Under the pieces are notes generated by a model. That model did no database searches. It was not told where the DNA came from and worked only from the letters and a program-made list of their open reading frames with translations. The position numbers and the translations under genes were made by a program. Source: Candidatus Spongiisociaceae bacterium (GTDB lineage Bacteria > Actinomycetota > Acidimicrobiia > Spongiisociales > Spongiisociaceae). From it: a stretch of 64,000 bases of DNA. Of the stretch, positions 1-64,000 are shown one piece after another. The stretch is from assembly GCA_965202665.1 (NCBI GenBank), contig OZ241841.1, positions 64,001 to 128,000 of the forward strand, written 5' to 3'. Each line of letters begins with the position of its first letter. Position 1 is the stretch's first letter.

Positions 1-217
1 GGTTGACCAGAACCTGCGGCCCTTCGCCGGCGTCGAACACGAATATCCGCTTGGAAACTCCGATCTGGGGGGCGGCCAGACCTACGCCCGGGGCGTCGTA
101 CATCGTCTCCAACATATCGTCTGCCAACCGGTACAACGCCCGGTCGAACTCCTCCACCGGCTGGGCCGGGATGCGCAACACCGCATCTCCGAAGGTGCGG
201 ATGGGAAAAATGGCCAT
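1..217 (-). CDS. def: Peptide deformylase, 5' part (runs off window)
   Basis: Hand translation from ATG at 217: MAIFPIRTFGDAVLRIPAQPVEEFD...MYDAPGVGLAAPQIG (deformylase GxGLAAPQ motif); follows priA. Confidence 0.92.
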   Translation of the reverse strand, partial: MAIFPIRTFGDAVLRIPAQPVEEFDRALYRLADDMLETMYDAPGVGLAAPQIGVSKRIFVFDAGEGPQVLVN

Positions 218-338
218 TTATCGTTCACAGGGACTCGCGGGCGATCTGCGGCGGGGATGCGCCGTTACGCGCCTTGCGTTTCCAACCCCGTCCCGCGGGC
301 GGAATCTTACAGAACCGCCGGCGGGCATGTTGGGAAAT

Positions 339-2162
339 CTAGAGATGGCGGGGATCGACGTCGGCCCGTACCCGCCCGCCCGCTTCGCGTATTCGGGCGA
401 TGACCGGCCGCAGCCGTTCCCGGAGCGGGTCCAGGTTCGTCCCTTGCAACAGCCAACGGACTCCGCCGTCCGCCTCCTCCGCCGGGCCGTGCGCCGCCGC
501 CCCCGCCGGGAGGTCCCGCATGGCCTCCTCCAGCGGGGAGTAATCCGCGGCGCCGCCCGCCCGCAACAGGATCATCTCCCTCGCCGGGGGCAGTCCCAGC
601 CGTCGGCGGAGGGCCAGTTCCTCCTCCAAGAAGACGGCCGGATCCCCCTTCTGCAACGCCCGGAACACCGGGTGTTGCGGGTCGGCGGTCTGGATTATCA
701 TCCGCCGTCCCCGCCGCCCTCCCAGGCTGCCCGCCACCCGGGCCAACAGGAGCAGCGCCTCCTCCGCCGCCCGGTAGTCGGGACGGCGCACCAGGCCGTC
801 GGCGTCCACCACCACCGCCAGGCGCACCGGCGGCAACTCCGGCAGGTCGCGTTCCGTTCCCACCAACACCGTCCGCCCCGAATCCGCCTCCCCCGCCGCG
901 CCGCCGCCCAGCTTGCGGGACAGTTCCTCCAACACCCGGCCCGTCCCCGCCCCCAGCGGCTCAAACCGTTTCCCGCCGCAGGCCGGGCATCCGCCCAGCT
1001 CCGCACCGCATCGCGGGCAATGGCCCCCCGGATCGGGCCGGGAGCCGCATTCCGGGCAGATGCGCAAACTCCGGCAAGACGCGCAACGGGCGGCGGGCGA
1101 GTAACCGCGCCGGTGGCAGAACACCAGCGCCGGGCCGCCCGCGTCGACCGCCGCCCGGATGGCGATGCGGGCCCGTTCGGTGATCACCCCTCCGCCGGGC
1201 GGCTCCCCCCGCCGGTCCGCCGTTTCCACCGGCGGCCACCGTCTTCCCCGAACCGGCGCCTCCTCCTCCCCGGCCGCCCGGGACTCCAGGGCGGGGACCG
1301 GCCCCGCCGACAGCGCCGGGAAACCCTCCATCCGGGCCCGCAATCGGATGTGGAAGCCGGCGGCCACGGTGGGAGTGCGCCGCTCCTTCATGCCCGGACG
1401 CCCCTCGTCCACCAGCACCGCCATCGCCAGATCCCGCACCGGCCACCACATGGCCCGCAACGTTCCCACCACCGCCAAACCCGGCTGGGCGGCCGCCCGC
1501 GACCATATTTCGGTCAGGGCGGCGGCGTCCCCGGCCGCCTCCGCCACCCGCCGCCCCAAGTCGCGGCGCAACTCATGGGCCAGCTGAGCCGCTTCCGCCG
1601 CGGTGGGGGCTATCACCATCACCGACTTGCCTTTTTGCAAAGGGGCGGTGACCGCCCCGCGGATCAGCCCCGCCCTGTCCCCCGCGGTAGGCAGGTGCAT
1701 AACCGGGCCGGGCCGCCCCGCCGCCGCCAGCCTGCTCACCTCCGGCGCCGGGCTGTCGGCGGGGGGGATGGAGGGAAGATGCAACCGGCGGGGCGGGCGG
1801 GGGAGATTGGGGGGGGCGGCGCGGCCCAAGACGGCCGACAGGGGGGCCAGGTAATGGCGGGCCGTCTCCCGCAGGGCGGGCAGCATCTCCGGGGTGAAAA
1901 CCGGCTGTCCCCCCAAAACGGCGGCCACTTCTTTCAGAGGGGGGGATGCGGGAAACAGGGAGTCGCGGTCCAGGGGGGGTTCGCACCCCGTTTCCACTAC
2001 GAAACCGCGGGTGGTCCGCCCCCCCAGAGGAACCCGCACCAGCGACCCCACCTCCACCCGGTCGGCCAGCGGCGGGGGGAGGCGGTAGAGGTAGCCTTCG
2101 TCGACCGCGAAGGCGGAAATGTCGGGAACGACGCGGACCGCCGGAGCGGAGTCCGGGCTCAG
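339..2162 (-). CDS. priA: Primosomal protein N' (PriA), actinobacterial type
   Basis: N-terminal VRVVPD..D..Y, VGSLVRVPLGGR, RRGY followed by CxxC zinc clusters, C-terminal DVDP; sits between metK and def. Start placed at CTG 2162 (see findings). Confidence 0.88.
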   Translation of the reverse strand: MSPDSAPAVRVVPDISAFAVDEGYLYRLPPPLADRVEVGSLVRVPLGGRTTRGFVVETGCEPPLDRDSLFPASPPLKEVAAVLGGQPVFTPEMLPALRETARHYLAPLSAVLGRAAPPNLPRPPRRLHLPSIPPADSPAPEVSRLAAAGRPGPVMHLPTAGDRAGLIRGAVTAPLQKGKSVMVIAPTAAEAAQLAHELRRDLGRRVAEAAGDAAALTEIWSRAAAQPGLAVVGTLRAMWWPVRDLAMAVLVDEGRPGMKERRTPTVAAGFHIRLRARMEGFPALSAGPVPALESRAAGEEEAPVRGRRWPPVETADRRGEPPGGGVITERARIAIRAAVDAGGPALVFCHRRGYSPAARCASCRSLRICPECGSRPDPGGHCPRCGAELGGCPACGGKRFEPLGAGTGRVLEELSRKLGGGAAGEADSGRTVLVGTERDLPELPPVRLAVVVDADGLVRRPDYRAAEEALLLLARVAGSLGGRRGRRMIIQTADPQHPVFRALQKGDPAVFLEEELALRRRLGLPPAREMILLRAGGAADYSPLEEAMRDLPAGAAAHGPAEEADGGVRWLLQGTNLDPLRERLRPVIARIREAGGRVRADVDPRHL

Positions 2163-3325
2163 CCCGCCTCCCGGCGCAACGCGGCGGCCTGGTCGGTGGC
2201 CTCCCAGGGGAACTCCGGGCGGCCGAAGTGGCCGTAGCTGGAGGTGGGGGTGTAGATGGGGTTGCGCAATCCGAGACAGTCCAGCATCCGCTTGGGCCGA
2301 AAATCGAAGCATTCCCCCACCAGATTCAGCAACCGGTCCGGGTCCATCTGCGCGGTTCCGAATGTTTCTACGTTGAGGGAGAAGGGCCGGGCTTTGCCTA
2401 TGGCGTAGGAAACGGCGATTTCGCAGGCTTCCGCCAGCTCGGCGGCTACCACGTTTTTGGCTACGTAGCGGGCGAAGTAGGCCGCGGAGCGGTCCACTTT
2501 GGAGGGGTCTTTGCCGGAGAAGGCCCCTCCGCCGTGCCGGGCGTAACCGCCGTAGGTGTCCACGATGATTTTGCGTCCGGTCAGCCCGGCGTCGGCCCCC
2601 GGACCTCCTATTACGAAACTGCCGGACGGGTTGACCAGCAACTTGGTGCGTTCGTCGAGCCAACCCTCCCCGCAATGCTCCACCACATGGGCCCGCAAGT
2701 CTTCTTCCATCTGCGATTTGTCGACTCCCGAGGCGTGGTGGGCGGAGATGAGCACCCGGGGGACGGTTACGGGGCGGCCGTTCTCGTATTGCACCGTCAC
2801 CTGGGTTTTTCCGTCCGGATGCAGATAGGGAAGGTCGCCGTTTTTGCGGACTTGCGCCAAGCGTCGCGCCAGCTGGTGGGCCAGGGCGATGGGCAGGGGC
2901 ATAAGATGTTCGCTTTCCCGGTTGGCGTACCCGAACATGAGCCCCTGGTCGCCCGCCCCTTCCCGGTCGTTCGGATCGTCGGAGAGCCCTTGGCGCGCCT
3001 CCAATGATTCGTTCACGCCCCCGGCGATGTCGGCACTCTGCTTGTTGAGCAAAACCTCCACTTCCACCTCGTCGGCCGCAAATCCGATGTCCGGGTCCAC
3101 GTAACCGATGTCGCGGATGGCGGCGCGGGCCACCGATTCAAAGTCGTGGGACGGGTCGGACACTTCCCCGGCCAGTATCACCTTGTGGTTGGATACCAAT
3201 GTTTCGCAGGCCACCCGGGCCCCCTCGTCGGCTTGCAACATGGCGTCCAAAACGGCGTCGGAAATGCGGTCGGCCACCTTGTCCGGATGGCCTTCGGTGA
3301 CGGATTCGCTGGTGAAAAGTTTCAT
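2159..3325 (-). CDS. metK: S-adenosylmethionine synthetase
   Basis: FTSESVTEGHPDK, GAGDQG, GGGAFSGKDPSKVDRS motifs. Confidence 0.98.
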   Translation of the reverse strand: MKLFTSESVTEGHPDKVADRISDAVLDAMLQADEGARVACETLVSNHKVILAGEVSDPSHDFESVARAAIRDIGYVDPDIGFAADEVEVEVLLNKQSADIAGGVNESLEARQGLSDDPNDREGAGDQGLMFGYANRESEHLMPLPIALAHQLARRLAQVRKNGDLPYLHPDGKTQVTVQYENGRPVTVPRVLISAHHASGVDKSQMEEDLRAHVVEHCGEGWLDERTKLLVNPSGSFVIGGPGADAGLTGRKIIVDTYGGYARHGGGAFSGKDPSKVDRSAAYFARYVAKNVVAAELAEACEIAVSYAIGKARPFSLNVETFGTAQMDPDRLLNLVGECFDFRPKRMLDCLGLRNPIYTPTSSYGHFGRPEFPWEATDQAAALRREAG

Positions 3326-3377
3326 ATCGGGCAAGTTTACAGCAACACTGCGACAGATTGCCGGGACGGCGCCGGGG

Positions 3378-4571
3378 CTAGCGGTTGCGCAGTTCCGCCA
3401 CCCGCCTCCAGATAGCGGCCGCCACCTCCCGTTTGCGCATCAACGGCAACGTCTCCACATCGCCTGCGGGGGTGATGAAACGCACCGCGTTGTCATCGGA
3501 ACCGAAGCCGCTGCCCGGAGCCGCCACGTCGTTGGCCACCAGCAGGTCCACCCCGTAGGAGGCCGCCTTGCGCACCGCCCTGTCAAACCCGCCCACTTCG
3601 GCCGCGAAACCCACCAACGTCGTCCCCTCCGCGACCCGCTCCGCCAGCCCGGCCAAAACGTTGGGGGTGGCTTCCAGCGTGATGGAGGGCGGGCCCGAGG
3701 CCCGGTCCAGTTTGCGGTCTACGGCATGGGCGGGGCGGAAGTCGGCCACCGCCGCCGCCAGCACCGCCGCGTCCAGTTCCCCGGCCCGGGACCAGGCCGC
3801 CTCCGCCATCTCCGCCGCGCTTTCCACCTCCACGATTTCCATGTCGGCGGAGGCCGGGGGCGGAGCGGCGGTTACCAGAATCACCCGCGCTCCCCGGCGG
3901 GCGGCTTCCCCGGCCAACTCATGTCCCATTTTGCCCGAAGAGCGGTTGCCCAGGTAGCGCACCGCGTCCAGGGCCTCCCGGGTGCCGCCCGCGGTGACCA
4001 AGACCGTCATGCCCGCCAGGGAGCGATCGAAGGACTCCGCCACCGCGGCCAGTATCTCCTCCGGTTCGGCCATCCGCCCCATCCCGCGGTCGCCGCCCGC
4101 CAAATCCCCTTCCGCCGGGCCCACCAGGCGGCGGCCGTCTTCTATGAGCCGGGATACGTTGCGCCGGGTGGAGGGTTGCTCCCACATTTCGACGTGCATG
4201 GCCGGGGCCAGCACCACCGGCCCGGCGAAGGCGGACACTACCGAGGTGAGGGCGTCGTCGGCCAGGCCGTGGGCGATTTTGGCCAGCAGGTTGGCGGTGG
4301 CGGGGGCTACCGCTACCGCCTCCGCCCAGCGGGCCAGTTCGGTGTGGGGGCTGATCCGTTCGTTGCCGAACAAATCGAGCAAAACCGGGTGGCCGGTGAC
4401 CGCGGCCAAAGTGCGCTCGCCTAAAAACCGGCGGGCGGACGGGGTCATCACCGCCCGCACTTCCGCTCCCGCCTCTACCAGGCGGCGGGCCAGATAGGCC
4501 GCTTTGTATGCGGCCACTCCACCGCCCACCCCCAGTACCAGACGGCGGTCCGACAGGGCGGGTTCAGTCAG
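3378..4571 (-). CDS. coaBC: Bifunctional phosphopantothenoylcysteine decarboxylase/ligase
   Basis: GGVAAYKA, APATAN, TAGGTRE, NRSSGKMG, VGFAAE; start uncertain (CTG 4571 vs GTG 4529). Confidence 0.95.
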   Translation of the reverse strand: MTEPALSDRRLVLGVGGGVAAYKAAYLARRLVEAGAEVRAVMTPSARRFLGERTLAAVTGHPVLLDLFGNERISPHTELARWAEAVAVAPATANLLAKIAHGLADDALTSVVSAFAGPVVLAPAMHVEMWEQPSTRRNVSRLIEDGRRLVGPAEGDLAGGDRGMGRMAEPEEILAAVAESFDRSLAGMTVLVTAGGTREALDAVRYLGNRSSGKMGHELAGEAARRGARVILVTAAPPPASADMEIVEVESAAEMAEAAWSRAGELDAAVLAAAVADFRPAHAVDRKLDRASGPPSITLEATPNVLAGLAERVAEGTTLVGFAAEVGGFDRAVRKAASYGVDLLVANDVAAPGSGFGSDDNAVRFITPAGDVETLPLMRKREVAAAIWRRVAELRNR

Positions 4572-4851
4572 ATCCGCCCTCAGGTATTTTTAGAAAATTG
4601 GCTTCCTCTTTTTGGGGCGGGGGCGGTTCGCCCACCCGGGAAGTCAGCTTGTCCCCGGCTATCTCCTCCAAGGCGATGGTCAGGGGCTTCTGGCTCTGCG
4701 ACAGCACCTGCGGCGGGGCGTACTGGCCGATGCCGCCCCCCAGCTGGGTGTAATAGTTGTTGATATCGCGGGCCCGCCGGGCGGCTACCACCACCAGGTC
4801 GAAACGGCCGCCCACCTTGTCGACCAACTTCTCAATGGGGGGTTCGATCAT
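4564..4851 (-). CDS. rpoZ: RNA polymerase omega subunit
   Basis: PPIEKL...LVVVAARRARDINNYY...KPLTIALEEI; gmk-rpoZ-coaBC order. Confidence 0.95.
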   Translation of the reverse strand: MIEPPIEKLVDKVGGRFDLVVVAARRARDINNYYTQLGGGIGQYAPPQVLSQSQKPLTIALEEIAGDKLTSRVGEPPPPQKEEANFLKIPEGGSD

Positions 4852-4903
4852 CGTCCTGCCTTTACCTGTCGCCTTTCTGACCTTGACTTCCCAGAACCGC
4901 CGA

Positions 4904-5497
4904 TTATCGGCCGGTCCGCTCAGTCTCCGGTTTTATTATAGCCAAAATTTCTCGTACGGCGTCGTCCACTCGGTCGTTTATCACCTGATGGGGGAATCCC
5001 TCCCCTATCCGTATCTGTTCGGCGGCCGCCGCCATCCGGGAGGCGATCACCTCTTCGGTCATGTCCCCCCGCCCCCGCAAGCGGTTTTCCAGCTCTTCCA
5101 TGGTGGGCGGTTTTAGGAAGATGGCCGTCGCCTCCGGATATTCTTCCCTAATCCGCTGCGCTCCTTTGGCCTCCACGTCCAGAACCACGTTCCGCCCTTG
5201 CGTCAGATGCCCTTCCACTTCGGAGACCGGGGTCCCGTAACGATGCCCGGCGTAACGTTCCCATTCCAGCAATTTGCCCTCCCTCGCCCAAGCCTCGAAT
5301 TCGGCTTCGTCCAGGAAAAAATAGTGCTCCCCGTCCACTTCGCCCGGACGGGGCGGGCGGGTGGTGGCCGACACCGCGAAGCGGTGGGGCCATCGGCCCG
5401 CCAAACCGGACAGAATGGTCTGCTTTCCCACCCCGGAGGGCCCGCAGATGATCGCCAACCGGCCGCGGCCAGCCGCCACATTGGCCACCTCCGTCAC
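4904..5497 (-). CDS. gmk: Guanylate kinase
   Basis: GPSGVGK, SATTRPPRPGEVDGEHYFF, YGTP. Confidence 0.97.
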   Translation of the reverse strand: MTEVANVAAGRGRLAIICGPSGVGKQTILSGLAGRWPHRFAVSATTRPPRPGEVDGEHYFFLDEAEFEAWAREGKLLEWERYAGHRYGTPVSEVEGHLTQGRNVVLDVEAKGAQRIREEYPEATAIFLKPPTMEELENRLRGRGDMTEEVIASRMAAAAEQIRIGEGFPHQVINDRVDDAVREILAIIKPETERTGR

Positions 5498-5502
5498 CCG
5501 GG

Positions 5503-5823
5503 CTATCCGGACTTATCGCATTCTTCAATCAGTTTCTGCCTCTGCCGTACGCCCAATCCCCGCAGCCGCCGGTTTTCGGAGATGCCCAGTTTCTCCATCG
5601 TCCGTTTGGTTTTCATCTTGCCGTAGCCGGGAATGGACACCACCACCGCCGACACTTTCATGCCGGCGGCGATCTCGTCGGTTTCCGCCATCTCCAAAAG
5701 TTCGGCCACCGTCATGGAACGGGTCTTCAGGGCCTGCTTCCATTCGGCGCGGGTGCGGCGAACATGGGCCGCCTTCGCCAAAGCTGCGGCCCGTTGCTCT
5801 TCCGTCAAAGGGGTGAGGGGCAT
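5503..5823 (-). CDS. mihF: Actinobacterial integration host factor (mIHF/sIHF)
   Basis: LTEEQRAAALAKA...MEKLGISENRRLRGLGVRQ; pyrF-mihF-gmk order. Confidence 0.93.
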   Translation of the reverse strand: MPLTPLTEEQRAAALAKAAHVRRTRAEWKQALKTRSMTVAELLEMAETDEIAAGMKVSAVVVSIPGYGKMKTKRTMEKLGISENRRLRGLGVRQRQKLIEECDKSG

Positions 5824-5933
5824 TTGTCGACTCCTTCGTCCAAGCCTGCCGGGTGGCGGTTTGCCGACCCAACTTTACCCGGAGAACCGGGCTAAGTAGC
5901 CCAACCGCCCAGTATCTCCCGGAGCGGCGTTTT

Positions 5934-6680
5934 TCAGTCCGGCGCCGGGCTCGCCTCCGCCGCGCCCGGCCCGGCCGCCGCCAGCTTGGCCGCGATGGCC
6001 GCCGCAGCCGCCGCCGGGTCGGGAGCGCGGGTGATGGGCCGTCCTATAACCAGCAGGTCCGCCCCCCAGCTCAAGGCTTCGACCGGGGTGGCGGTGCGCA
6101 CCTGGTCGTCCCCTTCGGCCGCCGCCGGGCGGATGCCGGGCGTCACTTTCAGCATGTCCGGGGCGGCGTCGGCGATCACCCTCAGCTCGCGGGGGGAGGC
6201 GATCACCCCTTCGCAATCGGCTTCGGCGGCCAGGCGGGCCCGGCGGGACGACAACCCGGCGGGGGAACCGCTCTCCCCGGTCTCGGCCAAATCGGAAGAG
6301 TCGAGGCTGGTGAGGACGGTGACCGCCAGCACCCCCGCCGGACGCGAACCCGCCCCTTCGGCCAGTCCGTCCACCGCCTCCCGCAACATGGTCCGGCCGC
6401 CCGCGGCGTGGGCCGTCACCCACCGGGCCCCGGCCGCTCCCAGCCCGCGGGCGGCGGCCCGCACCGTGTTGGGGATGTCGTGCAGTTTGGCGTCCACCAG
6501 CAGGGGCTTGCCCATCCGGGACAGGGCCGCCACCACCCCCGGGCCGGGCCCGGTTAGCAGTTCCAGCCCCACTTTGAAACCCCCCACATGGGGGGACACC
6601 CTCCGCGCCAGGTGCACCGCTTCCTCGGCGGTGGAAACATCCAGCGCCGCCAAGATGGGATTGCGGACAGCTTCGTTCAT
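5934..6680 (-). CDS. pyrF: Orotidine 5'-phosphate decarboxylase
   Basis: DAKLHDIPNTV, VTPGIRP, DDQVR, VIGRPIT. Confidence 0.97.
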   Translation of the reverse strand: MNEAVRNPILAALDVSTAEEAVHLARRVSPHVGGFKVGLELLTGPGPGVVAALSRMGKPLLVDAKLHDIPNTVRAAARGLGAAGARWVTAHAAGGRTMLREAVDGLAEGAGSRPAGVLAVTVLTSLDSSDLAETGESGSPAGLSSRRARLAAEADCEGVIASPRELRVIADAAPDMLKVTPGIRPAAAEGDDQVRTATPVEALSWGADLLVIGRPITRAPDPAAAAAAIAAKLAAAGPGAAEASPAPD

Positions 6681-6684
6681 GGCC

Positions 6685-7605
6685 TTACCCTACTTTCATG
6701 ATTCCGGTCAGTTCCGATACCTTCCCCACCCGGTTCGCCCGGCACCAGCGGGCCAACTCCCGGTCGATGCGGCGCGCCGCCCGGGGGGCGGAGAAATGCA
6801 CGGTGCCGATGGCCACCGCGCTGGCCCCCGCCATCATATATTCCACCACGTCCGCCCCCGAGACCGCCCCCCCGCAGCCGACGATGGGAACCCCCGGCAG
6901 GGCGCGGGCCGTCTCCGTCACGCACCGCATGGCCAGCGGCTTCAGCGGCGGGCCCGAATAACCGCCCACCGTTCCCGCCAGCCGGGGGCGGCCGGTGGCG
7001 ATGTCCACCGCCGCCCCCAGGGCGGTGTTGGTCAGCACCAGCCAGTCCGCCCCGGCTGCTACCACCGCCCGGGCCACCGAAACGATATCGGGGGCGTTGG
7101 GGGACAGCTTCACCCCCATGGGCGAAGACACCGCCTCCCGCACCGCGGCCGTAACCCGGCCGGACAGGGCCGCGTCGAGGGCGATCAGGCCTTCCCCCTC
7201 CAGGTTGGGGCAGGACAGGTTCACTTCCACCGCCGCCGTTCCCGCTTCTTGCAACCCCCGGGCCACCGCCGCGAACTCCCCGGGGGTGCGCCCCACCGCC
7301 GACCCCCATACCGGAACCGGCAGGGAGGCGATGCGCGGGCCGAACTGGGCCGCCCACCGTTCAATGCCCGGATTCTGGATGCCTATCCCGTTCAGCATCC
7401 CCGTCCCGGCCGGGGCCAGGCGGGGCGGCGGGTTGCCCGGCCAAGGATCCTGCGATACCGACTTGGCCACCAGCGCCCCGTAGCAATCCAAAGTCCCCGC
7501 CCCGGCGAAGTCCACCGCCGACCCGACCGTCCCCGACGCCCCGATGAGGGGCGAACGGAGCCGAATCGGCCCCAAGGTCACCGACCGGTCGGGGTTCCGT
7601 GCCAT
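6685..7605 (-). CDS. pyrD: Dihydroorotate dehydrogenase, family 1 catalytic subunit
   Basis: [39 protein letters not shown]; ATG at 7605. Confidence 0.93.
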
Positions 7606-10600
7606 TCCTGCAGGCTCCGCACCCTGCGCACCGCTTCCCGGCCGGAGGCCAGGCTGCGGGCCGCGGCATGGGCGGCGGAGATGGTGGTGATGCACGGCAC
7701 GCCCCGGGCGGAGGCGGCCCGGCGGATGAGTTTGCCGTCCCCCCGGGCCCGCCGCCCCCGGGGGGTGTTGATCACCAGCCCCACTTCCCCCTCCGACACC
7801 CGTTGCACTATGTCGCGCGGCCCCTCCCCGGCTTTGGGCACGGACTCGGCCTCCACCCCCCCGCGCCGCAGGAAGGCGGCGGTGCCGGGGGAGGCCAGAA
7901 GATGAAAGCCCTCCGCGGCGAACGCCCGGGCCGCGTCCAGACCGGGCGGTTTGTCCCGGTCGGCCAGGGACAAAAAGACCGTCCCCCCGTCCGGGATGCC
8001 GCTCCCGGCGGCCAGCATGGCCTTGGCGTAGGCCACCCCCGGGTCGTCCCCGATCCCCATCACCTCCCCGGTGGCGCGCATTTCCGGTCCGAGCACGATA
8101 TCCTCCTCCGGGAACCGGTCCCAGGGCAGCACCGCCTCCTTGGCGGAGGTGAAAGCGGGGGCCGGAGCGTCGGCAAACACCCCTTGCCTCCGCAACTCTT
8201 CCAGGGAATCCCCCATCATCACCCGGGTGGCCGCCTTGGCCAGCGGAACCCCCGTCGCCTTGGAAATGAAAGGGACGGTGCGGGAACCGCGCGGGTTGGC
8301 CTCCAAAACGAACACCTCGTCCCCCGCCGGCCGGTCCGGGCCTCCGTATTTGACCGCAAACTGGATGTTGATCAGGCCCCGCACCCGCAGGGCGGCGGCC
8401 AAGTCGGCGGAGGCGGCGATGATGCGCTCCCGCACCTCCCCGGGCAGGGTGGGGGGCGGGGTCAGGCATGCGGAGTCGCCGGAATGAACCCCGGCCTGCT
8501 CCACATGCTCCATCACCCCCCCCACCAGCAGTTCCGATCCGTCGAACACCGCATCCACGTCCAACTCCACCGCCGACTCCAAAAACCGGTCCACCAGCAA
8601 CGGCGCCGCGAACAGATCCAGGCCCGCCACCTGCTCAAAGCCGTAGATTTCCCCCAGGTAGGAGTCCAGTTCATCGTAGGAATAGACCACCCGCATGGCC
8701 CGCCCCCCCAGCACGTAGGAGGGCCGCACCAGCACCGGAAACCCGATGCGGTCCACCACTTCCTGGGCCTGCGCCGGGTTGGCGGCGATGCCGTGCGGGG
8801 GCTGGGCGATCCCCAGCTCCCGGCACACGGCCGAGAAGCGCTCCCGGTCTTCGGCGGCGTCGATGCTGTCCGGGGAGGTGCCGGCGATGGGAACCCCGGC
8901 CGCCTCCAAATCGCGGGCCAGGGACAGGGGGGTCTGTCCGCCCAGTTGCACCAGCACCGCCTCCGGGTTTTCGGCGGCGCAGATTTCCAGCACGTCTTCG
9001 GCGGTGAGGGGTTCGAAGTAAAGACGGTCGGAAGTGTCGTAATCGGTGGACACCGTCTCCGGGTTGCAGTTCACCATCACCGTCTCGTAACCGGCTTCCC
9101 GCAGGGCGAAGGAGGCGTGCACGCAACAGTAATCGAATTCTATTCCCTGCCCGATGCGGTTGGGTCCGGAGCCCAAAATCACCACCCGGGGCCGCCCGGA
9201 CGGCTCCGTCTCGCTTTCGTCCTCGTAGGTGGAATAGAAGTAGGGGGTGCGCGCCTCGAATTCGGCTGCGCAGGTGTCCACCCGCTTATAGGTGGGAAGC
9301 ACCCCCGTCCGGCGGCGGGCGGCCCGGATCTCCTCCGGGGTCCTGTTCCACAGGTAGGCCAGCTGGCGATCGGAGAAGCCTTTCCGCTTGGCCTCCCGCA
9401 GCGTCTCCGCGTCCGGCTCGGGGCTTTCCCATCCGGCGGCCGCTTCCAGCTCGGCCCGGGTTTCGCAGATTTCCAGCATTTGGTCCAGAAACCACGGGTC
9501 TATGCCGGTGGCGGCCGCTACGTCGGCGACCTCCCAACCGCGGCGGAGGGCCTCGGCCGTCTGATATATGCGGTCGGGGGTGGGAACGGAGATCCGCTCC
9601 CCCAGCTCCTCGTCGGACATTCCGAGCAGGGGCCGCTCCCCTTGATCGGCGTTCAAACCCGCCCGTCCCGTTTCCAGGCTGCGCAGGGCCTTCTGCAGGG
9701 CCTCCGGGAAGGTGCGTCCGATGGCCATCGCCTCCCCCACGGAACGCATGGAGGTGCCCAGCCGGTCGGAGGTGGAGGGAAATTTGGCGAAGTCGAAGCG
9801 GGGGACTTTCACCACCGCGTAGTCCAAAGCCGGTTCAAAGCAGGCGGGGGTGGCCTCGGTGATGTCGTTGGCGATCTCGTCCAAAGCGCATCCCACCGCC
9901 AGCAGGGCGGCGATTTTGGCGATGGGGAAGCCGGTGGCTTTGGAGGCCAGCGCCGAAGAACGGGACACCCGGGGGTTCATTTCGATGATCAGGCGGCGGC
10001 CGGTGCGGGGATCCACCGCGAACTGCACGTTGGAGCCGCCGGTCTGCACCCCGATGGCCCGCAGGCAGGTGATGGCGTCGTCCCGCATCAACTGGTATTC
10101 CCGGTCGGACAGGGTTTGAATGGGGGCCACCGTGATGGAATCGCCGGTGTGAACCCCCATCGGATCCAGGTTTTCGATGGAACATACGATCACCGCGTTG
10201 CCGTTGCGGTCGGCCATCACCTCCAACTCGAACTCTTTCCACCCCTCCACCGACTCCTCCACCAGGATCTCCCCCACCGGGGAGGCCTCCAAGCCCCGTT
10301 CGGCGATGCGGGCGAACTCGTCGGAGTCCCGGGCCACCCCGGTGCCGCCGCCGCCCAGGATGTAGGAGGGGCGCACCATCACCGGGAAGCCGATCTCCCC
10401 TGCCGCCGCCCCGGCTTCGGCCATGGAGCGGGCGTAGCGGGAGCGGGGCATTTCCAGCCCGGCCGCCTCCATCGTTTCTTTAAACAGTCCCCTATCCTCG
10501 GCCCGTTCGATGGCGTCGAAGCCGGCCCCGATCAGCTCCACCCCGTATTCGTCCAAAGCGCCGGCGCGGGCCAGGTCGGCGGTCACGTTGAGGGCGGTCT

Positions 10601-10877
10601 GCCCGCCCAGGGTGGGGAGGAGGGCGTCCGGTTTTTCCCGGCGGATGATTTCCTCCACGACGCCGGGGGTTATCGGCTCTAGGTAGGTGGCGTCGGAAAA
10701 CTGGGGGTCGGTCATTATGGTGGCCGGGTTGGAGTTGACCAGGGCCACCCGGTAGCCCCGGGCGCGGAGGGCTTTGGCTGCCTGGGTGCCCGAATAGTCG
10801 AACTCGCAGGCTTGGCCGATCACGATCGGGCCGGAGCCGATGAGCAGGATGGATGACAAATCGGTCCGGGCGGGCAT
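7578..10877 (-). CDS. carB: Carbamoyl-phosphate synthase large subunit
   Basis: [28 protein letters not shown], two ATP-grasp halves, C-terminal MGS domain. Confidence 0.98.
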
Positions 10878-12061
10878 CAGGGTCCCTCTGTCCGGTCGGG
10901 GGCGGGAGGGGCGTCCAATCCCATCAGGTCGATGAAGTCGTCGAACAGGCCGAGGGCGTCGTGCGGGCCGGGGGCGGCCTCCGGATGGTATTGCACGGAG
11001 AAGGCGGGAATGTCCAGGCATCTCATCCCCTCCAAGGTGCCGTCGTTCAGGTTCTGATGGGTGGGGCGAATCGGACCGAAGGCGCTTTCCGCCTCCTCCG
11101 GCAGCCTCTCCGGACCGGGCAGGCCCGGCGCGGGGGGCGGGGGGCGGCCCGCCAGCGGCCACAGATCCACCGCGAAGCCGTGGTTCTGGGCCGTGATCTC
11201 CACCCGGCCGTCGCCCAGGCGGCGCACCGGATGGTTCCCCCCGTGATGGCCGAAAGGCAGTTTGAAGGTTTCGGCCCCCAAAGCCAACCCCAGCACCTGG
11301 TGCCCCAGGCAGATGCCGAACACCGGAACCTTGCCCAGCAACCCCCGCAGGGTGGCGATCTGGCGGACCAGGGGTTCGGGGTCGCCCGGCCCGTTGGACA
11401 GGAACACCCCGTCCGGACGGAAGGCCTCCACTTCCTCGGGGAGAACGGTGGCGGGCAGGACGTGCACTTGTATTCCCCGGTCGGCCAGCCGCCGCCCTAT
11501 GTCCCGCTTCATCCCCAAGTCGATGGCCGCCACCCGTCCCACTGGGTCGCCCTCCGGGTCGATCCGGTACGGCCTGGGGGTGGTTACCGCCCCGGCCAGG
11601 TCCTGGCCTTCCATGCCGGGGGCGGCGGCGGCCATCGCCTGCAACTCGGCGATGCCGCCCTCGTCGGAGATGACGGCCGGCTGGGCGCCCGCCTCCCGGA
11701 TGTGGCGGGTGAGGCGGCGGGTGTCGATGTCGGCCAGGGCGCGCACTCCGTGACTGCGCAGGTAGGCGGCGATGGAACCCTCCGCCCGCCAGTTGGAATG
11801 ACGGCGGGACAGGGAGCGCACCACCAGCCCCCGGGCGGCGGGGGCGTCCGCCTGGTCGTCCCAGTCGTTCACCCCGTAGTTGCCGATGTGGGGGGAGGTC
11901 ATTACCACCACCTGCCCGGCGTAGGAGGGGTCGGACAGCACCTCCTGGTAGCCGGTCATGGACGTGTTGAACACCACCTCCCCGACCGCGGGGCCCTCCG
12001 CTCCCACCGCCCGGCCGGTGAACACCTCCCCGGAGGCGGTGACTAAAACGCCCCGTCTCAT
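10877..12061 (-). CDS. carA: Carbamoyl-phosphate synthase small subunit
   Basis: [37 protein letters not shown]. Confidence 0.98.
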
Positions 12062-13407
12062 ATTCCGGCCCCCGCCGGCGGGGAGGCCGGGCCGTTGGGG
12101 ATGCGTCCCCGGTCGTAGGTGGGGCGGCCCCGGTAGAAGGTGTACCGCACCCGGCCGGTGAGGGGGCGGCCGGTGAAGGGGTTGTTGGAGGATTTGGAAT
12201 GGTAGGGCGGAGCGGGGGTCCAAGGCTCGTCCCAGTCCACCGCCGTCAGGTTGGCGGGGGAACCGGGCCGGATCCACTGTCCCTGGTCGGGGAGGCCGGC
12301 GATGGCGGCGGGGGTTACCGACATGCGCAGGAACAAGGTAACCGGATCGGGATCCAATGCGGTGCGCACCGCCGCCAAGGCGGTTTCCAACCCGGTCACC
12401 CCCCTGGGGGCCTCTTCGAACGGCACATCCTTTTCGTGGGCGGCGTGGGGGGCGTGGTCGGTGGCCACCGCGTCGATGGTTCCGTCGGCCAAGGCCTCCG
12501 CCAAGGCGGCGCGGTCCTGTTCGGCGCGCAACGGCGGATACATTTTGTACACGGGGTCCATTCCCTTCACTTGGCGGTGGGTGAAAACCAGATGGTGGGG
12601 GGCGACTTCGGCGGTTACCGGCAACCCTTTGTCTTTCGCCTCCCTTATCAGGGTTACGGAGGCGGCGGCGCTCACATGCTGGATGTGATATCGGGCGCCG
12701 GTCATTTCGGCCAAGGTCAGGTCGCGGGCCACCGTCACCGTTTCCGCCGCGGCGGGCAGTCCGTACATTCCCAGAAGCGATGATACTTCCCCTTCGTGCA
12801 TGTGCCCGCCCCGGGCCAGCCCCTCGTCCTCGGCGTGCTGGGCGACCACCGCGCCCCGGTCGCACACGTACTCCATCGCCCGGCGCAACAGGCCGGCGTC
12901 GGCCACCGTCCGCCCGTCGTCGGTGAATAATCTCACCCCCGCCTCGAACATTTCATCCAGGCGGGCCAGCGACTTTCCCCGGCCGCTTTTGGTGACGCAC
13001 CCGGCGGGAACCACTTCCGCCAGCCCCGCCGTCCGGCCCCGGTCGGTTACGTAGCGGGCCAGATGCCCGGCGTCCACCGGCGGGTCGGTGTTGGGCATGG
13101 CCAGCAGCGCCGTGTATCCGCCCGCCGCCGCCGCCGCCGACCCGGAGGCTATGTCCTCCTTCCACTCCTCCCCCGGTTCCCGCAAGTGGGCGTGCAAATC
13201 CACCAGCCCCGGCCCCACCACCAGCCCGGCGGCGTCCACCGCCTCGGTTGCGGGGTTTTCCGGGCGGGGCAGGTCGGGGCCGACCGCCGCCACCCGCCCG
13301 TTTTCGATTAAAACGTCGGCGGCGGCCGGGCCGTCGGGGGTGAGAACCGTCCCGCCCGCGATCAGATATCCCACCGGGCGGGGCCTGGAGTCGGCGGCGG
13401 GGGTCAT
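12058..13407 (-). CDS. pyrC: Dihydroorotase
   Basis: [23 protein letters not shown]. Confidence 0.97.
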
Positions 13408-14312
13408 GGCCGTCCCGCCAGGAGCCGGAAAAGCACCGCCATCCGCACCGCCACCCCCGCCTCCACCTGTTCCATCATCAAAGCCCGTTCTTCGCCCGCC
13501 ACCGAATCTTCAATCTCCACGCCCCGGTTCATCGGGCCGGGGTGAAGCACCACCGATTCGGGGGGCATGGCCTCGAACCGGCTCCGGGTGAGGCCGAAGC
13601 GGGAGGCGTATTCGGGCAGGGACGGGAAAACCGAACTTCCGCCCCGCTCCGTCTGGATGCGCAGCAGGCATACGGCGTCCATTTCGCCTATGACGTCGTC
13701 GAAACGGTCGGTGACGGCCGCCGGCCATCCCCGGTCGGTGACCGGTTGCAGGGTGCGGGGCGCCACCAAAGTAACCTCCGCTCCTAGGGCGGTGAAGGCG
13801 AACATGTTGGAACGGGCCACCCGGGAGTGGCGAATGTCGCCCACGATGGCCACCCGCAGCCCGTCCAGTTTGCCGAACCGGCGGCGGAGGGTAAACGAGT
13901 CCAGCAGGGCCTGGGTGGGGTGCTGATGGGCCCCGTCCCCGGCGTTCACCACCGGCAGGCCGGTCCATTCCGCCATCCGCCAAGGAGCGCCGGCCGCCCG
14001 ATGGCGCACCACCAGCAGGTCGGCCCCCATCGCCTGCAGGGTATGGGCTGTGTCGCGCAGGCTTTCCCCTTTGGACAGGGCCGATCCTTTCCCGGCGAAG
14101 TTGATGACTTCGGCGGACAGGGCCCGGGCCGCCCGCTCGAAGGAAAGGCGGGTGCGGGTGGAATCCTCAAAGAACATCAGGGCGGCGCTTGCGCCCTGCA
14201 AGGCGGGGACTTTGGGTATGGGGCGGGCCAGCACCTCCCGGAATTCTTCGGCCAAGTCCAGCAGGTTTTCCAACTCGGCCCGGGGCGCGCCTTCGGTGGT
14301 GAGGAAACTCAT
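13404..14312 (-). CDS. pyrB: Aspartate carbamoyltransferase catalytic subunit
   Basis: [28 protein letters not shown]. Confidence 0.97.
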
Positions 14313-14851
14313 GTTCCGGCAGGGGGGGCGTCGGGCGATCGTTCTATCCACACCCCTTCTTCCCGGCCTTGGTCGGTTTCGGCCAGACGGGCCGTCACCC
14401 GTTCCGCGCGGGAAGTGGGCACGTTGATTCCCACATAGTCGGGGCGGATGGGAAGTTGGCGGTGCCCCCGATCCGCTAGAACGGCCAGCCGCACCGCCGC
14501 CGGCCGGCCGAAGTCGTTGAGGGCGTCCAAGGCGGAGCGCACGGTGCGGCCCGTGTACAGCACATCGTCCACTAACACCACGGTGCGGCCGGTGATGTCC
14601 ACCGGGAGGCGGGTGCGGGCCAGCCGGGCGGCGGGCCGTTGCGCCAAATCGTCCCGGTGCAGGCCGATGTCCAACGCCCCTACCGGCGTTTCCGCGTCGT
14701 GGAATTCCCGGATGGCGGCGGCTATCCGCTCCGCCAGCGGCGCCCCCCGGGTGTGGATTCCGATTAGCAGGAGCTGGTCCGGACGATCGGCCCCTTCCAT
14801 GATTTCATGGGACATCCGCCGCACCGCCCGGTTAATTTCCTCCCCGGTCAT
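14309..14851 (-). CDS. pyrR: Pyrimidine regulatory protein PyrR / uracil phosphoribosyltransferase
   Basis: [39 protein letters not shown]. Confidence 0.96.
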
Positions 14852-14940
14852 CACCTGCGGCACGGGGCCTCCGCAACCGGAGCGGGATGGGCGGCGCCAA
14901 CCGCGGCGGGCGGGGGCCGTCCCTGAGCGGACAAGGGCAT
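14851..14940 (-). CDS. Putative 29-aa leader peptide ([29 protein letters not shown]) coupled to pyrR
   Basis: AAGGAG-AAACA-ATG at 14940; its TGA overlaps the pyrR ATG (TGATG at 14853-14849); reading frame differs from pyrR. Confidence 0.5.
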
Positions 14941-14947
14941 TGTTTCT

Positions 14948-14978
14948 CCTTCCCGGCCTCGCCGAACCGGATTAAAGG
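14948..14978 (-). promoter_or_regulatory. PyrR-binding RNA element
   Basis: Minus strand CCTTTAATCCGGTTCGGCGAGGCCGGGAAGG matches the PyrR binding loop layout (CCUUUAA...GAGG...GAAGG) directly upstream of the pyr operon. Confidence 0.85.
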
Positions 14979-15181
14979 TCTTGCTTGGCATTTTAGCCCG
15001 TCGTCTCCCCCGGCATAAATCCCACCTCCGCGGCCTCCTCATAGCGTCCGGCTACGGGCGGGCCGTCTAGGATGGGAAATGTCGCACCGGCCTCCTACCC
15101 TGCGCCCTATAGCCGGTTCCGAGGTTGCGCTGGCCGCCGGGGGGTAACCGGGGCCCGACTGACGCCGGAGGAGAAGGGGAT

Positions 15182-18016
15182 ATGAGCACAACCGAAGAAC
15201 TGTTCAACGAAGGCTTGGCCGGCTCTTTGCGACGGTGCCTGCCCGAATGGGATCAGCCCGACGTGGTAATTGCGGAGCAGACCGGGCTGTTGGCCTCCAG
15301 TCTCAGAAAGAAGGTGGACATTTTGGTGTCGGACCCATATCTGCCGCCGGTGTGCCTTGAGGTGGAGATTGACCCGCCCGCCGGGCAAAGCAACCCCGCG
15401 GAGGACGCTATCCGCCGTTTGGGCGAGCAGTTGTCCCCAGAGGCGGGCGCCTACGCGAATCAACATGTCAGCACCTCCATAGCGGTGCGCGCCCCTTTCG
15501 CGGTGAGAGATCTCAAAACTTTCCAGGAAAGGAGGGACGCCCTGTTGGGAGGCATGCCGCTTTTCTATAAAGCCTGTTACCAGGAGGGCAAAGAAGGCTA
15601 CATTACCTATCCAAGAGAAGGGTACATAAACGGAACCGTCCGGGAGTTATCCGAATTCATAAAATTAGCTGCAATCCCCACTGAAGAAATGAGACGCACC
15701 TCCGACAAAATAATCAATGCAGTAAAAAGCGCGGCGACCAAGATTTCCCGCGCCCTAAATGATGAGGGGGAACGGCGTCGAATAGCGGATGTCTTGGCGC
15801 GTAGGGACCCAGATGGCGCATTGAGGGTGGCGGCTGTTGTCTGGTTGAACGCTTTTTTGATGCAGAATAAACTGGCTTCGGCATTGCCCGAACATGTTCT
15901 TTCCATTCAACAAATGATAGATCAAGAGGGCGACGGTATGTTACGTAACCGGAATATCAGAAAAGTTTGGGTTGATATTCAGAGAATAAACTATCGCTCC
16001 ATTTATGACCCGGCATTGGGCGCGTTGCCGCGTAACATAAATGCTTATATTCTTATGGATTCTCTTCAGAATATTATTGAAGCTGCGGAAGATACTGAAA
16101 TTACAAATTTGGATAAGGTTATCAATGTCGGGGGGGACCTTTTCGCCCGTATGATAGTGGATCGGAAGGAAACCGCTTCCTTTTATACCTTGCCGGAGGT
16201 GGCTGAATTGTTAGCCTACTTGACTATCCCGGCCGATGTATCACCCGCCAACGGCAGTTGGGGCAAGGTACGGCTGGGAGATTTCGCTTGCGGTACCGGA
16301 ACTCTTCTCCGGGCAGGTTATCGCAGGATCAGTTCTTTAGCTAACGATGAATCTTTGCACAAGTGGCTGATAACGGAGGGTATTGCCGGTTTTGATATAA
16401 CTCCCATAGCGGCGCATTTAACAGCCACCGCTTTGGCCTCTTTCGAACCCGCCCAGTCCTACTATACTACCAACATCGGGGTGGTTCCCATAGGAACGGA
16501 CGGTCGGACCGGTTCCCTGGAATTGCTTAATGAATATATGTTGGAAAATTTGTTCGGATCCGGCACTAAGGCCTCTCTGGGCAAGAAAGACGATGATGAA
16601 GAAGATAAGATTACCGCCGCTACCGGTTTGACCGCAATGAACGGAACCTTCGATTTCATTCTTATGAACCCTCCTTATTCTCGTACTCGGGGCGGACAAT
16701 CCGCTTTTGACATTGAAGGGGTGCCGCCGGAAGAACGTAAGCTATGTCAAGCTAGAGCCGGTAAACTGCGTAAGAAAACTCCCGCCAACGGACAGGCGGG
16801 CCTGGGTTCTGACTTTGCGGTAATCGCCGACCTTAAACTGGCCGATCACGGGCGGGTGGGGCTGGTTCTGCCTATGACCGCCGCCTCTGCCTCCTCTTGG
16901 CGTCAAGTTCGGAAAATGTTTGAAAAACAATACAGCGATCTAACTACCGTCTCTTACGCAGGAGGCGCGAAAGGCGGCAAAGAGTCAATGTCCGCCGATA
17001 CTCATCAGGGGGAAATGTTGCTAATAGCGCAGAAGGGACTAAAAGGACGAGCCGGTATCGCCAGCGTCATCATTGACCATCCTGTTCGGTCTATGGCGGA
17101 GGCCGCCGAAACCGCCCGGGGTATCACCAAATCTCTCCGGGGAACTGAACCGGGGCAGGAAGGGATTCTGAGAGTCGGGGAAGACGAAGTAGGACGCTGG
17201 CGGGTGCAGTCGGTGTCAAATGAAGGCGACTCTTGGGGTGCGGTCGGTGCGCAAAGCCTGGAATTAACCGACATTATCAGCGAACTGTTAAGGGGAAAAT
17301 TTGGTCCCCAAAAAGTAAAAATGACTACGGTAGGGGAGCTATTCACAGTGGGACCCACCCATCATCTGATCGGCCATGTAGTAGGTAAGGAAGCAATAGG
17401 GGCCTTTGAGTTTCATTCCATAAAAGGTTCGGCAAGCCCCCGGCTGGGGGATCGGGCGCTCTGGTCGTCCGGACGTAAATATCAGGACAATCAAACCATT
17501 AACGTGTCACCGACCCATTACGGGATTGTTTACAACCCTGATAAAGCGGATGGCATACGCGAAAGCGCATCCGATCTGTTGTTGCAACGCAATATGAGAT
17601 GGACATCTCAACCGGCTTTAGCGGCCTATGCTGAAAGGTCCATGCTAGGCGGTCAAGGGTGGATCACATTGCAACACAATAACAATTTAGTAAAGTTGGG
17701 ATTCGCTTTATGGGCCAACTCTACATTGGGAATGGCGACATATTGGTATCACGGAGGACGTCAACATAGCGGAAGAACCCGGGCTCAAGTGACCAGTATA
17801 ACCGCCCTGCCCTGCCCTGATTTTCAACATTACATCAGCAAACTCGAAGGTTTGGATGATGTTAGCGATTTTGATCTTGATCTGGCTAACCGCGCTGACC
17901 AAGATCAAACCAGGGCAAAATTTGATGAACTTGTTTCGGAAGTCCTTGATATTGATTACGATAAGATTCGCCAACTGGCGGGAATGTGGGTAGCGGAACC
18001 GTCAGTAAAAGGATGA
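15182..18016 (+). CDS. Fused restriction-modification enzyme, type IIG-like (nuclease + amino-methyltransferase + putative target recognition domain)
   Basis: Motif I DFACGTGTLL, motif IV ILMNPPY, FYTLPEVAELLA (motif X-like), N-terminal VDILV..VCLEVE PD-(D/E)xK-like core; low GC; oriented opposite to neighbours. Confidence 0.8.
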   Translation: MSTTEELFNEGLAGSLRRCLPEWDQPDVVIAEQTGLLASSLRKKVDILVSDPYLPPVCLEVEIDPPAGQSNPAEDAIRRLGEQLSPEAGAYANQHVSTSIAVRAPFAVRDLKTFQERRDALLGGMPLFYKACYQEGKEGYITYPREGYINGTVRELSEFIKLAAIPTEEMRRTSDKIINAVKSAATKISRALNDEGERRRIADVLARRDPDGALRVAAVVWLNAFLMQNKLASALPEHVLSIQQMIDQEGDGMLRNRNIRKVWVDIQRINYRSIYDPALGALPRNINAYILMDSLQNIIEAAEDTEITNLDKVINVGGDLFARMIVDRKETASFYTLPEVAELLAYLTIPADVSPANGSWGKVRLGDFACGTGTLLRAGYRRISSLANDESLHKWLITEGIAGFDITPIAAHLTATALASFEPAQSYYTTNIGVVPIGTDGRTGSLELLNEYMLENLFGSGTKASLGKKDDDEEDKITAATGLTAMNGTFDFILMNPPYSRTRGGQSAFDIEGVPPEERKLCQARAGKLRKKTPANGQAGLGSDFAVIADLKLADHGRVGLVLPMTAASASSWRQVRKMFEKQYSDLTTVSYAGGAKGGKESMSADTHQGEMLLIAQKGLKGRAGIASVIIDHPVRSMAEAAETARGITKSLRGTEPGQEGILRVGEDEVGRWRVQSVSNEGDSWGAVGAQSLELTDIISELLRGKFGPQKVKMTTVGELFTVGPTHHLIGHVVGKEAIGAFEFHSIKGSASPRLGDRALWSSGRKYQDNQTINVSPTHYGIVYNPDKADGIRESASDLLLQRNMRWTSQPALAAYAERSMLGGQGWITLQHNNNLVKLGFALWANSTLGMATYWYHGGRQHSGRTRAQVTSITALPCPDFQHYISKLEGLDDVSDFDLDLANRADQDQTRAKFDELVSEVLDIDYDKIRQLAGMWVAEPSVKG

Positions 18017-18041
18017 CCGGTTCGTCTCTCCGGGGAAAGGC

Positions 18042-18494
18042 CTACCCGGTGTCGGAGATGGCATCGGCGGGTAGATGGGCGGCTAGCACGCCGTTGATGA
18101 AAACGCTGCTGGCGGCGGTGGAAAAACGTTTAGCCAGCTCTATCGCCTCGTTCAAAACCACCGCCGGGGGCGTGTCCTCATACTGCAACTCATACAAACC
18201 CAGCCGCAAAATTGCCCGATCCACGGCCGCCATCCGGGGCACCGCCCAATGATCGGACGACTGACCCAGGGCTTCATCCAACTCCGGGAGACGGGACCAC
18301 GCCCCCTCCGCATAACGGCGAGCCCGCCCCCTCAAATGAGTAGTGTCCGGCTCCGCAAAGTTGCGCTGTTCCGCCTCATAGAGGGCCTTGAGCGCTTGCT
18401 GCCGCGCCCGTCTTCCGCTAGTAGCCGTCCCGGCGTGCTTCTCTGATTCGTCGGGGGAATCCTGCGTTTGCGCCCGCGGCTCGGAGGAGATCAC
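18042..18494 (-). CDS. nusB: Transcription antitermination factor NusB
   Basis: [46 protein letters not shown]. Confidence 0.96.
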
Positions 18495-19048
18495 ACCCGG
18501 GTGATATATTCACCGGAGCGGGTGTCCACTTTTATGACATCGCCCGCCTCCACAAACAGCGGCGCTTGCACTACCAGCCCGGTCTGCACGGTTACGCCTT
18601 TGGTCGCCCCCGACACCCGGTCGCCCTTCACCCCCGGTTCCGCTTCCGTCACCTCCAGCTCCACCGCCGCCGGCAACTCCACCCCCAGGGCCCGGCCTTT
18701 GAACAGCCGCAACCCGGCCACCGCCCCTTCCGTCAAAAACCGGCGGGCCTCTCCCACCTCGTCCGGCGACAGCGCATGTTGCGAATAGTCCTCCAGGTTC
18801 ATGAAATGGCAGCCCAGGTCGTCTTCGTACAGGAACTGGTGATCGCGTCTTTCCACCATCGCCCGCGGAACGTCCTCGTCCGCCCGGAACGTCCGGTCCA
18901 CCACCGCTCCCGAATTCAGGTTGCGCAGTTTCATCCGCACGAAGGCCCGTCCTTTGCCCGGCTTCACATGCTGATGCTCCAGAATCTGAAACAGGCCTTC
19001 GGGCAACTCCAGGGCCATCCCCGTTTTGACGTCGTTGGTGGAAACCAT
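18491..19048 (-). CDS. efp: Elongation factor P
   Basis: [27 protein letters not shown]. Confidence 0.98.
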
Positions 19049-19081
19049 GCCCCCATATTAGGGGGATGGCCCGCCGTCCGC

Positions 19082-20596
19082 CTACCCCGCCCCGATGGCG
19101 GCCAAGCCCAAGTCGATTTCCTCCGGCCCCACCGGTTCCACCACCGGGTCCCCGATGCCCCTGAGCAACACCATTCGCAGACCTTGCTCCGTTCGTTTCT
19201 TATCCCGGGAAATCAAGGTCAGAACCCGGTCCCGGTCCACCGGCGGGGCCTGCGTCGGCAACCCCAGCTTCTCCAGCGGACCCCGCACCAGTTGCGGATC
19301 GAATCCGTAGCGGTGGGCGGACACTTCCGCCTCCGCCGCCATCCCCACCGCCACCGCCAACCCGTGGGGCATCCCGCACGCCGCCTCCACCCCGTGCCCG
19401 ATGGTGTGGCCGAAGTTGAGCGCCGCCCGGCGGCCCGCTTCCCGGAAGTCGGCCGCCACCACCTCCGTTTTCACCGCCGCCGCCCGCCGCACCACCTCCC
19501 CCAGCGGGGCTTTCAGGCCGCGCCGGTCGAACAACTCGGTCAAAGCCGGGTCGGCGATGAACCCGGCTTTGACCGCCTCCGCCGCCCCTTCCCGCAGCAG
19601 CTCCGCCGGCAACTTCTCCAAAATCCGCAGGTTGATCGCCACCCGGGACGGATGCCAAAAGGCCCCCACCAGGTTCTTGCCGGCCACGTTCACCCCGGTT
19701 TTGCCCCCGATGGCGGCGTCCACCGCCGCCAGCAAAGTGGTGGGAACCAAAACGCTTTCCACTCCCCGCAGCCAGGTGGCGGCCACGAACCCGGCCAAGT
19801 CGGTGGCCGCTCCCCCGCCCACCCCGACGATGACGTCGCGTCTTCCCAGGTTGGCCTCCGCCAGCCGCTCATAGGCCATCCCCGCGGTGGCCACCGTCTT
19901 CGCCGCGTCCCGGTCCGGCAACGCGATGGAGGCGGCGACCGCCAGCCCCCGCCCCCGCAAGTCCTCCGTTACCCGCTCCGCCCAGTCCGCAACCGACAGC
20001 TGGTAGAACACCGCCGCCGCCCGCCGCCCCTCCGAGTCGGGCAACAGGGGGGAGGGCAGATGCGGGCCGATCAGAACCTCCGAGGACTCGCCCGCCGTAA
20101 GCCTCGCGCATTCCCCGGCCCGGGCCGCCGTCTCCTCCGCCGAACCGCTTCCGTCGATCACGTAATGGGCGGCCGCCTGGTAATGCGGGCGGCGTTCGGC
20201 CAGCAGCTCCTCCAGGCGGGAGGCGGCGTCCCGCCCTTCCAGCAGGGGCCGCCCTCCCTGGGCCCGCCCGGCCAAAACGGAAACCGGGGCGTCCAGCCAC
20301 GCCACCGCTCCGCTGTCGCGCATCGCCTCCCGGTTGGACTTGTCCAAAACCGCCCCCCCGCCGGTGGAAATAACCGCCTCCCCCGGGGCGGCGGCCAGCC
20401 GGGCCACCTCTTCTTTCTCCAACCTCCGGAAGCGCTCCTCCCCTCCGGCGGCGAATATTTGGCCGATGGAAAGGCCCGCCCGCTCCTCGATCAGCCGGTC
20501 CATGTCCCGATGGGCGACTCCCCGGGCGGCCGCCGCCAGCTCCCCGGCAGTGGTTTTGCCGGAGCCCATCATTCCGATGAGCCAGACTTTTCCCAT
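19082..20596 (-). CDS. aroKB: Bifunctional shikimate kinase / 3-dehydroquinate synthase
   Basis: N-terminal GMMGSGKTT and STGGG; C-terminal GGGAATDLAGFVAATWLRG, GGKTGVN, LNFGHTIGH. Confidence 0.93.
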   Translation of the reverse strand: MGKVWLIGMMGSGKTTAGELAAAARGVAHRDMDRLIEERAGLSIGQIFAAGGEERFRRLEKEEVARLAAAPGEAVISTGGGAVLDKSNREAMRDSGAVAWLDAPVSVLAGRAQGGRPLLEGRDAASRLEELLAERRPHYQAAAHYVIDGSGSAEETAARAGECARLTAGESSEVLIGPHLPSPLLPDSEGRRAAAVFYQLSVADWAERVTEDLRGRGLAVAASIALPDRDAAKTVATAGMAYERLAEANLGRRDVIVGVGGGAATDLAGFVAATWLRGVESVLVPTTLLAAVDAAIGGKTGVNVAGKNLVGAFWHPSRVAINLRILEKLPAELLREGAAEAVKAGFIADPALTELFDRRGLKAPLGEVVRRAAAVKTEVVAADFREAGRRAALNFGHTIGHGVEAACGMPHGLAVAVGMAAEAEVSAHRYGFDPQLVRGPLEKLGLPTQAPPVDRDRVLTLISRDKKRTEQGLRMVLLRGIGDPVVEPVGPEEIDLGLAAIGAG

Positions 20597-20602
20597 CGGC
20601 GT

Positions 20603-21754
20603 TCAGAAGCCGGCCAGCCGGGCCCGGTAGGCTTCCACCCCGGCTGTGAAATCGGCCAACGCGTCCCCGCCGAACTTGCGTTGCATCTCCTGGGCCAGCA
20701 CCACGGCCACCATCTGTTCGGCCACCACCCCCGCCGCGGGCACCGCGCACACGTCCGACCGCTCCCGAAAGGCCTTCTCCGGTTGCTTGGTGACCACGTC
20801 CACCGTGCGCAAAGGGCGCATCACCGTGGAAATCGGTTTCATGGCCGCCCGCACCCGCAACGGCTGGCCGGTGGACATCCCCCCCTCGGTCCCCCCCGCC
20901 CGGACGGTGGGGCGGACGAAAACGCCGTCCTCGTAGAAAATCTCGTCGTGGGCCTCCGAACCCCGGCGGCGGGCCGTTTCCATCCCATCCCCCACCTCCA
21001 CCGCTTTTATGGCCTGGATGGACATCAAAGCCCCGGCCAGCCGGGCGTCCAGCCGCCTCTCCCAATGCACATGGGATCCGATCCCGGGGGGCAAGCCGTG
21101 CGCCACCACTTCCACCACCCCGCCCAAAGTGTCCCGGTCGGCGGCGGCCCGTTCTATTTCAGCCACCATCTCCGCCTCCGCCTCGGCTCCGAAGGCCCGC
21201 ACCGGCGAAGAGTCTATGGCGGGCAGGTCCTCCACGGCGGGGAGGTCCTCCCGTTGCGACTCCGCCCGCCCGATGGCCGTCACATGGCTCAGCACCGCCA
21301 CCCCGGCCGCCGCCAGCAGTTGCTTGGCCAGGTAGCCGGCGACGGTGCGGGCCGCCGTTTCCCGGGCCGAGGCCCTTTCCAGAATGTTGCGGGCGTCTTT
21401 GGTGTCGTATTTGAGCATTCCCGCCAAGTCGGCGTGGCCGGGGCGGGGGGTGGTCATAGGACGGCGCGGCTCCCCCGGATCGGGGGACATTTCCTCCGAC
21501 CAGCGGGGCCATTCCGTGTTGCGAATCAGCACCGCCACCGGCGAACCCAGGGTCAGGCCGTGCCGCACCCCGCCCAGGAACTCCAGCTCGTCCCGCTCTA
21601 TCTTCATCCGGTTGCCCCGCCCGAATCCCAGTCGGCGGCGGGCCAGCTCGGAGGCCAGTCCCTCCCGCAGGCAGGGCATGCCGGCGGGGAGGCCCTCCAC
21701 GATGGTCACCAAGCCCGGGCCGTGCGATTCTCCGGCGGTGAGAAAACGAAACAT
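20603..21754 (-). CDS. aroC: Chorismate synthase
   Basis: FLTAGESHG, PRPGHAD, ERASARETA, MKPIST, ERSDVC. Confidence 0.98.
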   Translation of the reverse strand: MFRFLTAGESHGPGLVTIVEGLPAGMPCLREGLASELARRRLGFGRGNRMKIERDELEFLGGVRHGLTLGSPVAVLIRNTEWPRWSEEMSPDPGEPRRPMTTPRPGHADLAGMLKYDTKDARNILERASARETAARTVAGYLAKQLLAAAGVAVLSHVTAIGRAESQREDLPAVEDLPAIDSSPVRAFGAEAEAEMVAEIERAAADRDTLGGVVEVVAHGLPPGIGSHVHWERRLDARLAGALMSIQAIKAVEVGDGMETARRRGSEAHDEIFYEDGVFVRPTVRAGGTEGGMSTGQPLRVRAAMKPISTVMRPLRTVDVVTKQPEKAFRERSDVCAVPAAGVVAEQMVAVVLAQEMQRKFGGDALADFTAGVEAYRARLAGF

Positions 21755-21810
21755 AGGCCGATATTAGAGGATGGCCGGGACGTTTCCCGGACGCCGCCCG
21801 CCCCGGCTGG

Positions 21811-22575
21811 TTACGCCAAGGCGATCCGCTCCCAGAAAGGGGAGCCGGCCGCGGCCGCCGCCAGCCAGGCGGTTGCCGCCATAAAAGGCCCGAAGGCCAA
21901 AAGGTCCCCGCCGGTGCGCTTACCCGCCGCCATCAGCAAAACTCCGGCGACCGCCCCGGTTGCGAAGGCGGCCAGCAGGGACAGGGCCGCCCACCGCCAT
22001 CCCGCGTAGCCGGTGAACAAACCCAGCAGGAAAGCCAGTTTCACATCCCCGTAACCCAGCCCGCCCCGGGCCAGCAGGGCCGCGGCCAGCATCACCGCGA
22101 AGCTCCCCGCCCCGGACGCCGCCGCCTCCCCCAGCCGGGCCGACTCCCCCGCCGCCAGCGAACCGGCGGCCAGCAACGCGCCGCCGACCGCGATTCCCGG
22201 AAACAGAATCCGGTTGGGCACTCGCATCTGCTCCAAGTCGATGACGGCCAAGGCCAGGGCGATGGAGGCGAACCACAGGTAGGCGGGGAGGACCGGGGAG
22301 GCCCCGATTGCCAGAACGGTGGCCGCCCACAACCCTCCGCAGGCCGCCTCCAGCAACGGGCCCCGCGCCGGAATGCGCATCCCGCACTGCGGGCACCGAC
22401 CGCGGCGGGCCGCCCACCATCCCAGCGGAACCCAGTCCCATCCCCCCCTCCGCCCGCAATGGGAGAACCGCCCGGCCCCGCCTCCGCCCGGCCGTCGGTC
22501 GGCCCAGGCGAACAGGGGACGGGCGGCCAGCATCCCCGACAAAGCGGCCCAGCCGGCCCAGGCCGCCAAACTCAT
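21811..22575 (-). CDS. Prepilin peptidase (A24 family)
   Basis: CPQC, IDLEQMRVPN, GLGYGDVKLA, FGPFM; multiple TM segments. Confidence 0.9.
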   Translation of the reverse strand: MSLAAWAGWAALSGMLAARPLFAWADRRPGGGGAGRFSHCGRRGGWDWVPLGWWAARRGRCPQCGMRIPARGPLLEAACGGLWAATVLAIGASPVLPAYLWFASIALALAVIDLEQMRVPNRILFPGIAVGGALLAAGSLAAGESARLGEAAASGAGSFAVMLAAALLARGGLGYGDVKLAFLLGLFTGYAGWRWAALSLLAAFATGAVAGVLLMAAGKRTGGDLLAFGPFMAATAWLAAAAAGSPFWERIALA

Positions 22576-23347
22576 CGGCCCGCCTCGGCCAGGGCCTGCA
22601 GCATTACGCGGGCGGGAACCGTCTTTCCCGTCCAGATGCGGAACCCGGCGACGGCCTGGCCCACCAGCATCATTTCCCCGGTCGCCACCGGCCGTCCGGC
22701 GGCCCGCATCCGCAGCATGGCCGGAGTGGGTCCGTGCCCGTAGTTCATTTCAAACAAACCGACCGCTTCCTCCAGCACCGCCTCCGGCAGGGACTCGCCC
22801 TCCAAGCCGAGGGGGGTGGCGTTCACCGTCACCGCCCCCGGAACCGGCCGCCCCCAGGGGACGGTCCGCGTCCCCGCCGCCGGTCCCTCCGCCAAGGCGG
22901 CGGCCGCCTGCGGACGGCGGGCCGACACCCACAACTCCCTCCCTTCCAGCGCCAGCAGGGCGGCCGCCGCCGCCCCGCCCGCCCCCAGCACCAGCGCCGG
23001 GGCCCCGTCCGGGAGGCGGGCGTCCTCCCAGGCGAAGGCCACCCCGTCCGGGTCGGTGGTGTGGCCGTGCAACATTCCGTCCCGTAGCCACAGGGTGTTG
23101 GCAACCCCGCACCGCTCCGCCTGCGGGGTGAGGCGGTCGCACAACTCCGCGGCCAGCCTCTTGTGGGGCATGGTCACGTTGGCCCCGTCCAGCCGCCCGT
23201 CCCGGATTTCCCCCGCTCCGGCCCGCATCCCCGCCTCGTCCACCCGGCGGCGGCCGTAACGGCCTTCCATTCCGATGTGGCGCAGGGCCGCCCCCATTAT
23301 CACCGGCGACAGCGAATGCTCCACCGGGTCGCCGAAGATAGTGAAAT

Positions 23348-23351
<4 letters not shown>
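22572..23351 (-). CDS. aroE: Shikimate dehydrogenase
   Basis: GDPVEHSLSP, NVTMPHK, LGAGGAA, NATPLG. Confidence 0.95.
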
Positions 23352-24471
<1,120 letters not shown>

Positions 24472-24475
<4 letters not shown>

Positions 24476-24914
24476 TTCCCCCCCTCCCGCCCCCGGCGGT
24501 CCAGGTAACCCTGCAGCATCACCGCCGCCGCCGTCTTGTCCACCGCCCCCCGCCGGGCCGCCCGGCCCGCCCCGGCCGCGGCTAAAACCCGGTCGGCGAT
24601 GCGGGTGGTGAACCGTTCGTCGTACAGTTCCACCGGCGCCGACAGGGCTTTTTCCACTTCGGCTGCGAACCGGCGGGCCGCCCGCGCCGAATGATGTTCG
24701 GTCCCGTCCAGGGAAACCGGCAACCCCACCACCACCGATGCGGCCCCGTACTCCTCCATTATTTCCCCCAGGCGGGTCAGGAGACGGGGATCCCGGCGGC
24801 GGATGACCTCCACCGGCTGGGCGGTCAGGCCCAGGCCGTCCGACACCGCCACCCCCACCCGGGCCGTCCCGTAATCCAAACCCATTATCCGGCGGACGGG
24901 CGGACGGGGGGGGC

Positions 24915-24918
<4 letters not shown>
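24472..24918 (-). CDS. ruvX: Holliday junction resolvase-like RuvX/YqgF
   Basis: GLDYGTARVGVAVSD, VVGLP, DERFTT, DKTAAAVMLQGYLD. Confidence 0.95.
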
Positions 24919-27551
<2,633 letters not shown>

Positions 27552-27563
27552 GGCCCTGCCAGG

Positions 27564-28976
27564 TTAGCCGGGCGCCGGTTCTTTCCCCGACCGGTCGGAC
27601 CGGGCCCGGGGCGGGCGTCCCAGCCGGGCGTCCCATTCCGCCAAGCGGCGGGCCGTCTCCGCTTCCGCTCCCTGTTGGGTGGGCCGGTAGAAGACCATCC
27701 CCTCCGCTTCGGGGGGCAGGTAGGCCTGTTCCACCAGATGGTCCGGGAAGTCGTGCGGGTTGAGGTAGCCGGGGGCCCGTCCGTCCACCGCCTCCCCGAC
27801 CAGCCGCCCGCCGGTGGAGCGCAGATGGGTGGGCGTAGCCGCCTCCGGGGCGGCGGCCACCGCTTGCCGGGCGGCCAGCATCCCGGTTTTCACCGAATCC
27901 GATTTGGGGGCCGCGGCTAGGAAGACGGCCGCCTGCGACAGGTTGAAGGCGGCCTCCGGCAGGCCCACGTAGGCCAGGGCGCGGGCGGCGGCCACCGCCT
28001 GCGGGAGGGCTTGCGGTTCGGCCAGTCCCACATCCTCGGAGGCGAAGATCACCATCCGCCGGGCGATGAACTCCGGATCCTCCCCCGCCTCCAGCATGGT
28101 GTGCAGCCAGTAGAGGGCCGCATCCGGGTCGGAACCCCGCAGGGATTTGATGAAAGCCGAGATGACGTCGTAGTGGCGGTCGCCTTTTTTGTCGTAGCGG
28201 ATGATGCGCCGCTGCAGGGCCTCCTCCATGTCCTCCACCGTGATGTTGCCCCGCCCGGCCCCGCGGGCCACCACCGCCGCCACCTCCAGCGCGTTGAGGG
28301 CCAGGCGGGCGTCCCCTCCCGCTCGTTCCGCCAGGGAAATTCGGGCTTCGGGGTCCATGACGAGGGGCGGCGCGGCGGATTCCCGTTCCATGGCGGCCAG
28401 GCCGGATTCCTCGTTGGACAGGGCCCGCTCCAAAAGGTCGCCCAGCTCGGCGGGGGGAATGGGTTCCAGCCGGAAAAGGGTGCTGCGGCTGATCAGGGGG
28501 GAGTTCACCTCGAAGAACGGGTTCTCGGTGGTGGCCCCCACCAGGATGACCGTTCCGTCCTCCGCCGCCGGGAGCAGGGCGTCCTGCTGGGCTTTGTTGA
28601 AGCGGTGGATTTCGTCCAAAAACAGCACGGTGCGCTCCCCTCCCTCCTCCAGGCGGCGGCGGGCCCGGTCCAGAACCTCCCGCACGTCCCGCACTCCGTG
28701 GGCGGAGGCGGACAACTGTTCGAAGGAGGCCTCCGTTTCGGAAGCCACCAGCCGCGCCAAGGTGGTTTTGCCCGTTCCGGGCGGCCCGAACAGGATCATC
28801 GACGTCGGGCAGCCCGTTTCCACCATGGTTCGGAAGGCGGCCCCGGGGGACAACAGGGCGGGCTGGCCGGCCACTTCCTCCAAGGTGCGGGGACGCATCC
28901 GGTCGGCCAGCGGAGCCGCCCGGCGACGGCGCTCCTCCCCCTCCCGCGCGAAAAAGGCGGGCTGGCCGCCGATCAT
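27564..28976 (-). CDS. rarA: Replication-associated recombination protein A (MgsA)
   Basis: PLADRMRP, GPPGTGKTT, DEIHRFNKAQQD, GATTENP, SAFIKSLRGSDPD. Confidence 0.96.
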   Translation of the reverse strand: MIGGQPAFFAREGEERRRRAAPLADRMRPRTLEEVAGQPALLSPGAAFRTMVETGCPTSMILFGPPGTGKTTLARLVASETEASFEQLSASAHGVRDVREVLDRARRRLEEGGERTVLFLDEIHRFNKAQQDALLPAAEDGTVILVGATTENPFFEVNSPLISRSTLFRLEPIPPAELGDLLERALSNEESGLAAMERESAAPPLVMDPEARISLAERAGGDARLALNALEVAAVVARGAGRGNITVEDMEEALQRRIIRYDKKGDRHYDVISAFIKSLRGSDPDAALYWLHTMLEAGEDPEFIARRMVIFASEDVGLAEPQALPQAVAAARALAYVGLPEAAFNLSQAAVFLAAAPKSDSVKTGMLAARQAVAAAPEAATPTHLRSTGGRLVGEAVDGRAPGYLNPHDFPDHLVEQAYLPPEAEGMVFYRPTQQGAEAETARRLAEWDARLGRPPRARSDRSGKEPAPG

Positions 28977-30757
28977 CCACCCCCGTTGGGGGAGGCAGGG
29001 GAGGCGTCTAAGGCGCGGCGGGCGGCGGGAGTCAGATCCAAGCCCAGTTCCCGCAACCCGGCGTCGGGCACGATGGTGGGGGCGGTGGTGAGCGGGTCGG
29101 CCCCGGTCTGGGTTTTGGGGAAGGGGATCACCTCCCGGATGCTGGGTTCGTCGCGCAGGATGGCGACCAGCCGGTCGATGCCGATGGCGAAGCCGGCGTG
29201 GGGCGGGGTTCCGTAGCGCAACGCTTCCAGGAACCATCCGAAGCGGCTTTCCGCCTCCCGGGGGGAGATGCCCAGAATGTCGAACACCGCCCGTTGCGTG
29301 TCCGGGTCGTGGATCCTCACCGATCCCGACCCCAGCTCGGACCCGTTCAACACCAGGTCGTAGGCTTGGGAAACGGCCCGCAGGGGATGGTCGCGCATTT
29401 CCTCCACGGAAACCGGGGCGGTAAACGGGTGGTGGGAGGGTACCGGGACTCCCCCCTCCCCCGCCTCGAACATGGGGAAGTCGGTCACCCACAACAATGC
29501 CAGCCGGTGGTGGCCGTCCGGGCGCCCGAAGTCCAAGCGGAGCGTCCCCAGCACCTCCCCCGCTATGTCCGGGGAGTCGGCCGCCAAGGCCAAAACATCC
29601 CCCGGTTGCGCGTCCAAGGCGCGGGCTACGCCTGCGGTTTCGGCATCGGATAGGAACTTGGCCACCGGGGAGCGCAAACCCCCGTCCTCTTCCGCCACCG
29701 CCCACACCAGCCCGGCCGCTCCCAGTTCCCGGGCCCTGGCGATCAGACCGTCCAGCTGCGCCCGGGACATTTCCCGAGGGCCCAGGTTGATTCCCCGCAC
29801 CGCGCCGCCCCCGTCCAACGCGGCGGCGAAGCCCCGGAAGCCGGTGCCTTGGAATATGGGGGTGAGGTCGGCGATTTCCATCCCGAAGCGCAGGTCGGGC
29901 TTGTCGGAGCCGTAACGGTCCATAGCCTCCCGGTAGGTGAGGCGGGGCAGGGGCAGGGCGATCTCCTCCCCCCGGCAGCGGCGGATCACCTCCGCCATCA
30001 CCCGCTCCACGGCTTCGAACACCCCCTCCCGCCCCCAGAAGGAACCTTCCAGGTCCAGCTGGGTGAACTCCGCTTGCCGGTCGGCCCGGGTGTCCTCATC
30101 CCGGTAGCAACGGGCGATTTGGTAGTAGCGCTCCACTCCGGAGATCATCAGCAGCTGTTTGAACAGCTGCGGGCTTTGCGGGAGGGCGTAGAAGCGGCCC
30201 GGGCGGTGGCGGCTGGGCACTAGGAAGTCGCGGGCCCCCTCCGGGGTGGAGTTGATGAGGGTGGGGGTTTCCACGTCCATGAAACCCAGGCCGTCCAGCG
30301 TTTCCCGGATGGCCCGGATCGTCCCGGTGCGGGCCCGCAGGTTGGCGGCCATGCGGGGGCGGCGCAGGTCCAGGTAGCGGTGCCGCAAGCGGGCGGCTTC
30401 TTCGATTTCGGCCCGGTCTTCGATCATGAACGGCAACGGGTCGGCGGGACCCAGAACGGTCACTTCATCCGCCGCCACTTCCATCTCCCCGGTTTCCAAA
30501 TCCGGGTTTTCGCTTCCCTCCGGGCGGCGTTGCAGAATCCCGGACACGGACACGCAGTATTCCATTTTCAACCCGGCCGCGGCCGGGGCCCGCTCCGGGT
30601 CCACCAGGACCTGCGCCAGTCCGGAGCCGTCCCGCAGGTCGAAGAACAGGACCCCGCCCAGGTCCCGCACCCGCACCACCCATCCGGCCAGACGCACCCT
30701 CTCCCCCGCCAGCTCCGGGGTCATCTGCGCCGCGTGATGGGTGCGGTAGGGGTTCAC
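28973..30757 (-). CDS. aspS: Aspartate--tRNA ligase
   Basis: YRTH, RYLDLRR, PEGARDFLVP, LPQSPQLFKQLLM, PPHAG; GTG start 30757. Confidence 0.97.
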   Translation of the reverse strand: MNPYRTHHAAQMTPELAGERVRLAGWVVRVRDLGGVLFFDLRDGSGLAQVLVDPERAPAAAGLKMEYCVSVSGILQRRPEGSENPDLETGEMEVAADEVTVLGPADPLPFMIEDRAEIEEAARLRHRYLDLRRPRMAANLRARTGTIRAIRETLDGLGFMDVETPTLINSTPEGARDFLVPSRHRPGRFYALPQSPQLFKQLLMISGVERYYQIARCYRDEDTRADRQAEFTQLDLEGSFWGREGVFEAVERVMAEVIRRCRGEEIALPLPRLTYREAMDRYGSDKPDLRFGMEIADLTPIFQGTGFRGFAAALDGGGAVRGINLGPREMSRAQLDGLIARARELGAAGLVWAVAEEDGGLRSPVAKFLSDAETAGVARALDAQPGDVLALAADSPDIAGEVLGTLRLDFGRPDGHHRLALLWVTDFPMFEAGEGGVPVPSHHPFTAPVSVEEMRDHPLRAVSQAYDLVLNGSELGSGSVRIHDPDTQRAVFDILGISPREAESRFGWFLEALRYGTPPHAGFAIGIDRLVAILRDEPSIREVIPFPKTQTGADPLTTAPTIVPDAGLRELGLDLTPAARRALDASPASPNGGG

Positions 30758-31998
30758 GCCGTCACCCGCCCAGAGGCGCGGGCCCAGGCCGCCAGATCGC
30801 CGGCGGGCATGGTTCGTTCGTCCCCGGAACTCAGGTCTTTCACCTTCACCAGGCCCTCCTCCCATTCCGCTCCGATGATGGCCGCCACCGCCGCGTCCCG
30901 CCGGTCGGCGGCGCGGAACTGGGCTTTTACCGGCCGCTGCCCGGCGGTTAGGTCGCAACGCACCCCGGCCGCCCGCAGACGGCGGGCGTAGTCCTGGGCG
31001 AGGGCCCGCAAGCCGGGGTCGGCCACCACCAGGAACACGTCCAAAGCACGGGCGGGGGGGCGGTTCCCCAGGGCGGCCAGGATGCGGTCCAGTCCCAAAG
31101 CCAGACCCACTCCGGGCAGGCGGGGGCCGCCCAGCAGGGCGGAGAGACCGTCGTAGCGTCCGCCGCCGCCCACCGCCTTCTGGGCGGCCTGATAACCGGC
31201 CGGTTCGTATTCGAAGACGGTGCGGTTGTAATAGTCCAGTCCCCTAACCAGGCGAGGCTCCTCCCGGAAGGTTATGCCCCTTTCTTCCAAACCCGTTTTC
31301 AGGAGCCGGTAGTGGGCGGCGGTTTCCTCCCCCAGGTGATCCACCGGGGCGGGGGCGCCGGCCGTGGCTTCCCGGTCGGCTTTGGAGTCCAACACCCGCA
31401 GGGGGTTTTGCTCCAGGCGTTTTTGGGCGTCGGGGCTGAGGAGGGCGCGGCGCCGGCCGAGCCAGTCGGCCAGGAGGCGGTGGTAACGTTTCCGGTCGGA
31501 GGGGTCGCCGATGGAATTAATGAGGATTTCCACATCGGCCAGGCCGCATTCCAGCAGATACCGGTAGCCGAGTTCGATCACCTCCAGGTCGGCTTCCACA
31601 TCGTCCGCCCCCAGGTATTCCACCCCCAGTTGCCAGAACTGGCGGCGACGGCCCTCTTGGGGTCGTTCGTGGCGGAACATGGGACCGGAATAGGCCCCTT
31701 TGAACTCCCCGGTCCGTCCCGCCTGCAGGTAGGCCCGCACCACCCCGGCCGTGTTCTCGGGGCGGAGCGTCAAGCGGCGGCCTTTGCGGTCTTGGAAGGC
31801 GTACATCTGTTTTTCCACCACCTCGGTGTGCTCCCCCACCCCCCGGGCGAAAAGTTCGGCGCTTTCGAAGACGGGTGTGGCCACCAGCTCGTAGCCGTAA
31901 CGTTCGGTAAGCGTGTCCCATACCCGCAGCAGGCGCCGCCACATGCGGGAGTCGGGCGGCATTATGTCATCGGTGCCTTTCGGGGCGCGCAGGTTCAC
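30754..31998 (-). CDS. hisS: Histidine--tRNA ligase
   Basis: APKGTDD, LRPENTA, FRHERPQ, LVRGLDYY, GGGRYDGL. Confidence 0.97.
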   Translation of the reverse strand: MNLRAPKGTDDIMPPDSRMWRRLLRVWDTLTERYGYELVATPVFESAELFARGVGEHTEVVEKQMYAFQDRKGRRLTLRPENTAGVVRAYLQAGRTGEFKGAYSGPMFRHERPQEGRRRQFWQLGVEYLGADDVEADLEVIELGYRYLLECGLADVEILINSIGDPSDRKRYHRLLADWLGRRRALLSPDAQKRLEQNPLRVLDSKADREATAGAPAPVDHLGEETAAHYRLLKTGLEERGITFREEPRLVRGLDYYNRTVFEYEPAGYQAAQKAVGGGGRYDGLSALLGGPRLPGVGLALGLDRILAALGNRPPARALDVFLVVADPGLRALAQDYARRLRAAGVRCDLTAGQRPVKAQFRAADRRDAAVAAIIGAEWEEGLVKVKDLSSGDERTMPAGDLAAWARASGRVTA

Positions 31999-32660
31999 GG
32001 GGAGCCCCCCCCGGTCACTTCCGTTAGGAAAAAGTTGGTGCGCCGTTCGCGTCCGATGGTGGTGGGCGGGCCGTGACCGGGGAGCACCCGCGTCTCGTCG
32101 TCCAAGGGGAGCACCTGCTCCGCCATGCTCCTCATCAGAGTCTGGTAGTCCCCTCCGGGCAGGTCGGTGCGTCCCACTGAACCTTGGAAGAGTTGGTCGC
32201 CGGAGAAGAGGATTCCCTCGGATGGGATGCGGAAGCAACAGTGGCCCGGGGTGTGCCCGGGGGTGTGGAGGGTCTCCAATTGGATGCCCGCCAGCTCCAG
32301 GACAAGTCCGTCTTTGAGGGGCTGGTAATGCTCGGGCGGGGCGTAGTCGCCCGGGGGGACCATTCCCAGCAGGGAGCGCAACTGGTCTTCGGGACGGGCG
32401 GTGAGGAAGTCGTCGTCGGGGTGGATGTAGGCGGTGATGCCGCTGGAACGGGTCAGGGGCCCCGCCCCGCCCACATGATCCACATGGCCGTGGGTGACCA
32501 GCAACGCCGCCGGAATCAGATTGTGGACGGCTAGCAACTCCAGTATGCCGCGCCCGTCGGGCGGGGCGTCGACCACCACCGCCGGGCCGCCCGCTTCTAG
32601 GGCGACGACGTAGGTGTTGGTGGCGGCCAGCCAGAGTTCGCGTTGTTCGATCAGCATCAC
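31995..32660 (-). CDS. MBL-fold metallohydrolase (glyoxalase II-like)
   Basis: THGHVDH, HTPGHTPG, FSGD.LF, GRTDLPGGD, PGHG. Confidence 0.93.
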   Translation of the reverse strand: MMLIEQRELWLAATNTYVVALEAGGPAVVVDAPPDGRGILELLAVHNLIPAALLVTHGHVDHVGGAGPLTRSSGITAYIHPDDDFLTARPEDQLRSLLGMVPPGDYAPPEHYQPLKDGLVLELAGIQLETLHTPGHTPGHCCFRIPSEGILFSGDQLFQGSVGRTDLPGGDYQTLMRSMAEQVLPLDDETRVLPGHGPPTTIGRERRTNFFLTEVTGGGSP

Positions 32661-32669
32661 CGGTGGAGG

Positions 32670-34064
32670 TTAGCCGGAGGACGCGACAAAACCTTTCCCC
32701 GGCGAGCCCTCCGCCCAGGCATCCCGCACTTGAAACCCCTCCGGCAGGGAGACGACCTTGCGCAGGGACCCGTCCTCCCCGTCGAGCAGGCTGATCGTCG
32801 AGCCGTCCGCGTACAGCGCTTCGTCCTCCGCCGTCAACCACACCCGGTGGTTCCGTTGCGGGAAGTCGAATGGGATGATCCGGTCGTCGACGGTCGCTAT
32901 ATGCTCCACCGTCCCCGATGTCACATGGACCCGGTACAGCGACCAGTAGTCACCCCGGTCCGGGAGGAATAAGGTGAGAAAAGCATCGGCGGCGTATATG
33001 GGCCCGTCGTGGAGGACGCGCGCCGATCTCCAATAGCCGACCCCCGGTTTTTCCACTGTGCGCAAATATTTTTTGGTTCTCATATCAGCCACAATTATTT
33101 CATTGATTTGATAGTCATATTCTTCGGGCCCCGCCTTGTATCCGGGACCGGTGAAATACAGCGGTATGGTTTCGTAATATGCTAACGCTATAAGCTCTTG
33201 ATCGTTTACCCCTACCACCTCCGGGCATATGGAAAGGTTGTATATGTTGCACCGAAGGAACCGTTTAGTAAGAACGCTCTCCAAAATAATTCTTTCGTTT
33301 TCCGACACCATTAGCAGCTTGTTTCCCACGACCGCCTCCACTCGGTATGGGTTCTCCAGTTGTTCCATGAAAAAGTTTCTGCCCGTACCGACCTCAAATC
33401 CATCAACCAACGTAGAATCCAAATCGCTGGGCCCGGAGCGCTGGATTATCCAAATTCGCTCTCCGTCCGCGCTAGCGACAGCATGCGGGTACTGCTGGTA
33501 TATCGGAAATGCGCTGGGCTCAGTATGGAAATCAGAAAAAAGATAGGCTAGACAGTCATATCCGGAAACGGCAATCACCTCGCCGTTGGGTGTGAAAGAT
33601 ATATCCTCCCGATAATATAGCGCATCAGAATAAAGAAAGGAAGGGTCATAAGCATACGTTGTGATCTTGAGCTCACTCAAGTCAACGACCATAATATCTG
33701 TCAGATATTCGTCAACCTCTATTGCCAATATTTTACCCGACAGCTGTGGTCCGTCCCATAGAAAGCGGCTCTCCGATACGCTAACGGGTAAGGTAACTGG
33801 CGGTTCATCATCGCATTGATCTTTCTGTAAATCAAAAACTGTGGTGGTAGTATTAACAACAGTCGTATCCGACGCTTCCATAAAACTCTGCTGGACAGGC
33901 TCCTCTATCAGCACAGCAGCAGACGTAGCGCCTGCATCGCATTTTGCGGGATCATCAAGATCACAGGTCGCCGCTTCAGGAGAGCCTCCCCAAATAACTA
34001 TCCCTAAGCAAATCAATATAAATGCCGAAAGAACCACGGAAAAAATACGATTCACAGCGACCAT
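32670..34064 (-). CDS. Hypothetical exported/membrane-anchored protein, low GC
   Basis: 464-aa ORF; hydrophobic N-terminus, Thr-rich linker, beta-rich body; co-oriented between rel and the MBL gene. Confidence 0.75.
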   Translation of the reverse strand: MVAVNRIFSVVLSAFILICLGIVIWGGSPEAATCDLDDPAKCDAGATSAAVLIEEPVQQSFMEASDTTVVNTTTTVFDLQKDQCDDEPPVTLPVSVSESRFLWDGPQLSGKILAIEVDEYLTDIMVVDLSELKITTYAYDPSFLYSDALYYREDISFTPNGEVIAVSGYDCLAYLFSDFHTEPSAFPIYQQYPHAVASADGERIWIIQRSGPSDLDSTLVDGFEVGTGRNFFMEQLENPYRVEAVVGNKLLMVSENERIILESVLTKRFLRCNIYNLSICPEVVGVNDQELIALAYYETIPLYFTGPGYKAGPEEYDYQINEIIVADMRTKKYLRTVEKPGVGYWRSARVLHDGPIYAADAFLTLFLPDRGDYWSLYRVHVTSGTVEHIATVDDRIIPFDFPQRNHRVWLTAEDEALYADGSTISLLDGEDGSLRKVVSLPEGFQVRDAWAEGSPGKGFVASSG

Positions 34065-34079
34065 ACAAGAATCCCTGGG

Positions 34080-36269
34080 TTATGGGCCGGTGGTTCTTAA
34101 ACGGACCGCCTCGTAGACGCTGGCCACGTTGCGCATCTGGCGGAGAATTCCATCCACCTGTCCCGGGTCGGACAACTCCACCTCGTAACGCAACACCGCC
34201 ACCCGGTCCCGATCGGTGCGGGTGGAGGAAGCCACGATGTTCCCCCCCGCCTCGGAAATGACCTCGGTCACATTCGCCAACAGCTTGGGACGATCCAAAG
34301 CCTCCACCTGAAACCAGACCGTGAAACTACGCACCCAGTCCGGCACCCACGACACCTCGATCATCCGCTCCGGCCGCTCCCCCAGCCGCTCAATGTTGGC
34401 GCAGTCCGCCCGATGCACCGACACCCCCCGCCCCACCGTCACGAAGCCGGTTATGTCATCCCCCGGCACCGGCCCGCAACAACGGGCGATCCGCACCCAC
34501 ATATCATCGTAACCCTCCACGATCACCCCCTCCCCCGCGGGCCGCAAAGCGGGACGGGAGGGACGCCCCGCCGGTTCCAAATCCAAATCCTCCGGCCCCT
34601 CCGCCAACCGCCGCATGCGGGCGGCCACCGTCAGCGGCGACAAACCCCCGTCCCCCACCGCCACATGCATGGCGTCCGCATCGGCGTAACCCAACGCGGT
34701 AGCCGTCTCCGCCAGCAACCCGGTCCGCTCCCCGGCGGGGACTGCCACCCGCTCCCGGCGCAGGGCGTCCTTCACCCGCACCCGGCCCTCCTGCAGGGAA
34801 GTTTCCCGCCGGGTGCGGCTGAACCATTGCCGGATGCGGGAGCGGGCCCGGGAGGTGCGGACGAAGCCCAGCCAATCCCGGGTCGGCCCGTAGTCCTCCG
34901 CTTTGGTGGTGATGATCTCCACGATGTCCCCGGAGGACAGCTCAGTGGCCAGCGTGACCAGCCGCCCGTTCACTTTGGCCCCCGCGCACCGGTGCCCCAC
35001 CTCGGTGTGAATGGAATAGGCGAAGTCCACCGGGGTGGCGCCCCGGGGCAGGGTGCGCACCTCCCCCTGTGGGGTGAGCACGAACACCTCGTCCCGGTAC
35101 AAATCCAGTTTCAGGTTGTCCAGGAACTCCACCGGGTCGGGATGCTCCTCCCACACCTGCCTCATATCGGCGATCCACGGCAGTTTTTCGCTGTCCGCGC
35201 CCTGCTTGTAACGCCAATGGGCGGCGATTCCGAACTCGGCCCGGGCGTGCATCTCGTGGGTGCGGATTTGCGCCTCCAGGGGTTTCCCGTCCGGGCCGAC
35301 CACCGTGGTGTGCAGGCTCTGATACAGGTTGAATTTGGGCATGGCCACGTAGTCTTTGAACCGCCCCTGCACCGGGGCCCAGGCGGAGTGGATCAGCCCC
35401 AGGGCGGCGTAGCAGTCGGTAACCTCCCTCACCAGAATCCGCACCCCGATCAGGTCGTAAATGTCCTCGAAGCTGAGCCGGCTGTCCATCATTTTGCGGT
35501 AGATGGAATAGTGGTGCTTGGGGCGCCCGCTCAGCTCCGCCTCCACCCCGGCCGCCTCCAGCATCACCCTTATCTCCCCGATGACTTTTTCTATCACCGC
35601 CTCCCGTTCCGGGGCGCGGTGCGCGATCAGGTCGTCTATTTCCTGATAGCGGCCCGAATAGAGAATCTTGAAAGAACGGTTTTCCATCTCGTGCTTGATC
35701 TCTTGGAAACCGAGACGGTGGGCCAGCGGAGCCAAAATCTCCAAGGTTTCCCGGGCCTTCACCCGGCGCCGCTCCTCGGGGAGGGGATGTATGGTGCGCA
35801 GATTGTGCAGTCGGTCGGCCAGCTTGATGATCAGCACCCGCACGTCCTGGGCCATGGCCACCATCATCTTGCGCACCGTCTCCGCCTGCGCCTCCTCCCG
35901 GGACAGGTCGAATTTAACCCGGTCCAGTTTGGTCACCCCGTCGATGATGCGAGCCACGTTGGAGCCGAACTCCCGCTCGGCGTCCTCCACGGTGAAGTCG
36001 GTGTCCTCCACCGTGTCGTGCAACAGGGCGGCGGCGATGGATTCGGCGTCCAAGCCGTAGGCGGCCAACACCTGGGCCACCGCGATGGGGTGGGTGATGA
36101 ACGGATCGCCGGACAATCGGAACTGGCCGGCGTGGGTGCGCTGGGCTATGTCGTAGGCCCGCATCACCAGCTCCTCATCGGCGGACGGGAAATGGCGGCG
36201 CAGGTCGTTGAGGATGGGGGCTAGTTCGGAGCGGGCGGCGTCCAACCGGGCGGCGGCCGGCTCAGGCAT
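34080..36269 (-). CDS. relA: Bifunctional (p)ppGpp synthetase/hydrolase Rel
   Basis: HD domain ALLHDTVED, KLADRLHN, RFKDY, YQSLHTT, TGS TPVDFAY, C-terminal ACT. Confidence 0.97.
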   Translation of the reverse strand: MPEPAAARLDAARSELAPILNDLRRHFPSADEELVMRAYDIAQRTHAGQFRLSGDPFITHPIAVAQVLAAYGLDAESIAAALLHDTVEDTDFTVEDAEREFGSNVARIIDGVTKLDRVKFDLSREEAQAETVRKMMVAMAQDVRVLIIKLADRLHNLRTIHPLPEERRRVKARETLEILAPLAHRLGFQEIKHEMENRSFKILYSGRYQEIDDLIAHRAPEREAVIEKVIGEIRVMLEAAGVEAELSGRPKHHYSIYRKMMDSRLSFEDIYDLIGVRILVREVTDCYAALGLIHSAWAPVQGRFKDYVAMPKFNLYQSLHTTVVGPDGKPLEAQIRTHEMHARAEFGIAAHWRYKQGADSEKLPWIADMRQVWEEHPDPVEFLDNLKLDLYRDEVFVLTPQGEVRTLPRGATPVDFAYSIHTEVGHRCAGAKVNGRLVTLATELSSGDIVEIITTKAEDYGPTRDWLGFVRTSRARSRIRQWFSRTRRETSLQEGRVRVKDALRRERVAVPAGERTGLLAETATALGYADADAMHVAVGDGGLSPLTVAARMRRLAEGPEDLDLEPAGRPSRPALRPAGEGVIVEGYDDMWVRIARCCGPVPGDDITGFVTVGRGVSVHRADCANIERLGERPERMIEVSWVPDWVRSFTVWFQVEALDRPKLLANVTEVISEAGGNIVASSTRTDRDRVAVLRYEVELSDPGQVDGILRQMRNVASVYEAVRLRTTGP

Positions 36270-36786
36270 AAGAGACGATGGTGTGAAATTCAATCCCCGG
36301 CAGGGCCTCCCTCCCGTTCAGAAACTCCAGCTCTATGAAAGCCCCCAGCCCGGCCACCTCCGCCCCGAAATGACGCACCAGCCGCGCCGCCGCCCCGGCT
36401 GTTCCCCCGGTGGCCACCACATCGTCCACGATCAGCACCCGCTCCCCGGGGTTGATGGCGTCGACGTGGGCTTGCAAAGCGTCGCTTCCGTACTCCAGCT
36501 GGTATTCCTCGGCGTGGACCCGGTAGGGAAGTTTGCCCGGTTTGCGGAACGGAGCGAAGCCCACTCCCAAAGCCAGGGCCACCGGGGTGGCCAGGGTGAA
36601 GCCGCGGGCTTCGATCCCCGCCACCCTGGTGACGCCCGCCCCCCGGAACGGTTCGGCGATCAGTTCCACCAGGGAAGCCAAAGCCCGGGGGTCGGCCAGC
36701 ACCGGGGTCACATCTTTGAACATGACGCCTTCCACCGGATAGTCGGGAACATCGCGCACCAAGGCGCGCAACTCGGACGGTCCCAT
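36262..36786 (-). CDS. apt: Adenine phosphoribosyltransferase
   Basis: FKDVTP, GIEARGF, RKPGKLP, VDDVVATGGT. Confidence 0.97.
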   Translation of the reverse strand: MGPSELRALVRDVPDYPVEGVMFKDVTPVLADPRALASLVELIAEPFRGAGVTRVAGIEARGFTLATPVALALGVGFAPFRKPGKLPYRVHAEEYQLEYGSDALQAHVDAINPGERVLIVDDVVATGGTAGAAARLVRHFGAEVAGLGAFIELEFLNGREALPGIEFHTIVSYA

Positions 36787-36874
36787 TGTCGTGCTCCTGA
36801 CTGTCGGCGGGCCCCATGGGATTGCGGGAACGGCTATTTTACCGAACCGGCGCCCACCCGGCCAAGAATTGGGG

Positions 36875-37900
36875 TCAGCGGCGGTCCCGGCTGCTCAACC
36901 GGCCCCCGCCCCCCGTCGCCGGACCGGGCCGGCCCGTAGGGCGGCGGGAGGCTTTGCGTTCGGTGCGGAAACGGCGGCGGCGCCACTCGTCCTCCCGCTC
37001 CTTCCACAAAGCCAACAGCGGAACGGCCACGAAGATGGAGGAGTAGGTCCCGGCGGCGATTCCCACGAACAGGGCCAAGGCGAACTCGCGCAAGGTGCCC
37101 GCCCCCAGCAGCAGCGACCCGATGAACAGCAACGATCCCACCGGCAACAGGCTGGTCAGGGAAGTGTTTATGGAACGCATCAGCACCTGGTTCATGGCGC
37201 GGTTGACCAGTTCGGTGTAGGTGCGCCGATGCTGATCTTCGGCTACGTTCTCCCGCACCTTGTCGTACACCACCACCGTGTCGTACAGGGAATAGCCGAG
37301 GATGGTCAGCACCGCCACCACCGTGGCCGGGGTGACCTCGAAGCCGAGCAGGGAATAGGCCCCGGCGGTGATGACCAGATCGTGCAAGAGGGCGGTGATG
37401 GCCCCCACCGCCATCTTCCATTCAAACCGGATGCTGATGAACACCACCACCACCGCCAGGAAAACCAGCAGGGCCTGCACCGCCCGGCGGGTGACCTGCC
37501 GCCCGAAGGTGGGCCCGACCGAATCGGCGTCGGTCAGTTCGATTTCGGTGCCGGTCGCCGCCACCAAATCCAGGACCATCCGCCGTTCGGCCTCCAGATC
37601 CAGCGACTCGGTCTGTACCCGCACCACGGCCCCGTCGTCGACGAGCTGGATGCGGGCCGTATCCCCCGCCGCGCCCAGGGCCGTCCGCACCGCCCCGATG
37701 TCCGCCCCGGCCGGGTTGGGGGAGGTGATGGAAATGCCGCCGGTGAAATCAATTCCCAGGTTCAGGTTGCGGACGGCCAGCGAACCGAGGCAGAGGAGCA
37801 AAGCCGCCGCCGACACTATGAACCAGCGCCGGTGGTTGCCCACCACGTCGAAGGCGGTCTCCCCCCGGTACAGGCGGCGTAACAGGGAACCCCGGCTCAT
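36875..37900 (-). CDS. secF: Protein translocase subunit SecF
   Basis: LNLGIDFTGG, VGPTFG, GYSLYDTVVVYDKVREN, RSINTS. Confidence 0.96.
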   Translation of the reverse strand: MSRGSLLRRLYRGETAFDVVGNHRRWFIVSAAALLLCLGSLAVRNLNLGIDFTGGISITSPNPAGADIGAVRTALGAAGDTARIQLVDDGAVVRVQTESLDLEAERRMVLDLVAATGTEIELTDADSVGPTFGRQVTRRAVQALLVFLAVVVVFISIRFEWKMAVGAITALLHDLVITAGAYSLLGFEVTPATVVAVLTILGYSLYDTVVVYDKVRENVAEDQHRRTYTELVNRAMNQVLMRSINTSLTSLLPVGSLLFIGSLLLGAGTLREFALALFVGIAAGTYSSIFVAVPLLALWKEREDEWRRRRFRTERKASRRPTGRPGPATGGGGRLSSRDRR

Positions 37901-39405
37901 GCGCCCCCCTCCCCCGCCGGTTTTCGGCCCCGCAGTCCGGCGGCCGTCCATTTGCCGAGGCGGCTGCGCACCAGAATTCCGCCCGCGTTGCGGGTGAAGA
38001 AGTAGAACACGATCACATCCAGGACGGTGGCTATTCCCAAAGCCTGGGCGAACCCCCGTACCGGCCCCACCGCCAAAATCCACAGCAACAGGGCCCCCAC
38101 GAACGACACGAAGTCGGCGGTGAGGATGGTGCGGAAGGCCCGGCGGTAGGCTTCGTTGGCCGCGTCCACCACCGTCCTCCCTTTGCGTATCTCCTCCCGC
38201 ACGCGTTCGAAGTAGACGATGTAGGAGTCGGCGGTGATGCCCACCGCCACGATCACCCCCGCCACCCCGGCCAAAGTAAGGGTGAGTCCTTGGATCACCC
38301 CCAGCAACCCGAACACCAAAACCAGCAAGGAGCCGAAGATCGTCAAACCGATTAAAGTCACCAGGCCCATCGCCCGGTAGTAGGCGATCAGGAAAATTAT
38401 GACCAAAATCAATCCGCCGATCCCGGCCGCCAGCCCGGCCCGCAAAGAATCATCCCCCAGGGTGGCCGACACTTTCTGCACCGCCGAGCGTTCGAAGGCC
38501 ACCGGCAACGACCCGTAGCGGAGCACGGTGGTCAGATCCCGGGCTTCCGCCTCGGAGTTTTCATCGTTGCCGAAGGTGATGATGGACGTGCCGCCGGTGA
38601 TGCCCTCCGAGGTCACGTCGTCGGCCATGGCGGGGGCGGAAACCACCGTCCCGTCCAAAACGATGGCCATCCGGCGCTGGGGGGTGCCGACCGCGTTCAG
38701 GGCCAGGCGGCCGGTGATGTCGGCGAACCTTTCGGCCCCCGCCGGGGTGAGGTTGAGTTGCACCACCCAGGTTCCCGGGGTGTACTGGCCGTAGATGGGC
38801 AGGGCCGATTCCACTTCGGCCCCGGTCAGGTCGGCCGGACCCACCTCGTAGACGGCCGCTATTCCCCCCTCTTCGTCCAGCTCGGGCAGAAAAGCCCGGG
38901 AGCTTTGGATGTCATCTTGCATGGTCAGGCCGAGGACGGGATCCACCCCCGGCGGGAAGACAAAGTCCTCCCCGGCCTCTTCGGCTTCGATCAGGATCGG
39001 GGAACGCTCATCCAAGGTGCAGGTGGAACCCCTGAAGGCGGCGCTGGAAACGGAGGCGGTGCAGTTTAGAACCTGGCGGAAGGAAAGAAGGCCGGTGCGG
39101 CCCACCGCGTCCAAGGCCCGCTCCTGGTCGGTCACCCCCGGCAACTGCACCAGCACCGACGTGCCGCCGGTGATGGAAATCTCCGGTTCCTGCACGTTGC
39201 CGAAGTCTTCGATGCGGTTGCGCATCACCTCCACCGCCTGCTCCACCACCTCGGGGTCGACGCCCTCCGGGGCTTCCAGGATGACCGAGGTCCCTCCTTG
39301 CAGGTCCAGTCCCAGACGAGGCGTCCAGCCGAGGAAAAAGGCGCCCGTCAAACCGCCCCAGGCCACTCCGGCCATCACCAGGACGGCCGTCCACCGACGC
39401 CACAT
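37897..39405 (-). CDS. secD: Protein translocase subunit SecD
   Basis: LGLDLQGG, LRYGSLP, VSATLG, GITADSYIVYFERVREE. Confidence 0.96.
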   Translation of the reverse strand: MWRRWTAVLVMAGVAWGGLTGAFFLGWTPRLGLDLQGGTSVILEAPEGVDPEVVEQAVEVMRNRIEDFGNVQEPEISITGGTSVLVQLPGVTDQERALDAVGRTGLLSFRQVLNCTASVSSAAFRGSTCTLDERSPILIEAEEAGEDFVFPPGVDPVLGLTMQDDIQSSRAFLPELDEEGGIAAVYEVGPADLTGAEVESALPIYGQYTPGTWVVQLNLTPAGAERFADITGRLALNAVGTPQRRMAIVLDGTVVSAPAMADDVTSEGITGGTSIITFGNDENSEAEARDLTTVLRYGSLPVAFERSAVQKVSATLGDDSLRAGLAAGIGGLILVIIFLIAYYRAMGLVTLIGLTIFGSLLVLVFGLLGVIQGLTLTLAGVAGVIVAVGITADSYIVYFERVREEIRKGRTVVDAANEAYRRAFRTILTADFVSFVGALLLWILAVGPVRGFAQALGIATVLDVIVFYFFTRNAGGILVRSRLGKWTAAGLRGRKPAGEGGA

Positions 39406-39411
39406 GGAAGG

Positions 39412-39825
39412 TTAGTTCCCGCCTGTTCCCATAATGTCGGTGCCGGGATCGGAATTGGCGCTTCCGCCCACTTTGCCGGCGATGGCCGACCGGGACACCC
39501 GAATCCGGCCTTCTTCCATGGCCAGCACCAAATGGTCGTCGGCGATGCCCACCACCATCCCGAACAGGCCGCCGATGGTGCGCACGTTGTCGCCCACTTC
39601 CAGGCTGGCGTTCAATTCCTGTTGCTGACGGGTCCTCCTCCGTTGCGGCCGGATCATCAGGAAATAGATGATGGCCCCAAACAGGGCCAGGTAAATCAAT
39701 ATCCCGGGGCCCCCCAGGCCGCCGCCGCTGCTGCCTTCTCCGGCAGCTGTGCAACCGCCGGCCGCTAGGGCCAAGGCCAGCAGGGCCAACGGGCCGCCCC
39801 ATCCGTTTTTAGCTAACAATTTCAC
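39412..39825 (-). CDS. yajC: Preprotein translocase subunit YajC
   Basis: YFLMIRPQRRR, LEVGDNVRTIGGLFG; upstream of secD. Confidence 0.93.
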   Translation of the reverse strand: MKLLAKNGWGGPLALLALALAAGGCTAAGEGSSGGGLGGPGILIYLALFGAIIYFLMIRPQRRRTRQQQELNASLEVGDNVRTIGGLFGMVVGIADDHLVLAMEEGRIRVSRSAIAGKVGGSANSDPGTDIMGTGGN

Positions 39826-39931
39826 CGAGTTTCAACCTCTCGTCTATCCGACCGCCGGCGGCGGTTCGTCCAAGCGCGGCGCGCCCGCCCGGAGGTTGGC
39901 GCCGGGCAACGGACATTGCGCCGTCCCGATA

Positions 39932-41074
39932 TTAGCCGACTCCGATTTTAACGTGGGAATCCCCGTCCGGCGCCGGGGCCCGGCTTCTCACAACCTCCCG
40001 CCGGAACCGCTGAAAATCCCCCCGTTCGATGGCTTCCCGGGCATCGGCCAGCAACTTCTGGGTGACGGTGAGGTTGTGGACCGACAGCAACCGTTGCACG
40101 CCTGCTTCTTTAGTTGCCGTCAGATGGCGCAGGTAGGCGCGGGTATGAGTACGGCACACCGCGCAGGAGCATTCCCCGTCCAATGGACGTTCGTCGGCGG
40201 CGTAAGCGGCCCCCCGGATACCGTAGTCCCCCCGGCGGGTGATGACCTTGCCGTGGCGGGCCAGGCGGGTGGGCCACACGCAGTCGAACAGGTCCGCCCC
40301 CCGGGCGATGGAATCCAACATTCCCTCCAAGTCGCCCAAGCCCATCACGTAGCGCACCGCCCCGGCGGGCAGATGGGCCGCGGTCGCCTCCACCGCCCGG
40401 TTGCGCTCTTCGGCGGGCTCCCCCACCGACAGCCCTCCGATGCCGAATCCGTCCACCGGCAACTGGGCGGTGCGGCGGGCGCTCTCCGCCCGCAAATCGG
40501 GGTCGACTCCCCCTTGCACTATCCCGAACAGCGCCTGGTCGGGGCGGGTGCGGGCGGCCGTCGCCCGCTCCAGCCAGCGCAGGGTGCGCTCCATCGCTTC
40601 TTCCGCCTCCTCCCGGGGGGCGGGGAGGCCGATGCACACGTCCAGCGCCATGGCGATGTCGGGGCCGAGCTGTTCCTGGACGCGCACCGCATCCTCCGGG
40701 GTAAGCGTCACCGCCGACCCGTCGTAGACCGACCGGAACCGGGCGCCCTGTTCGTCGACTTCCGGATCCAGGGAAAAAATCTGGTAGCCGCCCGAGTCGG
40801 TGAGGATGGGGCCCTCCCAGGCGGTAAAGCGGTGCAGGCCGCCCATCCGCTCCACCAGTCCCGCCCCGGGCCGCAACATCAGGTGGTAGGTGTTGGACAA
40901 AATCATTTCCGCCCCGGTTTCCGCCAAGTCCCTGACGTCCAAGGTTTTGACCGCCGCCCGGGTGCCGACCGGCATAAAAGCGGGGGTTTCCACCGTTCCG
41001 TGCGGGGTGGTGATCCGTCCCCGGCGGGCCTCCCCGTCCGCGGCCAGAACCTGATAGGAAACGGGAGCGGCCAT
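39932..41074 (-). CDS. tgt: tRNA-guanine transglycosylase
   Basis: ETPAFMPVGT, NTYHL, TDSGGYQ, FDCVWPTR, CSCAVC zinc site. Confidence 0.97.
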   Translation of the reverse strand: MAAPVSYQVLAADGEARRGRITTPHGTVETPAFMPVGTRAAVKTLDVRDLAETGAEMILSNTYHLMLRPGAGLVERMGGLHRFTAWEGPILTDSGGYQIFSLDPEVDEQGARFRSVYDGSAVTLTPEDAVRVQEQLGPDIAMALDVCIGLPAPREEAEEAMERTLRWLERATAARTRPDQALFGIVQGGVDPDLRAESARRTAQLPVDGFGIGGLSVGEPAEERNRAVEATAAHLPAGAVRYVMGLGDLEGMLDSIARGADLFDCVWPTRLARHGKVITRRGDYGIRGAAYAADERPLDGECSCAVCRTHTRAYLRHLTATKEAGVQRLLSVHNLTVTQKLLADAREAIERGDFQRFRREVVRSRAPAPDGDSHVKIGVG

Positions 41075-42090
41075 TACGAAGCCCCGGCCCGTTCCGCCAG
41101 CATGGCGTCGCCGAAAGACAGGAAGCGGTAACGGCGGTCCAGGGCGGCGCGATAGGCGGCCCGCCACCGCTCCCCCATGAAGGCGGCCACCAGCGCCAAC
41201 AGCGAGGAGCGGGGGATGTGGAAGTTGGTCATCATCAGGTCCACTGCCCGGAAACGGTAGCCGGGCGTGATGTACAAACTGGTGAAACCCCGGAAAGGGC
41301 GGCCCTCCCCCCCGGCGGCGGCCGTCTCCAGGGAACGCACCACGGTGGTGCCGATGGCGGCCACCCGGCCTCCGGCGGCCCGGCAGGAGGCCACCCGTTG
41401 GGCGGTAGCGGCCGGCACCTCCGCCCATTCCGAATGAATTTGGTGGTCCTCCAGGCGGGCGGCGGTGATGGGGCGAAAAGTGTCCAAACCCACCTGCAGT
41501 TCCACTTTCGCCACCCCTATCTCCCGCTCCCGCAAAGCGGCCAACAGGCCCTGCGTTAGGTGGAGGGCGGCGGTGGGGGCGGCCGCCGAACCGACCTTGC
41601 GGCCGAACACGGTCTGGTAGCGCTCCGGATCGTCCAGCGCGGCGCGGATGTAGGGGGGGAGGGGGATTTCCCCGGCGACGGCGATCGCCTCCTCCACGTC
41701 CCGCCCGCCCGCATCCAGCGTCACCTGCGCCCGGCCCTGCCGCGGTTCGTCTTCCAAACGGGCGGAAAGCGAACCGAATTCCAGGACGGTTCCCGACCGC
41801 AACCGCCGGGCGGGCCGGAGCAGCGCCTCCCATCTTTCCCCGATGCGGCCCAGCAGCAGCATTTCCACCGCCCCGCCGGTGCCCCGCCTCCGCCCCCGCA
41901 AGCGGGCGGCCCGCACCCGGGTTTCGTTGACCACCGCCAAGTCGCCCGGACGCAACAGGCGGGGCAGGTCCCGCACCGTCCAGTCGGACAGGTCGGATGT
42001 CCGCAACAGGCGGGCCGAGTCGCGCGGTTCCGCCGGATGCTGCGCCACCCGCTCCTCGGGCAACTGGTAGGCGAACTCCGCGGTCTCCAC
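41074..42090 (-). CDS. queA: SAM:tRNA ribosyltransferase-isomerase
   Basis: PLPPYI, RYQTVF, GSAAAPTA, GTTVVRSLE, YRFLSFGDAM. Confidence 0.97.
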   Translation of the reverse strand: METAEFAYQLPEERVAQHPAEPRDSARLLRTSDLSDWTVRDLPRLLRPGDLAVVNETRVRAARLRGRRRGTGGAVEMLLLGRIGERWEALLRPARRLRSGTVLEFGSLSARLEDEPRQGRAQVTLDAGGRDVEEAIAVAGEIPLPPYIRAALDDPERYQTVFGRKVGSAAAPTAALHLTQGLLAALREREIGVAKVELQVGLDTFRPITAARLEDHQIHSEWAEVPAATAQRVASCRAAGGRVAAIGTTVVRSLETAAAGGEGRPFRGFTSLYITPGYRFRAVDLMMTNFHIPRSSLLALVAAFMGERWRAAYRAALDRRYRFLSFGDAMLAERAGAS

Positions 42091-42125
42091 TCTCTTCGAT
42101 TGCGCTCAGTCGCCGGGGGGCAGGG

Positions 42126-43184
42126 TCATCGGCCCTGATCCGGGTCTTCGGCCAGGAGAGGGGACTGGTCGGCGTAACCGGCGGCGGGGGGGAGGGGTGC
42201 GCCCAGGTGATCGTAGGCCAGCGGAGTGGCGATCCGCCCGCGGGGGGTGCGCTGGATCAAACCCCGTTGCACCAGAAACGGCTCGTAGGCCCCTTCGATC
42301 GTCTCCGGCTCTTCGCTGACCGCGATGGACAAGGTGGACAGGCCCACCGGCCCGCCCCCGAATTTGAAAACGATGGACTCCATGATGGCCCGGTCCACCT
42401 TGTCCAAACCGAGGGAATCCACCTCCCAGACGGCCAGGGCGTCCAGGGCGGTCCGCTCGTCGACGACCCCCTCCGCCCGGGCGATGGCGAACTCCCCCAC
42501 CCGGCTCAGCAGGCGGTTGGCGATGCGGGGGGTGCCCCGGCTGCGGTCGGCGATCGCCTGCGACCCGCCGGGGGTGATGGGCATGCCGGTGATGCGGGCG
42601 GAGCGGGCCACGATCTTCTCCAAGTCCTCCGGGCTGTAATAGTCGAGGCGGTCCACCATCCCGAACCGGTCCCGGAGGGGGGCGGTCACCGTGCCCAAGC
42701 GGGTAGTGGCCCCCACCAATGTGAAACGGGGCAGGCCCAGGCGCAACGACTGGGCGGAGGGGCCTTTGCCCACCATGATATCCAGGGCGAAGTCCTCCAT
42801 CGCCGAATAGAGCACCTCCTCCACCACCCGCGGCAAGCGGTGAATCTCGTCTATGAACAGCACATCGCCTTCCTCCAGGCCGGACAGGATGGCGGCCAAG
42901 TCGCCCGCCCGCTCCACGGCCGGGCCGGAAGTGGAACGGAGGGTGGAACCCAACTCCCCGGACACGATGCGGGCCAGGGTGGTTTTGCCCAAGCCGGGCG
43001 GGCCGGACAGAAGCAGATGGTCCAGCGGCCTCCCCAGCTTGCCCGCCGCCTCGATGGAAATGCCCAGCCGTTCTTTGAGGGCCGTCTGCCCCACGAACTC
43101 GCCCAAGGTGCGGGGCCGCAGAGTGTCCTCCAGGACGACGTCGTCTTCTTTGGATTCGGTTGCCAGCAGGCCGTCCTCGCGCAT
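42126..43184 (-). CDS. ruvB: Holliday junction branch migration helicase RuvB
   Basis: LRPRTLGEFVGQ, GPPGLGKTT, DEIHRL, RTPRGR. Confidence 0.98.
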   Translation of the reverse strand: MREDGLLATESKEDDVVLEDTLRPRTLGEFVGQTALKERLGISIEAAGKLGRPLDHLLLSGPPGLGKTTLARIVSGELGSTLRSTSGPAVERAGDLAAILSGLEEGDVLFIDEIHRLPRVVEEVLYSAMEDFALDIMVGKGPSAQSLRLGLPRFTLVGATTRLGTVTAPLRDRFGMVDRLDYYSPEDLEKIVARSARITGMPITPGGSQAIADRSRGTPRIANRLLSRVGEFAIARAEGVVDERTALDALAVWEVDSLGLDKVDRAIMESIVFKFGGGPVGLSTLSIAVSEEPETIEGAYEPFLVQRGLIQRTPRGRIATPLAYDHLGAPLPPAAGYADQSPLLAEDPDQGR

Positions 43185-43193
43185 AATGGCTCC

Positions 43194-43763
43194 TTACCGT
43201 CCGCCCAGCAGTCGCAGGGCTTGCCGGATTTGCCCCTCCACCGGCTCGTCCGGGGAAATATCCTCCAGCGCGGCTCGGATTTCCGACGGGGAGTATCCGA
43301 GGCCCTCCAGCGCTTCCCGCACCGGGGCCAGCCCGCTCCCGGCCCGGGCGGAGGTTTCCAACGCCCCCAGTTTGGGTTGCAACTCCAGGATAATCTTCTC
43401 CGCTTTGCGTTTGCCCACCCCCGGGGCGGCGGTCAGGGCGTCCCAGTCGTCGGTGGCCACCGCTCGGCGAATCTCCTCGGAGGTCAACGCCCCCAGCATT
43501 CCCATCGCCAGGGACGGGCCCACCCCGTTGCAACCCAGCAGCACCCGGAACAGATCGCGGGTCGGCTCCGCCTCGAACCCGTAGAGGGCGATTTTGTCCT
43601 CCCGCACCGCCATGTGGGTGTACATCTCCGCTTCCTCCCCCAAACCGGGAAGGGAGTCCAAGTGGCGGGGCGTCACCGCAATCTCATAGCCAACACCGCC
43701 CACCTCCAACAGCACGGCGACCGCGGCGCGGGACCCCAGCCTCCCCCGCAACTTTCCGATCAT
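43194..43763 (-). CDS. ruvA: Holliday junction branch migration protein RuvA
   Basis: MIGKLRG, GGVGYEI, VRED..LYGF, GVGKRKAEKIILEL. Confidence 0.96.
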   Translation of the reverse strand: MIGKLRGRLGSRAAVAVLLEVGGVGYEIAVTPRHLDSLPGLGEEAEMYTHMAVREDKIALYGFEAEPTRDLFRVLLGCNGVGPSLAMGMLGALTSEEIRRAVATDDWDALTAAPGVGKRKAEKIILELQPKLGALETSARAGSGLAPVREALEGLGYSPSEIRAALEDISPDEPVEGQIRQALRLLGGR

Positions 43764-44269
43764 CTAGCGGCCTCCGCCATCACCAGCCGCCCCCACCGGC
43801 CCGCCGTATGCTGCAGATGGCACAGGGCCACCGCCAAGGCGTCTGCGGCGTCCGCCGGGCGGGGCGGGGCCGCCAGGCCCAGGCGGCGGGCCACCATTCG
43901 CTGCATCTGGGTTTTGTTAGCCGCCCCGTCCCCGGTCACCACCGCCTTGATGGCCGAAGGGGAATATTCGGCGGCGTCCACTCCGGCCGCGGCCGCGGCC
44001 AGCAGGGCCGTCCCCGCCGCCTGCACCACCCCGGTGGCGGTAGCCAAGTTGCGGTTGACGAACACCTGCTCCACGGCCATCACCTCCGGCCGCAACTCGG
44101 CCAAAAGGCCGGTCAGGTCGTTGTACAACTCCAGCAGGCGACGGGAAGTGGGCAGGGCCCGGTCGGTGCGGATAACCCCCGTCGCCACCGCCTCCACCTC
44201 GGTTCCCGCGGAACGCAAAGCCCCGAAGCCGGTGGCCGTCAATCCGGGATCTATACCGAGTACGAACAT
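43760..44269 (-). CDS. ruvC: Crossover junction endodeoxyribonuclease RuvC
   Basis: MFVLGIDPG, GDGAANKTQM, DAADALAVALCH. Confidence 0.97.
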   Translation of the reverse strand: MFVLGIDPGLTATGFGALRSAGTEVEAVATGVIRTDRALPTSRRLLELYNDLTGLLAELRPEVMAVEQVFVNRNLATATGVVQAAGTALLAAAAAGVDAAEYSPSAIKAVVTGDGAANKTQMQRMVARRLGLAAPPRPADAADALAVALCHLQHTAGRWGRLVMAEAAR

Positions 44270-44276
44270 ATGTTCT
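44263..44276. promoter_or_regulatory. LexA (SOS) box overlapping the ruvC start codon
   Basis: CGAACATATGTTCT matches the Gram-positive CGAAC-N4-GTTCG consensus and shares its core with the boxes upstream of lexA. Confidence 0.8.
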
Positions 44277-44337
44277 ATTTTACCCACCGCCGGCGACAAA
44301 ACCCGGTATTTGCCCAGTCAGGCCCGATTCACAAATC

Positions 44338-44734
44338 CTACTGCAAATCACCCAGATAGGGAACCGGCGGCAACGACGGATCGTCGGCTGCTATCTCTCC
44401 ATCGTTCCGGATGCGGTACCCATCCGGCAAACAATCCAGAAATGAACCGCCTCGTCTCCAGTCCATCCAAACCGCCCTGTTGATGATGTATCCGGGCCGA
44501 CTCCACCGCATACGCTATTTCCTCCTCCGGCGTTAGCGCATCCGGCGACCCGGGCGGAACCCAGGACCACGATCCGACTACTTCTCCATCCTGATCGACG
44601 ACCTTGTCATCGCTCCGGTGGTAATAGCCCCGGGGCCGCTCCGCCCCAACGGCGCAATCACCGTCGTTCTCCGACTCCTCCCTAGTTACCCGCTCCGTCA
44701 ACGGATGCGGCTTAGAAGGAGGGTCGCTGCTCAC
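44338..44734 (-). pseudogene. Frameshifted paralog of the 44731-45003 protein
   Basis: GTGA overlap with the upstream stop; PDALTPEEEIAY in frame 1; after one extra T near 44441 the frame continues LDCLPDGY..DGEIAADDPSLPPVPYLG, matching the paralog's C-terminus. Confidence 0.65.
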
Positions 44735-45003
44735 GAATCCGGCTTGCACCGCCCCAGGTAGGGGACCAGCGGTAATGACGAATCGTCCCTCACTATTTCC
44801 CCATCTTGTGCGTGATATCCCTGGGGCAGGTTGTCCAAAATCCAGCGGACCCACTCGGCCAATTCCTGATCCATCTCCCCGGCATGCACCCGGTCGGAAA
44901 TGGCGATGTAGGCCGCCGCCTCCTCCGGCGTTAGAACATCGGGGGCCAGCTGATGCGGATATGCGATGGCGTCATCCAACGGCGTTACGGTTATATCATT
45001 CAT
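44731..45003 (-). CDS. Small hypothetical protein (90 aa)
   Basis: ATG with upstream GGGAG; non-shadow composition; has a tandem paralog. Confidence 0.7.
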   Translation of the reverse strand: MNDITVTPLDDAIAYPHQLAPDVLTPEEAAAYIAISDRVHAGEMDQELAEWVRWILDNLPQGYHAQDGEIVRDDSSLPLVPYLGRCKPDS

Positions 45004-45065
45004 AATATCACGACTCTCCCTTATCCATCATTGCGTAGGACCAGCTGCGGGGCAGGTTAGGGGAC

Positions 45066-45284
45066 TCATATCGGCGCATCGGCGGGGTCATAATCCATGG
45101 GGCGGACCCGTTGGGCGCGCAGCCATTTCAGGACGAGGTCGCGGTGGAAGAGGCCCCGCCCATCCGCCTCGGCGTCCGCCAAATGCCCCTCCCCCGCCAG
45201 GCGGCGGGCCTCCTCGATGGAAATACCGAGGAGGTCCGCCACTCCGGGCAGGTCGAGGATAGGAGGGAACCGGGCATTTTTCAT
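45066..45284 (-). CDS. Small helix-turn-helix protein (excisionase/HTH_17-like)
   Basis: ILDLPGVADLLGISIEEARRLAGEGHL...LFHRDLVLKWL fits the excisionase-type HTH pattern. Confidence 0.75.
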   Translation of the reverse strand: MKNARFPPILDLPGVADLLGISIEEARRLAGEGHLADAEADGRGLFHRDLVLKWLRAQRVRPMDYDPADAPI

Positions 45285-45309
45285 TCCTACCCTCAAAAAC
45301 GGCGGGTTT

Positions 45310-45495
45310 TCAGAACCGCACCTTGTCCCGCAGCCAGCCGATAATGTCCGCCCCCAGGCTGTTGAACAGCGTCTGCAGGCCGAACACCACCATCACCCCC
45401 ACCGCAATCCAGGCGAAGATGGTGGAAGTCTCAGCCGCCCCCCGTTCGCTGCGCAATCGTTCCCACAGCGCGTGCAGAACCGCCATCATTTTCAT
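45310..45495 (-). CDS. Flp-type pilin
   Basis: 61 aa, RLRSERG|AAET cleavage-like site followed by a hydrophobic helix; strong AAAGGAG RBS; follows tadC. Confidence 0.75.
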   Translation of the reverse strand: MKMMAVLHALWERLRSERGAAETSTIFAWIAVGVMVVFGLQTLFNSLGADIIGWLRDKVRF

Positions 45496-45556
45496 CGTCG
45501 TCTCCTTTGCTCTCGCTTGATTGAACGGGTTGTCCGTTACCGGCCGCAAGCACATG

Positions 45557-46510
45557 TCACCCTCCGAAGATGAGGGTCGGTATGGGCGCGGCCAGAAACA
45601 ACAGGGTCACCGGGGCCAGAACGACCACGATGGGAAACACCATCAGCAACCGGCGGCGGGCGGCGGCGCTGCGCAGGGAGTAACGGCGGGCGGCCCGCAG
45701 TTCCTTGGCCAAATCCAACAGCGCTCCGGACAGGTCCGCCCCCCGTTGATGGCAGGCGGCGATCACCCGGTAGGTGCGGGCCGCCTCCGGTTCGGGAGTC
45801 ATGCGGGCGGCCCGTTCGAAAGCCTCCCCGAACGACCATCCCCGCCGGTGCAGGGCCAGGGCATCGGCCATTTCCTCCGCCGCTTCCCCCGCCGCCCGCT
45901 CCGCCGCATAGCGAACCGCCTCCGCCGCCCCGCCCCCCACCCGGCTCCGCATGGCCGTCAACTGGTTGATGGTGTACAACTCGGAGCGAATGCGCTCCCG
46001 CCGCCTGCGCACCGCCTCCCGCACCCGGCTGCGTGCCAGGTACGCCCCGAGGGCCGCTCCGCATCCGGCGTACGTCAAAGCCCTGATCCCGGAACCGCCG
46101 GTGAACAGGGCGAAAACCCCCAAACCGGCCGCCAACCCGGCCGACCGGTACAAAGTTTGGATGCGGTAGGCCTGCACCCGGCTTCCCTCCGCCGTCTCCG
46201 GAAACAAACCGGAGCGGCGCAGGCGCAACTCCAACTGCGCCTCCGCCCCGGAGGGAATCAGCCGTCCCAGCCACCGCGCCGCCCCGGCCGCCATCGGAGC
46301 CAGCAAGCGGCGTATCACCCCCGGACCGAACCCCGCCCCGGCATGGGCCGGGCCCAGCGGGTCGGGGGGATGGCCCAAACCGGCCCGGGCCGAGGCCAGA
46401 TAGGGGCGTACCCGGGAGGCGAGACGACGCGGGGGGCGCACCGCCAACGCCGCTCCCGCAACCGCCGCCGTCGCCGAGGAGGCCAAAGCCAGCAATCGCA
46501 GGCCGTTCAC
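45557..46510 (-). CDS. tadC: Tad pilus inner-membrane protein TadC (T2SS F family)
   Basis: TM helices, ERIRSEL, RGADLSGALLDLAKELR, C-terminal MVFPIVVVLAP. Confidence 0.85.
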   Translation of the reverse strand: MNGLRLLALASSATAAVAGAALAVRPPRRLASRVRPYLASARAGLGHPPDPLGPAHAGAGFGPGVIRRLLAPMAAGAARWLGRLIPSGAEAQLELRLRRSGLFPETAEGSRVQAYRIQTLYRSAGLAAGLGVFALFTGGSGIRALTYAGCGAALGAYLARSRVREAVRRRRERIRSELYTINQLTAMRSRVGGGAAEAVRYAAERAAGEAAEEMADALALHRRGWSFGEAFERAARMTPEPEAARTYRVIAACHQRGADLSGALLDLAKELRAARRYSLRSAAARRRLLMVFPIVVVLAPVTLLFLAAPIPTLIFGG

Positions 46511-47406
46511 GACCCGCCGCCCTCCGCCCCGGCGGGAGGGGGGCCGGTCAGAACCCGCCGTTCGGCCTGCGGGCGGGACAGGCGGCGGACGATCAGCCAA
46601 CCGGCCAGCGACCAGGCCGCCCCGCCCGCCGCCACCAGAAAGCCGGTTCCGGTCCGGTAGAAAGCCTGATACTGGCTGGACGAGGCGGAGACGAACAGCA
46701 AAATCGCCCATGGGACGAGGGCCACCACCCGGCTTTCCATACGCTGTTCGGCCCCGTCGGCCCGCACCTCGGCTTCCAGCCGCAGGTCCTCGGTTATTTC
46801 CGCCGCCAGATCCCGCAACACGGAGCCGATCAACCCCCCGCCGTGGTGATGGGCCAAAATCAGCACTTCCATCACCCGGTCGGAAATCGGATCCCCCAAC
46901 TCTTCTTTCACCACTTCCAAAGCGGCCGCCGCCCCCATCATCCGGGACAGCGTCCCGAAGCGGGCGAACCGGGCCCGCAGCGGCTCCGGCCCCTGCTCGG
47001 CCAACTCCGCCAAGCCGTTGACCAGGGTGGCCCCGGAGGAAACGGCCGCCGTCAGGTCGCGCAAAGCGTCCGGCCAGGCCTCCCGCACCTCCCGCAGCCG
47101 TTCCCGGCGGCGGCGGGAATAGTAGGCCCGGGGAAACCAGGCCGCCGCCAAGGCGGGGACCGCCGCCAGCCACCAAGCGCCGCTCACGGTCAGGGCGGCT
47201 GCGAAGACCGCCGCCCCCACCGCCAGCGACCCGGCCGCGAACTGGAAGGGGGTGAGGTCGCTGCCCGCCTGCGCCAGCCACAGCCGCCGGTCAGAGGCCG
47301 GCCGGGGCCGCATCGGGCGCAACCGCACCTTGGGCAGCCCGCCGAAGGCGGTCGCCGCCGCCAGGTAGGCGGTCAGTCCGCTCAGCAGGACGGCGGCCGC
47401 CTTCAT
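46507..47406 (-). CDS. tadB: Tad pilus inner-membrane protein TadB
   Basis: EAWPDALRDLTAAVSSG, GGGLIGSVLRDLA, C-terminal TMs. Confidence 0.87.
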   Translation of the reverse strand: MKAAAVLLSGLTAYLAAATAFGGLPKVRLRPMRPRPASDRRLWLAQAGSDLTPFQFAAGSLAVGAAVFAAALTVSGAWWLAAVPALAAAWFPRAYYSRRRRERLREVREAWPDALRDLTAAVSSGATLVNGLAELAEQGPEPLRARFARFGTLSRMMGAAAALEVVKEELGDPISDRVMEVLILAHHHGGGLIGSVLRDLAAEITEDLRLEAEVRADGAEQRMESRVVALVPWAILLFVSASSSQYQAFYRTGTGFLVAAGGAAWSLAGWLIVRRLSRPQAERRVLTGPPPAGAEGGGS

Positions 47407-48701
47407 CGGCCGGGACTCCACTCTCCGGCCATCACCCGGGCCAGTCCCACTCCGGGCGGCAACCCCCCTTCCAGCCGGGCCGCGGTTTCCGGCGGTGGCA
47501 ACTCCCCGGTCCATTCCAAGGCGGAATCCGGCTTTCCCCGGACGAACAGGGGCGCCACCGCAAACCCTTCCCCGCCCGGGGCGGCGGCCAGGCTGATGAT
47601 TTCCTGCACCCGGCGTTCGGGCGCGTCCCCCATGGGGCCGTCCGCGGTTCGACGCGCCCACCGACGCAGGTGAACCGTGAAATCGATGGAATCCCCGAAC
47701 ACCCTGGTGACTATGGATTCGGTGATGTTCTCCCCGGCCATCATCGCCGCGTTGACCAAGGCGGTGAGGGCGCGGCTGGCCGAATCGGCGTGGATGGTGC
47801 AGGCGAAGCCGCATCCGGCGTTGACCGCCCGGGTCAGTTCGAAGGCCTCCGCTCCCCGCACCTCCCCCACGCAGATCAGGTCGGGCCGTTGCGCCAGCAC
47901 CACCTTCACCAGGTCGCGCAACGCGTAGCGCCGGGTTCCGTCCAAGGCGGGCGGGCTGGCCTCGTAGTAACTGCCGTGCGCCAACGGAACATGCACTTCC
48001 CGCACCTCTTCGCACACCCGCACGCACCGGTCGGGGGGCAGGGCCCGCAGGTAGGCGCTCAGCATGGTGGTTTTCCCCGCCCCGGGCGGCCCGCTGAAGA
48101 TGAGGGTGTTGACCGACTGGGCCGCCGTCCACAGAAACGCGGCCGCCGCCCCGGACAGGGCCCCCTTCCCGGCCAGAAAACCCAGGTCGTAGTCTTTGAC
48201 CACGTATTTGCGGATGGTGACCGACAGCCGGTCCGCCACCGGGGGAATGACGGCCGTCAGGCGGGCGGAGCCGTCCAGCACCCGGGCCTGTTCGATGGGG
48301 TTGGAAGTGTCCAAGCGGCGGTTGGTTCCGGCCAGGATGCGGGACACTATCTGCAGGTTCTCCTCCTCGGAGGTGGGGGCGTTCAGCGGTTGCAGGCGCC
48401 CCGCCCCATCCAGGTAGGACACCCTCTCCCCTTCTATGAAAATTTCTTCGATGTCGGTGCGTTCCAACAGGGGGGTGAGCGGGCCGTATCCGGCCAGGGA
48501 GTCGAGCAGCCGGCCGGCCAACCCCCGCGGATCCCGCAGCGGGCGGTTTCCGTCCCCGGCGAAGGCCCGCCGCTGATAGTCGTCCACCAGCCGCTCCACC
48601 TCGGCCCGCACCCGGGCCGGGTCGGCGGCCGGGTCCATCCCCATTTCCCCGATCCGCTCCGCCGCCCGTCGCCGCAACAGGTCATAGGCCCCCAGGTTCA
48701 T
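47403..48701 (-). CDS. tadA: Tad pilus assembly ATPase TadA/CpaF
   Basis: GYGPLTPLL, ARVLDGSARL, SGPPGAGKTT, RPDLICVGEVRGAEA, TIHA. Confidence 0.93.
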   Translation of the reverse strand: MNLGAYDLLRRRAAERIGEMGMDPAADPARVRAEVERLVDDYQRRAFAGDGNRPLRDPRGLAGRLLDSLAGYGPLTPLLERTDIEEIFIEGERVSYLDGAGRLQPLNAPTSEEENLQIVSRILAGTNRRLDTSNPIEQARVLDGSARLTAVIPPVADRLSVTIRKYVVKDYDLGFLAGKGALSGAAAAFLWTAAQSVNTLIFSGPPGAGKTTMLSAYLRALPPDRCVRVCEEVREVHVPLAHGSYYEASPPALDGTRRYALRDLVKVVLAQRPDLICVGEVRGAEAFELTRAVNAGCGFACTIHADSASRALTALVNAAMMAGENITESIVTRVFGDSIDFTVHLRRWARRTADGPMGDAPERRVQEIISLAAAPGGEGFAVAPLFVRGKPDSALEWTGELPPPETAARLEGGLPPGVGLARVMAGEWSPGR

Positions 48702-49840
48702 AGGCCGGCCTCGATCATCTTCTGCCCCAGGCGGTGCACCGTTTTGCGAAAGGGCCCCCGGGGCACCGGCGTCCCGTTCCAAGCGGACCGGGCCCGGGCC
48801 GGGTCGGCGGGGAGCCAGGTGATGGAGGCGGGCCGGAAAGTCCGAGTCAGCTCATCGCTCAGCTGGGTCCGTTCAAAGGCCCCCGCCGGGGCGTTCTCAA
48901 ACAGGACGTGCAATCGGCCGGAGGTGAGCCGTTGCGCCTGGGAAATCCAGGATATGGCCCGTGACAGACCCACAGGAGTGGGTTCCGCCAGCAGGGCCAC
49001 CTCCCCCGCCAAGCGCAGGAGGGATCGGCTCACCTCGAACCGGCCGTCTCGAGAACCCAACCGGGAAAGGTCCTCGATGTAGGGGGAGATCTTGACCACC
49101 ACCCGGCCGAACCGTTGAGCGGCGGCGGTCACCAAATCCGCGATGTCCTCGGAGCGGATGGTTTCCCACTCCGACGCCTCCGGGATTCCCGTCATCAGGG
49201 TCACCCCGTCCGGGCCGGACAGCATGGAATCGTCGATGCTTCCCCGCAGTTGCACAAGTGAATCAAGGGCGGTCAACAGGTTGGGAACGATGGGCATGGA
49301 CAGCCGTTGCGCCAGGCAGGGGGACACCGTGTCGGCGTCCAACACCAGCACCTTCCAAACGGAGGCGAACGTCCCGCCCAAGGCCAGCGCCACATCCCCC
49401 GCCAGGTCCCCGCCCGCCACCGCCGTCACGCCGGGCGGGGAGGGGGTCATGATCTCCGGCGGGGCCGGGGCGGACTCGGTCCTGCGGGGCGAGACCAGCA
49501 ACGCCAGTTCCAACAGCGCGTTGGGACCGGCGTCGGCCTTCGCCACCGCGTCCACTTCGGCCACCGTTAGCCGCTCCCGCGCCGTTTCGCCGTGTTCCCC
49601 GTCGTATACGCCCACCACCCGCCGGCCCTGCTGGTGAATCTTTTCCACCAGCCGCGGGCTGAAGTAGCTGGTGATGTCGTCGATTATCAACACGTCGTAG
49701 TCCTGTTGGAGGGCGTCCTCCCCGGTGAGGGCCGTCCCTCCCAGGCGGGCGCCCCCGTAGTCGATGAGATGCCGGATCAGCTCCGCCGACCAGCCCCGCT
49801 GGGAGACGGTCACCGCAATCACGGTCTCGCCGTCCGTCAT
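48698..49840 (-). CDS. TadZ/CpaE-like localisation protein (receiver-like domain + degenerate MinD ATPase)
   Basis: N-terminal receiver-like DVLIIDD, VLVLDAD, EPTPVGLSR; position between cpaB-like gene and tadA. Confidence 0.7.
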   Translation of the reverse strand: MTDGETVIAVTVSQRGWSAELIRHLIDYGGARLGGTALTGEDALQQDYDVLIIDDITSYFSPRLVEKIHQQGRRVVGVYDGEHGETARERLTVAEVDAVAKADAGPNALLELALLVSPRRTESAPAPPEIMTPSPPGVTAVAGGDLAGDVALALGGTFASVWKVLVLDADTVSPCLAQRLSMPIVPNLLTALDSLVQLRGSIDDSMLSGPDGVTLMTGIPEASEWETIRSEDIADLVTAAAQRFGRVVVKISPYIEDLSRLGSRDGRFEVSRSLLRLAGEVALLAEPTPVGLSRAISWISQAQRLTSGRLHVLFENAPAGAFERTQLSDELTRTFRPASITWLPADPARARSAWNGTPVPRGPFRKTVHRLGQKMIEAGL

Positions 49841-50604
49841 CTCCCCTCCTCCCCGTCGGAACCCTCCGCCTCCCATCCGGGATCGCCCGGCGCCGGGGGA
49901 GGGCGGAAGGTGAGTTCCTCCACCGGCGGGGCCCCGGTGGAGCGGACCAGAAAAACCTCGCCCGCCGCCAAAGCCGTAGCCACCGACAAGGCGTCGGTCC
50001 CGTCCACCGCCACGATCACGTTCAATTCGCCGCTTCCCAACCCTCCGCCCTCCTCCGCGATGGACAGCACTTCCACCCCCAACGCCGCGAACCGCCCCCC
50101 GCCCCGCTCCGCCGCCACCACATCCACCCGGTCGCCTGGCCGCAGGTCGGCCGCCACCGCCCGCCCGGGCGGAACGGGTATGCTCATCGCCCTTCCCGGG
50201 GCGGGGACTTGGGGGCGGAAGTCATCGGGAAACAGGGGAGCGCCGGCCTCCACATCGCGAATGAGGGCCGTATCCACCAGCCCGGCGGCCGCCTCGGGGG
50301 TGAGCGCCCGCCGGGACAAAGGACCGCCGGCTGCGATGCGGACTTGGTCCAAGTCCCGTTCCGCCAGCCGGGCCCCGGCCGGGAGGGAGCGGGCGGCCAC
50401 CGCCGCCGGAACGGTCTCGTCTTGGCCGCGCAGTATCAGCAAATTGAGCAACAAGGCGGACAACCCGGCCGCGATCATCACCATATGGCCGGCCGACAGC
50501 CGGGCGAAGAGCCGTCGTTGGGGAAAGGAGCCGGACCGACCTTCGCCGGTCCGCTCGGGGCCGCCGCCCTGGTTCATCGTTTTATCGCGCATCGCCCGCA
50601 ACAT
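49837..50604 (-). CDS. cpaB: Flp pilus assembly protein CpaB/RcpC (SAF domain)
   Basis: TM, VAARSLPAGARL (SAF), RAMSIPV, LRPGDRVDVV. Confidence 0.85.
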   Translation of the reverse strand: MLRAMRDKTMNQGGGPERTGEGRSGSFPQRRLFARLSAGHMVMIAAGLSALLLNLLILRGQDETVPAAVAARSLPAGARLAERDLDQVRIAAGGPLSRRALTPEAAAGLVDTALIRDVEAGAPLFPDDFRPQVPAPGRAMSIPVPPGRAVAADLRPGDRVDVVAAERGGGRFAALGVEVLSIAEEGGGLGSGELNVIVAVDGTDALSVATALAAGEVFLVRSTGAPPVEELTFRPPPAPGDPGWEAEGSDGEEGR

Positions 50605-51005
50605 AAACCCCTCCCTCCCCGCCGGGTTCAGTAGTTGGGCTGGGATAGTTATGTTGCTTTTGGTTTGTTTGGTTGGAAATAATCTCCGGTTTGCTCAAAC
50701 AACGGGATGCCAAATTGGAAATATTTGGGAGAAAAACTGGAAAAAATATCCAATATTGTTCGACCAAGTATCCTTTTGCCCCAAATCTCCGGTCGTAACA
50801 AGGAAACCGAGGCAATTATTGAGGAAATGTTTCGCGTTCTCCCCGACTTTTATTTTTGCCAAAATTTCCCAAGCGGGGGCTCTCCTAACCGTCGTAAAAA
50901 ACGGCTTAGTAAAATCATCGGAAAAACGCGGCTACGGCAAAAAACCTCCTCGGATTTAGGCCCACTCCCCCCATCCGAAGAGTCGCTCAGGCAGGGCGAT
51001 GCGTA

Positions 51006-51935
51006 TCAGCCGCCGCCGGAGCCGCCTTGTCTCGCAAAGCTTCGGGAGACGGTCAGATGGGCGTGGAGGACCGCCCACCAGACGCTGACCGCGCCCAGCA
51101 CGTGCAACCCCACCAGAACCTCCGGCACGTCGGTGAAATATTGGACGTAGCCGATGAAGCCCTGCCCGGCTATAACCCCCAGCAGCACGTAAACGGGGCG
51201 CCGGGTTTCCCGGGAGACCCCGGCGCGGGCGAGCATCCACAGGACGGCCAGCGTCATCAGGCAAAAAGCGATGACGCTCAAAGAATGAATGCGGGCCACG
51301 TTGGAAATATCGAAGCCGAGCCGCCGGGCGTGTTCGTCCCCGCCGTGCGGCCCGGAACCGGTAACCAGGGTTCCGTTCACCAAAACCCATCCCGCCGCAA
51401 CGCTGGTCGCCCACAGCATGGCCCGCACCCCCCGCCCCCCGCCGGACGGGATCGTCTCTCGCGGCCCATCGTCCGCATAGCCGGGGCCGGCCCGATGATG
51501 GAGCACCACCGCGTTCCACAACAGGACCATGGACAGCAGAAAATGGGCGATCACCGCCACCGGGGCCAAATCGGAGGTAACCACCCAGCGCCCCAGCACT
51601 ACCTGCGCTGCCACCCCCGCCACCAAGCCCAGCGACCACCATGCCAAGTCCGGACGGCGGGGCCGGCGCCGCCATGAACCCAGCACCGCCAAAACCACCG
51701 CTATCGACACCAGTCCGGTCACCAGCCGATTGCCGAACTCGATTACCGCGTGGTATTCCCAGGGCGGGACGATGCGCTGGTCGGCGCAGGTCGGCCAATC
51801 GGGGCATCCCAATCCCGACCCGGTGAGCCGCACCGCCGCCCCGCTGAGCACGATGGCCCCCAACGCGACGATCGTCCAGAAAGTGATGCGACGGTAGGCC
51901 GCCGCCGAAATTTGAAATTTCACTGGCGGAAACAT
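51006..51935 (-). CDS. ctaA: Heme A synthase (COX15/CtaA)
   Basis: GAAVRLTGSGLGCPDWPTC, IEFGNRL, TGSGPHGGD, LHVLG. Confidence 0.93.
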   Translation of the reverse strand: MFPPVKFQISAAAYRRITFWTIVALGAIVLSGAAVRLTGSGLGCPDWPTCADQRIVPPWEYHAVIEFGNRLVTGLVSIAVVLAVLGSWRRRPRRPDLAWWSLGLVAGVAAQVVLGRWVVTSDLAPVAVIAHFLLSMVLLWNAVVLHHRAGPGYADDGPRETIPSGGGRGVRAMLWATSVAAGWVLVNGTLVTGSGPHGGDEHARRLGFDISNVARIHSLSVIAFCLMTLAVLWMLARAGVSRETRRPVYVLLGVIAGQGFIGYVQYFTDVPEVLVGLHVLGAVSVWWAVLHAHLTVSRSFARQGGSGGG

Positions 51936-51942
51936 AATAACA

Positions 51943-52872
51943 TTGGCCTCCGTGACCTCCGCCCTAGCCAACCCAACGCCCGCCCCGACGCGCTCCTCCG
52001 CCGCCCGCCGCGCCGCGGCGTGGGCCGCTCTCACCAAACCGCGCATCGTCGGGTTGCTGGTCGTCACCACCGTTCCGTCGATGATTTTGGCCTACGGCGG
52101 ACTCCCTCCCCTGGGGCTGACGGCGGCCGCCGTCGCCGGAGGGGCGCTGTCGGCGATGGGCGCCAACGCCGCCAACATGGTGCTGGACCGCGACATCGAT
52201 CGGATAATGCTCCGCACCCGGGGACGCCCCCTGCCGGCGGGCCGGATCACCCCCCGGGCCGCCGCCCTGCTGGCGGGCGGGTTGCAAATCGCGGCCGCCG
52301 CCGTTCTGATCCTATGGGTGAATGCGCTGAGCGCGGCCCTTACTTTGGCTGCCGCCGCCTTCTACATTTTGGTTTACACCCTGTGGTTGAAGCGCCGCTC
52401 CCCTTCCAACATCGTCATCGGAGGAGCAGCCGGGGCGGTTCCCCCGTTGGTGGGATGGGCGGCGGTGACGGGCGGCTTGGGCTGGGAGCCCGTTTTGCTG
52501 TTCGCCATCGTGTTCTTCTGGACCCCGCCGCATTTTTGGGCGTTGGCGGTGCGTTACCGGGAGGATTACCGGGCGGCCGGGGTTCCCATGTTGCCCGCGG
52601 TGGCCGCTTTGCCTTTGGTGGCTAATCGGATTCTGGCCTATTCCCTCATCGTGGTGGCGCTCAGCCTGGAGTTTGCGCCGGCGGCGGGGATGGGATTGCC
52701 CTATGCGACGGCGGCGGTCGGGCTGGGGGCGGTTTTCCTGGCCCGCGCCCTCGCCTTGCGCCGCGCGCCGGACGCCGCCCGGGCCCGCCGCCTGTTCTCT
52801 TTTTCCATACTTTATTTGGCGGGGTTGTTCGGGGCGGTGGCGGCGGATGCGCTGTGGGCGTCGGTTCGGTAG
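51943..52872 (+). CDS. ctaB: Protoheme IX farnesyltransferase (heme O synthase)
   Basis: LTKPRI, NMVLDRDIDRIM.RTRGRPLP, NIVIGGAAGA, FFWTPPHFWAL. Confidence 0.96.
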   Translation: MASVTSALANPTPAPTRSSAARRAAAWAALTKPRIVGLLVVTTVPSMILAYGGLPPLGLTAAAVAGGALSAMGANAANMVLDRDIDRIMLRTRGRPLPAGRITPRAAALLAGGLQIAAAAVLILWVNALSAALTLAAAAFYILVYTLWLKRRSPSNIVIGGAAGAVPPLVGWAAVTGGLGWEPVLLFAIVFFWTPPHFWALAVRYREDYRAAGVPMLPAVAALPLVANRILAYSLIVVALSLEFAPAAGMGLPYATAAVGLGAVFLARALALRRAPDAARARRLFSFSILYLAGLFGAVAADALWASVR

Positions 52873-52897
52873 CCGCCGTCCAGCGCGACCTTGCTGT

Positions 52898-53458
52898 TTA
52901 TCGGAGGGCGCCGTCCGCCGGGCGGGGGCGGATAACGCAGGCGACGGACCGGAGGGGAATCAAGATTTGGCCGCGGGGGGATTCCAGCGCCAGATGGTCG
53001 CGCGCCGCCGTCTCCAGCCTGCCCTGAAAGCGGTTGGCGCTGTCCCGTCCGACCACCTCCACGTTCTCCCCGTAAATCTGCATTTCCGCCAAGCGGGCCG
53101 CGAAAGATTCGGCCTCCATGGGAAGGGAACGGGCCGGGGAGGCGGCGGGGCGGATGATAAGGGCGTCCACGTTGGGAAGGCACACTTCCAGTCCGCCCCG
53201 GACGGTCTGCAAACTCAGCAGATCGCGGCGGGCGTACAACGCCGTCCCCTCCGCCTCGAAGTCCCCCGCCCGCACCTCCACCAGACAGCCGTACTGCGCC
53301 GCCTCCCACGCCGCGTCCGCTAAGCGCCGTCGGCGGGCGGCCAGGACCGCCGCCTGCTGTTCGGCCTTCTCCGACTCGCGGCGCGCCCGGGAGTCCATCC
53401 AGCGGCGCAAATCCGGATCTAAAACATCGTCGTTTTGACGTCGTTCGGAAACTGGCAT
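52898..53458 (-). CDS. Hypothetical protein with two repeated small beta domains
   Basis: 186-aa ORF with ATG start and host codon style; internal repeat VEV..G..RD.L.L..RG..IRP. Confidence 0.75.
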   Translation of the reverse strand: MPVSERRQNDDVLDPDLRRWMDSRARRESEKAEQQAAVLAARRRRLADAAWEAAQYGCLVEVRAGDFEAEGTALYARRDLLSLQTVRGGLEVCLPNVDALIIRPAASPARSLPMEAESFAARLAEMQIYGENVEVVGRDSANRFQGRLETAARDHLALESPRGQILIPLRSVACVIRPRPADGALR

Positions 53459-53540
53459 GGGACGATTGTAAAACGGACTGAAAATAATGCGGTCGCCCGG
53501 GCGAGGGCCGCCCGGAGCGCGGGCTCGGCGACGGGCCGGG

Positions 53541-53615
53541 TGGTGGGCGCTACTGGGATCGAACCAGTGACCTCTGCCGTGTGAAGGCAGCGCTCTCCCG
53601 CTGAGCTAAGCGCCC
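53541..53615 (-). tRNA. tRNA-Val(CAC)
   Basis: GGGCGCTTAGCTCAGCGG...CTGCC-TTCACAC-GGCAG...GGTTCGATCC...GCGCCCACCA. Confidence 0.97.
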
Positions 53616-53770
53616 TCGCTCCGCCCTAAACAATAGCGGACCCGTTGCCGGAGCGGGAACCGTCGCCCAAAATTCTCGCTCTAAACATCATACACCGCCG
53701 TCTGAGCGCGCGGTGGAAACCGACGACCTTTCCGCGCCGCTCCTAAACCCCGACGCCTACAATCGGAAAC

Positions 53771-54484
53771 ATGAACATCTACGGACGTCCTATCCGCCGC
53801 CTCTTCCAACGGGCGGTCGAACGGGCTATATCCGAGTTGCCGCCGGAAGTCGCCCGGCGACTTGAGAACATGGCGGTGGTGATTGAAGACAAACCGGACC
53901 CCGAAGACGACCCATGCGGACAATGCCTACTCTGGTTGCATCACGGCCCCCCAAAGAAGAAACGCGGTTTTGACCGCACCGGGGACCGCATCTCCATATA
54001 CATCAGCAGCCACCTCGCCCTGCAACTCGACGACCCGGAACTAAAAGACCAAATCCGGCACACCGTCCTCCGCGAAATAGGGGATCATCTAGGCGCAGGC
54101 GAGGAACGCCGGCCGAAAAGATACGGACGTTCCATCCGTCGCCTCTTCCAGCAAACGGTGGACCGGGCGATGTCCGAAATACCGCCGGACATCGCCCGCA
54201 AAATAGACAACCTGCTGGTGTTAGTGGAGGACCGGCCCGAACCCGAAGACGACCCGTGCGGACAATGCCTGTTTGGGTTGTTTCAAGGAATCCCCAAGAC
54301 GGAACGGGGGCTTGACTACGCGGGGGCCATGCCCGACCGCATCTCAATCTATATCAGCAGCCACCTCGCCCTGCAACTGGACGACGCGGAACTAAAAGAC
54401 GAAATCCGGCGCACCGTCCTCCACGAAGTCGGCCATCATCTAGGGTTCGACGACCACCGACTAGAAGAACTGGGGTGGGGTTGA
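53771..54484 (+). CDS. Zincin-like metallopeptidase family protein with tandem duplicated domain
   Basis: Two copies of ELPPE..LEN..VIED.P...DRISIY...TVL; only the second has HEVGHH. Confidence 0.85.
   Translation: MNIYGRPIRRLFQRAVERAISELPPEVARRLENMAVVIEDKPDPEDDPCGQCLLWLHHGPPKKKRGFDRTGDRISIYISSHLALQLDDPELKDQIRHTVLREIGDHLGAGEERRPKRYGRSIRRLFQQTVDRAMSEIPPDIARKIDNLLVLVEDRPEPEDDPCGQCLFGLFQGIPKTERGLDYAGAMPDRISIYISSHLALQLDDAELKDEIRRTVLHEVGHHLGFDDHRLEELGWG
53780..54445 (+). repeat. Intragenic direct duplication, period 342 bp
   Basis: tacggacg.. starts at 53780 and 54122; shared blocks such as atcagcagccacctcgccctgcaact and ggaactaaaagac. Confidence 0.9.
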
Positions 54485-54494
54485 AAGGCTTTGT

Positions 54495-54890
54495 TCAGTT
54501 GCGACTAGTGCGGGATATGCCAGCCCGGCCGAGCACATCCGGGGCGACTCCGGCCGCTCTCCACGCGCTGTAACCAATTCCCTTGCGCTCGGAGTAAGCG
54601 GACGCCACGGCCACGAAGTTGGACTCCAACTGTTCCATGTCGACCGTCTCGGCGGCCGTATTCAGCCGGTCCAGAAGGTCGAACTTCTTCTGGGTGAGAT
54701 CCAACTTCTTGAGGGAGTTGGTCTCAGTCTCCAAGGCCGCCTCGGTGCGCTCCAAGCGCTGGCGCAGGCTGGCCTCATTGCCAGGGCTCCGGGGTGAGCT
54801 GGAGGTGAGGGCGTCCAAATAAGCCTTCACGGCCCGGGACTCTTTCCTGCCCTGCACAATGGCGTCACGGTGCTGTTCGCTGATCGGCAT
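54495..54890 (-). CDS. Hypothetical coiled-coil protein
   Basis: AAAGGAAG RBS, ATG; helical 131-aa protein ending AYSERKGIGYSAWRAAGV. Confidence 0.8.
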   Translation of the reverse strand: MPISEQHRDAIVQGRKESRAVKAYLDALTSSSPRSPGNEASLRQRLERTEAALETETNSLKKLDLTQKKFDLLDRLNTAAETVDMEQLESNFVAVASAYSERKGIGYSAWRAAGVAPDVLGRAGISRTSRN

Positions 54891-55075
54891 TGCCGTATCT
54901 TCCTTTCATAGCGGATATTGCTGACCGCATTTTACACTCCCGTTTAAATAAAGCAAACCGAAAAATCGGAATGGGGAAACAGCGGAGAATAACACCGCCC
55001 GAGACGGCCCTTTCCGGTGGGAAAACCGCCGGGAAAGAACAGAAAAACCCAACTCGGACAGCGGGGAACAATCGG

Positions 55076-55150
55076 TGGTGGGCGCTACAGGATTTGAACC
55101 TGTGACCTCTTCCGCGTCAAGGAAGCGCTCTTCCCCTGAGCTAAGCGCCC
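55076..55150 (-). tRNA. tRNA-Val(GAC)
   Basis: Cloverleaf; CTTCC-TTGACGC-GGAAG anticodon arm; CCA encoded. Confidence 0.97.
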
Positions 55151-55165
55151 GTATTTCCCCAGCCG

Positions 55166-55236
55166 AGGCGACGACCGGAATCGAACCGGTGTACCAGCTT
55201 TTGCAGAGCTGTGCCTAACCACTCGGCCACGTCGCC
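55166..55236 (-). tRNA. tRNA-Cys(GCA)
   Basis: GGCGACGTGGCCGAGTGG...CAGCT-CTGCAAA-AGCTG...GGTTCGATTCC; CCA not encoded. Confidence 0.96.
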
Positions 55237-55238
55237 CT

Positions 55239-55314
55239 TGGAGCGGAAGACGGGATTCGAACCCGCGACCTCAACCTTGGCAAGGTTGCGCTCTACCAAC
55301 TGAGCTACTTCCGC
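55239..55314 (-). tRNA. tRNA-Gly(GCC)
   Basis: GCGGAAGTAGCTCAGTTGG...CAACC-TTGCCAA-GGTTG...CTTCCGCTCCA. Confidence 0.97.
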
Positions 55315-55395
55315 ATTCAGCAACCGTCCAGCGGGGAAACAGTATAGCGACATTTTCAGTGTAGCGGGCGCGGAGGCGGACGCAACCAGGACCGC

Positions 55396-55827
55396 CTACC
55401 GCCCCGTGGAACCGAACCCGCCGTTCCCCCGCTCCGCCTCCCCCAACTCTTCTACTTCAATCACCTCCAGGGTGGTGGCCACCGCCAGCACCACCAGCTG
55501 GGCGATGCGATCTCCCCGCGCCACCGCGTACCGGTCCCGGCCGTGGTTGACCAAAATCACCTTCACCTCCCCCCGGTACCCGGAGTCGATCACCCCGGGG
55601 GAGTTGACCACCCCGATCCCGTACCGGGCGGCCAGCCCGCTGCGGGGAACCACCAGCCCGGCGTAGCCTTCGGGGACGGCCACCGCCACCCCGGTGCCCA
55701 CCACCGCCCGCTCCCCGGACTCGATCACCGTCTTAGCACTGGCGTACAGGTCCAAACCAGCGTCCCCGGGATGGGCCCGTCGCGGCGTGGGTAGTTGCCG
55801 ATCTGATTTCAGGATGCTAATCTGCAT
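55396..55827 (-). CDS. dut: dUTP diphosphatase
   Basis: GDAGLDL, PRSGLA, NSPGVIDSGYRGE, RIAQL, RGNGGFGSTG. Confidence 0.97.
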   Translation of the reverse strand: MQISILKSDRQLPTPRRAHPGDAGLDLYASAKTVIESGERAVVGTGVAVAVPEGYAGLVVPRSGLAARYGIGVVNSPGVIDSGYRGEVKVILVNHGRDRYAVARGDRIAQLVVLAVATTLEVIEVEELGEAERGNGGFGSTGR

Positions 55828-55913
55828 TGCTTCTATTACTAGCAAGCGACAGATCGGTAGAGCCGGTTGTCCGAAAAAAAAATTTAAGGCGGGGCTCTTG
55901 AGCCGGGCGGAGT

Positions 55914-57608
55914 ATGGCCGAAGGAGCTTTCCCCATCCCCCGAACCGAAACTTCGTCTCCGACATCCGCCGACCCCTCTGTCCCCCCCACCGGCAACACG
56001 GCCTTCGACAACGGATCCGGCAATGGAAAAGGCCGGCATCGGGCGTCCCGTTCTTGGACTCGCCACCACCCCCGGCACGCCCCGGACAAACGCAACGCGG
56101 TGGATTTCTTCCTCCCCTCCTGGCTCATGTCCCCCCGCCTGCCCGATGACCGCCCGACCGGCCCCGCCGCCAACGGAGACCCCGCCCCCGCAAAGATAAA
56201 AAAACCCCCGGCTTCAGCCAACGGAAAAAATACCGCAGGCCAGGATTCCGGAAACCGGGATACCGGCAGCTGGCCGGACCCGGCCCCCGCCCCGGACGGC
56301 CAACTGCCGCTAAACGCAACCGTCCCATCCGACCCCAACGGCGGCAAGCCCGCCCGCCGTCGGACCCCCCGACATAAGCATCCCTCCCCCAACGGAGCGG
56401 GCTCCCGCAACGGCAAAGGCGGCGCCCCCTCCTCCCGCAACGGGGCGAACGGCCGCCGAGCCCCCGCCCCAGCGGCGGTCTACGTCGACCACAGCGACCT
56501 GCTGCCCACCGCCCATCCCGCCGACGGGGGGATGCTGGCCACCCTGCTCGGCTTCGACGAACACCCGGCCCGCTTCGTCACCGCGGTGGGGGAAAACGGA
56601 TGGGAAAACCCGACCGCCCCCCAGTCGGCCTGGGACCTGTTGCCCTCCCTGGACGATGTGGCGCCCGACCAGGAGGCGCCGACCGGCCGGGACGGCAACA
56701 CCGGGGACGCCGTCAAACGACTGTGGGACGCCACCGAACAGATGGATCTCAGCCCCCGACGGAACCCCGACCATCTGCAACCGGTCGACCATCTGAACCG
56801 GAGGCGTATGCGCTGGCCGCTCATACTGGGGGTGCTGGTCATCCTCGCCGGAGGGGTTTTCGTGGGACGGGAACTGACCAGCCGCTCCACCCAGGCCGTT
56901 GCGGCCCGCCAAGCGGAACACGTCGCCGCCGCCGAAAAACTGGACTCCACCCTGCAGCCGTTGGAGTTGCGTTTGGCTTCCATCACCGCCCAGGGGGGGC
57001 TGGATGAAGCCGTCCTGTCCGGGTTGGCCGGCGAACTGGGGCGGCTGGACGGAGCGGCCCGCCAAACTTTGGCCTTGGCCGGCCAGGCCCTGCCCGACTC
57101 TCCTCTGCTGGGATCCTCGGCCCCCGCGGAAGAGTTAACCGCCGAGCAGGAAACTCTGGGGCGGGTCTCCACCCGGGCCCTGATCGTGGAACAGCGGCTG
57201 GCGGCAATGGTGGCCTACGCGCAACCTTACAGCCGGGCCTTCAACCTGCCGGCGATGCCGGAGCGGGCCGCCTCCTCCGCGGAGCTGGACGCCATCACCG
57301 GCGACCTCAACAGAGCCATCGTCGAATCCCGGGACGTCTTGGACGACCTGCCCGACAACCCCGACTTCACCGCCCATCGAAAGGATGCGCTGTCTTATAT
57401 GGCGCTGCTGGAAAACGGGCAAAGCGACTATGTGACCGCACTGCGCTCCGGAGACGAGGCGGGGGCGGGGGCCGCCGCCCGCAACATCGAACAACTGACC
57501 ATCACCCTCGACCAGTCGCTGGCCTGGCAACGGGGGCCGGTGCTGGAATGGGCGCAAGGGGAAATAGGCGACTTGCGCTCCCAGCTCCGTCTAACCGCCG
57601 CTGAATAA
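55914..57608 (+). CDS. Hypothetical bitopic membrane protein
   Basis: Long Pro/Gly/Asn-rich disordered N-terminus, single TM (WPLILGVLVILAGGVFVG), helical C-domain; start uncertain. Confidence 0.75.
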   Translation: MAEGAFPIPRTETSSPTSADPSVPPTGNTAFDNGSGNGKGRHRASRSWTRHHPRHAPDKRNAVDFFLPSWLMSPRLPDDRPTGPAANGDPAPAKIKKPPASANGKNTAGQDSGNRDTGSWPDPAPAPDGQLPLNATVPSDPNGGKPARRRTPRHKHPSPNGAGSRNGKGGAPSSRNGANGRRAPAPAAVYVDHSDLLPTAHPADGGMLATLLGFDEHPARFVTAVGENGWENPTAPQSAWDLLPSLDDVAPDQEAPTGRDGNTGDAVKRLWDATEQMDLSPRRNPDHLQPVDHLNRRRMRWPLILGVLVILAGGVFVGRELTSRSTQAVAARQAEHVAAAEKLDSTLQPLELRLASITAQGGLDEAVLSGLAGELGRLDGAARQTLALAGQALPDSPLLGSSAPAEELTAEQETLGRVSTRALIVEQRLAAMVAYAQPYSRAFNLPAMPERAASSAELDAITGDLNRAIVESRDVLDDLPDNPDFTAHRKDALSYMALLENGQSDYVTALRSGDEAGAGAAARNIEQLTITLDQSLAWQRGPVLEWAQGEIGDLRSQLRLTAAE

Positions 57609-57733
57609 TCCGCCCCGGCGGTTAGCCGAACCCCGGCGGCCCATTGTCCCCCGACGGCCGCGATACGCAGACGGCCGGGGAGAACCGACGATTGTTTAGT
57701 GAACAACCAACCCGCTCATCGCCGTCTCCGCGG

Positions 57734-58177
57734 TCATTGTTCACCCGCTTCATCCGCCGATTCGCCCGCGCCGTCCGACCAGGGAAACTCCCCGCCGAAT
57801 TCGCGGCCGACCATCTGATAGAATGCAGCGGTGGTTTCAGCGCTGGCCGTTATCTGGGTTATCACCGTCAGGTGCTGTTCGCTATAGGTCGCGATAACGG
57901 ATAACGCCAAATTGACCGGCTCCGGGATGGTGACGTCGTCCGATGCCCGAACAGCAGCCATCGCCGCGTTCACTCGCTTATTCGCCCGCCGGAGCCGCTT
58001 ATCCATCTTCCGGAATCGGCGCGCCGCTTCAGCAATATCGTCAACCAAATCGGCGCCTTCGGACAGTATCCCTGACTGCTCCCATGACCGCCGGCCCTCA
58101 TACAAGACGCCGTACGTATGACACCAGGCGGCTATTAGTTCAGCGACCAGCGGGTCCAACGGGTCAAACTCATTCAC
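57734..58177 (-). CDS. Hypothetical helical protein
   Basis: 147 aa, lower GC than core, GTG start overlapping the stop of an upstream small ORF. Confidence 0.65.
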   Translation of the reverse strand: MNEFDPLDPLVAELIAAWCHTYGVLYEGRRSWEQSGILSEGADLVDDIAEAARRFRKMDKRLRRANKRVNAAMAAVRASDDVTIPEPVNLALSVIATYSEQHLTVITQITASAETTAAFYQMVGREFGGEFPWSDGAGESADEAGEQ

Positions 58178-58299
58178 CAGGTCCGCCCATCATCATCGCC
58201 CCCCGTCGGGGGAATCGGAGCGGCCCAGTCGCCGTTACCTAACGGTTCGTATTGCCGGCCGGTGACCTCCCGCCGCCCCGTCGCTTTCTCGTCCGTCAT
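58174..58299 (-). CDS. Putative 41-aa protein (MTDEKATGRREVTGRQYEPLGNGDWAAPIPPTGGDDDGRTW)
   Basis: Hand translation; AAGGAA RBS; GTGA overlap with the next ORF. Confidence 0.45.
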   Translation of the reverse strand: MTDEKATGRREVTGRQYEPLGNGDWAAPIPPTGGDDDGRTW

Positions 58300-58364
58300 C
58301 GTTATCCGTTCCTTCCGATTTCCAAAACGGCCAACCCCGAACCGCCGCTGTCAATCTCATCTAT

Positions 58365-58410
58365 GCACCCGCCCAACTAAGAATAACCGCACCCGCCCCA
58401 CTAAGAATAA
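58365..58410. repeat. 22-bp direct repeat x2 (GCACCCGCCC[A/C]ACTAAGAATAA), period 24
   Basis: Copies at 58365-58386 and 58389-58410 with one mismatch. Confidence 0.9.
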
Positions 58411-58439
58411 TTCGACCCGGCCCGGCGGGGGGAGCCCGG

Positions 58440-58898
58440 TCACCCGCCGCGCACCGGGACGACGATTCGCTGGCCGGCCCGCAGGTTGGAGCCGGTCATG
58501 CCGTTGGCCTCCCGGATGTCCGCCGTCAGTGCGCGCAGGTCGCTCCCGCGGTCGGCGTATTCGGAGGCGATGGACCACAACGTGTCGGAGGGGGCCACCA
58601 CATGGGCGACGACGGTCGGCTCCGGCTCGTCGGCCCCCGCCCCCGCCTTCGCCGCCGCCAGCAGAGCCAGCAGGGCCAGCATCGCCGCCACCGCGCACGC
58701 CACCGCCCGCAGCCGCGCCGCCCGGCGTCCCCGGCGGGGCGCGCCCTTCGGCGAAGCGGGGCGGCGAGCCGGACGGACCGCCCGCACCGTCGGAACCGGG
58801 CCCAGCCGGTCGGCGGCGGTTTCCACCCGGCCCCGGACCCGACCCGGGTCATACCCCGCCCGGTAGGCCGCCGCGGAGGATCTGATCGAATTGTCCAT
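58440..58898 (-). CDS. Membrane-anchored LysM protein (YneA/ChiZ-like SOS division inhibitor)
   Basis: TM followed by LysM HVVAPSDTLWSIA..IREAN..LRAGQRIVVP; divergent from lexA. Confidence 0.85.
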   Translation of the reverse strand: MDNSIRSSAAAYRAGYDPGRVRGRVETAADRLGPVPTVRAVRPARRPASPKGAPRRGRRAARLRAVACAVAAMLALLALLAAAKAGAGADEPEPTVVAHVVAPSDTLWSIASEYADRGSDLRALTADIREANGMTGSNLRAGQRIVVPVRGG

Positions 58899-58946
58899 AA
58901 TGTTTTCCCTTCCTCTCTGCTTGTCGATCCTCTCTCCGCCCGTGGA

Positions 58947-59020
58947 GGAACATATGTTCGATTAGTTACATCCTCAGTATTACCGAACGCGTGTTCGGTG
59001 TCAAATCGAACATATGTTTG
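58947..59020. promoter_or_regulatory. Three LexA (SOS) boxes in the lexA/LysM divergent promoter
   Basis: GGAACATATGTTCG 58947-58960, CGAACGCGTGTTCG 58984-58997, CGAACATATGTTTG 59007-59020. Confidence 0.9.
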
Positions 59021-59075
59021 TAATCCGTTTAGGCGGCTGATAGAATGGGGACGACCCGAAACAGAAGGGAGCGCG

Positions 59076-59774
59076 ATGGAGCGCGGTAAAACGGCCAGCG
59101 GGGGCGGAATGTCCGGACGGGGCGGGCTCAGCCGCCGCCAGACGCAGGTGCTGGAACTGATCAGGGAAACGGTGGCCGAACGGGGATACCCGCCCACGGT
59201 GCGGGAGATCGGGGAGGAGCTGGGGTTGCGTTCCCCTTCCACCGTGCACAGCCACCTGTCGGCGCTGGAACGGGCGGGGGCCATCCGGCGGGACTCGACC
59301 AAACCGCGGGCCATCGCCGTGCTGGTAGGCGACGGACAGGGGGCCGGGGCGGAGCGGTCCGAACCGGGGCGGGAAGTGCCGCTGGTGGGACGGATCGCGG
59401 CCGGGGGTCCCATCTTGGCCGAAGAAAACCTGGAGGAGGTGATGACCCTGCCCGAGTCCCTAGTCGGATCGGGCGAACTGTTCATGCTGGAGGTGCGGGG
59501 CGACTCCATGATCGGAGCGGGCATCCTGGACGGGGATCTGGTGGTGGTGCGCAGCCAACCCGATGTGGAGGATGGGGACATCGCCGCTTTTCTGGTGGAC
59601 GGCGAAGAAGCGACCGTGAAAAGGCTGGAGCGCCGGGACGGACGGGTCATCCTGCATTCGGAGAACCCGGACTACCCGCCAATGGAATTCACCGACGGAG
59701 TGGAATCCCTAGGGCGGGTGGTAACCGTCCTACGCACCCTCCGCCCCAGCCGCACCCATCGCCGCGCCCTATAG
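59076..59774 (+). CDS. lexA: SOS repressor LexA
   Basis: GYPPTVREIG..GLRSPSTVH, GRIAAG cleavage site, VRGDSM, ATVK. Confidence 0.98.
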   Translation: MERGKTASGGGMSGRGGLSRRQTQVLELIRETVAERGYPPTVREIGEELGLRSPSTVHSHLSALERAGAIRRDSTKPRAIAVLVGDGQGAGAERSEPGREVPLVGRIAAGGPILAEENLEEVMTLPESLVGSGELFMLEVRGDSMIGAGILDGDLVVVRSQPDVEDGDIAAFLVDGEEATVKRLERRDGRVILHSENPDYPPMEFTDGVESLGRVVTVLRTLRPSRTHRRAL

Positions 59775-59810
59775 ACCTAAAGGTCCGTATAGAGAGTAGA
59801 AATGTTTCCC

Positions 59811-60080
59811 ATGAAGTACGGATACGTTCTGGAACCGGGCCAGCGGGGGCGGTGGTTCGCTTACGTGCCGGATCTTCCCGGATGCACCGCCGCCGGCAAG
59901 ACGGTGGAGAAGGCCGTCCGCAACATTGCCGGAGCGGTCCAGGTCTACATCGAGGCTCTGCGAGAAACCGGAGAACCGGTCCCGTCGCCCAGCCCGATGA
60001 TCGAGGCCTACCCGGAAACGGAACCCGGTTATCGGGTAGTCCAACCCGGGGATGCGACGTATCCTCCGTCTACTGGTTAA
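59811..60080 (+). CDS. HicB-family antitoxin (short form)
   Basis: YVPDLPGCTAAGKTVEKAVRNIAGAVQVYIEALRETGEPVP. Confidence 0.88.
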   Translation: MKYGYVLEPGQRGRWFAYVPDLPGCTAAGKTVEKAVRNIAGAVQVYIEALRETGEPVPSPSPMIEAYPETEPGYRVVQPGDATYPPSTG

Positions 60081-60231
60081 TCGGGTCTTTGCGTTTTGTG
60101 GTGGGGATAGGGGCTGTTGAGGGCGGTCGGTTTGCCCGGTGTGCGGGGCGGGTTGCCAGCGGGTACGGGGATATCGGCCGTAACGGGTACGGGATCTTCC
60201 GACCCGAGAACGGGAGACTGTGCTGACTAGG

Positions 60232-60605
60232 TGTACAAGGCCGGTAGGTTGGTTACAGTCTGGAGGTTGGTGGTTTGCCTCCGAGGCTGTAGTGGGGCCG
60301 GTAGTTGTGGTAGTAGTGGAGCCAGTGGCGGAGGGCTTGGTTTCGGGTTTGGTTGTCGGGCCAGGGTTGGGAGTTGGCCCATTTGGGTTTGAGGGTTTGG
60401 TTGTATCGTTCCACTTTGCCGTTCTGCTGGGGATGATACGGTTTGATCGTGATATGACGGATGCCGTGTTGGGCGAGCAGGGAAGCGAACGCTCGGCTGC
60501 GGGTGTAGCTGCGGTGGTTATTGGTCATGATCTCCGCGATGTGGGTGACGCCCAGTTGGTGGAAGTGGTGTATGGCGCGGGCGGTGAACGTCCTGGCCAA
60601 GTACA
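60232..60605 (-). mobile_element. Internally deleted IS481-family element (374 bp)
   Basis: Imperfect inverted repeats TGTACAAGGCCGGTAGGTT / TGTACTTGGCCAGGACGTT, flanks ACTAGG / GCTAGG; encodes only the integrase-core C-terminus (HPQQNGKVERYNQTL...YHNYRPHYSLGGKPP). Confidence 0.85.
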
Positions 60606-60781
60606 GCTAGGGTGCGACGGGGTGCCTGTTCCTGTCCAGGCAGGCCACGGCGGCCTGTCAGCTCTTGTCCTGATCTGGTCTGCGGCAAGAACCTGCCTGC
60701 GGACCATCCAGGCCTGTCTGGTGGCCTGTTCTGCCATCAGGAACGGCCCCTGCTCTCCCTGGTCTGGTTCGGGGTCAGGGG

Positions 60782-60970
60782 TCAGGACTGCCTTTTTGTG
60801 ATTTCCAGGCTTGCCTGACCACTGGTCATCCTGCTGGATTTCCGTCTGCTGACCCCTAATGTTTCCAGCAGTGCTATCTGCTTGTCTGTAGCAGGCAGGT
60901 TCATCCTGGTTTTGGCCTGCCTGCCGTGGATAGCCTTGTACACTTTCTTGACCTGCCTTTTTTTGCCCAT
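60782..60970 (-). CDS. Small basic hypothetical protein with PATxKQ...T..QAS..I motif
   Basis: MGKKRQVKK...PATDKQIALLETLG...MTSGQASLEI; AGGA upstream of ATG. Confidence 0.6.
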   Translation of the reverse strand: MGKKRQVKKVYKAIHGRQAKTRMNLPATDKQIALLETLGVSRRKSSRMTSGQASLEITKRQS

Positions 60971-61220
60971 GTCTGTGTCCTGTCCTGTCTGCTCTGCTCT
61001 AATGGTTATGGAATGTCCAGAGCAAGGCACAATACCCTGCCTGGACACAGAGGGGGCAGAACCAGGGATGGTCTGCCCGTTTCCAGGATAGCGAGTTCCA
61101 GATATTCCATTATTACAACCCGCAATGATGGACGGCAGGTTTCTGCCATCGTTCCAGACAGGCCTGAAATGTTCTGCCTGGAAATCCTGATATGTCAGAG
61201 CAGACAGGTTCTACTACCGA

Positions 61221-61994
61221 TTAATCCATCGCTATCGTTCCTCGGAACGCTGTTCGGGCGGGGCCGGTTAACCAGGCCCGTCCCTCTATTAGTTCCACCC
61301 GCAACGGGCCGCCCGGCAGTCGCACCGTGGCCATCGGATCGGCCAGTCCGCGGCTGACGGCGACGGCTACCGCGGCGGCGGCTCCGGTGCCGCACGCCCG
61401 GGTCTCCCCCGCTCCCCGCTCCCACACCCGCAACCGCAGTCCCGCGCCGTCCGGGTCGGGGGCTGCGAACCCGACGTTGACCCGGTCGGGGAAAGCCGGG
61501 TGGGTTTCCACCCGGGGGCCCACCTCCCCCACCGGGGCCCGTTCCGGGTCGTCCACCAGGGTCACCGCATGCGGGTTGCCCACCGACGCCAAAATGAACT
61601 CCCGCCCGTCGATGGTGATTTCGCCTTCCACCGCATACTCCCCCAACTCCACCCGGCACACCTCCGGACGTTCCGGGTCCGGGATTTGCGCCCGCCGCTC
61701 CCCCATCGGGGTTTCCACGATGAAATCGGCGCCCCCGGTCCATCCCCGCTGGTAGCCGTAGCGGGCTACGCAACGCAGGCCGTTGCCGCACATCTCGGCC
61801 GGCGACCCGTCGGCGTTCCAGTAGTCCATGCGCAGGGCGGCCGGCGGGCGGGAGGCGGGCCCCGCCAGCAGCACCCCGTCCGCCCCCACCCCGGTGCGGC
61901 GGTCGCACAGGCGGCGGATGGTCTCCCGGTCGGGGGGTTCCCCTTCCAGCACCACGAAATCGTTGCCGAGTCCCTCCATCTTCAGGAAATCCAC
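61221..61994 (-). CDS. dapF: Diaminopimelate epimerase
   Basis: KMEGLGNDF, GVGADG, NADGSPAEMCGNGLRC, GNPH, ERGAGETRACGTG. Confidence 0.97.
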   Translation of the reverse strand: MDFLKMEGLGNDFVVLEGEPPDRETIRRLCDRRTGVGADGVLLAGPASRPPAALRMDYWNADGSPAEMCGNGLRCVARYGYQRGWTGGADFIVETPMGERRAQIPDPERPEVCRVELGEYAVEGEITIDGREFILASVGNPHAVTLVDDPERAPVGEVGPRVETHPAFPDRVNVGFAAPDPDGAGLRLRVWERGAGETRACGTGAAAAVAVAVSRGLADPMATVRLPGGPLRVELIEGRAWLTGPARTAFRGTIAMD

Positions 61995-62908
61995 TGCGCC
62001 TCCGTTTCTTCTATCAACCGGCGGACGGACCGGCACATTCCGCCGACATCCTCCTCCCAGGGAAGCCATCGGATGCGGGGGTCGCGGCGGAAGAAGGTGC
62101 GCTGGCGGCGAGCCAAACCCATTGTGGCCGAAAGGGCCCGCTGTTGCCCTTCCCGTAACGGGATTTCCCCCCGCACCACCGGCAGGAGTTGTTTGTAGCC
62201 GACCGCCTGGGAGGCGTTGCGGCCCATCTTTCCGTCCAGGCCGGCCACTTCCTCCAGCAGTCCGGCCCGCAACATCCGCTCCAAGCGGGACTCCGCCCGC
62301 CCGGCCAGGGCCGGGCCGGGATCCAACCCCAGGGTCAGCAACGGGGCTCCACCCTGATAGTCCCGCACCTGCCGGGCGCTTTTCAGCCGGACGCGGCGGG
62401 AAGGAGGCGGGCCGCCCATTTTGACCACCTCCAAAGCGCGGCGCACCCGGCGGGGATTGGCCATGTCCAGATGCCGGGGCGCCTCCGGGTCGGCGGCCAG
62501 CAGTTCGGCCCGCGCCCGGTCGTCGGACAGTTCGTCCACCCGCCGTCTGATCTCCGGGTCGCCGGGGGGGAATTCCAGCGGGTCCGCCAAAGCCCGGAAG
62601 TAAAGCCCCGACCCCCCGGCCAAAATGAGACGCGCCCCCCGGCGTTGCGCATCCGCCATCACCCGCCTTCCCGCGGCTTGAAATTCGGCGACCGTGTAAT
62701 CCGTCTCCGGGGAGGCCAAATCCAGCAAATGATGGGGGATGCGGGCTTGATCGGCGGGGGCGGGTTTGGCGGTGCCGATGTCCATCCCCCGGTACACCTG
62801 CATGGAATCAACCGAGGCTATTTCCGCCCCGTATGCCTCCGCCAAACAGAGGGCCAGGTCGCTTTTGCCGGAGGCGGTGAGGCCGAGCAGGGCCACTGCC
62901 GGAATCAG
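61982..62908 (-). CDS. miaA: tRNA dimethylallyltransferase
   Basis: GLTASGKS, DSMQVYRGMDIGTAKP, GGSGLY, ARRQRTFF. Confidence 0.96.
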   Translation of the reverse strand: MIPAVALLGLTASGKSDLALCLAEAYGAEIASVDSMQVYRGMDIGTAKPAPADQARIPHHLLDLASPETDYTVAEFQAAGRRVMADAQRRGARLILAGGSGLYFRALADPLEFPPGDPEIRRRVDELSDDRARAELLAADPEAPRHLDMANPRRVRRALEVVKMGGPPPSRRVRLKSARQVRDYQGGAPLLTLGLDPGPALAGRAESRLERMLRAGLLEEVAGLDGKMGRNASQAVGYKQLLPVVRGEIPLREGQQRALSATMGLARRQRTFFRRDPRIRWLPWEEDVGGMCRSVRRLIEETEAQWIS

Positions 62909-64000
62909 ACGGGAATCCCCATCAGGTAATGCCGGGCGGCCCCCACGATGTCCACTTCCAGCAACGTGCCGGGAGGGTACCGGCCCGGCACATGGGTGAC
63001 CGTGTTGCCCCGGGTGCGGGTGGCGGCCGTGTCCGGGTCTTTGCGGGAGGGGCCTTCCGCCATCACCTCCAAGCGGCTTCCCACCCGGCGGCGGTTGTTC
63101 TCCTCCCCGATGGCGGCCTGCATTTCGGTGAGGCGGGCGAACCGCTCTTTGGCCGCGGCGGACGGGACGAACCGGTCGCCCATCTGCGCCGCCCGGGTGC
63201 CGGGGCGGGCCGAAAACAGGAACATGTAGGCGTGGTCGAAGCGGGCGGTTTCCACTACGCGCAGGGTGCGTTGAAAGTCCTCCTCCGTTTCGCCCGGGAA
63301 GCCGACGATGATGTCGGTGGAAACCGTCAGGCCGTCCACCGCCTCCCGGGCCATCTCCAGCCGTTTCAGGAACTTGTCGGCCGTGTATCCGCGGTGCATG
63401 GCGGCCAGGATGCGGTCCGAACCGGACTGGAGCGGGAAATGGAGCTGCTCGCACACCGCCGGGGTTTCGGCCATCGCCTCCGCCACCTCCGGGCGGAAGT
63501 CGTTGGGGTGGGGGCTGGTGAAGCGGATGCGTTTGATGCCCTCCACTTCCCCCACCCGGCGCAACAGGTCGGCGAAGATGGGGCGGCGGCGCCCGTCGAT
63601 GGCCAGGTCCCGCCCGTAAGTGTTGACGTTTTGGCCGAGCAACGTCACCTCCGCCGTCCCGTCCGCGGCCAGTTGTTCCACCTCCCGGATTACGTCCCCC
63701 GGACGGCGGCTGATTTCCGGCCCCCGCACCGCGGGCACGATGCAGAAGGTGCATGTGTTGTTGCATCCGACCTGGATGGTCACCCAGGCGGAATGGGCGG
63801 ATTCCCGGCGGACGGGCAGGTCGGAGGGCATGGCGGCCAGCTGGTCGGCGATTTCGGTTACCGGCCCCCATTCTTCGGCCTGGTCCAGCAGGTGCAGCAC
63901 CCGGTCCAGGTTGTGGGTGCCCAGCACCACGTCCACCCACGGGGCCCGCTCCCGCACCAGCTCCCGGTCTTTTTGGGCGGCGCACCCGCCCACGATCAGC
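62905..64000 (-). CDS. miaB: tRNA-2-methylthio-N6-dimethylallyladenosine synthase, 3' part
   Basis: Radical SAM GCNNTCTFC, LLGQNVN, RFTSPHP, TDIIVGFPGETEEDF, C-terminal TRAM. Confidence 0.97.
   Translation of the reverse strand, partial: LIVGGCAAQKDRELVRERAPWVDVVLGTHNLDRVLHLLDQAEEWGPVTEIADQLAAMPSDLPVRRESAHSAWVTIQVGCNNTCTFCIVPAVRGPEISRRPGDVIREVEQLAADGTAEVTLLGQNVNTYGRDLAIDGRRRPIFADLLRRVGEVEGIKRIRFTSPHPNDFRPEVAEAMAETPAVCEQLHFPLQSGSDRILAAMHRGYTADKFLKRLEMAREAVDGLTVSTDIIVGFPGETEEDFQRTLRVVETARFDHAYMFLFSARPGTRAAQMGDRFVPSAAAKERFARLTEMQAAIGEENNRRRVGSRLEVMAEGPSRKDPDTAATRTRGNTVTHVPGRYPPGTLLEVDIVGAARHYLMGIPV

What the first reader, a model, noticed from the sequence alone, without database searches (positions are those of the whole stretch)
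60606..61210. 600-bp island with inverted trinucleotide signature (CTG/CAG-rich, no CCGG): candidate targeted C-to-T hypermutation
Seen (hand count, 60601-61200): about 64 CTG+CAG versus about 12 CCG+CGG and no CCGG, the reverse of adjacent dapF (8-10 CCG+CGG versus 2 CTG+CAG per 60 nt). Substituting CTG->CCG and CAG->CGG in the first 200 bp gives sequence that reads like host DNA (cctgttcctgtccaggcagg -> cccgttcccgtccgggcggg). Both strands are affected, as expected from deamination of the inner C of CCG. Inference: either DNA from a donor with heavy CCG methylation/deamination or Dcm/Vsr-type bias, or local RIP-like or deaminase editing of mobile DNA next to an IS end, which would be a new bacterial genome-defence process. 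This is the strangest signal in the window.
Basis: partly seen in the sequence, partly recalled or inferred. Interest (0 to 1): 0.7.

Follow-up and report, generated by a model that had tools for sequence, protein, structure and literature searches.

The report
Relic of a CpG-purged symbiont invader
The odd 600-base stretch is real and is likely a leftover piece of an unknown phage or plasmid whose DNA had already shed CG sites before it landed in this sponge-symbiont chromosome, not DNA edited in place by a new bacterial defence.

Summary
The counts are right: 65 CTG/CAG against 11 CCG/CGG in 594 bp, beyond all 2000 dinucleotide shuffles. The genome holds seven such segments (6.2 kb). Contigs of other runs cross both junctions, so it is no artefact.

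In-place C-to-T editing is not supported. All CpG contexts are depleted, CCG least. CATG, TGCA, GATC and AGCT are also avoided, which deamination cannot cause. Against normal paralogues of two island SLH genes, 19 of 31 CSG-to-CWG changes are transversions, and the frames stay open. None of 6 strain SNPs in the island is a CSG/CWG swap. The multicopy IS481 next door is unmutated.

Four of 60 spacers in the host's CRISPR array carry the island signature (shuffles: mean 0.28) but match no island. This points to a CWG-rich invader outside the chromosome. Unrelated IMG/VR phages show contig-wide CCG loss.

Best reading (about 0.75): relics of a phage or plasmid recoded under restriction pressure, stranded beside IS ends. 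The donor itself was not found, and selection versus methylation-driven mutation is unresolved.

The parts
59802..60080 (+). hicB-like antitoxin gene, left neighbour, present at the same place in the sister species
   Evidence: Pfam PF15919 E 2.8e-12; synteny with G001
60082..60225 (+). Degenerate 5' remnant of an ISL3-family element
   Evidence: Aligns to repeats at G000 1198460, 1204860, 2254580, 2449390. The 1204860 copy reads into a transposase-like frame of the same kind as a copy with weak ISL3 Pfam hits below cut-off (PF13542, PF14690)
60226..60231 (+). Left copy of the 6-bp target duplication of the IS481 insertion
   Evidence: 5 of 6 bases equal to 60606-60611
60232..60605 (-). Internally deleted IS481 with both ends kept; rve_3 fragment at 60253-60600
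   Evidence: First 359 bp align to a full copy, last bases match the other IS end; PF13683; IS481 leucine zipper PF13011 in a full copy
60606..60622 (+). Right target duplication (60606-60611) and about 11 more bases of the ISL3 remnant; the island begins after this
60623..61216 (.). CWG-rich, CpG-poor, palindrome-poor island; likely relic of a phage or plasmid
   Evidence: Segmentation gave 60623-61213; right end set by the joint at 61217; counts
60782..60970 (-). Intact 62-aa orphan ORF with an AGGA-type ribosome site upstream; no family found
   Evidence: Called as a gene in NCBI, Logan and ENA assemblies, with a 3-substitution variant; no Pfam or PHROG hit; no phage tblastn hit; no fold match at E<=0.001
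60769..60770 (.). Site of a 144-bp segment present in other strains and absent from this assembly
   Evidence: Contigs of X1, X2, X3, X4 carry 144 more bases here; X14 matches the window with 0 differences over 708 bp
61221..62069 (-). dapF, right neighbour, normal host composition
   Evidence: PF01678 E 2.5e-52; composition

Best explanation
The island is likely a stranded fragment of an uncharacterised phage or plasmid of this sponge-symbiont species, whose DNA likely lost CpG and four-base palindromes over a long time before a piece entered the chromosome between hicB and dapF. Shown: the composition, six sister segments, open frames with CWG at silent positions, both junctions in other samples, near-identity across strains, and CRISPR spacers with the same signature. 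Inferred: that the donor is a mobile element; that host restriction was the main selective force. On this reading, in GC-rich genes the silent escape from NCC-G and NCG-G is NCA-G or NCT-G, and from Arg CGR is AGR, so CpG loss piles up as CTG/CAG. Also inferred: IS481/ISL3 insertion and deletion trimmed larger integrated pieces to these relics.
For: Same signature in seven segments (leave-one-out 4-mer correlation 0.58-0.85) with orphan ORFs. Markov-corrected avoidance: CATG 2 vs 25.8 expected, TGCA 4 vs 44.0, GATC 8 vs 35.7, AGCT 5 vs 23.8, ACGT 0 vs 9.3; the host ratios for these are 0.67-1.12. In 1090 island codons, NCx codons before G end in A/T 86% of the time (host 7%), and Arg is AGR 64% (host 7%). 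SLH paralogue comparison: 31 of 34 CSG sites became CWG, 12 by transition and 19 by transversion. CRISPR type I-G: 4 of 60 spacers score LLR>3 for the island model (p 1.6e-5 vs genome, 8e-4 vs low-GC DNA), 200 shuffles give mean 0.28 and maximum 2, and the best spacer-island match has 12 mismatches. The host has 15 N6/N4 methyltransferase matches over cut-off, two C5 methyltransferases, one beside an NgoMIV-family nuclease, MTase-HNH and MTase-Mrr fusions, a type III Res and a GmrSD domain. The island differs by 0-3 bases per 350-560 bp between strains against 7-11 per 260-570 bp in the flanking genes, as for a recent arrival. One X3 contig joins 60052 to 61217 without it, and the sister species lacks it. 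Phages with contig-wide CWG 67-95 per kb and CSG 9-22 per kb exist.
Against: The donor was not found in any search (viral; metagenome: 28, 38; genomes: 56, 85, 87; phage records: 101, 110). No island ORF hits a phage hallmark, integrase or replication family (11 proteins scanned, 8 from islands), so phage versus plasmid versus another cell is not settled. No spacer matches an island. Spacer support in relatives is weak: G001 4 of 160 (shuffles mean 0.8, maximum 4), G004 0 of 60, G009 0 of 37. Simple simulations of CpG or CCG loss from host DNA reached only 37-58 CWG per kb, not 93, so the size of the CTG excess is not reproduced. GTG and TTG do not rise, which general CpG avoidance might be expected to cause. 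The SLH paralogues are only 33-52% identical, so direction of change is inferred and multiple hits are likely. All five large segments touch IS-derived DNA against 4 of 121 other low-GC segments, more than neutral drift into junk DNA explains; the IS role is not worked out.
Confidence: 0.75

Rival explanations
1. Same foreign origin, but the signature is mutational: the donor (or its host) carries a cytosine methyltransferase acting on CCG/CpG, and the methylated C mutates to both T and A, as reported for an N4 methyltransferase in Salmonella. This competes only with the 'selection' step of the best explanation; both may act.
For: CCG-to-CAG is the commonest conversion (13 of 31), the same change as in bioRxiv 10.1101/2021.01.19.427316. 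Non-silent swaps occur at conserved SLH positions (Pro to Gln, Arg to Gln). Total CNG is conserved (108 per kb in islands, 119 in host). Gln is 8.8% of island residues against 4.0% in the host.
Against: CCG is the least depleted CpG context. Loss of CATG, TGCA, GATC and AGCT needs selection anyway. No PF00145 gene in the four partial CWG-rich phage records (15-61% complete); N4 methyltransferases were not searched there. Host core genes keep CSG at 89 per kb.
Confidence: 0.3
2. The donor is the chromosome of another, co-occurring bacterium with genome-wide CpG loss, and the pieces came by ordinary gene transfer.
For: Two of five large islands carry SLH-family genes typical of cell chromosomes in this lineage (34 matches in G001). 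No phage hallmark gene found.
Against: None of the dapF or miaB loci sampled from 25 relatives is CWG-rich (19, 6). A CWG pattern gave 12 matches in G000, all in islands, and no island-like locus among the 23 matches in 12 other genomes (loci held for all). No housekeeping gene lies in 6.2 kb of islands. CRISPR spacers mostly record mobile elements (established knowledge).
Confidence: 0.14
3. One reading: the host edits mobile DNA in place next to IS ends, deaminating the inner C of CCG on both strands (RIP-like defence).
For: All five large islands abut IS481 or ISL3 DNA. Island CWG gain (about 63 per kb) roughly balances CSG loss (about 74 per kb) relative to the host mean. 12 of 31 conversions are deamination-type. 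The sister species shows no island-like stretch in 414 kb of IS- and SLH-rich DNA, apart from one AT-rich window.
Against: 19 of 31 conversions are transversions. The IS copies themselves, the repeated DNA, are unmutated. Frames are open with silent-site bias. 0 of 6 island SNPs are CSG/CWG swaps, against 2 of the 30 listed outside it. Non-CpG palindromes are purged. No unmutated paralogue appears in the genome after back-substitution. CWG-type spacers match no island.
Confidence: 0.04
4. Assembly chimera or methylation-induced base-calling error.
For: The assembly is a single contig, probably from long reads (inference); the island sits in repeat-rich DNA.
Against: 14 runs of 5 studies hold it. 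Contigs of X1, X2, X3 and X4 run from the IS481 through the island into dapF, and X14 is identical over 708 bp. Library types are not on record, and one run may be the source sample.
Confidence: 0.01

Closest known systems
Restriction-site avoidance in prokaryotic viruses (PMC6286503; abstract read)
   Same: Near-complete loss of several four-base palindromes in DNA that meets an R-M-rich host; sponge microbiomes are enriched in R-M and CRISPR (PMC5099237, passages).
   Different: Here avoidance extends to all CpG and comes with a threefold CTG/CAG excess; the abstract reports avoidance as weaker in temperate phages, whereas this DNA ended up integrated.
C-to-A hypermutation at an N4-methylcytosine site (bioRxiv 10.1101/2021.01.19.427316; part 1 of 2 of the text read)
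   Same: CCG-to-CAG and CCG-to-CTG changes together.
   Different: That effect is confined to one hexamer and acts genome-wide in the carrier; here it is confined to foreign segments, has no fixed flanking motif, and no enzyme is identified.
Fungal repeat-induced point mutation (RIP) and AID/APOBEC editing (recalled, not read)
   Same: Local, two-strand loss of a C-containing motif near mobile DNA.
   Different: Single-copy DNA affected while repeats are spared; transversions dominate; genes remain open.
Degraded prophage or plasmid remnants bounded by insertion sequences (recalled)
   Same: Short orphan-gene fragments, patchy among species, decaying by small deletions, next to IS ends.
   Different: No hallmark gene, integrase or att site was found; recognised only by composition and by CRISPR spacers of like composition.

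Membership tests
RIP-like or deaminase editing | Changes are C-to-T / G-to-A only | tested here: not met
   19 of 31 CSG-to-CWG conversions are transversions (tested on two sister islands, as the window island has no outside homologue)
RIP-like or deaminase editing | Targets duplicated or mobile sequence itself | tested here: not met
   Island is single-copy; multicopy IS481 beside it has 29 CSG and 15 CWG
RIP-like or deaminase editing | Blind to coding, inactivates genes | tested here: not met
   Eight island ORFs of 62-252 aa are open; silent-site and Arg AGR bias
RIP-like or deaminase editing | Ongoing motif-specific variation among strains | tested here: not met
   0 of 6 island SNPs are CSG/CWG swaps (from; one search showed only its best-supported rows)
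RIP-like or deaminase editing | A dedicated methyltransferase or deaminase | tested here: inconclusive
   Two C5 methyltransferases found, one beside an NgoMIV-family nuclease; DNA deaminases were not searched
Phage or plasmid remnant | Virion, integrase or replication genes | tested here: inconclusive
   None among 8 island proteins, but only 6.2 kb of fragments exist
Phage or plasmid remnant | Absent from relatives at the same site | tested here: met
   G001 lacks it; no island match in 40 relatives; empty-site contig in X3
Phage or plasmid remnant | Restriction-site avoidance | tested here: met
Phage or plasmid remnant | Targeted by host CRISPR | tested here: inconclusive
   Spacers share the signature (4 of 60) but none matches an island sequence
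Phage or plasmid remnant | att sites or terminal repeats | tested here: inconclusive
   Only short repeats (TTAAT at both outer borders, seen); borders are IS-derived
N4-methylcytosine hypermutation | Excess CCG-to-CAG | tested here: met
   13 of 31 conversions
N4-methylcytosine hypermutation | Methylation shown at the mutated C by a named enzyme | not testable with these tools
   Needs methylome sequencing of host and donor

The most novel reading that the evidence does not exclude
An undescribed pressure acting on the three-base word CCG/CGG shapes a class of phage genomes: either a host defence that recognises or modifies CCG, or a phage methyltransferase that makes it hypermutable to both T and A. 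The islands and spacers here record one such invader, which also captured and recoded host SLH surface-protein genes. Unrelated IMG/VR records show the pure form (G334: CCG 0.35, GCG 0.99, TCG 0.98, CTG 2.46 over 19.7 kb; G337: CCG 0.24, GCG 0.86, CTG 2.72; CCGG not further avoided). Two full-text searches found no paper on it.
Probability: 0.25. Interest if true: 0.7.

Novelty: new variant of a known kind. Interest (0 to 1): 0.4.

Why it matters
As read here it is not a new genome-defence process. It is a fingerprint of an unsequenced invader of a sponge symbiont with unusually strong CpG and palindrome purging. That fingerprint can be used to fish the invader out of sponge metagenomes and viromes and to link it to its host through spacers. 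The wider lead is contig-wide CCG-to-CWG bias in unrelated phages: a three-base target is shorter than ordinary restriction sites, so its cause could be a new defence or a new mutational process, and it is directly testable by methylome and SNP-spectrum data.

Tried and rejected
Searches for the donor that found nothing:
- 62-aa protein in viral, metagenome and genome contigs, phage records, and the 5.8-billion protein set (only its own cluster).
- 252-aa ORF of another island: only itself.
- 110-aa ORF: four outside relatives in ENA/Logan (38-91%) whose DNA could not be read; profile searches in viral contigs, genome contigs and 250 genomes of the order were empty.
- Motif shared by two islands: nothing in metagenome contigs, one hit in a viral contig of ordinary composition.
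- One spacer core: a single 20-base hit with unmatched flanks in a CSG-rich contig, taken as chance. Whole array against phage records: none.

Other dead ends:
- Back-substituting CWG to CSG revealed no host paralogue.
- The structure model of the 62-aa protein was weak (pLDDT 66, pTM 0.26) and gave no fold match. The Atlas held none of the four sequences tried.
L411 looked like a match but is a CCTG microsatellite.
- Mutation simulations did not separate four models.
- A 16-base identity between one G001 spacer and the 1752-kb island (seen by eye) is too short to count.
- Four look-ups of earlier findings returned nothing.
No supplements were consulted.

Full report
Observation. The island proper is 60623-61216, with 65 CWG, 11 CSG and 13 CG; 2000 dinucleotide shuffles give 36.4 +/- 3.9 and never more than 51. 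The window lies in a 2.77-Mb, 64% GC genome held by 14 runs of 5 studies, four labelled sponge metagenome and four marine metagenome. A genome scan finds five large and two small segments with the same signature, 6.2 kb in all, with leave-one-out 4-mer correlations of 0.58-0.85.

Anatomy. From left to right: a hicB-like gene; a degenerate ISL3 5' remnant; an internally deleted IS481 (60232-60605) with both ends and a 5-of-6 target duplication; about 11 more bases of the ISL3 remnant; the island; and the stop codon of dapF. The IS481 therefore landed in the ISL3 remnant, and the island joins ISL3-internal sequence. The island carries an open 62-codon ORF (60782-60970, minus strand) that public assemblies also call and that has no family. 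The sister species G001 has hicB and dapF in the same order without IS or island, and 40 relatives show no match to the island part.

Not an artefact. Contigs of runs X1, X2, X3 and X4 run from the IS481 through the island into dapF, with 144 extra bases at 60769; X14 equals the window over 708 bp. One X3 contig, about 88% identical in hicB, joins 60052 to 61217, an empty site. Island pieces differ from the window at 0-3 positions per 350-560 bp, flanking genes at 7-11 per 260-570 bp: the island is the less variable part.

Test of in-place deamination. Five results go against it. (a) All CpG contexts are depleted and CCG least (0.50 against 0.21-0.36); CpG sites with no CSG are 7.5 per kb against 32.4 in the host. 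(b) Palindromes without CpG are purged after Markov correction: CATG 2 against 25.8, TGCA 4 against 44.0, GATC 8 against 35.7, AGCT 5 against 23.8; CpG deamination would tend to create CATG and TGCA (inference). (c) Two sister islands carry SLH-family genes with normal paralogues in G001 and G000. Counting each island site once, 31 of 34 CSG sites are CWG in the island: 12 deamination-type and 19 transversion-type. The paralogues are distant (33-52%), so polarity is inferred, and this test is on sister islands, not on the window island. (d) In 1090 island codons the frames are open; NCx codons before G end in A or T in 107 of 124 cases (host 7%), and Arg codons are AGR in 43 of 68 (host 7%). 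(e) None of 6 strain SNPs in the island swaps CSG and CWG, and the multicopy IS481 next to it is unmutated.

Evidence for an outside donor. The genome has a type I-G CRISPR system with 61 repeats. Four of 60 spacers score above 3 for the island model (p 1.6e-5 against genome DNA, 8e-4 against low-GC DNA), and 7 of 60 have three or more CWG with at most one CG (p 2e-5 and 0.004); shuffled spacers give a mean of 0.28 and a maximum of 2 in 200. None matches an island better than 12 mismatches. Relatives give little: G001 4 of 160 (shuffles reach 4), G004 0 of 60, G009 0 of 37. A 110-aa island ORF has relatives at 38-91% in ENA and Logan assemblies on contigs up to 18 kb; their DNA could not be read. 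Pattern scans of IMG/VR, biased by design toward CWG-rich DNA and cut at 120 rows each, turned up records with contig-wide CWG of 67-95 and CSG of 9-22 per kb (four fetched whole). They share no detectable protein with the islands and lack most of the palindrome avoidance, so they show that such phage signatures exist, not who the donor is.

Mechanism. The host is rich in restriction-type genes: 15 N6/N4 methyltransferase matches over cut-off, two C5 methyltransferases, one with an NgoMIV-family nuclease, MTase-HNH and MTase-Mrr fusions, a type III Res and a GmrSD domain. Sponge microbiomes are enriched in such systems (PMC5099237, passages), and site avoidance is a widespread phage strategy (PMC6286503, abstract). 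I infer that an invader of this host purged CpG and palindromes mostly at silent sites, which in GC-rich genes yields CTG and CAG. A mutational cause stays open: an N4 methyltransferase in Salmonella drives CCG-to-CAG about 500-fold and C-to-T about 10-fold (bioRxiv 10.1101/2021.01.19.427316, part 1 of 2 read), and CCG-to-CAG is the commonest change here. My simulations reached only 37-58 CWG per kb against 93 observed and did not separate the models, so the strength of the CTG excess is unexplained. How the pieces entered is inferred: IS insertion into, and deletion of, larger integrated DNA; the tight IS association suggests an active IS role that I could not resolve.

Novelty. As filed, this is a new variant of a known kind: a mobile-element relic with extreme site avoidance. 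It fails the tests for RIP-like editing. The boldest reading left is an undescribed pressure on the word CCG in a class of phages (probability about 0.25). Two full-text searches for CCG avoidance in phage genomes returned no paper; a search for RIP-like processes in bacteria listed ten papers, seen as listings only, none on this by title or start of abstract. The library lacks most subscription journals.

Verdict. Observation confirmed; local editing about 0.04; foreign relic about 0.75, with another bacterium's chromosome about 0.14; donor not found. Interest 0.4.

Noticed in passing
L275 (G334, whole 19.7 kb) and L278 (G337, 4.4 kb); also L276, L277: IMG/VR phage records with contig-wide CCG/CGG depletion (0.24-0.35 of expected) and CTG/CAG excess (2.5-2.7) while GCG stays near 1 and CCGG is not further avoided; cause unknown, no C5 methyltransferase in the partial records.
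   Followed up: partly
L031 (G001:C1:1258000-1272000), reverse strand about 5490-7230: At the orthologous site the sister species has three tandem, diverging copies of about 480 bp that include the 3' end of dapF; the dapF-hicB junction looks like a rearrangement hot spot.
   Followed up: no
G000:C1:2252588-2253337 (L035) and 1784790-1785278 (L034): Two islands carry members of the lineage-expanded secreted SLH-domain family (34 matches in G001), one full-length with a signal-peptide-like start, fully recoded to the CWG signature: possible capture of host surface-protein genes by the invader.
   Followed up: partly
G000:C1:1613944-1618334 (L280): Type I-G CRISPR array with 61 repeats next to cas2, cas4g/cas1g, cas3g and csb2; an IS481 end lies just beyond the array.
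   Followed up: yes
L266, L267, L271, L274 (G000): Several N6/N4 methyltransferases fused to HNH or Mrr nuclease domains, one next to a GmrSD N-terminal domain gene.
   Followed up: no
G000:C1:1752068-1752196 and 1786098-1786226: Two islands share 130 bp at 78% identity upstream of their ORFs, a possible conserved regulatory region of the donor family.
   Followed up: partly
G000:C1:803998-804977: A small CWG segment lies inside a 0.9-kb stretch bounded by 70-bp direct repeats (94% identical), like an integration scar.
   Followed up: no
window 58900-59030: Palindromic GAAC-N4-GTTC-like boxes lie between lexA and the divergent LysM-type gene; the SOS-box reading is recalled, not tested.
   Followed up: no
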